Shown in pieces: positions 1 through 64,000 of a DNA stretch of 64,000 nt. The notes below the pieces were generated by a model. It made no database searches, was not told the DNA's origin, and saw nothing but the letters and a program-made list of their open reading frames with translations. The stretch is from NCBI GenBank assembly GCA_030324005.1, contig JARDVH010000193.1, forward strand, positions 85,121,384 through 85,185,383. The letters run 5' to 3'. Made by a program: the position numbers and the translations under genes. The stretch's first letter is position 1; every line of letters starts with the position of its first letter. This DNA comes from Negaprion brevirostris (taxonomy: Eukaryota).

Positions 1-574
1 TCTACCATGGTGGTATTTGAATCCAGGTCCCCAGAGGAGTGCCCTGGGTCTCTGGATTCCTAGTGACAATACCACTGCACACTGCCTTCTCCAATTTGTT
101 TCACAATCCTTCATTGAAATTTAAAAAGAAGATGTTTTAGATCTTTCTGCAATGACCATGTATAGCTGGGTATAACATCAAGTCTATCTGCAACAAACTG
201 AGGATTATTAAACATGTGTGGATGTGATGGGCAGATCAAGCCTCCTATATTGTAATGACTGTGATCCATATAAAACAGAAGGTGAGTGAGAAGAACTATT
301 TAATGTTAATTACACGTTAGCAGTTCACTTTAGGCAACATTGAAATAATATATTTGGTGTATTATCACTAAAGCTAAATTACTTTTACGAGTAGACTGCT
401 GCTGATAAACATGACAGACACTTTTGTCATTAAAGGTCTGACAAACAACGAGAATGACAGAAGAAATTCTAACTCTTACATTCATAGCCACTTGATCATT
501 TTCACATATGGCACAGAAGGTGGCAATCTGACCGATCAAGCCCGTGCCAGTTCTCTAGAACGTGCAATTCCTAG

Positions 575-750
575 AATCATAGAATCCCTACATTGCAGAA
601 GGAGGCCATTCAGCCCATCATGTCTGCGTTGATCACAATCCCACCCAGGCTCTATTCCCATAACACCATGCATTTATCTGAGATAATCTTCCTGACACTA
701 AGGTGCAATTTAGCATGGCCAATCAATCTGATCTGCACATCTTTGGACCA
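575..750 (-). mobile_element. HE1-like (V-SINE) 3' fragment
   Basis: Reverse-complement tail (catagaatccctac...ggccattc) and core (aatttagcatggccaatc) shared with full copies at 47016 and 60710. Confidence 0.65.
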
Positions 751-864
751 ATCCAACTACCCTGCTTGACCCCTGTACCCCTGAAGGTTTATTAATAATC
801 TTACAAACAACCTATAGGCAACTTATCCAAGATGCTCATCAGGGCTAAAAGACTTAATGCTTAC

Positions 865-1014
865 AGGCCAAGGTTTCCAATGTTTTGGGCTCTATCTGCT
901 GAACTTGCAAAACTTTTTCCATAACATTCTCAATCTCTGGATCATTCAGCTTAGCCCTAGCTTCAAACTCATAAAGAAGTAACAGGGTTTCTATAGGATC
1001 CTTTGAGTCATCAC
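865..1014 (-). CDS. TEX11: TEX11 coding exon 16 in window: GDDSKDPIETLLLLYEFEARAKLNDPEIENVMEKVLQVQQIEPKTLETLA
   Basis: 150 nt, CAG/GTAAG, phase 1->1; LLLLYEFEARAKLNDP matches human LLLLYEFEVRAKLNDP; gene continues beyond window start. Confidence 0.95.
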
Positions 1015-1227
1015 CTGCAAAGATACAGAAATAATCACATTGGTAGCACAATATAATGGATTTATACAAGACTGCATTATTAAAATTCAACTCACAAAAG
1101 AAACTGAATTATTGTATTTAGAAATGTTAGGGTCTTTTAGGTGCAACAGTCTAGGCCTGTAACAATAGCTGCATGTGCTCTAAGATTTGTTCTGTTCAAC
1201 ATTTTCAGGCTGTCCTTGATCACTGAC

Positions 1228-1306
1228 CTGCTGCTGTGGATTTGAGTGTCGCCCAAATTTCCCAACAAACTTGAATATGTTCTCGTGCTTGAGTTAAACT
1301 TTCAAT
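1228..1306 (-). CDS. TEX11: TEX11 coding exon 15 in window: IESLTQAREHIQVCWEIWATLKSTAA
   Basis: 79 nt, TAG/GTCAG, phase 0->1; resembles human [24 protein letters not shown]. Confidence 0.88.
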
Positions 1307-1843
1307 CTACAAGGACAAAATAATTATTATGGAACACAAATGTAGAGACTCCGAATATCTTTAACCTTGTTTTTCAATTTTTTTTACTAACATTGTTTAG
1401 TTTCTCACACTCCACTCATATATTGCAGTTTGTTTGTTTCTGTTTACAATAGTGAAATCTTTGTCATGACCATAAGGATTTCCAGTCAACCAACGTATAA
1501 CTGCACTATGCCAATCTATACAAGTTCATGAGTTCAATGTTATGTAGGAATGGTAGGATAGGTGAAATGCCACAACTGTAGCTGGAGTGGTGAGACATTG
1601 TACAGTATCAATAAGTCAGCTGTCTTTGTGGCTGAGAGAAGTCTACAGGGTGGAAACTACATATAGCACCATGCCACAGGAAGCCAGTCAAATCAGGTGA
1701 ACACAAGTGAGTACATAGTAGTGATAGCGGCAGCATAGTGAGTACAGGACCTCATACAATAATCTCAGCTGAGCCATGTGCAAACTGGCAAAAGGACAAA
1801 TAGATTAGAAAGTTAAATGCATGACTGAAAGAATTGTGTGGCC

Positions 1844-1861
1844 GGGGGGGGGGGGGGGGGG
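1844..1861. repeat. poly-G run inside a decayed CR1-like fragment
   Basis: 18 consecutive G. Confidence 0.8.
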
Positions 1862-3699
1862 CAGGAGTTTTTAGGGTCATGGGACATTTGACATTAGTTC
1901 AGGGTGGAAAAACAAGTTGTTCTATTGGGACATACTCCACTTAAAATATGCTCAGCTAAGTGTTCTAGCAAATTGAATCATTAGGGAATAGGTGTGGTTT
2001 TAAATTGATGAGGGAAAGTTTCCCTTCTAGTGCTAATCATGAGCTCTGTGCTAATCTTGTCTGTGGCCCACACTTCCTGCTGTCTTGACCTTATTTCTAC
2101 TTAAACTACTGACCATCCAACTTCCCTTCCTAGATCCCATGTTGACTGACATTGTGAAAAGTTCTTTTTCCTCAGATACTTTTGCTCTTGCTTTCAAATC
2201 TATCATAATCAGCAAGGTTCTCCAATATATTTTGGAATGTGCAGGCAATTCACTTATGTACACAGGCCCTTTAAAGATTTTGTATGGTTGTACATGTGCA
2301 GTTGTTTCAAGTGGCTGAATTGGGCAGACACTCAGGTACTGCAGACTTGTGTGACACCCTTATTGGGTCTGAGACAAAGGGTGGAATCTTCTGCTCCCAG
2401 ACAAGGCAAGGAAGGAAGGAAGTAGGCTTGAAAATTTGGTGGGTTAGCATCAGTTACTCAGCATATCGGACGGTATTCATGGAGAGAAACAGTCCATTGG
2501 CTGGATTTTTATGTACATGGGAAGACTCAGTGGAGGAGGTAAAATGGCTGAGGAGATCCAATTCCAATTCCTGACCCCATTCGCAGGGTTTCTGATTTTC
2601 AGGAGTGTACTTTAAGGGTGAGGTCCCACTGCCTGCACTCCAAACCTGGCTGGCTCCATTGCAGGATTAGGCATGTCCAAGCCCTCCAGAAATTTCATGG
2701 AATCGGGCCAGCTACAGGACCAGTACCCAATGCTTTCCCACTTCCACCAGAAGAAAGCTCTGATCAGAAGACCCATGATCAGACTGTTCTGACTGAGGAC
2801 CAATTAAGAGTATCTGTTGCTATCTTTCCAGCTCCAGGCAGGCCTACTAACAACATGTAGCCTGCAAGACTAGTAAGGCAGGCTGCATGTCAGCTGGGGG
2901 CAGGGGATGGGTGTCCCTCAATCTGGACTGATCTGTGCATGGTCAAGGGCAGGCAGGGACATGGGGCACATGTGTGGCCACTAACAGCCAGCCTCTGTCC
3001 TTGCTGCTGACACCTATAGCTCCCTTCTCCCTGCAGCCCCCATCTCCCTGCAAACCACACCCCACAAGACTCTCTCCCCCATCCATCTCTCCTTATGCAA
3101 CAGCACCCACAATTTTCTTGGGTTCCCCCTTGATTTATTCCAGCAGTAGCTGCTGCTTTCTCTGTAGCACTGCTGAGTGAAAATATCTATGATTGGCAGG
3201 CAGTTCTTGGCCAGAGATTCATCACCTTCCAGGGTCTTCACTTGGGAGGAAGAAATATCACCGTCCAGTTGATTACCTGATGGGAAGAAGGCACAAGGGA
3301 CCTTCCTCAGTAAGCATCAGCATTTCTCCGTTTTTCTTGGACACTGCTGAGATACCTGCTGAGCACAGAAGATTCCACACAAAGGAAATCCATCCCTTGA
3401 ATTCCACTGCTATCAGTTTGCAGTGTCTAAAAGTTCATTACATCACTGTCCTCCAACACCTATTGTGCAGATGGGTGGGATTTCACTTGCCTGATCATAT
3501 GTGATAACTTGGCCACGAAAAGCTAGTCAAATGCTTTGTGACATTCAATCTTCTTTACTAATTCTCTTCCGGAGTACAGTTCACCGGCAATTCTTGTACA
3601 ACAGGAACCACTTTCTGTCAAACATCCACAGCAGCACTTCCTTCTACCGTGTTATCTGGAACTTTTGCTGCCTCCCAGTCATGGCATAGACAAAAGTGA

Positions 3700-4105
3700 T
3701 CCTGATGTCTGTAAATGACTCTTCCATTAGTCAGTTTCTCAAACAAAAATATTGGTCCACTTCAAGCTGAAAAACTCCAGAAAGCTGTCATTGGTTACTG
3801 CCAAAATTCCTTACATAGACACAATGATTTGGGTTGAAATGACTCTCCTTAACATGGTAGTCATGTTTCTCCTGATTTTCCTGTCTCATTCCCACTCTCG
3901 CTTTCACATCTAGATGTAGCAGATCCACGTGAGACATTGGCTTCCTGCCCAACAGTAATTCAGCTGGTGAGAGACCTATTGTTATTTGTGGCATCATATG
4001 ATATGATATTGGATCAAGAACTGAGAGAGCTTGGTTCCCAAAGTATCACCTGTCATTCTGCTCAATCCTTCTTTCAGCGTTTGAACAGCTCGTTCTGCTA
4101 AAGCC
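3700..4105 (-). mobile_element. Gypsy/Ty3 LTR retrotransposon integrase C-terminal fragment
   Basis: Minus-strand translation GLAERAVQTLKEGL...PQITIGLSPAELLLGRKP...VYVRNF. Confidence 0.75.
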
Positions 4106-4779
4106 GCACATTTGTGTTAAGACTGCCAATGATTGTTGTACCGCATTTAACCCTTGGCGCACAGCCTTCCAAAGTCAATGAGTGCCATGATGTGGCTGTA
4201 TCATTGCCCGGCTAAGCAAGCACCTACATCCGCTTAGAAAAGTGGTCATGAAACACTGTCCAAGGATAGTGCTCCTAATCTTTGGCTCTGTGCTGAAGTA
4301 CTTGTTGACAAGTGCTCAACATGGGCCAACTTGAGTGCAATCTCTTGGAGTGAAGTCAGGACAATATTCAAGCCCAAGATGAGAGTGGAAGATGTAAGAG
4401 ACTGGCCAAAGCTGTCACCACTCCATGTGGTGTGGGGTCTCGCCCAGCCAGCATGCAAACTAAGGTCTGGGCAATAATGTTGTGTACAGAACAACTCAAG
4501 GGGCTTTGAGAGACAGCTGCAGATGATGAATGGACAAAAAGTGCTCTTAGCAGATAAATGCTAACCATAAAGTCTCTCTTTTTGACACTGCACTGTGGAG
4601 ACCATCAAGAACAAGAACCCTGATGGCCTGGCTGTCATTCTTCACACTTATAGGCTGGAGAGAAGATGATGACATCAACGGCAGGACTTGGCTTGCCAAA
4701 AGGAGAAGCAGTAGCTTCAGAAACATGGGATGAGGGGGTCTGATCTGCGCTCAGTGGATGAACCCCAGGGAGCTGTTGC

Positions 4780-5700
4780 TCACAGACAGCTCGCATAACC
4801 AGGGTCTACAGACAGTCCCTGACATACCTACAGATTTCCAAGAACCAGTGTCAAAGACTATGTATGTTCAGAGTATTGGCTGGTCGTATCTGCTGCCTGC
4901 TGCAGAATTTGGCCCCTCAGGGAATTGAGGAATACCTGATGCCAGTGTCGTTGAAAGTGACTGTGGTGCTCAATTTTTACACCAGTGTATCTTTCCAGGG
5001 TTTCATGGCAACCACTCACCACAAGCAAGTGCATCCAATCTTTGCACACAATTTTGTGCATTTCAACCGGGATCAGGCAAAATCAGGAAGCAAGGGCAAT
5101 GGAATTTGCACAGATCTTGGGTCTTCAACAGGTGTTGTGTACTCTCAGCCCTGTGACATCAAGCTGCGAACTATCTGAACTGCAAAGGCTTCCAATCNNN
5201 NNNNNNNNNNNNNNNNNNNNNNNNNNNNNNNNNNNNNNNNNNNNNNNNNNNNNNNNNNNNNNNNNNNNNNNNNNNNNNNNNNNNNNNNNNNNNNNNNCAA
5301 AGGCTTCCAATCAGCTGATCTGCAACCACACCAAATGCATTCTGCAGATGTGCACTCAATTCCCAGGGAATGTGCATGATTCCTACATTTTCCACCACTC
5401 TCAGATTGTGACATCTCTCTAAGTTAACAGCAGCTGCAGGGTTGGCTCCTTGACAACAAAGGCTACTGATGATGCTGGTGCAGAGGTCACAGAGCACAGC
5501 AGAGATAAAGTACAATGAGGCTCATGCTGCACTCATATTCTGGTTGAACAGTGCATTGGGATTTTGAAGATGAAGTTCTAGTGCCAGGACTGGTCTGGTG
5601 GAGCCCTGCAATACAATCCACAGAGTGTGTAATGTACTGTCAGTCATTGCTCGCTGCAACCTATACAATTTGACGCTGAAATGGGGGAAAAAACTGCCCA
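4780..5700 (+). mobile_element. PIF/Harbinger (HARBI1-like) DDE transposase pseudogene
   Basis: Motifs MPVSLKVTVVLNFYTSVSFQG, QLICNH..ILQMCTQFPGNVHDSYIF, GWLLDNKGY, YNEAH, VEQCIGILKMKF*C.D.SGGALQY; stops and frameshifts present. Confidence 0.8.
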
Positions 5701-7427
5701 AAGGGGTGAAGCAGCAGCATGTTTCCCACAATAAGGAGTACACAAAAGGGGATAAACCTTGAGGGCAAGGATTTTGGCCAATGAGGTAATGGTGGTGTCC
5801 AGACGAAACAGACTAGATCAGGGTATGCTCGTTGATTCAAGGAAGGTGACAAGGACACCTAGTGAGAACATCCCATTATCTTCACATCAATTGTGAGAGA
5901 ACTGTACTTGTGCCTGACTGATGGAAGCACAGAGACTATGTGTAGTAAAGCTTCCTGTCATGGAGATGCAGCGGATGCCTGTTGTCCCTACATTCCAGTA
6001 GGATGATGATGACCCGCAGTGGGGACAGTCCACAGATCCTCACAGAGCATAGGTGGAGTTTCTGGTGCAGATGGAGGAGGAGAAAGTGGGTTCCCGGACA
6101 CGCGTCCTTTGTTTGAACAGAGGGGAGTNNNNNNNNNNNNNNNNNNNNNNNNNNNNNNNNNNNNNNNNNNNNNNNNNNNNNNNNNNNNNNNNNNNNNNNN
6201 NNNNNNNNNNNNNNNNNNNNNNNNNNNNATGGCGGGGCAGGCTCGAAGGGCTAGATGGCCTACTCCTGCTCCTATTTCTTATGTTCTTATATGCCAATTC
6301 CTGACTTCTGCTTAGCTAACGGCAGCTCACTTGCTGTCAATGGACAGGATCACATCATGGTCATGCAGCAGGGAAACATTAACCTCTCCTGATTCTATGG
6401 CTTCTTTAATGAGCTGAATCCTTGAGGAACGCAGTCACTGGAGGCAGAAGCTGATGGGATGGGGAGACTGTCACATGTCAAAGAGAGCAGAGAGCACACA
6501 TGGAGAATGACTGGAATCTGTGATGCCAGCCCTGTACAATATGGCAGAGATCCCAAGTCCCACTGAGATACAGGAATGACTGAAGTGTTCAGTCACTGTG
6601 AAGAAATGCCATCAACATACTAGGAAGTTTACAAAACACATGGAGAAAGCCCTAAACTGAACACCCTGCCGTTATCTTGTGCAGGAAATAGATTTTCACT
6701 TCAGATTGCCAGGAATGCAAGGATAGGGTGAAATTATTTTTTTACGGAATTGAATGTCATGTCCAAGTGATTAACACCTGAGCCCATGATGTGCAACTAT
6801 GACTTCTTTAACCTTCGATATCTTTGGATGCCCCTGCCTCAGCCTGCTGTGGATTGGATATTGTGGTGTGCTCAGCAGCTTGTGACCTTGAAGCTGCTCT
6901 AAAACTGGTTCCCATCATTGTGCGCATGTCTCTGTGATAGTGGAGGGTGTGGGTAAAAAATTTTACTGTCAAGCACCTGGCTTACTAAACACCTTGGTTA
7001 CACTCCAAATGTGCCTGCAAAAAGGAGATGTGATCAGTGCATGGTAGGAGCTGAGAAACTGGAGATGTTATTCACAGCATGAGTCTGATGGATACTGCAG
7101 TGCTGAATCCACTTGGTTGAGTGCCACTGACCTCATAATCAGTACAGGAATGGTCCACATGCCCTCTGACCAGCTGAAGTGCTCTCTCCTCAAGATCTGT
7201 GCGTTCCTTAAATTCAGCCATTCTTCCACTAATCTGGGATTTATCTCTCTTGTAATATGCCAGCTTGTCCTGAATGAAGACAGATCGAGAGTGCAAAAGC
7301 AGGCCAACTGCCACGCCAGATGAGAAGGACACCTGACATGCGTGTGTGGTGAATGTGGACATGGACAGGCCGAGGACATAACCCACAGGGGAGATGAAAG
7401 TGTATGGTAGTGATGTCCCTTGAGCTA

Positions 7428-7506
7428 GGGGTGGCACAGTAGTTAGCACTGCTGCCTCACAGCACCAAGACCCCGGTTCAGTTGCAGCCTCTGTGTCTGT
7501 GTGCAG
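7428..7506 (+). mobile_element. tRNA-derived SINE head (HE1-like), truncated by gap
   Basis: ggtggcacagtagttagcactgctgcctcacagc (A-box) and ccggttca (B-box-like); a second head follows the gap at 7843-7885. Confidence 0.75.
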
Positions 7507-9114
7507 NNNNNNNNNNNNNNNNNNNNNNNNNNNNNNNNNNNNNNNNNNNNNNNNNNNNNNNNNNNNNNNNNNNNNNNNNNNNNNNNNNNNNNNNNNNNNN
7601 NNNNNNNNNNNNNNNNNNNNNNNNNNNNNNNNNNNNNNNNNNNNNNNNNNNNNNNNNNNNNNNNNNNNNNNNNNNNNNNNNNNNNNNNNNNNNNNNNNNN
7701 NNNNNNNNNNNNNNNNNNNNNNNNNNNNNNNNNNNNNNNNNNNNNNNNNNNNNNNNNNNNNNNNNNNNNNNNNNNNNNNNNNNNNNNNNNNNNNNNNNNN
7801 NNNNNNNNNNNNNNNNNNNNNNNNNNNNNNNNNNNNNNNNNNGGCAGCACAGTGGCACAGTAGCATTGCTGCCTCACAGCGCCACAATCCTCTGGACTCT
7901 GGAGAAGTACCAGTGGATTGGAAAACTGCAAATAGAATATCTCTGTTCATGAATGGAGCAACATAACCATAGCCCTGTTAGCCTAACAACAGTCATACAG
8001 CAAATGCGAGATTCCATTAGTAAGGAAGTAGGCCAGGGCAGTTAGAAAATCATAATACAATCAAATCAGAAAACACCTACATGGTTTTGTGAAAAAGGAA
8101 TAGCATTCAACAAATTTATCAGCATTAAGTAACAAGCAGGGTATGGGCAGTCAGGTTGGAGTACAGTTTTTAGAAAAGCTTTTCAAAGAGCAGGAAGTAA
8201 GGCGGGGTGCACTATCTTCGACAGAGGGAGCCGTTGAATATTGGGGACGGCCCTCTTTCTTCCTGCCCATCTGCTCTATTAAGCACACCCCGATCTCTTC
8301 AAAACCTTGCCACTCAAAGTGTTTTGTCCTCCCTGCCCAGATCCTGATCCTTGCTCTAGGAATCATTGCTCCTCTTCCTTGTTCCTGGTGCAAAATTGTC
8401 AGAAGTCCATTAATATGCTCTTGGTGCTGCCAAGATTGATAAAGAGTTGCAGGCCAATCCCTATCAGGTGGCTTCCTCCCCAGTGCACCAAATTATTAGA
8501 CTACATGCTGACTTCACTTCAATGGAGATGGTGAGTCATCCATGCCCCCTGTAATATTCAACCCTGTTTCTCTCTCCATTTCAGCATTTTTAGTTCAGGT
8601 TTCTAGCGTGTGCAAAATTCTACACCTCTACACAGTAGTTAATTTACCAATTACCCATCATTCTGCAAATTTATTGCCTTCCTGTTTTGTCGCAATCTTC
8701 CTCTGTAATAACTACAAATCCCAATTTGGTGTCATTCACAAATTTTGAAACCAAAATCAAGATGGTGAAGAACTAGTTTATATTTTGAGTTGTGGTTGAT
8801 TAATAACTACAAAGGACAAAGAAAATTACAGCACATGAATAAGCTCTTTGGCCTTCCAAGCTTGCACTGACCATGCTGCCCAAGTGAACTAAAACCTCCT
8901 ACCCTTTCCGGGACCATATCCCTCTGTTCCCATCCTATTCATGTATTTGTCAAGACACCCCTTACAATACACAATAAGTCTCAGAAAAGTCATGAGAATT
9001 TTTTCTGACATCAATTGATGTACCTCTAGTGTCTGCTAGATAAAATAAATAGTAAACCATATGCAAAAATTCTATGTCAATATAACAAGACTCCCAAATG
9101 TGAGCTCGTCACAC

Positions 9115-9231
9115 CTGCTCTGAAGTATTTGTTGCTTTCCGACCAATTTCCAGGCTAGCTGCTGCAGCCATTAATAAACAAGTCTCTTGACCAATCAGGA
9201 TAGCTTTGTCAGTTGATACCATCTGTGAAAG
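9115..9231 (-). CDS. TEX11: TEX11 coding exon 14 in window: LSQMVSTDKAILIGQETCLLMAAAASLEIGRKATNTSEQ
   Basis: 117 nt, TAG/GTGTG, phase 0->0; resembles human [29 protein letters not shown]. Confidence 0.94.
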
Positions 9232-10689
9232 CTAAAAAGAAATATGATATGCAGGTGCTCAGCAAAGATAATTGAAAACAAACAATATGGAGGTTAAATT
9301 CAATTTTGGCAGTGGGGAGGGGTGTGTGGTGCAAAATGCAAGGCAGCAAATCACCTGCCCATTGTACAATCCTTCTAACTTTTCTTTCCAATGATTTTAA
9401 AGCTGAGTTTCACTCCTATATATTTAAATAATCAATTATGACAGTTTTCAATAGTGGGAACACTTCAAAATAATTAACTGTCCAGTCTGAATTTTCTTTC
9501 TTTCTCACTTACACTCAGCTGGTTCATTGTTCACATCCTCTTATGTTCAAGAGCTGTAATAGAAAACTGTATTCCGGCACTGAAAATATTGAGACTTTAT
9601 AGCAGGTCTACCAGTGTCTGAAGACAGAAAAGCTAAGGTAACTTTCCACAGATGAAAGTCGATTTTTCCAAAGATAAGTTTCTGGAGACAGAGAAGGTGA
9701 TTTTCCCAAAAAGAAACCAAGTGCCCAATGGGCAGGATTTTCCTGCCTCTTTCTTGAGTGTAATTAATGAGGTGAATTTTTGACACTCTATGCATCAGAC
9801 AGTCCACTGGGGGTTTCATGCTGCTGGGGGAGATGCCTAAGAGGCCGGCATCAGTGTGCTGAGCGGGCTACTGTAAGAGTGCCGGTCTGTCATAGCAAAA
9901 TTGCTGGCATGTGCATTGGCCCTCACCACTGCACTCACCCCACCCCAAACTGCTGGCCTCCCAATGTTTNNNNNNNNNNNNNNNNNNNNNNNNNNNNNNN
10001 NNNNNNNNNNNNNNNNNNNNNNNNNNNNNNNNNNNNNNNNNNNNNNNNNNNNNNNNNNNNNNNNNNNNNNNNNNNNNNNNNNNNNNNNNNNNNNNNNNNN
10101 NNNNNNNNNNNNNNNNNNNNNNNNNNNNNNNNNNNNNNNNNNNNNNNNNGCTCAATAGCCTCTGCCTCACCGTCGAAGTCATGATGCCTTGTCCCTGTTT
10201 ATGGGGACCAGTTTTAAATCCCACTGGTGGGAACCTCTCCCGGACAGGGCAACAATAGTGAGCTCGGACGATACTGTCCTAGGCTTGCTAATGACACTGA
10301 AATCGCAATTTAAATATGGGAATCAGCCTTGTGCTGTTTACTGCAGCGAAGCTAATCACGCCATAAAAACTCGCCAGGCAAAGCACCCCTACTGACACTT
10401 CCCAGCCTGCTCCTCTAATTGAGCAGTGAAGATAAGCAAACCTCTTCACTGCACTGGACAAGATAAAATCTTCTTCACACTCTCTCAACTATTCCTTTTA
10501 TTTCAAAAATGAGCACTTAAGTGTTTCTAACCTAACCCTAGACTCCAGATCAAAGGGCATCTGTAAAATATTTCTCCATATTTACAATGTCAGTCAGTAA
10601 CTATATGAATTAGTTGGTTAAGAAGCTTAGGCTGCTGTTGACAAGTGGATTTACAAATTTATTAAGATTAATACATTGTGTCTTTGGAT

Positions 10690-11830
10690 ACAAAGGGCAA
10701 AATTCTCCAGCACTGTCAGCAGGAATTCTGATGGGCATCAAGGCAAGCGGGGTTCAGCCAGCTCACCAACTCTCATCAGGTACCTGCCCAGAGTGGACAA
10801 CAATCAGATAATTATTCAAAACCTTAATTTTTAATAACATTAACAGGCTGGACAGCACATTCAATGGCCTCCCGCCATACACCCATGAGATGTAGATATC
10901 ATGCACACTCCGCAGTTGCAATTTACACATGTGCTTCTGATANNNNNNNNNNNNNNNNNNNNNNNNNNNNNNNNNNNNNNNNNNNNNNNNNCTTCATGAT
11001 GGGCCCAGCCTTAAGTTGATCTAGTTGACTACCCAGGCGTTCAGTGCTTCTGTTACCATACTGATGTACTTGTGTGCCACAGAGGTCTCCAGCTGGAGGC
11101 CTGGAAGGACCCAATGATGAAAACATTTAGGGCTGCTGTGACTTTCACTGCCAAGATGAGTGGGTGTCCTCCTACTCTATGTGGTGCCAGATTCACGAAG
11201 AACTGCCACAGGTATCAGGAAGGTCTCCTTCCTGAAACACAGACTGTGGTTGCACACAGCATCCTGCAGCCCACAAATGGACGAGGATCCTGTACATTGG
11301 GCCCCCTCAGGCCAATGGGCAGCTGCAACCTGACCTGGCTGGCAGGACCCTGTCCCCCTGCTGCAGCCTCTGCCTGACCTTGCAGCAGGTGGTTGTCTCC
11401 CTCCTCATCAGGAACAAGAATTACTGTCAGGCCTATTGGCACCCACCTGAACGACTTGTGCACTGGCTACCAGGAATGGTTGGAGGTCAGACAGATGGTG
11501 GTGAACCACCCTCATGGTTTTTATCTGATGGGTGACTATCGTAGAGAACACTGCAGAGTTCATACATAGGGAGGACCCATGTTAACACTTCCCAAGCTCC
11601 GTTGTTTGGGGCAACAGCTGATTCTTGTAACTGTTAGTGAAGCCTGGGATAGAATGTTGGCAGAAGCCACAGGGCCTGTCCAGCAGGCAGATGGCAGGGT
11701 AACCAGAGCAACATTGGTGGGGTTGGGACCCAATCTCATTGGAGTGAAGCAGTTCACGCCAGTAAAAAGGGGCTGGGAAGGTAGCAAATTGTTTGGTGCT
11801 GGGCACGAATCACATTTTTAACATTTTTAT
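10690..11830. mobile_element. Decayed Harbinger element: transposase N-terminal part on minus strand (about 11030-11300), possible Myb/SANT-like ORF remnant on plus strand
   Basis: Minus strand GHPLILAVKVTAALNVFIIGSFQ...GDLCG, homologous to the 4780 copy; plus ORF 11579..11821 contains an AW..M.AE helix motif. Confidence 0.55.
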
Positions 11831-12189
11831 TTTCCCAACTCGCCACAATGATTAATGGGCGCGGTGAGCTGGTAGGATCGTTCCCATGGCATGAGGAGGT
11901 TTCCAATTTATTGACTGACTTGTCGAATCAGAAGTTAAGTATCGTGTGGGAGGAGAACAGCTTGCTAACTGCCTTGCACAAAACCTCTGGCGCTTGGCTT
12001 CTTTTAGCCTATCATCTCACTCTTCTTTTAAAATGGCTCTGCATGGGTACTTGAAGCACCATGGTCACCCATTTGACTGATATCACAATTGCAAACTTTT
12101 AAAAGTTTAATTCACTATTCCTCCCAGATTAATTGAAATTCTATTTGAATAGAACAGCGATAAAATATTAAAAATACTGTTTGACACAC

Positions 12190-12260
12190 CTGATAAGAAA
12201 GGATGAAAAACTCCCTCATTCTGTTTGGGCAGTCCTCACATTGCAGAGCTAAATTCCAGG
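12190..12260 (-). CDS. TEX11: TEX11 coding exon 13 in window: (A)[23 protein letters not shown]
   Basis: 71 nt, AAG acceptor, GTGTG donor, phase 1->0; resembles human [24 protein letters not shown]. Confidence 0.93.
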
Positions 12261-12771
12261 CTTACAAATATAAAACACACAGATATCATTGGTAATACAT
12301 TTTTTCCTAATCTATTTAGTTCCATTCACTTTGTAGCTGATGTTACTGTAATAAAAATAATTGCAACTCATCATTTCATGGATTAGTGATATTTATTGGT
12401 ATTCTAATCATATCAAATTCATTCAGCCCACATTCTCACCTTTGCAGCAGGTCCAGAACAATTCACTCATTAATGACAGTGCCAATGACTTTAAGGGTAC
12501 AAAGTTGAATTGTGCAGCAGCTGAGGTGTTTTCAAGGCAAGACTTGTTATTTTTGATAAACCTATTTTCAGCATTCAGATGTTGCCGCCAATATGATTCA
12601 ATACTGACCAAAATTTAAAATATCAAAATAATAATCATCTTTTGTGGCACTGGGATCAGTTTTGAACGGGCTCATGGAACAATCATTCACCAAATCTTAT
12701 ACTTTTCTTAATCTCTATGGTTGATGGTGGCCACAAGGCCAGATAACGGTGGCTTTAATTTTGTAGACATC

Positions 12772-13122
12772 AATCCATAGAATGCCTACGATGCAGGTGG
12801 TCATTCGGCAAATTGAGTCTGCCCTGACTCTCCAAAAGACCATCTTACCCAAGCCCAGTACCTCAGCCTATCCCCTTAACCCCACACATTTACCATGCTA
12901 ATCCACCTAACCTACACATCCTTGGACACTAAGGGGCAATTTAGCAGGCCAATTAGCCTAACATACACATCTTTGGATTGTAGGAGGAAACCAGACCATC
13001 CAAAGGAAACCCTTGCATACATGATGAGAACGCAAACTCTAGACAGTCATCCAAGGCTAGAATCAAATCCGGGTCCCTTGTCCTGTGAGGCAACAGTGCT
13101 AACCACTGTGCTATCCTGCCAC
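12772..13122 (-). mobile_element. HE1-like V-SINE, near full length
   Basis: Reverse complement of tRNA head (gcacagtggttagcactgttgcctcacag), core and CR1-like tail. Confidence 0.85.
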
Positions 13123-14039
13123 CCATGGGCAGGTCATTACACATGGTTTCATACATCTGTTTTTTAATGTTACTTAAGTAAACTGCTTACTTTGCGATCA
13201 TGCTTTAACATTTAACACTGGATTAGCATTCTGGAATCTAACTATTCTGCCAAGTAGGCCTGCAAGCTAGTTGTTTGAAAGCCATTTGGCAAATTGTCAG
13301 AGGAGACCACTGAAGTAAGAACTTTTCTTGAAAAAATATATTAAAAATTAAACATATCTAAAGGAAATCAAAGGACACATTCAAATATGTTTCAAGGTGA
13401 ATACTTTTTTTAAGATAATAAATAATTGAAAACATTCTTTGTACATTAAGACAAATGCCTTCAGCTCATTCATAATTAATACAATGTACCTGAATTTTGT
13501 ACCACTTTACGTGACCAAACACTGATAGTTTACAAGGTAACCTTTTTCTACCGTGGCTCCATTGCTTAAGTGGAGGCTGTCAACAATTGGGACTAGAGTT
13601 AATTTAGAGCACTTGAGGGGCCATTTTAATATTGATCACAATGGTAAAATAATTTTGGCGGCTGAGATTTTGGAAAAGGTACTACAGACCCAGAATCACT
13701 TTTAGGCAAGTTCAGAGTAGTGGGAGGCTGCCAAAACAGATCCAGGCCCAATATATGGTGGGTTAGGATAGAAAGTTCTCCTTTTTTGACAACAGAAATT
13801 CCATCAACTGTTGCATATGCAGTCCCAGACCAATAATACATCTTGAATGTTATGTTATGGGATCTCTTGCTCATTTTTCCACAGAAGTGTTTTTGGAAGA
13901 AACACTACATTTAAATGTGTGTATTTAAAATACTGTATTCAGCCAAGTTTTTTTTTAAAAAGTCGAGTTGATCATGTCAAAATTGAGAAGGACAACAAAT
14001 TACTATTGCACCAAGGAATGAGTTCCAGAGGATGTAATA

Positions 14040-14950
14040 TCATAGAATCATTGAGTGCAGAAGAGGCCCTTCGGCCCCATACTCTACATAGGTAGANNNN
14101 NNNNNNNNNNNNNNNNNNNNNNNNNNNNNNNNNNNNNNNNNNNNNNNNNNNNNNNNNNNNNNNNNNNNNNNNNNNNNNNNNNNNNNNNNNNNNNNNCGAA
14201 CTCGCTGGGGTCTTTTAAAAGACTTCTGGATGAGTACATGGGATTTAATGGGATTGGGGGTTATAGATAGGTCAATGGATTGGTAGGTATTGATGTGATC
14301 GGCGCAACTTGTGGGCCGAAGGGCCTGTTTGTGCTGTAGTCTTCTATGTTCTAAGTCCATACTGACACATTAGAAACACCTGAACTCCCACCTATTCCCA
14401 TCTGCCAGCACTAGGCCCTTAACCTCGAATGTTATGATGTGTCAAACGCTCATCCAGATACCTTTTAAAGAATGTAAGGCAACCCACCTCAACCCCATCT
14501 CAGGCAACACGTTCCAGACTGTCACCATTCTCTGGGTAAAAAAGTTTCTCCTCACATTCCCCACTAAACTTCCAGCCCCTCACCTTGAACCTATATCCCT
14601 TCATGACTGACCCTTCAACTAAGGGGAACAGCTATTCCTTATCCACTCTGTCCATGTCTCTCATAATCTTGTGCATCTTGATCAGGTTGCCCCTCAGTCT
14701 TCTCTGCTCCAATGAAAACAACCCAAGCCGTCACAACTTCTCCTCATAACTTAAATGTTCCATCCCAGGCAGCATCCTGGTGAATCTTCTTTGCACCCCC
14801 TCCAGTGCAATCATATCTTTCTGATAATCAGGCAGCCAGAACTGCAAACAGTACTACAGCTTGACCTCACCAAAGTTCTACACAACTCCAACATGATTTC
14901 CCTGCTTCTGTAATCTATGCCTTGATTGATAAAAGGCAAGTGTCCCATAA
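14040..14950. mobile_element. CR1/HER1 LINE 3' fragments (plus-strand tail after the gap, minus-strand RT end at 14355-14950)
   Basis: Tail ctgtagtcttctatgttct; minus strand encodes LEYCLQFWLPDYQKDMIALEGVQRRFTRMLPG. Confidence 0.75.
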
Positions 14951-16815
14951 CCAAAAGAGAAAATGCTCGAAAATCTCAGCAGGTCTGGTAGTATCTGTAA
15001 GGAGAGAAAAGAACTGACGTTTCGAGTCCAGACAGCCTTTGTCAAAGATAAAGGTATAGAAGATGGGAGATAATTACACTGCTGGGTGAGGGAGTGAAAA
15101 ATGAGTTATAGTCACAGAAACAAGGGAAACCAGCTAATAGCTGTCCACTGAGAGAATAAAGGGTATGAATGGCCAAACTACAGAGAAGCATGGGGTGGGA
15201 GGAGGAGATCAGAACAAATGCAATGGAAATGAAGGAGCTGAGAGAAAGGAATGGAGTCCTCACAAGATGTAGGATATGAAGAGCTGTAGTCCAGATAGCT
15301 GAGGGAGTCAGTGGGCTTCTAGTGCATATTGATAGATAGTGTATTGCCGGAAATGGAGTCAGAAAGGTCATGGAAGGGAAGTGTCTGAAATGGACCAAGT
15401 GAAGACAACGNNNNNNNNNNNNNNNNNNNNNNNNNNNNNNNNNNNNNNNNNNNNNNNNNNNNNNNNNNNNNNNNNNNNNNNNNNNNNNNNNNNNNNNNNN
15501 NNNNNNNNNNGAAGAGGGGATAAAGTAGGGGGAAAGAGTGAGGGGGAAAAAAATGAAGAAAGACAATAAAGAAATAAAAAATAGAGAACAACAAAACATT
15601 AAACAAAATGAAATCAAAGGGGTTGAGGTGAGGTCGAGTAATCATCTGAAGTTGTTGAATTTGATGTTGAGACTGGAAGGCTGCAATGTGCTTAGCCAGA
15701 CAATGAAATGCTGTTGCTGCAGTTTGCCTCGGCTTCACTGGAACATTGCAACAGGCCAAGGACAGACATATGGGCATGGGAGAAGGATTGTATGTTAAAA
15801 TGGCGAGCAACGAGAAGGTCAGGGTCCTGATTGCGCATAGACCGAAGCTGCTCAGCAAATTGATCACCCAGTCTACCTGCGCTTGGTCTCTCTGATATAG
15901 AGACCACATTGGAAGCAGTGGACACAATAGACCAAATTGAAAGAGGTACAAGTAAAATGCTGCTTAACCTGGAACGAGTATTTTGAATCTTGGATGGTAA
16001 GCATGGAAGTGGTAAAGTGGCAGGTGTTCTGCAATTGCGTGGAAAGGTGCCAAGAATGATGGGAGAGATGTTGGGTATAGTGGAGGAATGGATTAGGTTA
16101 TCCTGGAATGAATGGTCTCTGTGGAATGCTGACAGAGGGAGTGAAGGGAAGATGTGTTTGGTGGTAACATCACCACCATTTTGGTGAAAATAGTATAGGA
16201 TTATGCTTTGAATGCAGAGGCTGATGGGATGAAATGTGAGGGAGGGAAGGTTGTGGCCCGGTAGATAGATCGCACGTTGACAACTATAGGTGGGAATCCA
16301 CGGTTGAGGGACAGAAGAGCACATATTAAAAACACAGTTTGGAAAGTGGCATCATCAGAACAAATGCAACAGAGGCAAAGGAGCTGAAAGAAAGGTATGG
16401 AGTCCTTACAGATAGCAATGGGATTCAGTAGGCTTGCAATGGATATTGGTAGATAGTCTATTGCCAGAAATGTAGACAGAAAGGGCAAGAAGGGAAGGGA
16501 AGTGTCTGAGATGGACCAGGTGAAGTTGAAAGAGGGGTGGAAACTGGAGGCAAAGTTGATGAATTTTTCGGAGTCTGGACGAAAGCATGAAGTGGCACCA
16601 AAATAGTCATCAATGTACTGGGAAAGCATTTGTGGGAGGGGACCTGGGTAGGCTTGGAACAAGTCAAGCGTAGCTAGGACCCATGCAGGTACCCACTGCT
16701 ACTCCTTTGACTTGGAGAAAGTGGGATGAGTTAAAGGAGAAGTTGTTGAGAGATAGAATGAGTTCAGCCAAGTGGAGGAGTGTGGTGGTGGGTGGGAATT
16801 GTCCAGGTCTCTCTT
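14951..16815 (-). mobile_element. Penelope-like retroelement remnants (RT plus GIY-YIG endonuclease), two segments separated by a gap
   Basis: YIDDYFGATSC..FINFASSFHPSFNFTWSISDTSLPFL (RT) and RLGDQFAEQLRSMRNQDPDLLVARHFN (GIY-YIG) in ORFs 16201..16662 and 15692..16324. Confidence 0.85.
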
Positions 16816-17660
16816 CAAGAAAGAAGTAAAGAGTTCTCAGGTCATCCCATTTGTCTTTCTCACCATCCTACTAATATGTCCTTCCACTTTCAGAGATCTG
16901 TGGACAAACATAGCAAGGTCCCTTTGTTTCAAAGAACTTCTTAGTGTCCTACCGTTCATTGAGTACTTTCTTGTCAAATTACTCCTTACAAAGTATATCA
17001 CCTCACACTTTTCAGGGTTAATTCCATTTGCCACTTATCTGCCCATTTGACCATTCCGTCTATATCTTCTTGTAGGAAATCACCCTTCCAATCTTTGTGT
17101 CATCCACAAACTCAAGATAAAGTAATTCTACTTTTGAGTCCTTGTGAACATGTTAATCCTCTCCATTGGATTTTCCCGGCTAGGCTGGCACCGAGAGTCA
17201 TAGAGTTATAGAGGTTTACAGTATGGAAATAGGCCCTTCGGCCCAACTTGTCCATGCTGCTTTTTAACCTCTAAGCTAATCACAATTGCCCACATTTGGC
17301 AGGCAAAGCCATCTTACCCATGTAACTGTCTAAATGCTTTTTAAAAGACAAAATTATACCCGCCTCTACTACTACCTTTGGCAGCTTGTTCCAGACACTC
17401 ACCGCCCTCTGTCAGAAAAAATTGCCCCTTTGGACATTTTTGTATCTTTCCCCTCTCACCTTAAACCTATGCCCTCTAGTTTTAGATTCCCCTACCTTTG
17501 GGAAACAATATTGATTATCTGACTGAGCTGTGCCCCTCATTATTTTATAGACCTCGATAAGATCACCCGTCAGTTTCCTACACTCCAGAGAAAAAAGTCC
17601 CAATCTATCCAGCCTCTTCTTATAATTCAAACCATCAAGTCCTGGTAGCATCCTCGTCAA
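16816..17660 (-). mobile_element. CR1/HER1 LINE fragments
   Basis: NPEKCEVIYFVRSN...RDLAMFVHRSLKV; TRMLPGLDGLNYKKRLDRLGLFSLE..KLTGDLIEVYKIMRG...TRGHRFKVRG. Confidence 0.85.
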
Positions 17661-18104
17661 AATCACTATTGCCAGTTAAAATTTAATTATGGCCTGCATT
17701 ATGCCAATGGCCCCAAATTTGAATATGCGTGAAATTTCTTGCCTGCTTGATTAAGAGGCCTATACACTGTCTGGAACATGTCTGTGGAGAGCAAACACAG
17801 GAAATGGTGAATTTGGCCATCTGTTGTGTATACATCCAGTCTGGTTTTTCTTTTTGTTGATCAGCAGAAATTGAATTTCACCTCCTTTCTTGTTTAATAC
17901 ATCTAGCACAATAAATAAGCACTTGTACTACATACATGATGGAAAATGAATGATCAAAACTACAAAGAATGCAAATATTTAATTGCTCAAATAGCAACCA
18001 GTGAAAAAGTTCTAAAATTTTTCAGGTCTTATAAATAATAATGTTTGCCTAGTATTTGAAGGTACAAGTTTATCATTTAGTATTCAATAATAATGTTCTT
18101 TTAC

Positions 18105-18191
18105 CTATTTTTCGAAACCAATTTGCTTCATTACTTTTCAGTTCAATGCTCATCTTTCCTTCAGCCAGCTGAACTATTAGTTTCTTATGAG
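18105..18191 (-). CDS. TEX11: TEX11 coding exon 12 in window: (A)HKKLIVQLAEGKMSIELKSNEANWFRKI
   Basis: 87 nt, CAG/GTAAA, phase 1->1; NEANWFRK matches human NEAQWFRK. Confidence 0.92.
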
Positions 18192-18639
18192 CTGGAAGAA
18201 AAAGCACAAGTATTTTAATCCAGCAAAGTCACTGTTAACAACCGTGGATTGGAAAAAGAGTATGATATTCTGATGNNNNNNNNNNNNNNNNNNNNNNNNN
18301 NNNNNNNNNNNNNNNNNNNNNNNNNNNNNNNNNNNNNNNNNNNNNNNNNNNNNNNNNNNNNNNNNNNNNNNNNNNATAGCACATAAGCTTTTTACATCAG
18401 CATGAAATTTGTTTGCAACTATTTTTGATCGCACAAGTGAATTGTGTGATAATTCCATAATTTATCACAAATATGCTTTATTCATAAAATTGTAAAAGTA
18501 TATTCCAAAACTTTTCAAACTAAATATTATAGAAATTGCAAAACAAAAATCAACTTTTCCCCACACACCAAACTGCACTCAGAATGCCTCTGTACAATTG
18601 TGATATATGCAATATTTATAATACACATTCCAGGCCAAG

Positions 18640-19230
18640 CATCCAGCTCAATGGCAATAGTCTGCACATAATATCCTATCACCTTGCAAGAAAAGAAAAT
18701 GGTGGGTCCTGTTGGATGGTTCTCTGAGGAGACAGTTAAGGTCATGTGGCAGAAGATTTCATTGCTAGACCTTTTAAATAAGCACCAAGACATAGCATTG
18801 CTGGTGGTAAGAAGGGTGTTCCCTGTCAAATTCTTCACTCTCACTCTTATCACTGTATTACTGCCACTGGCCTTGAAGTGAGTGTGGTGGGGAAGAAACT
18901 GTCCTCCACCTCCCTCAGGAAAAGATCCAATGCTCTTCGTTGAGGTTCATCCCGAGCAGATCCATGACTCAGGACTCTAGGATCTATGGGCTGTTCCCAG
19001 GGATATAAATCGAGACAATCTTCAACTACCGCTGAAGAACTATCAACCAGTAAAAGCTGCTTCTCAATTTAACCGAAACCTGCTGGTCTGCCTGCACAGA
19101 CAGTTTTTTCCAGGTGTTGTAGACTAGCACATTCCAAGGTCCAGAATTACTTGCTGAGGGATGTCCAATGGGCAGCTGCTACAAAGGTGCGATGGGGAAA
19201 GGCTTTTCAGCCATAGTACACCTCTGGGCA
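18640..19230 (+). mobile_element. Tx1/L1-like LINE 3' fragment
   Basis: Decayed C-terminal motifs (IYGLFPG, RNLLV) of the kind seen at Tx1-clade ORF2 ends. Confidence 0.5.
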
Positions 19231-20617
19231 AGAAACAGTGACTGTCACATAAAATACCTTAGAAATATTAAAAACTGCAAATTTTGAATTATCTACATCC
19301 AAAATCCCAACTGCAAATACACCAATAATTCATTACAGCAATAAGATCACATTAACTGTAAGCTAGAAATAAAGGCTTACAAATTTAGCAATGGTCATCT
19401 ATTTAATAAATAAGTTTTAAAAGATTGCTCAATTTCAATGTAATCCCACAAAGTGACCAGATTCTCAGTCTCACCAAGATCTAATATGACATGACATTGC
19501 AACTTGCACAATTATCTGCTTTAAGAATATGCCAGATTACACTGTGGATGGAAAGAAAAGGCTTGCTTGGTTTTTATGACTTGTAATATAAGACACCCTG
19601 AGCTGTATGTGCTTGCACAAAAACAGATCAAGCAACAGGAGATATTGTCACAAACAGATCAAGGAGTAAAAGAAATACAGCAAACATTTAAATTTTAGCT
19701 GACCAGAGGTGTAGGACAGAAACAAAATATCTGCCTATTGTGAAGCAACCTAAAAAAATGTGAAGATTATTTATTTAGCTCTTTCCTATGGAACCCTAGA
19801 TGGCTAGCTAAAAGGTTCAAATGGCAAAGACTCAAATCAGATCATCTGTTCATCCTCAGCAAGCTGTGCAAAAGAAACAAAGGAAAAATAAAAATCCAAA
19901 AAACATGAAGTACTTAGCTATGTAATAATATTACAAAGGTCCAGGTGTCTGTCATACAGAGAAACTCATTGATGTGCTAAACAGTTTCTGAACTCAACTA
20001 CTGCAAAATTACAAATGTGGAATATTTAGCTTGCCTGATATGGAATGCACACTTTGCTTGAGGTGCATACCTCATTTGCCTACGTTGGGTTAGTGTCTAC
20101 ACTTCAAAGTACTGAAATTCTCAGGGACCAAGTGAGCACAAAACCAATCAGTGTGCACCAGCCAAACAAAGGTATCTTTTATTGCTGATACTGTCATAAG
20201 GCAGCTGAACGAGAATCATTAGCAAGCAACTGGCAAACATTTTGACCTATTTTATACCACCCTGAATCTATAGAGGAAGTCTGGGCAACATACGAGCTGC
20301 ACCATCATTAATGGTGAGGTAGGACTGCAGTTGCAACACAGTGACTGATGCGAGTACACACAGGGCAATGAACCTTAGCTGAGCTCAAATTGCCTTCCAA
20401 GGTACATGCTGCACCTGCATGGAACCTTTTGTATTTCATATATCTTTAAACAAAATAAAGGCCTTTAAATAAAAATAAAGACATTTTGAATAAAATGAGG
20501 TTTAAGAAATTAGTTAAATGGGGATGAGTACAGCTGTATGGTTTTTGATTTGTTAATTAGCTGAGCAGCAAGGAAACAAAGATTTACTTAAACAAAGTGA
20601 AAAGAAATATAGAATTG

Positions 20618-20862
20618 TGGTGGCACAGTCGCCAGCACTGCTGCCTCACAGCGTCAGGAACCTGGGTTTAATTCCCAGCTTGTGTTATTGTCTATGCGGA
20701 GTCTATATGTTCTCCCCGTGACTGTGGGTTTTCTCCCAGTGCCCTGGCTTCCTCCCACAGTCCGAAGATATGCTGCTTAAGTACACTGGCCATGCTAAAT
20801 TCTGCCTCAGTGTACCAGTCCAGGAGTATGGCGACTATGGAACTTTCACAGTATCTTCATCG
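20618..20862 (+). mobile_element. tRNA-derived V-SINE variant
   Basis: ggtggcacag...cactgctgcctcacagc head, ttctccccgtg core; tail like that at 40621-40750. Confidence 0.8.
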
Positions 20863-21828
20863 CAGGGCATTGAGCCGGGCTTCCTGCTGGGTGCCATGGC
20901 CTCCATGAGTCTCCAGGCACTGAATTTCCAGCGTGGAGCTGTATAATTTTTGGTAATTCTAATTTTATTGTTATTTACATATGATTAGCAGGCCTAGGAC
21001 TGAAATCTCCAGCCCAGCTAGCCCCCCCACCCACTCCAGCGGGGTTTACTTTAGCTCCCCACTTGCTGAGAGCTGGCGGTCCAACCCCACTGCAGTGGAG
21101 GAGGGCAATCAAGGTCCCTCAGGCAGTCAGGGGTCAGCCCACTGGGCATTGCCAGCCTGGCCCTTTGGCACTGCCCACCAGGAAGGGTGGGAGGTTGGAA
21201 CTGCCAGAGGGTGGGGGAATTGGGAAGTGCAGGTGGGCGCGATCTCAATGTGGACAGAACAGCACATTTGCAGAGGCTCGCTCAGCACTAAGCTGCTGGC
21301 CTCTCCAGTGGTAACAGGCCCCGACCACAGATTTTTTGCAAGAATCACACTAGTGCATTCTGCTTTGCAGAGTGTGGAAGATTCATTTTGAAAATCCCTC
21401 TGAAAAAATCAGTGGGATTTATTCCATTTTTACGCGAATCTGGCACATCAAATTATTTTTTAAGAATGAAGACCCCCACCCGTATAACAAATAGATTCTT
21501 TCAAAAATAAATATTCCTCAATTTCAAAATTTTACAACTCTCTAAAACAAATGAGCTAAAAGTTGTAGCTGAGGAATCTGCAAATTAAACACTGAAAAAC
21601 CAAAGCAAAAATGCACAACTGTTAGCAAGGAAATATAGTTGCCGATTTTAACCACTAAGTGGTTCACTTTGCCTGTGAAATAGTAATGGAACTCAGCATA
21701 TTGTGTTGTCTTCACCTGATAATTCTGCATTAATAATTTAAATACTTTAGTAAGGTATCTAAAATAGATGAGAAGCGGCAACACAGTTGCAATATCTACT
21801 GAATAATGAATCCACTTATTGCACCTAC

Positions 21829-21869
21829 CAGTCTTTAAATATGATAAAAGAGAGTCCAGTCGCTCATGT
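21829..21869 (-). CDS. TEX11: TEX11 coding exon 11 in window: HERLDSLLSYLKT
   Basis: 41 nt, CAG/GTAGG, phase 2->1; resembles human KEMDRLLTCLNR; restores frame between neighbours. Confidence 0.82.
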
Positions 21870-22819
21870 CTGTCAAAAGTAAGACATTTATATTTAGGTA
21901 TTGACACTACATAATTTTTAGAAAGTATGGTTTATGCCTCAAGTATAAGCAACACTTTACGTAATTTTAGTTACACTGTCCGAATCAGGAATGTTCAATA
22001 TTGTCCAGTAACAAGGCCACAACTATATACAACTCATATGTGACTTTCATACGATTAAACTGCATTTAAGTCAGGCAATATTATGATGTGCACATTATTA
22101 AAATAATTACTTATTTAAAAATGTACTTCACATCCCTCTCCAGATTTGTTTTCAGCTTCCAGATTCTGGGAACCCATCTGAGAACTTACAAATGCTAGAC
22201 TTTACTTCCAGTGTTTCCTAATTCTAAACGGCCATAATTTTTTCAGATTCTGAGATCTTTCTTGCCCAACCAATGGATCTCTCTCTTCCAAAGATCCCAG
22301 GTGCCTAAACTTGTCACTATATTCTATATTGTTCTTGGAACCCTGGGACCCTCCTCCTCGAAGCTGCCATATCTGGGACCCACCCTCAAAGTACAGCTAT
22401 CCCCAAAGCAAACATCACATTCCCACAACCAATATTCTCTTTCACCGTCTTTCTTTGTTGGCATCATTATCCTTGATAATACAGCACAATAGTCCAGTTC
22501 TTATAACACCTGTCTTATCATGAATGATACTATGGGAGATCTGCCAATAAGTTTAAGAGCTTTCTATTTACAATGAAATATATCCAAGTGTAAGGGTATG
22601 AATACATATGTTTAAATTACAACAGTTTATGACATATTGTGGTAGCTATACAGGTCAAATAAAAATTAATTTCACATTGCAAATGGTTTGTTTTAGTACA
22701 TAGAACTAATATGCTATTTTTAAAACTGATAACAGAAGCAGCTTATATTAAGAAAAGGTGGCCGATATTGTTTGAAAAAGGAAACACAACTCAAGCTATG
22801 ACAAGAGTGGACCAGTACA

Positions 22820-22824
<5 letters not shown>

Positions 22825-22862
<38 letters not shown>

Positions 22863-22875
22863 TATATGTGTGTGT
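22825..22875. repeat. (TG)n microsatellite
   Basis: Direct observation, imperfect at the 3' end. Confidence 0.95.
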
Positions 22876-23689
22876 ATGGTGGGGGAGGGGAAGCAGAAGA
22901 TACATACCCTGTACCTAAAAAATGTTAATAAGTTGTATTACTTCCTACAATTGTTGAACTCCTACAGAAANNNNGGCCCCAGCACCGACCCCTGGGGCAC
23001 TCCACTAGTCACCAACCGCCAATCCGAATAGCACCCATTAACCCCCACTCATGCAAGCTAAAGAAGAGTTGCCCAAATCTGAAGTTCTTACGTATTTTAA
23101 TCCTACCCTATCCCTACACCCTTAAGGAGTTCGAGCTGTGATATCCCACTTCATATTGTTGTGTGAAGGAAGATCCATTTATTTTGCATCTCAAGCACTG
23201 AGTTGAACGTAACTTGAGGGATTATGCTTGGAGTTTGGAGATTAACATTAGCGATTATGTTTGGAGTAAAAAAAATCCATAATCCTGTACAAATTTACAC
23301 TTGATGTATCATCATCCTTTAAATGCCATTTTTGGATCACATATGTAAATTCTGCTGTGTCAGCATATAGAATTCAGAGATAGGCACTGCTATTGTCTGC
23401 ACATTCTATACCATCAAGAATCAACAATTAAGTCTACCTTGTAATGTTGAAGGCCTACCAAGACTACCACTACCAAGTAGTTTTGTCAAATACTCGAGCA
23501 AACTATTTTCTACTTTGAACAGAAAGACAGTACATCTGTCACTTTTGGGCAAGTGAGGAAGTGCACTCAACGATCCAATAATCTAAGAAGTGATAGAAAT
23601 GTACCAAGGAAATACCTCAGAATTAACATTTTTGAAACATTTTTGAGAACACTGGAGCCGTCAGTGCAGTCAAAATGTGTTCTTTGAGG

Positions 23690-24761
23690 GCTCAGAGTGT
23701 CTTGAAAGGCCTACTGAGAACCTAGGAGAAGTTTTTAATAGATTTGGAGTCCCTGAAAAATTAGTAAGCAGAAACAGACCTTAATTTGTCACCCAAGAAT
23801 TCAGAGTTTCTTGAAAGAGAAGGGTATTCTATATATATTAGATCTGCATCATATCATCTTGCTATGAACGGATTAGCAGAATATTTTGTCCAAACCATAA
23901 AACATACATTGACAACAACCAGGAACAAGGTTCACTGGTCAAATATCTTAACCAGATTCTACTAATGTATAGGGACACCACTCACTCTGTAACCAGAAGC
24001 TTTCCTGCATTATTAATGATGAAGAGACAACTATGGTTAGCATTCGACTTATTGAAACCTCCAAAAACAAAATAAACCATACAAGAACAGATAGAATGAC
24101 AAGGAATTACTCTGCAGGAGATAAATAGATTCCTGGCATGGTCCTTGTACAGATTGGGCCTATAATCAGACACTATATTATCTGCAGGAGGCATGAGGGG
24201 CAGCTGTTGGCAGGGAGAACAGGTTTGCTGGAAATGAACCCTGCTGAAAATCCAGGTTCAATCATACGTCCTGACCTTAAACTTCCTGCAAACCTGACAC
24301 TAACAGACAATGTTGAGGAAAGCAATACCTCACCTGTAGACAAAATAGAAGCTATTGCTATAGTTACAACAGCAAAGCTGGGCTAACCTACCATTGTTTA
24401 TATTCATGCAAAGATGAGTTACAACCAAAGCAAAGAAGATCCACCATTTCAAGAGCAGCGATGCCCAGGCCTTCTGACTTAATGAATATTGTTTATTGAT
24501 TATTGTTGATATTACACTTGTTTGAATTTGTTGTTTTCAATTTAAAAGGGGAGGAAATGCTATGTTTTAATTTTGATTTTTGGTAGCTACACTAAGCATT
24601 GTGTATTAATATATCCATGTATTCACCATATGACATCACAGGTCACTAATGTGGAAATACAGCAGAGTGCAGAAGCAGCCATTTGGTGAGTGCCTTGTAA
24701 ATAAAAATCCACCATTTTTAACCTTCCATGCTTCCTCATGTCAATTTTCCAATATACAACA
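23690..24761 (+). mobile_element. Gypsy retrotransposon 3' remnant: integrase, PPT and short 3' LTR
   Basis: RFGVPEKLVS..P*FV.QEF, IRSASYHLAMNGLAEYFVQTIK; PPT aaaaggggaggaaa (24544-24557) directly before a TG...CA segment 24558-24761 containing aataaa. Confidence 0.75.
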
Positions 24762-24889
24762 TTTCCCACCTCCTTACACAAATGGCTTTGTAAATGATGG
24801 GCAAGGGTTTCTACAATAGCTCGGGGGTGTGTGTGTGTGGTGGTGGAGGAAGGAGTACATCCTGGCCTAAGACTTTTGCACAAAAAGCC

Positions 24890-25230
24890 AAGGTTGATGC
24901 TCCACAGAGTGCTGAGGGAGTGCTGCACTGTAAAAGTGACATCTTTTGAATGAGACATTACATTGGCAGCTCACGTTGGGAAACATATTATTTTGAAGGA
25001 GAGCAAGGGAGTTATCCCAGGTATTCTGACAAACGTTTCTCCTCAATCAACATCCCAAAAAATGTATCATCTGGTCATTATTGCACTGAGGCTGTGCGAG
25101 TTTGCTGTGCATATGTGCTGCTTCATTTTTACACTCCAGCAGTGACTATATTTCAGACAGTATTTAACTGGCTGTAAGCACTTTGAGACCAACGGACATG
25201 AAAAATGTATGTAAATGCATGTTCTTTTTC
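24890..25230 (+). mobile_element. DeuSINE (SacSINE1/AmnSINE1-like)
   Basis: gtgctgagggagtgctgcactgt...tctttt.gaatgagac, tctggtcattatt, ctggctgtaagcactttgaga match the recalled Deu-domain SINE body. Confidence 0.7.
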
Positions 25231-25524
25231 AAGGCTTCAGGTGGAAATACCGCTACAGCAAAGCTTGCAACGGAGCTGGGCAAATTGGACAGCTGGTTCC
25301 AGATCCCTGTGTTTCACTGTGCATGTGTGGATGGTGGAAGTTTCTATCTCGTTTACTCCACTTCAATGGTGAGTTAATAGTTCCATCATTATTGCTACTG
25401 CAAATCAAATCCTGGAAGTAGCATTCCCACCTATCACAGTAATACTACAACTGCCTTTAACATAATAGCAAAAGAAGGTGCAACTGCAACAGATATAACC
25501 AGAATATATGTGTAGTGTAGTTAC

Positions 25525-25578
25525 CTTGTTTCTTTGTTATCTGTGTCTGTAACAGATGGTACAAGGCGAATTAAACAT
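25525..25578 (-). CDS. TEX11: TEX11 coding exon 10 in window: CLIRLVPSVTDTDNKET(R)
   Basis: 54 nt, TAG/GTAAC, phase 2->2; begins like human CLLRFLLPKI. Confidence 0.8.
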
Positions 25579-25909
25579 CTATTTAAGATAAAAGATCAAA
25601 TATAATACCCGGAATTACTTCAGAATTTCTGCAGATAAGGACTTGTTAAATAATTTAAATTCAAGTATGTAATGCATACAATTCTTAACATTTTCAAAAG
25701 CCTTCAAGTCCTTTCAGTGTCAAATATCCAAATTTTAAAGTCAGAACCACTTAAGAATTAAAGGTTAAAGTGGATTTCCTAATAATTTTTGGTCCAAATA
25801 AGAACAAAAATGCCTAGATATTATTAAAATCAAAACAACTTTTTTAAGCCCAAGATAAAAAAAAAAATTAAACTATAGTAATTCAATAACAAGTGTAATT
25901 AAAGTAAAA

Positions 25910-28900
25910 AGAAGTTTTGCAGGAGTATTGTGTGCTGTTCTGGAATCTGCATTATAGGAGGAATGTGATAGCATTGGAAATGGCGTAGAGAGGAGATTTA
26001 CAGAATGTTTCTTGGACTGGTGGTCTTTTATAATGAAGAGAGATTGAATAGAATGGGATTGTTTACATTGGAGCAGAGGAGACTGAGGGGAGACATGATT
26101 GAGATATATAAAATTATGAGGGGCATAGCTAAAGCAGATTGGAAGAAACATGTCCCCTCGATGGAGGGATCAATGACCAGGTGATATTGATTTAAGTAAG
26201 GGGCAGGAGGTTTAGAGGGGATGCGAGGAAAAACCTTTTCACGCAGTGGGTGGTGGAAGTCTGGAACTCACTACCTGGAAGGGGGGTGGAGGCAGAGACC
26301 GTCACAACATTTAAGAATTACTTAAATGTGTACTTGTGATGCCAAGGCATGTAAGGCCAAGTTCTGGAAAATGCGATTAGAATAGTTGGTGATTTGTTTT
26401 TGACGAGCACAGACGCAATGGGTTGAAGGGTCTTTTTTTAATGCTCTCAAACTCTGTTTCTAATTGTCCATGACTTTGATAAGACCTCACCTGGGGTACT
26501 TTGCAAAGTTTTGGTCTCCATATCTGAGAAAGGATATACTCGACTTCGAGGCTTTCAACAAAGGTTCACTGGATTAGTCCTTGAGGTGAGAGGGTTGGGG
26601 AGGTGATGGCCTATGGTATTATTGCTGGACTACTAATGCAGAAACTCAGCTAATGTTCTGGAGACCTGGGTTTCAATCCCGCCATGGCAGCTGGTGGAAC
26701 TTGAATTCAATAAAAAAAAATCTGGAATTAAGCATCTACTGACGGCCATGAAACCATTGTTGATTTTCAGAAAAACCTATCTGGTTCATTAATGTCCTTT
26801 AGGTAAGGAAATCTGCTATCCTTACCTGGTTTGGCCTACATGTGGCTCAAGCCACAGCAGTGTGGTTGATTCTCAACTGTTCTTCCAAGGGCAACTAGGG
26901 ATGGGCAATAAATGCTGACCATCCAGCAACGCCCATGTCCCATGGATGAATAAAAAACAGTGAAGAGAATATAAGTAAACTGGGCCCATATTCTCTGAAT
27001 TTAGAAGAATGAGAGGTAGTCTCATTGAAACATACAAGATTCTGAAGGAGTTCAACAGGGTTGACACTGGTAAGTTGTTTCTCCTGACTGGGAAATCTAG
27101 AGCATACTGTAAAGCTTCAAGATAGAAATCAATAATTTAGGATTGAAACAATAAGAAATTCTTCACTCAAGAGGGTTGAGATTCTTTGGAATTGCCTGCT
27201 CTAGAGGACTACGATGGTCTGTTATTGAGTATATTCAAGGCTGAGTTCCATAGATTTTTGATTTCTCTGGGAATTGAGGAATATGGTTACAGGGAAGGAA
27301 GGCTAGCTCAGGTAGACGATCAGCCAAAATCATATTGAACAGAGCAAACTCAAAGGCCCAAATACTCAACTATTGCTTTTTTTGTGTACTAATTCAACAA
27401 GATCATGACTAATCTCCTCTCTCAACTCCATCTTCCAGTATCTCTTAATTGCCTTTGCACCTAAAAATTCATTGACTTTTGTCTTGGATAAAGTCAATAA
27501 TTGAGCATCATCAGCTCTTTCGAAAGATTCGCAATCCTTTGGGTGAAGAAACTTCTCTGCATATCAGTCCTAAATGACAAACACCTTTTTCTGAGACTGG
27601 AACTGTATGTTCTGCATCCCCCAGTTGGGGGAATATTTTCTCAGCATCTATTCTAGAATTATATACAACCGATCTTTCAACTGGATAACCTCCCATTTTT
27701 TGCAACTCCAGGGAATATTAGACTATGTTACTCAATGTTTCCCCAAAAGACAATCTCCTCATCTCTGAGCCAGCCTATGGATTTTTGCTATGCTCCCTCT
27801 AGGCAAGCATTATCCTTTTTGGATAAGGAGATCAAAGCTAGTGAGGCCTCACTAACACCCTGTTATGATTGTGGCAAACCTTGTGTTTTCATACTTCAAT
27901 CCCTTTGTAACAAAAACAACAATTTGTCCTGAATGCCTCTCGTACCTGCATGTACCTTTGTGATTTAGTACAAAGATATCCAAGTTCCTTCAGAATGCAA
28001 ACTAGCATTCAAAACATTCCTTCTGCCAAAGTGGATATTTCACACATTACTGCTCTGCATACTATGTGCCATATCCTTGCCTGCTCACCCGACCTGTCTA
28101 CATTGTTCTGCAATCTGTTCAATTTGCGTTCACAGCTTACTTTCTGAGTTAACCTTGTAATGTCTGCAAAGAGGACTACACTTAGTCCTCTCATCTAAGT
28201 CATTAACATAGTGTATAAATAGCTGAGGCCCAAGCAGAGGTCCTCCTGGTACAAAATATGTTCCATTTTTTCCTGCTTTGCTTTTTGTCCATTAAACAAA
28301 CCTCAATCCATGCTAATGTTTTATCTTAATCCCAAAAGTCCTAGATTGTGTAATAATCTCATGTGTAGCATCGTATTGAATGTTTTGAAATTACAAATAC
28401 ACTATTTCCATTGGTTCACCTGTCTACATTTTACTCATGACATGCCCATGAAACTCTACCAGATCAATCTAACATGATTTTCCATTTATAAATAAGATGT
28501 CACATCTAACTAAATAAGAGAACAGGTCCAAACAAAAAGTTCATTTTTATCATGGATAGAGGATTGTTCAGCCAACAAGAAACAGAGAGCAGGCATAAGT
28601 GCATTATTTTACACTGGGAATGAATGGATGAAGGGATTGAATGCATGGTTGCTAAATTTGCAGGATAGCTGCGAGAGAAGAAGAGGGCATAAGGAGACTG
28701 CCGCAAGACATTGGTGGGTAAGTTGAGTGGGAAAAAAAATGGCATGTGGAATATGATGTGGAAAATCGGGGACAGGAAGAAAAGCAACACACTATTTAAC
28801 TAGAGAGGATTTGCTGAACTTCGCAATACGGAGCAATCTGGGTGTCCTGGTTCATGAAACACAAGTAGTATGCGAGCACAAGTGATAAGGAAAGCAAATG

Positions 28901-29130
28901 TAATGTTATTGTTTATTGCAAGGGAAATTGAATATAAAAGTAAGGAAGTTTTGCTATAGTTGTGCAGAGTATTAGTGAAACCACATCTGAAGTACTATGT
29001 ACAATGTTTGTACCCCTTATATAAGGGGTTAGAAGCTCAACGAAGGTTCACTGGGCTGATTCCAGGAATGAAGGGGTTATCATATGAGGAAAGTCTAGGC
29101 TGGTATTTATTGGAGTTCAGAGGAATGAGA
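25910..29130. mobile_element. Cluster of CR1/HER1 LINE fragments in both orientations
   Basis: Repeated CR1 RT 3' motifs (RLRGDMIEIYKIMRG, LVKPHLKYYVQ, LFADITRL); the 26475-27380 copy is split by a SINE. Confidence 0.8.
26597..26958 (+). mobile_element. Shark SINE with tRNA-like head and atgaataaaaaa tail (family B), copy 1
   Basis: About 360 bp, closely similar to copies at 35497 and 47372; B-box-like gggtttcaatccc. Confidence 0.8.
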
Positions 29131-29222
29131 GAAGTGGAATTAATGTTTCACGTCAATAATCTATCATCAGACCGTAAGGTTACTGACCAGAAGTGTTAAT
29201 TCAGCTTCCCTCACTCAAGATG

Positions 29223-29578
29223 TAGCATAGAAAAGAGGTAGAGAATCTGATGAAATGGTGTGATGATAATAACCTCCCACTCAATGTCAGTAAAATGAAG
29301 GAACTAGTCACCGACTTCAGGAAACACAGTGGAGGACATGCCCTCGTCTATATCAATGCTGATGAAGTGGAGATAGTTGACAGCTTCAAATTTCTAGGTT
29401 TCAGATCACCAATAATCTTTCTTGGTCCCTTCATGCCGACACTATAATTAAGAAAGCCCACCAAGCCTCTACTTGAGGCAGAAGCCTGAGGAAATTTGGC
29501 ATGTCCACTACGGCACTCACCAATCTTTGCTGTTGCACCATAGAGAGTATCATTTCTGGAAGTATCACAACTTGGTAT
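29223..29578 (+). mobile_element. Internal Rex/Babar RT fragment (near-duplicate of 31844-32202)
   Basis: KWCDDNNLPLNVSKMKELVTDFRK...VDSFKFLG. Confidence 0.8.
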
Positions 29579-30237
29579 CTGACCTGCTGCGTATTTCCAG
29601 CATTTTTTCAGATTTCCAACATTAGGAGTTTTTTGCTTTATTATTTTTGTACTGTTAGTCAAGTGATGAACGTCAACGAAGTTACTGGAATGACTGCCCT
29701 GCTCTCCAAATAGTACTGGAAGCTTGTACATCTTAACAGGTAACCAAGACATCAGCAAAACATGAAATCTATACATTGTGCATCTTCTTTACGGGTTTAT
29801 AGATGAGAGTGAGCTATTCTTCATTGTCAAAAGCCAAGAGAATGGTACTGGGCAGAAAAAAATGTACAAATTCAAACTTGATCATTTTTGACTATTAAAT
29901 ACTTACACCCTGCAGCAGGTTAAAACTTAACCAGAGAACATCATCTGGTCAGCATGTCTGGGTATAAACCTGAGATCAGAACATAGGCAAGCCATTGGAG
30001 AGATCTTGTCTGATGTTAATTTGCATCTTAGGATATCCTTCAATCTGTCAGGTCTGTGCACAGTGACCAAAACTGAACCGTACGGTGAGGGGAGTTATAT
30101 CAAAACTTGTGTAGAAGCAGTGAATTAGAATCAATAATGCTGTCATTTTGAAAAAGATATGAAAATTATAACTTGGTTTTAAATTTATCAATATGTGAGC
30201 AATAGGATATCCCATTTACTGTATTCTAGTTCTGTAC

Positions 30238-30323
30238 CTGAGAGCTGTGAACAGCTGACTACAATCTTGGGAGAAGTCACATAAATACTCAAATGCCCTT
30301 CTGGCAGCATCTTCCTGATCATT
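30238..30323 (-). CDS. TEX11: TEX11 coding exon 9 in window: NDQEDAARRAFEYLCDFSQDCSQLFTAL(R)
   Basis: 86 nt, TAG/GTACA, phase 0->2; resembles human [29 protein letters not shown]. Confidence 0.9.
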
Positions 30324-30870
30324 CTAAAATATGCATACATAAGACTACAAGAATTAGATTATCAATGATATTTAAAAGCTGAACCACTAGATTACACATT
30401 TAGACAATTACAAAATAAAACATCATTTAATTACAAACACTTACTACAAATCGTTCTATAGTTTTTTTTTATTTCCAATGGTCCATTTTAACAGTAACTT
30501 TAACAGATAGATAACATTTTGCTGAATACAATTAACACTTCAAAAAGAATAAACATTCAATCTTATCTTATTTGTTCAATGTATATAAACAATACGGATC
30601 GCACATGTCAATGTAAGGCTATCTTGGAACAGTGCAGCATCTTGTCCTGAACTATTAGATTAATACAGAGCTGCACAGTGAGAACACACATGCTTCCCCA
30701 GCCATGTGGATAGCGAGGACCCCTTCAGATCTTGGACCGTAAAGTGAATGGCAGAAAAAGAATGGCTTCTAACTTTACCTACCTAGTGATTCCAGTCTTG
30801 CTAGATAAAACAGGGACATCCACTGCACACTGGAGTCTAAGTCAGGTGACCCTGACTTACTCAAGACATC

Positions 30871-32595
30871 CAGATATGATCTACAGAGAACCATCAGAGA
30901 TGCTGAGAGACAACACCGGACCAAGCTAGAGTCTCAGGCTAGCCAAACGAACACCCATCCATTGTGGCAAGGTCTACAAGACATAACAGGCTACAAGGTG
31001 AAGACAAGTAGAATTGCCAGCAACAATGCACCTCTCCTGAATGAGCTCAGAACATTCTACGCTCGTTTTGAGCAGGTCAGTGAGAGGTCGTCATCTGACT
31101 TGACAACCTCGGTCGAACCAGTATCCAAGGTCATTATTGCAGTCTTCAGATCAGTCTTCTTGAAAGTTAACCCACAGAAAGCGAATGATCTGAATGGAGT
31201 CCCAGACGAGTATTCAAATCTTGCGTGGGGGTATCCGGACATCTTTAGTCTCCCCTTACTCCGATCTGAAGTTCCTACCTGCTTTAAGAAGATGACCATC
31301 ATCTATGTGTCAAAAAAAAAAGCCAGGCAGCATGCCTTAATGATTACTTCCTAGTGGCTCTGACATCCAACATTATGAAGTGCTGCAAAAGACTAGTTAC
31401 TGCAGACACAAACTCTGGTCTACCAGACTGCCTGGATTCACCAGATTTCATCTATTGCCTCGACAGATCCACAGCAGATGCCATCTCCCTGGCCCTACAC
31501 TCAACCCTGGAACACCTGGATAACAAGGACACTTACATCAGGCTCCTACTTATTGACTACAGCTCAGCCTCCAGCACCATTATTCCAACAAAACTTACCT
31601 CCAAATACCACGGCCAAGGGCTCTGCTCCTCTCTGCAACTGGATGCTAAACTTCCTAACTCATAGGAACGACATCTCCTCCACGATTATCCTCAACACCA
31701 GTACCCAACAAGGCTGTGTCCTTGGCCCCTTACTCTATTCCTTATACACCTATGACTACGTTGCCAAATTCCGCTCCAACTCCATTTTCAAGTTTGCTGA
31801 TGGCACCATTGTACTGGGTTGGATCTCATTTGATGACAAGACATAGCACAGGAAAGAGGTCGAGAATCTGGTGAAATGGTGTGTGATGGTGGAGTGATAA
31901 CCTCCCAATGTCAGTAAAATGAAGGAACTAGTCATCGCCTTCAGGAAACATAGTGGAGGACATGCCCTTATCTATATCAATGCTGATAAAGTGGAGATGG
32001 CTGACAGCTTCAAATTGCTAGGTATTCAGATCACCAACAATCTGTCTTGGTCCCTCTATGCTGACACTATAGTTAAGAAAGCCCACCAAGCCTCTACTTT
32101 CGCAGAAGACTGAGGAAATTTGGCATGTCCACGAGGGCACTCACCAATTTTTGCTGTTGCACCATAGAGAGAATCCTTTCTGTAAGTATTGCAGCTTGTT
32201 ATGGCTCTTGCTCTGACCAAGACTGCAAGAAACTACAAAGGGTTGTGAACAGAGACCAGTCCATCATATAAACCAGCCTCCCATCCATTGACTCCCTCGG
32301 GAAAGCAGCCAGCATAATCAAGGACCCCACATATCCCAGACATAATCTCTTCCACCTTCTTCTGTTGGAAAGATACAAAAGTCTAAAAACACTTGCCAAT
32401 AAACTCAACAACTTCTTCCCTGTTGTCATCAAACTTTTGAACTATCCTATCATATATTAAATTGATCTTTCTCTCATCCTATCTGTAACTGCAACACTAT
32501 ATTCTGCACCCCATCCTTTCCTTCTCCCATGTACTCTATGAACAATATGTTTTGTCTGTATAGCCAATACATGTTACAATAATAAATCAAATTAA
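30871..32595 (+). mobile_element. Rex1/Babar non-LTR retrotransposon, 5'-truncated, decayed RT
   Basis: WQGLQDITGYK, RSTADAISLALHSTLEHLDNKDTYIRLLLIDYSSA, QQGCVLGPLLYSLYT, FKFADG; 3' tail aataaatcaaat. Confidence 0.88.
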
Positions 32596-33944
32596 AATAT
32601 ATAAGAATCATACTTTAGAAAACAACCTACACCTGGAACTCCCCTCTTTGGGATAAAGATCCAGCCAAGTAGGAGATTAATCTGCCCATTCGAATTTTCC
32701 CCATCCTGAACCTATTTACCTGGCTTAGGATATTTGTGTGAAATTTACAGGGGGAAATGGTTAAGAACTGGAGAGGGTACAAGAGCTCTATATCCTATTG
32801 CATGAGTAAGAGCAGTTTGTTTGAAAAGGCAGATATGTTCTCCTGTGGAAGGCATGGCACTACAATCTTATCACCATTGCTGTTCCAGCCCTTCAGCTTT
32901 TGGTCTCCCTTGCACATCCTCCTGACGGTAAAGGAGAGTCAGACTTGGTCGTACTCCACTTCTTCATTGGCATTTTGTTTCCTGGCATTTTATGACATCT
33001 CCTCCTTGGTGTACAGGTAGTGTAAAAACCAGATTGAATTAGAAAAACATGTGTGGGTGATGGTGTTTCATGCAAGTTTAAGAACATTACAACAGCCCTT
33101 TGAGGAGATGTGCAGGTAATCTCATGATGGGAGGCAGGTGGCAGGTTGGAGGGAAGTGATGCTGATTTTTACGGGCACTCAGTTCAACGTTTGTTTTAAA
33201 CTGTATTGCTAAGAATATTTTTGAAGAGATCACACAGAGTGGGACTGTCGAGGTTTGCCTTGTCAAGCCTCTAAGTAAGCAAACTTGTAAACTCTCCAGC
33301 CATTCAGGGCTTTATGGAGATGCTAATAACCACCACTGATATCTCCAACGCAGACACCAATTTCATTGATCTCATCCCATCTTTACCACATGCCTGATTT
33401 TCTTCTCCAGAAAATAATTTTAGAAACAAGTATTGCTAAGGTTACAGGCTTCAACAACTTCACTCACTCAACACAATGGTAGCAACATTCAACACTGGAA
33501 GAATACAATGCTGGGAGCATGAATGCTATCATTCTAAGAGATTACAGCAGGGCTCTTGCAGCTCTCTAGAGTGGAATCTCAGCGAACCTGCAAGCCCCTT
33601 TGGGCATTAGTACCCACAACCATGATGGCCTCAGTCTGAGCTTCTATTGCAGTATTCAGATGTTGGGTGGCTTCTGTCTATGCTGCAATGGAAGCTGAGA
33701 CATCAGCCATTAGATGTTGTATCAAGGTTGGGTCTGTAAGTACTTTCATGGAGTAAAACGCCATTTATATGCTGGAAAGAATGAGCTCCAACTTCGGCAT
33801 AAAGTCCTGTGACAATCTGGAAGTTGGAGTACTCCACACTCCTTGAATGTCAACAGGCTATCTATCAGCCTCCCAATGCACTAAACATTTTATCTGCTCA
33901 CCCATTAGCCATTTCCTGGACTGCACTCCTCATCCAAGTTCTAG

Positions 33945-34205
33945 ATTATAGATTCACAGACGTTTACAGCTTAAGGAGGTTATTTGGCCCATCGTTCCGG
34001 TCAACAAAGATCTGACTATATTAATCTCATTTTCCAGCACTGGGCCCATAGCCCTGGCAGTTACAGCAGCTCAAGTGAATATCTAAATACTTGTTAAACG
34101 TTGTTAGAGTTTCTGACTCAACCACCCCTTCAGGAAGTGTGTTCCAGACTTCCAACACCGAATGAAAAGATTTGTCCTGAACTTTCCTCTTGGCATAAAC
34201 TGGTG
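33945..34205 (-). mobile_element. CR1 3' end fragment
   Basis: WNTLPEGVVESETLTTFNKYLDIHL...QGYGPSAGK in ORF 34027..34329. Confidence 0.8.
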
Positions 34206-35496
34206 CACATCTGTTCCTTTCCCCTGAACTTGTTAAAAGTACACTCTTGCCCAATGAAACATCCCGTGCAGTATGTGCCTCTTTATTACCCTCTATGTAT
34301 ACTGTGCCTGTTTGAGCTAGTGCCTGCAACTGTCAGATCAAATGTCAGTCTCCCAGTTGACTTAATCCTCAGACAATACTGGCTGTCAGAAAGGAGTCTT
34401 GGTTTTTAAAAGCACAAATGCACAATGGGCGCTTAGGGTGAGGAAAGCAAGGCATGCATGGTTCCACTCTCTGCAGGACGTCCCACCAAATTGCAGACTG
34501 AGAATGAAGTGGAATTTGAGAAGCTGCACAAGGGAGGAACATAGTTATTCTGGGTGACTTTAATTGCTACAGCACCAATAATCCCAAGCACTATTTCCAA
34601 CAAGAAAAGGACAAGCAGACATACCTGTTCCTGCCAAATCTATGCTGCTGCCTCCTGTTGTCTGAGCTTGTCCTCCAAAGGAAGGGAAAGACCATCAATG
34701 AGCATGTTGCAAAGTGTTTTGGTGATGTGTCTGTCATAGCAGTAAGTGTGAAAGTGTGGGAAAGCCATGAGCATGTAAAGATTGAAGCAGTGTTAAGTGT
34801 GTGGGAATGTGGTGTAGCCCATCAATGTCAAGCAGGAGTCCTGATTGCTAGGGATTGTTAGTGTTATGATTAATGGTAGGAGTGTGGAATATTGAAAAGG
34901 GTGTGAGGTTGATGATTCCATTGGTAACAGATGGCAGCTTAAGACACATTCATTGAACTNNNNNNNNNNGCATCTAAATTCTCTGCACCAGATTCCTAGC
35001 ATTGACCTGTACAGCTATCTGCTCCAACTGTATTTGCAAAACATCTCTGGAGGGCCTCCCTTCCCCCATTGGAAAGATGGCCTCTGTCCTTTTATTCCCT
35101 GTCCTGCACTGAGTTGAGAACCTTGGAGCTCTCTCTCAAGCTCACTGCTTCATTGTTTTGGATTCTTCCTACTCAAACTCTCTTTCCCAACACTTCCACT
35201 ACCTGTCACAGCCAGCATGCACTTCCCTTTAAGAGGTGCAGCCTAGTTTTAAGAAATGGAAGTTAGCATTAACTTGTGCCAGTCTTGTATGAATCTGGGC
35301 CCCATGTTGAGTGCAGCCACTGAATAGTACATCTTATTTATGGCTGCATACTACAATTGTGGCAATGACAGCTGATACCACATATTTTGCCTGCAAACTT
35401 TCCAAAAAAATGTGGTAATAGAGCATCACAATCCCAGTGTCTACTACTGCCCTTATTAATTTCTAACCCTCCCATCAATTAATCAATCAATTCATG

Positions 35497-35884
35497 GGGA
35501 AGGCAGTAGCATAGTGACATTATCACTGGACTATTAATCCAGAGACCCAGGATAATCTTCTGGGGTCCTTGATTTGAATCCCACAACAGCAGATGATGAA
35601 ATCTGAATTAATTAAAAAATCTGGTATTAAAAATTTAAGGATGACCATGAAACCACTATCGATTGTCATAAAAACCCATCTCGTTCACTAATGCCCTTCG
35701 GGGAAGGAAATCTGCCATCCTTAGCCGGTCTGGCCTATATGCAACTCCAGGCACATAGCAAAGTGGTTGACTTTTAACTGCCCTCTGAAATGGTCTAGCA
35801 CGCCACTCAGTGAAAGGACAATTATGGATGGGTTATAAATGCTGGCTCAGCCAGAGACGCCCACATTCCATGCAAGAATAAAAT
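35497..35884 (+). mobile_element. Shark SINE family B, copy 2
   Basis: Homologous to 26597-26958. Confidence 0.8.
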
Positions 35885-36072
35885 ATTTCAGTTTCCAAAC
35901 ACTGATATTAACTGACTCAAATACAACTGTTGCTGACATTGATAGATTAATTATTATCGTCAAATCACAAGTTATCTTGCAATTGAAAACATTTCCTACT
36001 GGCTAAAACTATTGGAAAGAAATCTTCTAAATTAACAACTATCTGAACCTCCAAAAATTTTATTTTTTTTAC

Positions 36073-36197
36073 CTCCAGAGCAATATGTGCAGCGACACTC
36101 AAAAAGTCAGTAACTGGGATTCCACTGGTTAACATCTTATCATCACACTTAACAGATTTCTCTGTGAGCTTTCCTATGGTTTGAATTGCCTGAACAG
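36073..36197 (-). CDS. TEX11: TEX11 coding exon 8 in window: (A)VQAIQTIGKLTEKSVKCDDKMLTSGIPVTDFLSVAAHIALE
   Basis: 125 nt, CAG/GTAAA, phase 1->0; ends like human LLSLAAQFALE. Confidence 0.92.
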
Positions 36198-36708
36198 CTG
36201 AAAGAAAAGCCAAAGGAAATAAATCTTTCGACAATATTTTGTAACCAGCACATTGAAATAATTCAACTTTATTCAATATGGGATATACATTTAACTTTTT
36301 ACAGGATTATCAGGAAGGATGTAATAAAATGATATTGTTAATTTTACATTTACATTATTACATAGTACTTCAGATTTAAAACATAGCAGCAAAATTGAAT
36401 AAGAATTCAGGCTCTTTTGTTAACATTTAATTGTGTTTTTCTCTCTCTACCATTTTTCCTTTAATTTCCCCCAAATTTCCTTCAAACCACACTATCCAAT
36501 CATGAATTGAAAATCGAACTTCCTCTCAGCCCCAAGCTTTCAGTGGAAGGTTGACTTACCATATGATTTCTCAAAGCAATAAATAAGGTAGTCTCTACAT
36601 TGCCAGAGAATTGCAGTCTGTTAGTAGTATTATAATCTCTATAGAAAATGCACACTTGACAGTTGAACAGATCTGTTAATATGCAACAGTTAGCAGGGCA
36701 GCATCTAC

Positions 36709-36811
36709 CTTTTTGTATATCACTTTCCAAAATAGCAATTTTGTAGAGACTGAAGTGGGTGAAGATATTATCTGGGTCAATTCGTTCTGCTTCTTTTATA
36801 GCCTCTTTTGC
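36709..36811 (-). CDS. TEX11: TEX11 coding exon 7 in window: AKEAIKEAERIDPDNIFTHFSLYKIAILESDIQK
   Basis: 103 nt, CAG/GTAGA, phase 0->1; within ORF 36500..36841; resembles human [30 protein letters not shown]. Confidence 0.94.
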
Positions 36812-37689
36812 CTGGATACAAAAAAATTGAGGAAGGTACAATGCAATTTAAACCAGCTTCATCACTCTTGTTAATTCCTATAAAAAAATTAGCTTTAAGA
36901 TGGTTTATCACAANNNNNNNNNNNNNNNNNNNNNNNNNNNNNNNNNNNNNNNNNNNNNNNNNNNNNNNNNNNNNNNNNNNNNNNNNNNNNNNNNNNNNNN
37001 NNNNNNNNNNNNNAAAAAATTAGCTTTAAGATGGTTTATCACAATAATTTCACACTCTGCATAGATGCATCATTGCTTGAAAGGCATTAAGACTCAGATG
37101 TTGTTCATTTATTTAGAAACTGTTTACTGATAGACTTTTTATATTCAAATAATGTTCTCAATGACAGACACATGGTATTGCAACATAGATGGCACAAAAT
37201 AAAGAATCTGATGAGGAAAGCTAAAAAAAAGAGAGTTACTTAGATTCAATGCAAGTAAACAAAAGGTATAATGGAGCAGTTAATTTAATTAAAAATAGAC
37301 ATATGCCAAGAATCTGATAAGATTCTGCCCTAAAAGAAATACGTGAGAAACCTATTGATCTTCCAAACTTCTCAATTCAGGAATTGCCCTCTTGGATTGG
37401 AAAATTAATCAATCAACGATTTTAGTGTCAGTTGTGAGGAAGTTAGTAGAATTTGTCATCGAGACAGTGACTGAGCATTTGACAATTGGCAAACAGGTCA
37501 CCTTGGCTTATTGCCAGGCAGAACTAGGAAGCAGTCACATGCTCCCTTTTATATTTAGTTAAAAGATTCAGCTTAAAACATAATCATCTTATGAAACTTC
37601 TCACTTGTAGCAACACTTGAAGTGAGTGTGTTCACAGACCCTAACTACTAGGTAAGTTTTTCTTCATCTTGTCTTTTGTATTTTCTTCA

Positions 37690-38940
37690 TTCATCTTAAA
37701 TTGGTGTCTTTTGGTTCTTGATTCTTGCACCAATTGTTGCAGTTTCTATCTACTCTGTCCAGACTCCCTCATGATTTTGAATACCTCTAACAATCGTTCT
37801 TAAGTGGCATCCCCCATATTTTGAAATTGTGCCCCTATACTAGACTCTCCAACCAAGGCATACTTCTCAACTGCATTTACCATCTATTCCTTTAGGTATT
37901 TTGTAGCTCACAATGAAATGACCTTAATTTTTTTGAAACTCGTGAACACACACTGGTCTAATTTGCACAATCTCCCTCCATAAGGCATTCCTGCCATCCC
38001 CGGAACAAGTCCAATGAATCTTTGTTGCACTCCCTCTATGGTAATAATATCCTTTCTGAAGTAAGGGGATCAAAATTGCACACATGAATGGTCAAACCAA
38101 GTTTCTATTTAAAATAAAATCTTATTTATGTAATGAAGTTCTTCAAATCTGGAACCAATCTTGTGAATATTTTCTGTACCCTCTCTAGTGTCTTTACATC
38201 CTTCCTAAAGCATGGTGTCCAGAACTGGATGCGATATTCCAGTTGATGCCAAATCAGTGCTTTATGCAGGTTCATCAGAACTTCCCTGCTTTTGTATTCG
38301 ATGACCCTATTGATAAAGACCAGATACATTTTTTTAACTACTCTCTCAATCTGTTCTGCAACTTTCAATGATTTGAACACACCCTGTGTCTTCTGCTCCT
38401 GTATCTCCTTTACAATTGTACCCTATATTTTATATTACCCCTTTTCGTATTTTGTACCGAAAGAATCATTTCATGCNNNNNNNNNNNNNNNNNNNNNNNN
38501 NNNNNNNNNNNNNNNNNNNNNNNNNNNNNNNNNNNNNNNNNNNNNNNNNNNNNNNNNNNNNNNNNNNNNNNNNNNNTTTCATGCTTTTCTGCATTAAATT
38601 TCATCTGCCACTTGCTCACCCATTCCAAGCAGCATGTCTACACCATCCTTCTCATAGTTCACAATACTTACAAGTTTCATGTTATCTGCAAATTGTGTCC
38701 TGTATGTCAAAGCCTTGGTCATTAACACATATCAAAGTATAGGGATCCTAAAATTGGCTCCTGGGGAACCCCACTATATTCATTCCTTCATCTGAAAAAC
38801 AACCAGTCAATCATTATTCTTTACTGCCACTTAGTCCATTTCATATAATGTTGCACTGTCTCTTTTATTCCCTGTGCTCTTCTGTGCAGAGCTTTATCAA
38901 ATGCCTTCTGAAAATCCAGGTGCATCAACTACAGTACCCT
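37690..38940 (-). mobile_element. CR1 LINE fragments
   Basis: WVSKWQMKFNAEK; IEYKSREVLMNLHKALIWHQLEYRIQFWTP. Confidence 0.8.
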
Positions 38941-39915
38941 CATTAATTCTCTTTCGTTACCTCATCAAAAAGTACAACCGGACTAATTACACGGGCTTGT
39001 GCCACAGCTACCTCCCTCCATACCATTTTTTTTGGGTATCTCTTACAGTCATCCAAGTCCTTCTCTTCGTTGCTATATTTTATCTGCAGAGTCTGAAAAC
39101 TTGATTCAATGGAAGCTTTGGGCACTACGCTATCTAGTTGTCTATCACATTTCTCTTAATAAAGAATTTAAAATCTCAGTGAAAAATCTGAAGTCATCGT
39201 TATGACTTATTTAGTCTTGCAGGTGGTTAACCAGTTATCCTCTGTTCCCCTGCTACTAAATTGCTCACACAAGTTATGAAGAAAACATGGAATTTCCTCC
39301 CAAAAAATGTGGTGAATAATAAATCAACTTGAAGTTTCAAGGTGTAATCAATCATTTTCCTTTGATAAAGCCACTAAGATATTAAGAAAAAGCAGTAAAT
39401 TGAGTTTATGTACAGAGTAGCTGATTTAATAACAGAACCAATTTGCAAGAAAGGTGGGGGTGAGGCTGAATAATCCACTTGTTCTGTTTAAAGTAAGTGC
39501 TGATGTTTACAGGATGGATCTTAAGGTTACCTCTCCTCACACAATATGGAAATCGTTTTATATGCAATTCTGCTTTATCAACACCAGTCAGTATGCAAAT
39601 TAATTGATCTTGTAAACTGAAGCAGCAGTGTTGGACTGGGTTGACAGTGGTTAAACACTACACCAAAAGCAATTATTTTGGACAACTATATGTGTGTAAT
39701 TTTAGGATCCAGGTATTCATCTTAAATTTAGTGTTGTTTGCCTGCATCTTACTGTATAATTTGGGTCTTTAAAAAAGTGTAATATAAAAATCTAGTGGAT
39801 AAATAAATGTAATACAAAAGGCCACTGATTCATGGCAAAAAGAATTTCATGTAATTCAATCTCTGAAGCATCAGTAAAAATTCCAAAATCTTCTAACAAC
39901 AATGAAATTTAATTT

Positions 39916-40190
39916 ACATGCAAATTAGCAGGCCATTTGTGTCTGCTCCATCATTTAATAAGACCATTGCTGATCTGATTGTGGCCTTAATTCTGCATTC
40001 CTGCCGAGCCCCTACGTTGAATTCTTGGTTCTCGTCATACTTCCCCTGCCTTAAAAGTATTAAATAATCTGTCTCCACCATCCTGAGAAAGACAGAGTTC
40101 CAAAGACTTACAAACCTCAGAGAAAGAAATTCCTTCAACTTTGTCTTAAATGGACAACTTTCTTTAAAAATATGTGGTCCCCAGTTCTAC
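39916..40190 (-). mobile_element. CR1 3' fragment, left half (continues at 46138-46295)
   Basis: FLSLRFVSLWNS...; sequence resumes collinearly at 46138 (cccctagttct...cctttcctcataagataac). Confidence 0.65.
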
Positions 40191-40329
40191 AGCCAACATG
40201 TCGAGTTAGGATGACCTTGACTCAAAACACTGGCTCTATTCTCTCTCCACAAATGCTGTCAAAGACTGCTGAGATTTTTCTATTTTGTTTCAGATTCTAG
40301 CATCTGCAGTAATTTGCTTTTATTTTTCC

Positions 40330-40487
40330 TGCTTCTTGGCCTTTTGGCTAAGATCAAATGTAGTATCGACATTACTTGGTTGAAGTCATTAGGTTACATT
40401 TTAGCTTCATTTGAAGCAACTTTTAAAAGCAGCATCTTGGTCTTTTGGCTAAGATGCAAATGAGATCAAGCCTTGGAGGAGGTGCAG
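40330..40487 (+). mobile_element. U2 snRNA-derived dimeric repeat, copy 1 (truncated by gap)
   Basis: tgcttcttggccttttggctaagatcaaatgtagtatc matches the U2 5' end (ATCGCTTCTCGGCCTTTTGGCTAAGATCAAGTGTAGTATC) with CpG decay; second U2-like monomer at about 40434-40470. Confidence 0.8.
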
Positions 40488-40850
40488 NNNNNNNNNNNNN
40501 NNNNNNNNNNNNNNNNNNNNNNNNNNNNNNNNNNNNNNNNNNNNNNNNNNNNNNNNNNNNNNNNNNNNNNNNNNNNNNNNNNNNNNNAGGCTCGAGGGGC
40601 TAGATGGCCTACTCCTGCTCCTATTTCTTATGTTCTTATGTACCTGAAAAGGCGCAGAGTGTGGAGACTAGGAAATTTTCACAATAACTTCATTGCAGTG
40701 TTAGTGTAAGCCTACTTGTGAGACTAATAAATAAACTTTAAAACTTTAATACTTTATTTTGCACTCTCTCCTTTCCTTCTCTATGAATGGTATGCTTTGT
40801 CTGTATATTGCCCAAGAAACATTACTTTTCACAGTATCCTGTCAGAGAAA

Positions 40851-43800
40851 TTTATAGTAGGTTAGAGAAATTTCAAATAATCAGGGATTTAAGTACCTAA
40901 TAAAACTACCAGTACTGAGTGAAATTAGCTCAGATCAGACTCTCAGCCTAACAGGGGAATTGTCCACATGAAAATGGTATGAACACAATAAGAGATTTAA
41001 ATAAGGATGAGATTTAAACAAGAATTTCTGACTTAAACATGTATTTTGATTTAAAAATGTATGTTAGCTGTATTTTAAAGTAATTGTACACTTTAGCCAA
41101 AGGCAGGCTGTTGCAAGGTATCATGGGATGAAGTCTCAGCAGACAATCCACATTCTTTGGAACAATGAAACCAAAGGATTTGCATAATTTTATCAGCAAA
41201 AATTACAAACAGTATGGTTCCCAAAGCCGCTTTATGAATAGGGCTGTTCAAGTTGTCTTAATAAGACAGTTCTTCTCAGGCATGAGAATATCAGCTGTCT
41301 GATTTGGCCATTGATGTGATTGAGAATTGGTGGGAATGGTAACTTTAACCTTTGTTTCTAAGCCTCTGGGGGAAGAAGCATCCAGATTCCATGAACCAAT
41401 GAAATGCCATGATATCACAGGGTAAAATGCAATTGGCTAAGGTACATGACAACTATTAACAATGATTGATTTGTACTAATAATGACTGGTTCATAACTAC
41501 TGGATGGGCCAGAAAAGTAAAACTTGAGAAATGTAAAATTAATTTTTTGATGCATTGTAACTTTAGAATGGTATTGGGATGCTCAAGGCTTTCCCTTCTA
41601 GAAAGGCACTGGACTGCTCAATGCTAACCTCTCCCATCGATATTTGGTCAAATAAAAATACATCTTTAACTGGGATACCAGCTTCGTGAGTCATTGTATT
41701 AGCTGAAATTTCGGCATTAGGTAATCTCTGAAAAGAAGTTGCAACAACTTTGGCACTGTGAGCAGGGTAGAAGTCACAGGAATCCAGCAGCAAGATGCAT
41801 CTCCTACAAGAGGGTGAACATATTTTACCACCTGAGTTGTTAAAGGAGTAATGTGGCAAGCCATCAGAGTTGTAAGTTGACCTACCCAAACAAGTGTGTG
41901 CGAGAGGTTGCAAAAACAGTGTCACTGTGTAAAGAAATTGTGCTTGGGCGGGGGGCAAGGATGGATTTTTACAGCTGCCCTGCACAGCGGAGCGAAAAAG
42001 CCACATGGCAGGCAAAGAAGTTAGGTGTTGGGTGTGCTTAATGCAGAGGACCAGGGACAATTTCCTGGCACGCTCTGAGCAGCAGTGCTAAAAAGCCATA
42101 CATCAGGGAGGCATCAAGGGATGGGGCCACACACAGGGGTAATGGAAGGTCCTGATGTAGGGGTCTTGGATCTCTAGAGAGGGGCTCAACAGAAAAATAG
42201 AGAAAAGGTTGAGAGACGGGAACTGCATGATGGTGACAGTCAATCCAGATATAAAAGATTTTCAGTGGACAGCTGAAGATAATCTAATACAAACAATAGT
42301 GCCAGAGCATGGAAAATTGATAAAGATGATGATGGAGAAGCACGTGATGCCGAGCAGAAGGCTTGGTAGAAAGGTCAAGTGAAGTATAAACCCAAGGGAA
42401 AATCCCGCAGGAGAACTGACAGTGCAAAGATCGGAGCACGAATGTGTTGTGTAAGTGATTGAGGGAGAAAATGAGGGTTTAGCAGAAAAACGACTTGTAA
42501 GAGAAGGGGCAATTAACCTACATGTAGATGGAGTAAGAAAATAGGTTAGGCAAGAACCCCACACTGCATGGGCATTGGTAGATGATGAAGAAAAAAATAA
42601 AGGTAAAGTTTATTTATTAGTCACAACTAAGGCTTACACCTTCAGAGTAACTTCATTGGAGTGTTAATCCCCTAGCTGCCATGCTCTGGTGCCTGTTCGG
42701 ATCAATGCACCTAACCAGCCTATCTTTCAGAATGTGGGAGGAAACCCATGCAGACAGCGGGTAGAACGTGTAAACTCCACACACAGTGACCCAAGCCGAG
42801 AACTGAACCCAGGTCCCTGGCACTGTGAAGCAGCAATGCTAACCACTGCGCTAACATGCCATTTCATTAACGCTGCAATGAAGTTACTGTGAAATTCTGC
42901 TAGTTGCCACACTCCGGTGCCTGTTCGGGTCAATACATCTAACCAACAGTGATTGCAGGAGAATAATTCAGCACAAGTAGCAGAGTTGTTAGCTTTAACT
43001 AAAGCTCTAAAGTGGGGAAAAGGGAAGTGAGTTAACATCTATACTGACAGATGTGTATTTGGTGTAATACATGACTACATGACAAGTTGCAGTAAGCATT
43101 GTTTTGTAACTAACAGACGATACATAGAGCTTGAGAATTTGATTAGAGATTTAATCCAAGTAGCCTCCAGCCCCCTGGAAATAGCTGTAATAAAAATGCA
43201 GGTCCATAGAAGGATTGAAGGTCAAGTGCAGAAAGATTCACAGCTGGGCGAATAAGCAGCAAAAGATTTAATAGAACAGAACGTGGAATGGATATAGACT
43301 CCAGGAGCAGCAGCATTACGAGTTAGGGATAGCACAGACGTTGATGTAAAACAGATACAAGAATAGGCATCAGGAGAAGAGAAACAGAGATGGGAGAATT
43401 ACGAAGGACAAAAAGACCATAATGGAGTATGGAGAAGGAAAAAGAAAAATAGCCCCAAATGCAATACAGCAAACTTTGTTAAAAGTATACCAAGGATTAG
43501 CTCATAGAGGGAGAGATAACATGACCAAATTACTTGGCGACTGCTGATATTGTAAGGGCATGGGAAGGGACATAGCAAAATGCTGCCAGCGATGCCTACA
43601 GTGCGCTCTGGTGGAACCAGGTCATCCCTTCAGGATTAAAATGGAAAATCAGCCACAAATCAAAACTCATATATGGATTTTACAGGACTTTTGCTTCAAG
43701 TAAAAGGAAAAACATTGTTTAGTAATTATCGATCAGTTTACCCGATGGGTAGAGACATTTCTGACCACAGCCACAACTGTTGCTTCGATATTGGCAAAAG

Positions 43801-45832
43801 AGATAATACCTACATTGGAAATGCCTCTCCAGTTGGACTCTGACCAGAGAACTCACTTAACAGGAAGAGTTTTAAGAGATGTTAGGGATAAAACAAAGAT
43901 TTCATATACCATACCACCCCCAGAGGTCAGGAATGGTAGAACAAATGAACCAAACATTGAAGAATAGTTTAGCTAAGGCTATTTTAGAAGAAGAAACAAT
44001 TGGGTACAGGCTTTGCATGTAATATTGCTGCGATAGAGAGCTACTTCTTCTCGAAGAACAGGATTAATCTCTTTTGAACTAATGACAGGAAGAACAATGC
44101 GACTCCCAGAGGAGGGAATAACAGGGGGACAAGAACTTGAAATCAGCTAAAGAGCAGAATTTTAATGTATGAACGATTTAGTAGACCACCCACATTTTCT
44201 CAAAAAACAGGTAATCACTCAACAGCAACATTGAGACTGGATGAAAATGGCAGAGAATGCTCCCAACTTACCCACATCCGGGGATAAGGTAATGGTGAAA
44301 CTCATGACTGACACAAAAGGGTCATGGGTTCATTGGGAGGGACACTATGAAGTGGTTGTCACAGGACTAACATGTGCCCTAGTTAATGAAGAATGCAGTC
44401 TGCAATGGTGGCATTGGACACAGCTTAATCTATATCCTACTAAGCAATCCAATGAACAATGAAATTGACCAGTGGATGAATGATCCTATAGAACAAAGGG
44501 TTATTATGGCTTTAATAGCTACCATAACGTTAAGAGGGATAATTTGAATTTGCATATGAGCTACCCGATTAGGCCAGACCATGGCACAAGAGAATCCAGA
44601 GAGTATTAGAAGCGAGGTTATAGAAATAATTCACTTGGTGAAGTACTAACATAAAGCTGAAAAGCACTTTGGTTACATTTACAGAATACCACTGGTGCTC
44701 CAAGAATTCTGAATTAACAGCAGGATCAAGCAATAATACAATATTGTATTATTACAGACAATACCCAAGAAATATCAAATAAATTGCATGTAGTAAAGTG
44801 TGATGTGGTTGCTATGCAAATCTTTAAATAAGTTTCACGAACTTGACATTAACCAATGGTTGGGACTTTTTTTAAGAAGGCTGTAGAAACTGTCATGATG
44901 AATACATGTGTTTATATCCTTTTAGTATTGAATATACAGATACTAGTTTAGACAGGACCAGCATCTAAGGTCATTCAATGTTTCCCTTGGGGACTATGCG
45001 TTTATATTTACTTATACCTGGCAGATACATATACTAAACTGTCCAACCAAAGTGTTGGATTTGTTCACATACCCCCATCCATGTGGGGGTGGGAGTTACC
45101 TTTACAGCAATTGCCCCAGTCATGGGCAGAGTTGATAATGGCAGATCAAACAGTTCAGAATTCCAAGGACACCAGGGTTCTTTAGCAGAGAGAAAGGAAA
45201 AGAATTTCACAGAAGTGAGTCTTGTACTGGAAGGTTAGGCCAAATGAAGAGATGCACACCTATCTATGATCTAGAAAAAAAACAACTCCTAACCTAATCT
45301 TAAAATAGATGACACCAAAGTCAAAAGGGCTAAGAATATGTAAGGCACTGGGAGAAACCTAGGCATAAGTGAATGTCACTACATGGTAGATTGAACTAGC
45401 CAACTATGTCTGAGTCCACCCAGTAATGACCAATCTTGCAATATCTCATTGTAAGTGTTGCCTCCCTTGAAACACAACTCTCAATAGTACACATTGAACT
45501 TGAGGGAATAGGGCATATACTTGGTTCCCTTATGGAAGGGATCATGTTACCTTGGAAACGTAATCCCATTTATACTCCTCAAGTGCTTCCCTTATCAAGA
45601 CATCAATGAGCTTTAAGGAGACTGGGTTTTTGGTAGAGTGTTTCCCTCATACAGAGTTGGGAGAGTGATGTGAGAAACTGAGTATATACGCCTAATTTTG
45701 GAACAAGTTGCCAATGATACAGCCATTGCCCTTACTAAGATCAATGCTGAGATAGTTCCCATGTGCACTGTGGTACTTCAACATCAAATGGCATTGGATT
45801 ATGTCTTGACAGTTGGGGTGGAACATGTGCAT
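40851..45832 (+). mobile_element. Decayed class I (gamma/epsilon-like) endogenous retrovirus: RT connection, RNase H, integrase, env
   Basis: SAQVAELLALTKALKWGKGK*VNIYTD (RNase H), CQRCLQC, MDFTG, LVIIDQFTRWVETF, LDSDQ, FHIPYHPQRSGMVEQMNQTLK (integrase), CWIC at 45053-45064 (SU), VLQHQMALDYVL..GGTCA (TM immunosuppressive domain); many stops; left boundary approximate. Confidence 0.88.
42602..42945 (-). mobile_element. V-SINE (with duplicated tail segment) inserted in the ERV RNase H
   Basis: Reverse-complement SINE head and tail; interrupts RNase H between HVDGVRK...AWALVDD and SAQVAEL. Confidence 0.8.
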
Positions 45833-46120
45833 TCTCAGCCTTTTGGCTAAGATTGAGTGTACTTTTGACATGCCGTGCTTGGTTGAAATCATTGGTTTAG
45901 ATTTTAGCTTCATTTGAAGCAATTTTTAAAAGCGCATCTCAACCTTTTGGCTAAGATGCAAATGAGATCAAGCCTTGGAGGAGGTGCAGTGCCTACTCCA
46001 ATCAGCTTGGATCGTGTAGACCAAACCCAAGACAGCCCTGTCTTGTCAGCTTGGATCAGGAATGTCTCACTTGTGGGGACTCTGAACTGAACTAGATTTG
46101 ACTGAATTGGATTAAAGAGA
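45833..46120 (+). mobile_element. U2 snRNA-derived dimeric repeat, copy 2 (apparently complete, about 290 bp)
   Basis: tctcagccttttggctaagattgagtgta, second monomer ccttttggctaagatgcaaatgagatcaagccttggaggaggtgcag nearly identical to copy 1, then a unique 3' body. Confidence 0.8.
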
Positions 46121-46799
46121 AATTTCCTTTTATTTTTCCCCTAGTTCTCATCTCTTCTACCAGGAGAAGCATTCTTTTGGCATCAACCTGGTCAAAGCCG
46201 CTCAGGACCTGATGTTTCAACAGGATCTCTTTACGTTCTTATAAACCCAAAGGATAAAGGGCAAGCATGCCTAACCTTTCCTCATAAGATAACTCAAATA
46301 ATGTAGTCACTATAAACCATCTTTTAAAAATATTAATATTGCTGCCAGCAATTCCTGGAGGAATTTATTCCATTTGCTGCCTTCAGTGGAATATCAGTGA
46401 AGGCCTTAGATATACTGCGTGAACAGAGTATAGTGGCTGTTTGGGGAACCCTGAGGAAATTCCAGGTGTGTGCATATGATACATATATTGTCAAAATGCT
46501 ACATATAGCACATTGTCCTGTCATGTTAAAATCAAATTTTCCAAGAATCTATCACAACATGGAATCCCTCAAAACTTTACTTCGACATAAGCTGTGTGCA
46601 TCCAGTAATATTGCCACTTTTTGTCCCCAAATAACATAGCTGGCAACATTCCACAGAAAATCTGCTTCTACACACGCACTGCTATAACCTTGGGAACCAA
46701 TGTACACTTATACTCATAGAATAGAACTACAGAATTCCTACAGTGTAGAACAGGCTATTCAGCCATTTGTGCATCTATTCAAATAATGAAAAGTAGTAC

Positions 46800-46937
46800 C
46801 TTTTCCAATTGATTTAGATGAAGGTAGCAAGATGTCCTGTTTCTCTGCAGTCTAGCCAGGTTCTGATCCAGTTGTCCGGCAGAAAAAAAACTTAATGAAT
46901 AACTATACCATTGGAGAGCCTCTGTATAATTCTGTAC
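46800..46937 (-). CDS. TEX11: TEX11 coding exon 6 in window: VQNYTEALQWYSYSLSFFSAGQLDQNLARLQRNRTSCYLHLNQLEK (TPR)
   Basis: 138 nt, TAG/GTACT, phase 0->0; resembles human VQNYTDALQWYYYSLRFY...KLQRNMACCYLNLQQLDK. Confidence 0.95.
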
Positions 46938-47015
46938 CTAGAAATTGGGAAAACAAAATATGAAAAGGAAATGACTCCCACTCACTTTAAAGCTCAGTCT
47001 GATTCTTTAAAGGGT

Positions 47016-47101
47016 AGGAGCAGCACAGTGGTTAGCACTCTTGTCTCACAGCACCAGGGACCCAGGTTCGATTCCCGGCCACTGTCCGTGTGGTTCGCAC
47101 A

Positions 47102-47171
<70 letters not shown>

Positions 47172-47367
47172 CCTCCGGGTACTCTGGTTTCCTTCCACAG
47201 TCCAAAAATGTGCACGTTCAGTTGATTGGCCATGCTAAATTGCCACTTCGCGTCAGGGGGACCAGCAGGGTATTTACATGCAGTTACGGGGATAGAGGCT
47301 GGGTGGGCTGTTGTCTGTGCAGATTCAATGCACCGAATGGCCTGCTTCTGCACTGTAGGGATTCTAT
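47016..47367 (+). mobile_element. HE1-like V-SINE with internal (TG)n expansion (47105-47168)
   Basis: gcagcacagtggttagcact head, ggttcgattccc B-box, tail ctgcactgtagggattctatg. Confidence 0.88.
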
Positions 47368-47371
47368 GAGA

Positions 47372-47723
47372 GTGGAGGCGATGGCCTGGTGGTATTATCG
47401 TTAGATTATTAATCCAGAAACTCAGCTAATGTTTTAGGGATCCGGGTTCAAATCCTGCCATGGCAGATGGTGGAACTTGAATTCAATGAAAAAAAGTCTG
47501 GAATTGAAAAACTAATGACCATGAAACCATTGTCAATTGTCAGAAAAACCCATCTGACTCACTAATGTCCTTTAGGGAAGGAAATCTGTCATCCTTACCT
47601 GGTCTGGCCTACATGTGACTCCAGAACAAAGTGGTTGACTCTCAAATGCCCTCAAGCAGCGAGAGATGGGCAATAAATGCTGGCCAGCCAGTGACGCCCA
47701 TGTCCTACGCATGAATAAAAAAA
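47372..47723 (+). mobile_element. Shark SINE family B, copy 3
   Basis: Homologous to 26597 and 35497; abuts the preceding SINE. Confidence 0.8.
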
Positions 47724-49029
47724 TCTGCAATTTTCTGAGTTTGCAATCACATTATCCTGATTCATTGCAACATAAAGAAAAAAATTCTCTTGGGATGGAG
47801 GATGGAAACATTCTAATAAAGAAACCAAACATTCTCCCACAAATCTCCAGCTGACCATTAAATCTTGGAAAACATTTAGTGATTTAACTGAGCGAAATAA
47901 AGTCAGGAAAACTTCCAAAAATACACACTGGTAACCAGGTTTGCCACTTGCAATCATTTTTCCCTCACTGGACTGAAGTGCAAAAGAGCTCCCTTTCTTA
48001 TATGGGTAAAGGCTATTTCCATTATAGCCTTATAAGAATGTACCACATTTAAAGCCTTGCTTCTAAGTGATGGGTTAACTCATAAACCTTATCACTTCTT
48101 GCCTGCTATTACTTAGGTTTAACTATATTTCACACACCCAAAGGTCAGCTGGATGTGGGACACCTTGCTCTGTACAACCCGGGCAGGGGTAATGGTTGGA
48201 GGGCAGCATATACCTCCAATGACCCAAGGACAACTTGGCCTCCGCTTATCCTCCTTTGATACTTCATCAAGAAAGAAACATTGCATGCAGTTCTCTCATC
48301 TGCATTCTGAGTGCTTCTGCCAGAAAGAAAACTGAATTGTTTCCCACTGGCATGAGCAGCAACTTTCAGATGGGATTCACCCATCTTAACCATTCAAATT
48401 TATGCATGCTGTAAAACCTGCTGGCCTGTCAGGCTTAGAGAGATCAGGGAGCCTTTTAGATTTTGGAGCTGAGAAGCAGGCCCCCATTGCCCCAGAACGG
48501 ACATAGCAACCCCAGCTGGCAAGGGGAGTACCTCAACCCCTCAGCACAGCGGCATCCACTGCCCTACTGCTGAAAGAACAGGTCATCTCCACTGGGTGAC
48601 CCGACACGCTTCCCCAGTACCCCATCCCAAAAAGCACCAACCCCTCAGGGACGCTGTGAGATGAGGTCCCCTCAGGCTCCATCCCTCAGCCCCCTCCCAC
48701 AGACTCCACCCTGTTAGTTGGCAATGCCGATCTTATACTGTGCAACCCCCCCCCCTTTCTTGGTGGTAGTGGTGGGGGGGTTTGAGGGGATTGGAACACT
48801 TCACTGGGATGGGGGTCTTGTGGCTGGACTACCCCTTCTAGCCCTGCAAAAGGTGCAGTCCATTCTTAGCAATTTGATCTCAATTCAAAATCTTCATTCC
48901 TGTCGGCGTGCTGAAATACCCTTGATATGCCTTGGTCACCTGGGCAGCTTCAAAATCACAGCAGCACTTCACTATGCCCAAATCATTATTGTTCAAGGGG
49001 TGAATCAGTTAAAGATGGTTGAGCTGAGG

Positions 49030-51900
49030 ACATCTATTTTGTCATTTATGATAGATTCCAACATTTTATCAACTACTGATGAAAGGCTAACAGGTCTGGA
49101 GTTCCCTGTTTTCTCTCTCCATCAATTAAACAGAGGAAGTAATATTTGCTATCTTCTGATCTACAAGAACCATTCCAGAATATACAGAATTTTAGATGAT
49201 CATCACTAATACTGTCTCTATAGTAACCTCCTTCAACACTTTGGTAAACACCTGGACTCAGGGACATTTCAAGTTTCAGTTCCATTAATTTCTCCAATAC
49301 AATCTTCTTACTTATACTAATCACCTTCAACTCCATTCTCCACAGTCCCTTGGATCCCTACAAATGAGAGATTTCCTATATCTTTCTTAGTAAAAACAGA
49401 CACAAAGTAATCATTCAGCTTCTCTGCCATTTCATTATTCCCTGTTCTGAATTCTTCTGACTTTGCCTGTAATGGACGCACATTAACCAGAAGCTTCCTT
49501 TTTACATCCCAAAGGAGGCTTTTACAGTCCGTTTTATTGTTTTTTGCTAGATTGTATTCACATTTTCAACTCCCTTTCTTTATCCGTTTCTTGGCCTTTC
49601 TTTGCTGTACTCGAAAAAAACTTCCAACTCTCAGGTTTATTATTTCTGACAACTTTGTAAACCTTTTCTTTTAATCTTATACAATCCTTAAGCTCCTTGG
49701 TCAGCTAGTTGACTGGCTTTTCTGGATTTTTCACCTTAAAGATGTTGTAAGCTATGTAATAGCTCTTTGAAGCTTATCAATTGCCTATGCACAGTCATAC
49801 CTTTGAACACATTTTCCCAATCCTCTTCAGTCAATTTGCCCCGCGTGTCTTCATAATTTCCTTTATTCAACTTTTAACATCCTGGTTTCTGGTTGAACTT
49901 CCTCACTTTCAAACATGTTATGAAGTTCTATGATACTATACATGACAAAAAGTTATTTTAAAACTGGATTGTTAATTAGCCATTTTTCATTATGTAATAC
50001 GAGATCTAGAATAGCCTGTCCTCTGACTGGCTCCTCAACATTTTGTTCTAGAAACCAATCCCTAACATAGTCCAGAAACACATCTTCCACAGCATTACTG
50101 CTCATTTGCTTTAACCTGTTTATGTGATGTTTAAAATCACTCATGATTACTGTATTGCCCATACAACATGCTTCTCTCATCTCCTGATTAACATTGTGCC
50201 CCACATTAATATTAGGTGGCCTATAAAACAACTCCAACCAATATCTGCTGCTCTCTGTATTTCTTAGCTCCATCCAAACAGATTCCACATGCTGTTTTAC
50301 CATTTGGAGATCCTCACTTACTACTGCACTTATTTCATCCTTTATGATCAGTGCAGTTCTATCTCCTTTTCTTTCTTATCTGTCCTTCCTAAACATCAAA
50401 TAGCCTTCAATATTCAATTCGGTCTTGGTCACTATGCAGCAATCTTTCTGCAATGGCAATTATATCATATCAATTTATTCCTAATTTTGTATCTTTAGGC
50501 ACAGTAAGAAGTCTCACAACACCAGGTTAAAGTCCAACAGGTTTATTTGGTAGCACAAGCTTTCGGAGCGCTGCTNNNNNNNNNNNNNNNNNNNNNNNNN
50601 NNNNNNNNNNNNNNNNNNNNNNNNNNNNNNNNNNNNNNNNNNNNNNNNNNNNNNNNNNNNNNNNNNNNNNNNNNNNNNNNNNNNNNNNNNNNNNNNNNNN
50701 NNNNNNNNNNNNNNNNNNNNNNNNNNNNNNNNNNNNNNNNNNNNNNNNNNNNNNNNNNNNNNNNNNNNNNNNNNNNNNNNNNNNNNNNNNNNNNNNNNNN
50801 NNNNNNNNNNNNNNNNNNNNNNNNNNNNNNNNNNNNNNNNNNNNNNNNNNNNNNNNNNNNNNNNNNNNNNNNNNNNNNNNNNNNNNNNNNNNNNNNNNNN
50901 NNNNNNNNNNNNNNNNNNNNNNNNNNNNNNNNNNNNNNNNNNNNNNNNNNNNNNNNNNNNNNNNNNNNNNNNNNNNNNNNNNNNNNNNNNNNNNNNNNNN
51001 NNNNNNNNNNNNNNNCACGATCTCACTGATGTACCATGCCTCGGGGCATCCTTTCCTGCTGTATATTAGGTGGACAATATTGGCCGAGTCACATGAGTGT
51101 GTACCGTATATCTGATGGACAGTGTTCTCACGTGAGATGATGGCATCCATGTCGATGATCCGGCATGTCTTGCAGAGATTGCTGTGTCATAGTCGCTGTT
51201 CTCCTGAAGGCTGGGCAGTTTGCTGCAAACAATGGTCTGTTTGAGGTTGCGCGGTTCTTTGACAGCAAGTAGTAGGGGTGTGGGGATGGCCTTGGTGAGA
51301 TGTTCCGTCTTCATCAATGACATGTTGAAGGCTCCAAAGAAGATGTCATAGCTTCTCCGCTCCAGGGAAGTACTAGAAGATGAAGGGTACTCTGTCGACT
51401 GTTCATTTGTATCTTTAGAACATCTACTTTAAGGCTACATGAATTCAGACAGGAGTGCCCTTAACTTTGCCTTTTTTGACATTCTTCTGCATTTGACATA
51501 TACTCGATGCTTTGCTTTCTTTCTTTTGCCTTTTCCACTACGTCCAGTTACCAACTTCACTTATTGCCAATTTGGGCCAATGCTCAGGTTCCCATCTCCC
51601 CAACATGCTAGTTTAAATCCAAACCAACAACACTAGCAAATCTCTCTACAAGTACATCAGTGTCAGTCCTGATAGGATGTAACCCGTCCAGCTTTCACAG
51701 GTCCCACCTGCCCCAGAACCAATGCCAATGCCTCAGAAATTATATCTTTGATGTGGCACTACAGAACAGTACACCACCCTGCAGTCACGTTTACTACTGC
51801 AGAAACACGTGTCTGATCCCAACTATGGAGTCCATGATCATTCTTTTTCCTCGCCTGTCCAGCTAATGCACCCATGGTGCCACAAGCTTGGCTGCATTCA
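49030..51900 (-). mobile_element. Long CR1 LINE remnant (APE endonuclease and RT start), interrupted by a Penelope insertion
   Basis: ESVWMELRN...YRPPN...VIMSDF...FLEQNVEEPVRGQAILDLVL in ORF 49953..50303. Confidence 0.85.
50499..51405 (-). mobile_element. Penelope-like element (GIY-YIG end) with 13-bp TSD
   Basis: SCDSANIVHLIYSRKGCPEAWYISE; tttgtatctttag at both 50486-50498 and 51406-51418. Confidence 0.85.
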
Positions 51901-53108
51901 CCTGAGGAGCCACTGCACTAATTGCTTCATCAACTCATCCCACTCCCCCCATAACTGCTTGCACCCCTCCTCATCCTGGGCCTGCTGAACCCCATGGAGA
52001 TCTGGATTCAGCTGCCAGTGCATTCCTGGAACTGCTAATTCCTACTGCACTCCACTGCTCCTTGCCAGCCCTGCCAAGCTCTTCTGCTCCACCAAGCACC
52101 CAGCAGCAGAGCATGTTCTTTTAGTGGGATGTGTGTTAGCAGCCAGGCTTAGGGAAGGCTGAGATGCAAGGCTTAGTGGCAGCTCCCCAAGTCATGAATC
52201 GGCCTTGATACTGATTTAGATTTCAAGGCTGAGACTGTCTCCTCCCAGTGTTTGCCACACTGGAGGCAGCAGTGGCCAAAGGGAAGGGAAATTGGAAAAA
52301 GGGCTGATTTTCATTATCCAAAATTAAAATTGTTATAATTCAGCCAAATTCAGCTTAAAAGAACTCTGAATTTTAAGAGCAAGTTACTTTCTGCACAGAG
52401 TTTTTGCCATCTTTTGCACTCATTAAAAACATCACAGTACAAGCGGACCCCACCTATAAAACCGACCAAAACTCCAGAACAAATGAATGCAAATTCAGTC
52501 GAAATGTGCTGATTTTAGAATCTCTGAGGCTTTAAAAATTCAACTGATTCCATTGGTTGCAAGGACTCAAATAAGAATTTTTTAAAAGTTTGCTAAGAAC
52601 CTGGCAACTGTCGCCAAACACCTGCCTTTTTTAAAAAATAAATTCACTGTCATTTAAAATAAGGTTATTCACATGTGGTGGATTCACACTGGGATTTAAA
52701 ATGCTTACTTTTATTGATAAACCAATTTTCCATTGTATCAAATGAAACTGCATCCAGTTACCATTCAAATATATCAAATAGTGGATAAAAGAATTTAAAG
52801 TGATAGCCCATGAAATTGGGTGAAAAACAACTCAGGTTTATTGATTAATTGTTGACTGTACAGAGGTTTGATCTAGATTAGGCAAAAGACCACAAAGCAG
52901 TCAATGACCTCACAAACTGGACATGTGACTTGATTATGAAAGTGACAGTGCAACAACTCAACAACAGCCCCAAATACATAACAAATACCAACTAACATTT
53001 GGCAAAGTAGTTGCAATAGAGAAGTGGCTTACGTGATAAAGGTGACCTTAGTATAGATTTTTTGCATTCGTGATTGGGTTTCACATATTTCTATTACTTG
53101 CTTCTCAC

Positions 53109-53194
53109 CTCAAATTTCTTGGCAGCTCTTTCCCAGAGAACAATATGAAATCGAGTCAGAATTTCTGATGAAAGTCGCTTTCCTGTGTAATGAC
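53109..53194 (-). CDS. TEX11: TEX11 coding exon 5 in window: GHYTGKRLSSEILTRFHIVLWERAAKKFE
   Basis: 86 nt, TAG/GTGAG, phase 1->0; resembles human [29 protein letters not shown]. Confidence 0.92.
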
Positions 53195-53899
53195 CTAAAT
53201 TTGATAATTAGAAGAAATTGACCATGATGAAAATATGCAGAAACGGTTGACAACTATGGAATAAATATTATCTTCCATTGCAGAAAAAACAATGCATTTC
53301 TGCATTTTTATGCTGTTTGTCATCAGAATTGTTCCTAATCCCAGAAAATTAGTTTAAAATGTCACCTTTGCAGTAAAGGCCCACCTTTCACAACTTCCTG
53401 TCTGTGCTTTCACTTACCTGCACTTGGCATTCCCAACTGCTCATTGCCAGAACAATGTTTGGTCATCCTCGTTTGATCTGTCCAAATCTCTGCATTGATT
53501 CTTCGACAAGTACACCCTTGCGAGCTTGAGTGTGGGATCAGTTAATTTCCCTCAAGGTATCAGTTTCATCATTAATTAATTTTAGATAAGTTCATTTTAT
53601 TTTACAATAGCTATTTGCAAATGTGCAAATTAGATCTTTCCCACCACTGACTTCCAGTTGCATGACATTACACTTCATTGTTTCTTTTGCACGTGTGCAA
53701 GACAGGTTTCCCGGCCTAAATAGGCAAAAACAAAATCTACATATGGGCTGCCTTTTCCTAGCCAATGCATGAGCAAGAGACTAGAGTTCCTACCTCCAAG
53801 GTAAGTATTCAAGTTTTGTTGCAGTAAGCAAATCCTAATCTATTTGTATAATGCTCCACTAGTATCCCTTACCAAGCAACACTGTTAATGGCAAATGGA

Positions 53900-54660
53900 C
53901 ACTCTCTTTTGTCCGAAAACAGTTTGGTTTGGATGGCAAATGTCATTGTCCAGAATGTTGCATTATATCAGTACTGACAATTTGAAACTGGACCTTGTTG
54001 ACAGCTTCATATATTTACATTCCATAGTCACCAGAAATTTGTCACTTGATTCTGAAATTACTCATGCATTACAAAAGCTGCAGCAATTACATCCAAGCTG
54101 AGTATCAGAATGTGAGCAACAATAAACTTGCTGAGAACAATGAACTGTAAGCTTTCTGAGCCTGCAATCTCAGTGCATTCCTTTGTAGTAGTGAGAACTC
54201 ATCAACATACTCTAGACAGGAGAAAAGGTCAAAACAGTTTCAACTTTTGCTGTTTCAGATGTATGCTTGGTTTCACCTGGCAGGTCGAGGTCACCAACTC
54301 TGGAGGTCCTAGACAATACTAATTCCTTCAGTATATACTAATTGTTAAGCCAAAATTGACTGCGCTGGATCAGCAATGTTTATTGGATGGTTGGCGGCCA
54401 TTTATCCCAAGTACCTCTGTATACTGGGCCATGACCTCTTCAAACTCCATACCTCCATCATGAAGTCACGTGCAAGTGCAATATGAAGGTGGCAGACATT
54501 ATCACAGAAAATTGGGAGACTGTTGATGACAGTTGTGGCCTTTTGAGGCTGACTGCTTGGAAGGATAATAGAAGAGGCGGGAAGAAACAGAAAGCTCAGC
54601 TCACTGAGAAGAATGTCTAGACAAAACAGAGGGCAGTGAATCCTGCAACTTCTGAACACA
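53900..54660 (+). mobile_element. RTE-clade LINE 3' fragment
   Basis: LDLVDSFIYLHSIVTRNLSLDSEI, decayed LRWI motif; ends at a gap. Confidence 0.65.
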
Positions 54661-56359
54661 GTGATTNNNNNNNNNNNNNNNNNNNNNNNNNNNNNNNNNN
54701 NNNNNNNNNNNNNNNNNNNNNNNNNNNNNNNNNNNNNNNNNNNNNNNNNNNNNNNNNNNNNNNNNNNNNNNNNNNNNNNNNNNNNNNNNNNNNNNNNNNN
54801 NNNNNNNNNNNNNNNNNNNNNNNNNNNNNNNNNNNNNNNNNNNNNNNNNNNNNNNNNNNNNNNNNNNNNNNNNNNNNNNNNNNNNNNNNNNNNNNNNNNN
54901 NNNNNNNNNNNNNNNNNNNNNNNNNNNNNNNNNNNNNNNNNNNNNNNNNNNNNNNNNNNNNNNNNNNNNNNNNNNNNNNNNNNNNNNNNNNNNNNNNNNN
55001 NNNNNNNNNNNNNNNNNNNNNNNNNNNNNNNNNNNNNNNNNNNNNNNNNNNNNNNNNNNNNNNNNNNNNNNNNNNNNNNNNNNNNNNNNNNNNNNNNNNN
55101 NNNNNNNNNNNNNNNNNNNNNNNNNNNNNNNNNNNNNNNNNNNNNNNNNNNNNNNNNNNNNNNNNNNNNNNNNNNNNNNNNNNNNNNNNNNNNNNNNNNN
55201 NNNNNNNNNNNNNNNNNNNNNNNNNNNNNNNNNNNNNNNNNNNNNNNNNNNNNNNNNNNNNNNNNNNNNNNNNNNNNNNNNNNNNNNNNNNNNNNNNNNN
55301 NNNNNNNNNNNNNNNNNNNNNNNNNNNNNNNNNNNNNNNNNNNNNNNNNNNNNNNNNNNNNNNNNNNNNNNNNNNNNNNNNNNNGTCAGGCATCTGGAAA
55401 CAGCTCCCTTTTTACCAGTCCATTAAATTCTGCTCCACATTGGGGCCCTTCATCTTGGTTCCTCAATAAAAGTAATCTTTTTCAATTTAATCTTTAGTTT
55501 GCCTCTTGTCTGAATCCAGTTACAAAATATTCAAACTAACTTGAAGGAAAAATGTGATACAGGAGCATGAAAAAGAGGCAAAAACTGCAACATACATTGT
55601 CAAAACAGATAAAAGGGGAAGACTATATTGGTTCTAACCAATAAAATGTCAAAGAACACAACACATTTTTGATAGTGAACAAAGGAAATAACAGTTAAAG
55701 AATTTTAACAAATTTCCCTTTATTAATGGAAATACACTTTTCATGCAATGGATTGGTTACAAAAATATTTGGGCAAAAAAAGCCCTGAAGTTTTACTATT
55801 TTTTTATGATTCTAACCAAAATTGATGAATCGTTCCTTAGTGGATGTACAATACATTAAAATTAGCTTCTTAGTAATAGTTTAAAATAGTCCAAAGTGTT
55901 TCCTCGGGATGAGCAATAAGTGTAACTGCCCTTCTAATGTACAGTAATAGATCTCCAATGCCGCTCATCAGATTTCTACTCATCAACTGCCACATCAACC
56001 TTAATACCACCATCCCATGACCTAATTATTTAACTGAAAGGACACGGGAAAATTCTGGCAGATTGTTTTCCTGTTCCTGTGACACTGAGCTACACCTACC
56101 CACTTTATGGAAAATGCTTTTACTTATGTCAAAACGACTGCTGAAAAATAAAGTGGTGATCAAATTCAATGCAAGTTGGCAAGAATTGAATTTGCATTGC
56201 TTTCTGATGCTACATTCTAAAATCATCTAAAGAGGACCAACTTTGCCAGATTGAACAGAAGCCGAAGTGCTCTTGACGATAAGCATGTACCTGAGCAATC
56301 AATAATTCAACCAATTATTACGAGAAGATGATTGCCTAATTCTCTTGACAATCTCCTAC

Positions 56360-56511
56360 CTGCAATAATGTCTTTGATCTTCTGCTTGGCAAGGTCATCT
56401 TTGCCTCTTTGCAGCAGTTGCATAAAGTGCATCAATAAAATCCTTCCAATCTCATGACTGGTTTCAAACTGCTTGGACAAAGTTGTCAGAAATTCAAAGG
56501 ACAATCCATCT
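56360..56511 (-). CDS. TEX11: TEX11 coding exon 4 in window: DGLSFEFLTTLSKQFETSHEIGRILLMHFMQLLQRGKDDLAKQKIKDIIA
   Basis: 152 nt, CAG/GTAGG, phase 2->1; overlaps ORF 56307..56504; resembles human [42 protein letters not shown]. Confidence 0.93.
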
Positions 56512-57295
56512 CTGTTGAAAGCATGGCATTAGTAAGTCAGTGTTATATTGATGTTTTCAGCAATAAGTACTCTTTTAGTTATCACGTCCAGTACTCATGA
56601 TAACCTGGAAATCACTAAACCCTGAATTTTCCTATAATTGAGATTGACACAGCCAGGTTTACGTGCACCTTTTTTCATCAATATGTCTACAAGTAGCCAG
56701 AAAACATGTTTAAATGAAGGAAAGATACCACTGCACTATTTTCAATGAGGGGTGGAGTTACTAGTTAACACTTATGCCAAAAACTTCCAACCTTGGCCAC
56801 AGCTGAGATTCTCTGGTGCCACTGCAGTGCCAATTCTCCACTCTTGCCGGAAGTAGGATGGGAATGGACAAGATCAGAGAATCCCATCCTTAATGCTAAG
56901 CCTGGTGTCTGAGAAGAGGAATGCAATGTCCCTGGACATAGGGGTGGGATATTGAACTAGCAAAGCTCACTTGTGCAATAATTTCCTGGAACGCCTGTGC
57001 AAAATTAAGAGCAAATGCTGTAGATGCACTATTACTATAAAACAAGTATTCAGGACAATCTGGGCCATGAAAAGAAAGAGAGAGAGGGAATGTGGCAACG
57101 GGAAATTGCAATCTGACATTACAAATATACTTGTTGAAGCATATAATATTTTGAGATTTGTTTTATTTTACTTAAAATTTTATCTGGGACATTAGAAATC
57201 AAATTAATGGGCAAAATGGCTGATGAAAATTAAAATAGACTGCCATATAAATCACATCTAAGGCACTTTACAGCAAATTAACTTTAGAAGTTAAA

Positions 57296-57721
57296 TACTG
57301 CGGAAAAGACATGTTTCTAAAACTTTTGTCGTCCATCGATCGGTACAAATGCATGAATGAAATTTACATAAAAGGAGGCAAGGGGCGCTGATTGGTTAAC
57401 AACAAATCATGCTCATAACATGGCTCATTTACACTTACTAGAAATAAGATACATTCAAAAGCAGAGACTTGTTCTCTGTAAACAAAAGGAATATGTTGAT
57501 GCTTTGCACATTTTTTGAATTACCTGGAAGAAAGCAAAACCTATAGTAACCCAATGCTCTTTCCATGGCAACATAATGGCTAGAGTCAACTTACCAACCA
57601 ATCAGCACCCTTTTTCTCCAGCAATAAGAAAATTTCATGATCATTTGAAATTTGGCTTTCTTACATTTGCCCTGATTAGTGCAAAACAAATAGCTTCAGC
57701 CATGTCTCTCTTTCCAGTAAT
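57296..57721. mobile_element. Inverted-repeat (MITE-like) element
   Basis: Left end tactgcggaaaagacatg...gctgattggtt and right end aaccaatcagc...catgtctctctttccagta form degenerate inverted repeats of about 110 bp. Confidence 0.55.
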
Positions 57722-58038
57722 ACACTTTTGAGGTGTAGTCACTGTTGCAATATAAAAAACATGGCAGCGATTTGTGACAGTAAAGTCCAGACAATAGTAT
57801 GACAATGACCAGGTAATCTGTTTTTATGATGTTGATTGAGGAAAAACATCATAACTTTCCTGCTCTTCAACGAGTGCCATGGGATGTTTTACACCCACAT
57901 GAGAACACAGTTGGGGGTCTTGGTTTAATGATTCATCAGAAAGGCGATGCTTTCAACTGTTTGCTGTGCTCAAGCGTTGCAGTGAAACTTGAACTGAGAA
58001 CCTCCAACTCAAGAGGCAAGCGTGCTACTAGTGAACCA
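57722..58038 (-). mobile_element. DeuSINE (SacSINE1-like); 3' tail at about 57250-57295, separated by the MITE
   Basis: Reverse complement of the 24890 element plus tRNA-like head (tggttcactagtagcacgcttgcctcttgag). Confidence 0.65.
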
Positions 58039-58409
58039 TTTGAAAATAGATCTCATGTAATTCAATTGGTTTATTAACAAACCTTGAAATATATACACAG
58101 ACATGGAATGTGAAATGTGGACCCAAAATTTTGCAATAGGAGCATTCTCCACAATCCTATGAGCAAAAATGTAACAACTGAGAGGAAGGCTTGTTGGAAA
58201 ATTCAGACAGATGTATGCAGATTAATTTTCAATCTCAGTTCCTCAGTGTTAAACATTGCCTGAACAAAGTGAAGAAATGGAAATACAGCAAGAAGGATCA
58301 GGCATATCTTATAGACCCCAGCTCATCCTCAATATCCAGTAGTAACATCAAAAATCCAGCCAATAATCACTAAGCAAGACATAATTTACTTTAAGGGAAT
58401 TTCACTGAC

Positions 58410-58485
58410 CGGTCGTGTTCCAAGAGTAGTTTTGCAGCATCAAGGCAAACATCCAGTGATACTTTTCCAAGAAGATCGCTGACAG
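58410..58485 (-). CDS. TEX11: TEX11 coding exon 3 in window: (A)VSDLLGKVSLDVCLDAAKLLLEHD(R)
   Basis: 76 nt, TAG/GTCAG, phase 1->2; resembles human [27 protein letters not shown]. Confidence 0.9.
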
Positions 58486-58939
58486 CTAAAATGAACCAAA
58501 ATGGCAAAAAAAAATACAGCATCACAAAATTCAGTTCCTGCAAACTGTTGCTGTTACGTCAAAATGCTCCAGTTTTTGTGTGATCGGCTTAAATACAACT
58601 AACACTTTAGATCACCATTTAGTTAATGTATTGACACGGAGTGCCAACCAGTACCACTGAAAACTGTAATGACCAATAAGTATTAACCTTTTGTCAATTT
58701 TGTTGGTGCACATGCGAATTCCCTTCTACTTCTCAAATTGCATAAAGATCAAACTGGTAAGCATTTTTGACTCTGTAGGATCATTAAAGATGGCAAATGT
58801 GAGAAATAGTGTGCAATATTATTTCTTCCCAGCACTGCGGAAGAATACCAATGAGACACAGAAAATTCATAAAACAATGAAGCTGATTTTAATGCTCAGA
58901 TTTCAGTTGGGCAGGGGTGAGACAGGTTGCAAAATGTAT

Positions 58940-59760
58940 TTGCTGCTCCAGAGTTTTAAAGCCCATGATAATTTTACACCTTGGTCTCGCTGACATCTGA
59001 TTAATGCATTTCCCACCTTATCACATTGGGAACAGGAAGCCCACTTACTTCCATGACACAATTCTGAGGTGTACCAAGGAATTTCATCAGAAGCTGCATC
59101 ATAGCCATTTGTGCATCTACCAAAGCTGTGACATTGGACGACACCAATGCCCTTTGAAAGAACCCTGGATTGGCTACACTTGCCAAGTAGATTCCCGATA
59201 TAGGGGTATGGGCATAAAGCCATCCTCAGTACCCTTTAATAGAATCTTCGCATTCGGCATATTTTGTCTTTAACCAGCATTAGTAACTGGGTCGCCCCTG
59301 TACCCGAGCAGGACAGTCAGCTTGTTTGTATCACTGGAGGGAAACTTTTGCATAAAATGTAAAGCCCTGTTGGCATTCTTGGAGCAACCAATCACCATGG
59401 TTAGGGCTATGTTTGTAATTGTCTATTCTCAGAAGAGTGACCCCCTTTGTTCTTCAGTATGGGGTCAACATTAATTGGGATACTGTTTTTAATTTCCACT
59501 AATAGAATTACCTCCAGGGGAGGAATGAGAGTGAGGAGGAATCTAATTTTAGAACTCTCAGTTAGCAAATTAGTGTGTTTGTCTCTCTCAAATTCAATGC
59601 AAGGCTGGGTTGGCCTTTCTTTAAAGCTATTTCTGAATTTTTAATAGTAAGTCTCAGCTACTAATTTAAATATGCTTAAAATTGCATTTTTAGTCTCTTC
59701 ATAATCTATAGAGCTCTCCTCCAATAACACAAGAGTCTGCTTCACAGGTTCTCTCAACTA
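58940..59760 (-). mobile_element. Heavily decayed, possibly Penelope-like retroelement
   Basis: Only weak GIY-YIG/RT-like residue patterns are recognisable. Confidence 0.3.
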
Positions 59761-60709
59761 ATTTGCTTCAGAATAGGAGGGCCTAAGACTCTTTTGACCA
59801 TTTTAACCAGTAAGCTCCTCATTTTCAGTATACAAAAAAAAGCCTCCACAAGACAAGTTTTCCTTAGGGATCTGGTTTGCTCTACTGTGGCCATAACACT
59901 GTCTTCAAGAACTGCTACAGCGATGTGTTGTTGGAATATCAACAATGCTGTTAGGAAGTTCCAGCACCTGGTCCCAGCAACAATGAAGAAATGGCAAAAT
60001 AATTTCACATCAACCTATAGTTCAAGCTGGGACCAACTTTTAATTCCAGATTTATTAATTGAATTTAAACTTCACCAGCTACCATGGTGGGATTTGAACG
60101 TGTCCCCAGAATATTTGGCTGAACCTCTGGATTATTAGTCCAGTCTCTGCAGCTGAACCTTACAGGTAAAACGAGTTAGCCCTTTTTCACTGTCTGAAAT
60201 TGCTTCTGCAGATGACTTCTTTTGTGAAATCTCTTCCCTTGCAGTCATCTTCTTTTCTTCAATTTACTGACTTCTGATCATTCAAAAAAATGTTAATTAT
60301 AAATGTGTGTTTTTAAAAAATCAGTTGTGGAGTTTGTCTTAAAGCACTTTTCATCGTAAATTGTTTCCCTGTCTTGTGACCACGTTGTCAGCTTTCCATT
60401 ATCCATACATCAAAATTCTGGCTAAGAACAGCTTCTGAATTCTTCCATGCACCTCCATTGTCCTGACAGATTTCATGGCACCTGACACGAAGATTACAAT
60501 ATTAATTGGATAAATTAAGGTTAATTGCCTACAGGTGGGGGAATTAATTGGCTGATGACTTGGGCAATGTGCACATATAAAGAGACACTTATTGGCACTG
60601 GTGGTGATTTGTAGCATTAGGAGCTTTATATCTGAAAGTCCCATTTCGTGAATAAATCTAAAAGTGAGTAAAGTTTGCCTTCTGATCTCTCTAAATTGGT
60701 AATAAAAAG

Positions 60710-61004
60710 CGGTGGCACAGCGGAACACTGCCTCTCAGTGCCAGGGACCGATAGGCTCAATTCCAGCTATGGGCCACTGTCTGTGTGGAGTTTGCACGTT
60801 CTCCCCATGTCTGCCTGGGTCTAACTGGGTGCTTCGGTTTCTTCCCTGTGGGTTAGGTTGATTGGCTATGCTAAATTGACCACTGTGTCAGGGGGGTTAG
60901 CAGGGTACATGTGTGGGGTTATGGGAATAGGGCCTGGGTGGGATCGTGTTTGGTACAGACTCGATAAGCCAAATGGCTTCCTTCTGTACTGTGGGGATTC
61001 TATG
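60710..61004 (+). mobile_element. HE1-like V-SINE
   Basis: ggtggcacag head, tgtgtggagtttgcacgttctcccc core, tail ctgtggggattctatg. Confidence 0.88.
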
Positions 61005-61349
61005 AAAAAGTCGAACAATGAAACTTTCCACACCATCAGCCATAGTGTGATTCAGAAATCAACTGACCTACTTAAGAGTTCCAATATTTTCTATTTTTAA
61101 GCTGATTAAAAAGGATTGGGTGAGTGCAGTTGTTATAATCAGTTTTGCAGTTCACTCTCCCCGGTGGGGAACTGGAATGGATTCTGAAACGTCATTTTCT
61201 TGTCATTTTCTCCATCGTGAATATATTCCTGACAAGACACTAATATTATTTTTTGCTTCAACATCTTGATGCCATGAATTTGTTTTTAAAATCATGTATT
61301 TTAACTCATTCTAGTTTGTACAGAACTAGATTCAAGCTCTGTTTCTTAC

Positions 61350-61431
61350 CTATGGAAACAGCTTCATCTGGGAAAACACATTTCAGAAGGATTTTAATCT
61401 TCAAGAACAGTCCAGCTGGGTGGGGATTCTC
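61350..61431 (-). CDS. TEX11: TEX11 coding exon 2 in window: ENPHPAGLFLKIKILLKCVFPDEAVSI
   Basis: 82 nt, CAG/GTAAG, phase 0->1; resembles human EHLSSPGLFLKMKILLK. Confidence 0.92.
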
Positions 61432-62333
61432 CTGTTGGATTAAATATTTGAACCATTCATCATAAAACATCAAGACCTTTTTATTTTATCATATGTTACA
61501 ACCATCAATTTTATTTTACTATTTCCCATACTAAAGTCCCTCTACCTTGCTTCTGTTACTCCCCTAACAATAATGATCTCTGCACCCTAAGTGGCCTAGA
61601 CTTTTTAGAGCTCATGCAAAATACCAGCTATCTTCCGCTTTGATCCACCTGATTCTTCCTCTTTCAGTGCTACCTGAGAACTACTGAAAAATACCTGCAC
61701 TGAGACATGACTAGAATAGAGAAATAAACAACCAACTTACAGTATTGTGTTCCTCACGTGCAGAGAGATATCTCAAAGTACTTTATAAGGAAGTGGAGAG
61801 CAGCAGTAGGAAAAGAGTGTATACAGGGAAAGAGAGGGGTTTGACTACATGAAAGTGCATTCAAAGAGACCAGTCACTTGGAAGCTTTGGAGGGTAAAGT
61901 TATGGAGGCAACACAGCAGTACTGGCTGAAGGAAAGATCCCCATTGATGAAGCAATAGGAGCAGTGAAGGAAGAGTCAGCTGGAATGAAAGCTAAGTAAA
62001 TGAACACAAGACTTGTGGAAGACTGAGGAGATCAAATGGTGAAGGTCAAGAGGAATATCTGAAGTCATTTTGATTGGCTGCATGAGCCAACAGAGCTTGG
62101 AAAACATAAAGGAAATTGTTGATGCTTTGATACAGTTGTGTTGAGGGCTATAATATTTTGAAACAGTTGTAGTAATAAAGATTCAAATGCCAACAAGGAG
62201 AACATCAGAGAAGATGAAAATAAAATTTAAAATNNNNNNNNNNNNNNNNNNNNNNNNNNNNNNNNNNNNNNNNNNNNNNNNNNNNNNNNNNNNNNNNNNN
62301 NNNNNNNNNNNNNNNNNNNNNNNNNNNNNNNNN

Positions 62334-62690
62334 CTCTCCTCATAGCTAAGACCCTCCATACCAGGCAACATCCTGGTAAACCTCCTCTGCACTCTCTCCA
62401 AAGCCTCCACATCCTTCTGGTAGTGTGGCGACCAGAACTGGAAGCAGTACTCCAAAAGTGGCCTAACTAACGTTCTATACAGCTGCAACATCAGACTCCA
62501 GTTTTTATACTCTATACCCCGTCCTATAAAGGCAAGCATACCATATGCCTTCTTCATCACCTTCTCCACCTGTACTGCCACCTTCAAGGATTTGTGGACT
62601 CGCACACATAGGTCTCTCTGTGTTTCTATACTCTTGATGCTTCTGCCATTTATCGTATAACTCCCCCCTACATTAGTTCTACACCAGATC
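62334..62690 (-). mobile_element. Young CR1/HER1 LINE RT fragment
   Basis: Stop-free ORF 62183..62695: KAYGMLAFIGRGIEYK..MLQLYRTLVRPLLEYCFQFWSPHYQKDVEALERVQRRFTRMLPG. Confidence 0.92.
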
Positions 62691-63272
62691 GACAAAGGGT
62701 CCGAGGTTTTCTTTTTCTCAGACCAAGGTTGATAAAGGTGGGGAAACTAATGATGTTGAGGCCAGTTATGCAAATATATTTGAAGGAACTTAATAGAAAG
62801 GTTTTGTCAATAGTCAGATTGGGCTGAAAATACTTTAGCACGTTCAGCAGCTGATTAGCCAAAATGATATCAACATTGAATCAACAGATGGGACTGAGGT
62901 GCAGATCTACGTTTAATTGACACACAAGTAACAACTGAATCCAATATTTCAGATGATGTCACCAAGCAACAGTGTATAATGCGAAATGGGTCAACGATAG
63001 AGCCCTAGTATACTGAAAAGATGACCTTTCAAGTACTTACTGGAAGTGAAATGGGCTGGGCTGTGGGGATCGAAATAAAAAAATTGCCTCATAATGCATA
63101 CATTGATACAAGTTGGAATATAACCGTAGGACTGTGAAAGAGATAGTCTAGGCTAAAGATATTTGCAAGTGCCAAAAGCAGTTAAGGATACAGTTAACAT
63201 GCCCCGGTTATAATCATATAGGAATGTTGTGCCAAACAAGCTATAACATGGTTGTGTACCTACAGAACTTAC

Positions 63273-63368
63273 TTGGTTTGCAAGAACGACGGCATTAAGA
63301 GCTCTTTCCTGGTGTTGCTTTAAGTCCCATTCTAGATAAACGTTAGCCAATAAACGTAAAACTTTTGC
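63273..63368 (-). CDS. TEX11: TEX11 coding exon (1st in window): AKVLRLLANVYLEWDLKQHQERALNAVVLANQ
   Basis: 96 nt, TAG acceptor, GTAAG donor; matches recalled human TEX11 segment AKVLRLLATNYLDWDD...KALNAVNLANK. Confidence 0.93.
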
Positions 63369-64000
63369 CTAGAACAGAACAAGTCAGTTGTAACATTTCC
63401 TATGTCAATAGTGCATACCTCTGACATTGTACCTCTTTAATTCATCAAGTAATTTTCGTCTCTTAAACACCATCTTTTGTAGGCCACTAATCACATAAAA
63501 TACAATATCACCTATATACTTGGCATAAGGAAGAATATTTGGCAAAGCAAAACTATAACATCGCACTATATGAAGAAAACCTGAAACAAAAACAGAAAAT
63601 GTTGCATAAAATCAGGCAGCATCTGTAGAGATAGAAAGAGAGTTAATAACTGGAACTTTACTGCCACATTCGTCCCAGAATTGAGGTGGACGCAGCTCAC
63701 AGAACAGAATTCTCTGTTGGCCTCAGGTGGGATTTTACCTCGCCTGAGCGAAGTCGTAAAATATTGGCCAATGTTTCAAGTCCGTGTGACTTCAGAGTTG
63801 AAGAGGTGGAAATATAATGACATATATTTGGAGGGAGGTTAGAGAAGATATAGCAGAATTATTATTATTGAAAAAAAGATGTATCTCTCACTTGAGGATG
63901 GTCTGATCACAAGTGTATGAATTGCCAAATTATCAGCAATCAATTGTATATAAATAAAGAGAAATTTTTCAAGGAGGGAGCTTCGGTTTGCTGAAAAGAT

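Follow-up and report, generated by a model that had tools for sequence, protein, structure and literature searches.

The locus lies in a 64-kb window of the Negaprion brevirostris genome (contig JARDVH010000193.1), and all results rest on the sequence of this window. The gene TEX11 occupies the window on the minus strand, with 16 exons placed in order by tblastn; a protein search with one exon recovered TEX11 of sharks and skates, the best match being that of Mustelus asterias (98% identical). The intron at 36812–46799, between two consecutive exons (46800–46940 upstream and 36710–36811 downstream, both minus strand and placed by tblastn), houses an apparent composite unit, in which two repeats with a U2-derived head bracket several kilobases of other DNA. 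The window is a fragmented assembly: it contains 16 gaps, nine of which measure exactly 100 N, and one of these nine (40488–40587), the true size of which is not given by the assembly, falls inside the unit. A search for sequencing runs listed 22 runs from 10 studies with shares of 0.07–0.76; these shares are uninformative on continuity and were not used. GC content and intron length were also compared, and neither discriminates between the readings considered below.

The first repeat (copy 1, 40330–40487, plus strand) is represented by its 5′ 158 bp and is then cut by the 100-N gap, so that its 3′ half and the true length of the unit are absent from the sequence. The second (copy 2, 45829–46120, plus strand) is about 290 bp long and is likely to be a mosaic of two copies. 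Each contains two pieces of the U2 5′ region, and both start at the U2 5′ end. The copies align on the same strand (40333–40487 with 45832–45989) at 85.5% identity over 159 bp and both match Rfam U2, with E values of 6.6 × 10−7 and 0.0054 that are below the gathering score in both cases; at the gathering score, Rfam found nothing in the whole window. This confirms the two same-orientation U2-derived repeats of the initial annotation, with the correction that copy 1 is visible for 158 bp only. Compared with the Rfam U2 consensus, the head of copy 1 has 2 differences in 37 positions, and the head of copy 2 has more. The tail of copy 2 (46079–46120, plus strand) has a period of 5 (20 of 37 matches at lag 5), with three CTGAA units and no poly(A).

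The body of the repeat gave nothing meaningful with Rfam, and a tRNA search found none. Folding of the body as a whole is not significant (z = −1.6), and two of four hand-picked hairpins reach z = −2.5 and −3.8. Searches for protein relatives of its reading frames returned none, or two unrelated repeat proteins. The family members seen in the window amount to two diverged 5′ parts and one 3′ part. Protein-level searches for further copies of the repeat body found none, and matches to a 19-base motif at 12 metagenome and 2 viral loci were rejected as further copies, all 14 extending over 19–20 bases only and being attributable to chance. Judged from these letters, a U2-headed short retroposon is real in this shark, whatever the status of the composite.

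Between the copies, the contig to the right of the gap begins with the 3′ tail of a young LINE (40588–40640, plus strand; 98% identical to 6239–6290, itself beside a gap), followed by scraps of SINE and LINE tails (40642–40807, plus strand) that match 42862–42930, 42604–42698 and 32487–32562. About 1.1 kb of DNA of no assigned type (40830–41900; 37% GC, no TEX11 exon) leads to a decayed pol on the plus strand. Its segment at 41950–42650 has no Pfam match and presumably covers the reverse transcriptase (RT) connection region up to the start of RNase H, an assignment made from motifs in the translation. SINE pieces (42650–42945, minus strand; 75–81% identical to other window copies) are nested in RNase H, which is itself broken (42944–43210, plus strand; PF00075, E = 6.6 × 10−5). 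The zinc-binding and core domains of an integrase follow (43455–43904, plus strand; PF17921, E = 3.9 × 10−7; PF00665, E = 0.0022), broken by stops and frameshifts. Among solved structures, the integrase is nearest to foamy-virus integrase chains (E = 3 × 10−7), which identifies these as the nearest solved structures only; the search for its relatives retained 0 of 76 candidates, with one weak match to a viral contig elsewhere. The last segment (44460–45828, plus strand) is an env-like remnant that ends just past a motif resembling an immunosuppressive domain; we take it to be env from motifs in the translation (CWIC and LQHQMALDY), and searches for env relatives in Pfam and PDB gave no match. 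No gag, RT core or long terminal repeats (LTRs) were recognised in the cargo, and tblastn found no TEX11 exon in it. The earlier description of about 5 kb of retroviral pol and env thus stands for RNase H and integrase, which Pfam places on the plus strand, and shrinks elsewhere: the recognisable retroviral part spans about 3.9 kb (about 41950–45828), with env assigned by motifs only.

The outer edges of the unit were compared as 19-mers. Pattern search confirmed the reported pair at 40311–40329 and 46121–46139 (plus strand), which agree at 18 of 19 positions (chance per site, 9 × 10−10). A merged pattern of the two has exact matches in the window at these two places only, and when up to 3 mismatches are allowed there are 3 matches against 0.13 expected. 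A third 19-mer was sought between the repeat copies and none was found.

The DNA beyond the 19-mers belongs to an interrupted LINE that we take to be of the CR1 clade. Its ORF2 end forms the left half of the empty site (40040–40188, minus strand; alignments to window CR1 copies and translation), and further ORF2 sequence forms the right half (46139–46320, minus strand; shuffle test against 26961–27086, tblastx). An older repeat (40189–40327), which we assume to be Penelope-like, had been inserted in this CR1 and is bracketed by an older duplication of 10–12 bp (40179–40188, with its partner at 46139–46148). A second window copy of the older repeat (14929–15038, minus strand) finishes with the same motif; an Rfam hammerhead search of 40189–40327 gave no match. 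The 19-mer consists for the most part of the end of this older, unrelated repeat, and is completed by the first bases of the CR1 as it resumes on the right. Against the CR1 copy at 26900–27300, alignment places the right flank at 27086–26961 (score reached by 0 of 300 shuffles) and the left flank at 27191–27135 (by 7 of 300); the left flank also aligns to the CR1 copy at 26254–26296 (0 of 300). The spacing is 50 nt in the rejoined flanks and 49 nt in the reference copy. Other reference CR1 copies give weaker or no support for the rejoining: 5 of 18 pairs of reference and flank have at most 3 of 300 shuffles reaching the score, several pairs not being significant, and in a separate flank alignment 2 of 4 exceed the shuffle maximum. 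Because the two flanks fit together as one CR1 with a difference of 1 nt in spacing, the DNA beyond the 19-mers represents one site, and the 19-mer is, as these alignments indicate, a true target-site duplication (TSD) of that site, as the initial annotation had proposed. The refuting case named there, that the 19-mer is part of the consensus 3′ end of the U2-headed repeat itself, is unlikely because the 19-mer is built from bases of the older repeat and of CR1. The family may have a preference for the older repeat as a target, which would leave the one-site result unaffected.

The last 46 bp of copy 1 (40442–40487, plus strand) reach the contig end and are identical to 45944–45989 in copy 2 (46 of 46), compared with 90 of 113 (80%) in the preceding columns. 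Permutation gives P = 0.0005 for a terminal run of this length and P = 0.011 for one at any position; 7 of the 18 changes are of CpG type, and without these the values are P = 0.002 at that place and 0.033 anywhere in the 159 columns. Over the full 290 columns, simulations put the chance of a 46-bp run at 0.005–0.063. No other non-simple exact repeat in the window is as long. The three of at least 30 bp each lie within 20 nt of a contig end, and one of these is simply a false overlap. Of the other eight 100-N gaps, three have ends that overlap (by 15, 31 and 8 nt), so 100-N gaps can hide zero or negative distances. At its far end, too, the cargo stops where a contig naturally ends, about 52 bp inside the young LINE tail. 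From the identity and the pattern of contig ends, copy 2 looks like a mosaic: its 5′ part would be older and go with env, its 3′ part with copy 1 and the TSD.

When the 5′ junction of copy 2 was examined, as planned, for a duplication of its own, a 9-mer common to env (45793–45801) and the end of the tail (46106–46114) emerged, with a null probability of 0.004–0.011. We weigh this match lightly because it would need a duplication of 36 bp and because the word fits the pentamer pattern of the tail; the TSD range for L1 and RTE is 7–18 bp, so 36 bp lies beyond it (PMC6007223, in the part available).

On balance we think it probable that a single copy of about 290 bp lies between the TSDs, and that a foreign contig, composed of a decayed endogenous retrovirus (ERV) and the 5′ part of another copy, was joined to it via the shared run. 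The approximately 5.5 kb between the apparent copies would then likely be a contig from another locus. Repeat-induced misjoins in short-read assemblies are a recognised type of artefact, and the likeness here is that the terminal run of one contig recurs, letter for letter, as an internal repeat in the next, with a gap of unspecified size in between. We favour a misjoin because of the 46-bp identity at the contig end between copies otherwise 80% alike, and because of the behaviour of the other 100-N gaps; the contig does end, next to a gap, on an exact run that the other copy also has, and the cargo lacks any TEX11 exon linking it to the intron. The possibility of an assembly chimera at the repeat, listed in the initial annotation, is thus the one that the contig-end run and the other gaps favour, and the inference drawn there, that the unit arrived as one piece, for instance by retrotransposition of a transcript reading through from one repeat to the next, is not upheld as the leading reading.

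Such a misjoin would have come about as follows. A LINE enzyme would have inserted one U2-headed RNA by target-primed reverse transcription (TPRT) at the end of the older repeat, creating the 19-bp duplication, and another copy of the family would sit inside a decayed retroviral env elsewhere. An identical core of k-mer length in both copies would have merged their paths in the assembly graph. The wrong entry path, leading from the LINE tail through env into the 5′ part of that copy, would have been joined to the 3′ half and right flank of the site, and the true left flank would have been set in front, behind a gap of undefined size. We infer that a wrong path through a shared k-mer is the simplest cause of the mosaic copy 2. 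Against this stands the 9-mer shared by env and the tail, as if the 3′ end of copy 2 had been born in env. A 46-bp run over the full 290 bp also arises by chance in 0.5–6% of simulations, a real duplication with an identical core would likewise break the contig there, and such joins are normally resolved correctly when reads exceed the shared run in length.

Were the unit real, a single TPRT event would explain it if the enzyme began at the tail of a copy situated within env and went on to copy more than 5 kb of upstream DNA (a 5′ transduction), with the end in a second copy reached through a transcript start there or a template jump to another U2-headed RNA. We regard this as unlikely. It accommodates the single 19-bp TSD around all parts in the assembly as given, the U2 5′ end at the start of both copies and, through the transduction, the stopping of env at copy 2; the match of the tail-end 9-mer to env would also follow, the 3′ end of copy 2 having moved with env. 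Its ingredients have precedents in the available parts of the sources: 5′ extensions and template switches of SINEU-2 (PMC4494074), 5′ transductions of L1 (10.1101/2025.02.02.635956) and tripartite chimeras in one TSD (PMC2104539). The SINEU-2 extensions measure 31–42 nt, however, not kilobases (PMC4494074, same part). Moreover, the 46-bp identity at the contig end is not predicted, the RNA would have to traverse six AATAAA motifs in sense, and the 3′ half of copy 1 is hidden by the gap.

Quite unlikely, in our estimate, is a homology-directed insertion, in which a circular DNA or an RNA carrying the cargo and a partial copy recombined with a copy already in place, using the shared core, so that the old TSD came to enclose two mosaic copies. 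This would account for the in-register junction, for the identical stretch that such a process requires and for a TSD that stems from one original insertion. Insertions of this sort are rare, though, and the 46 bp would have had to stay unmutated while the TSD copies came to differ at 1 of 19 positions. A circle would also place the 3′ half of the donor copy and the rest of env behind copy 1, where low-copy DNA should assemble, yet the contig stops.

That the U2-headed repeats are LTR-like terminal repeats of a retroviral element, in the manner of Cassandra, Helenus and Ajax, is very improbable. Two direct repeats do bracket the element in the sense of pol and env, and copy 1 begins with TG; but the duplication is 19 bp rather than 4–6, there is no CA end (the final six bases are AAGAGA), a polypurine tract is lacking (no 15 bases of 45760–45839 hold more than 11 purines), env is cut before any membrane anchor, and neither gag nor the RT core was recognised. 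The pentamer tail suits a non-LTR element, and the divergence between the copies is uneven. Equally remote is the idea that the 19-mer is a fixed target or the 3′ end of the repeat and the copies independent insertions: SINEU-3 is strongly selective for its target and does have tandem copies with a TSD sandwiched between them (PMC4494074, available part), but here the sequences beyond the 19-mers fit back into one CR1 with a discrepancy of at most 1 nt, the interval between the copies has no further 19-mer, and the 5′ flank of copy 2 is env, not the 19-mer.

The composite is therefore, to judge from its sequence and gaps, probably an assembly artefact. If a misjoin did produce it, a correct TSD around a composite is no proof of one insertion when a gap lies inside. 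It is doubtful that a U2-headed family of the shark can move kilobases, with one of its copies on either side, by a single target-primed event, and that it carried a decayed pol–env into TEX11 in this way with neither integrase nor LTR. If the composite is real, it would represent a SINE-bracketed transfer of several kilobases, retroviral remnants included, a route of DNA shuffling that we did not find described for SINEU in the literature. The parts of such a read-through event are already known; what would be new, as a variant, is a family whose own copies stand on both sides of kilobases of DNA, and this lies beyond proof by one gapped locus.

Several known systems resemble parts of the locus. 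Cassandra, Helenus and Ajax share small-RNA sequence in a terminal direct repeat, and differ in having a primer-binding site (PBS), a polypurine tract (PPT) and TSDs of 4–5 bp, whereas here there is no PPT or short TSD and the position of the PBS falls in the gap (PMC10886601, in the text available, where the word ‘snRNA’ has 0 occurrences). Keno and Utopia, LINEs that target U2, likewise leave U2 5′ fragments adjoining retroelement DNA; here the U2 piece is not followed by a LINE ORF and belongs to the element that the TSD encloses (PMC4640811, part available). Elements mobilised by RTE or BovB offer a (CTGAA)n-like tail and a TSD that starts with A after T, and the shark repeat has three CTGAA units with T as the base upstream of the TSD. 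As the available parts of PMC6007223 and PMC13295347 describe them, however, these elements have a T-stretch about 10 nt upstream and a TSD of usually 7–15 bp, compared with no T-stretch and 19 bp here.

Chimeras formed by template switching or 5′ transduction are alike in placing several unrelated pieces within one TSD of TPRT length. Reported cases, in the parts of the sources available, include L1 joined to snRNA, Alu or mRNA and 5′ transductions in one TSD (10.1101/2025.02.02.635956), the tripartite template-jump chimera of WEIRD, Mg-SINE and MGL (PMC2104539), and the 5′ transduction of SVA, as cited in PMC4494074. In the present unit, by contrast, one and the same short element would flank more than 5 kb of decayed and unspliced DNA on either side, and the left junction is not assembled.

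The closest parallels are SINEU-1, -2 and -3 of crocodilians, which share with the shark repeat a short length, a U2 5′ head, repeated U2 pieces, a TSD, insertion into another transposon and an internal oligo-T that argues against Pol III (PMC4494074, here and below in the part available). The shark repeat is of SINEU size (about 290 bp, under the limit of 500 bp), is non-coding and has the U1/U2-derived 5′ head, by Rfam U2. SINEU has a poly(A) tail, in contrast to the period-5 pentamer tail of the shark repeat, and no kilobase cargo is described for it there (PMC4494074). We call the repeat SINEU-like rather than a member of SINEU because it lacks the poly(A) tail and because its copies are known only from the window. 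SINEU is mobilised by Tx1-Mar, prefers Mariner-N4 as a target and is reported from crocodilians, with none outside (PMC4494074), an occurrence that a review repeats (PMC5381603, part available). A search of the freely accessible literature found neither a shark SINEU nor a U2-derived LTR, and a deposited family of the shark repeat may exist in Repbase or Dfam. Whichever reading holds, the shark has a short retroposon with a U2 head and a tail other than poly(A). SINEU-like elements would then have originated a second time, and the repeat bears on how such elements are transcribed without an internal promoter, a question raised in the available part of PMC4494074.

A 9-mer is common to the env-like remnant in the cargo between the two U2-headed repeats (45793–45801) and to the end of the period-5 tail of repeat copy 2 (46106–46114; null, 0.004–0.011). 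The favoured reading, in which a single repeat copy probably lies between the target-site duplications and the assembler wrongly joined a cargo contig to it through a shared 46-bp run, leaves this 9-mer without explanation. The env-like remnant also contains a perfect 22-bp palindrome (44732–44753). Approximately 1.1 kb of the cargo (40830–41900) was assigned to neither a repeat nor a gene.

The 100-N gaps at 5198, 36914 and 38477 are false gaps, the flanking ends of which overlap by 15, 31 and 8 nt, respectively. Sequences at 15208–15404 and 16354–16525, between which the 100-N gap at 15411 falls, are 70% alike and perhaps represent a tandem repeat or a further gap-side duplication.

An older repeat nested in CR1, which we take to be Penelope-like, is present in two copies (40189–40327 and, on the minus strand, 14929–15038) and has a 10–12-bp duplication of its own; Rfam detected no hammerhead in either copy. 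In the TEX11 region (21674–21871, minus strand), two database TEX11 models align to 21830–21871, whereas the Mustelus asterias model aligns instead to 21674–21760, a discrepancy that probably reflects differing gene models.

Within the body of repeat copy 2, positions 45966–46013 form a long hairpin (z = −2.5). It can be loosely aligned with the 3′ stem-loop in Rfam's model of U2 and perhaps constitutes a third segment of the repeat derived from U2.
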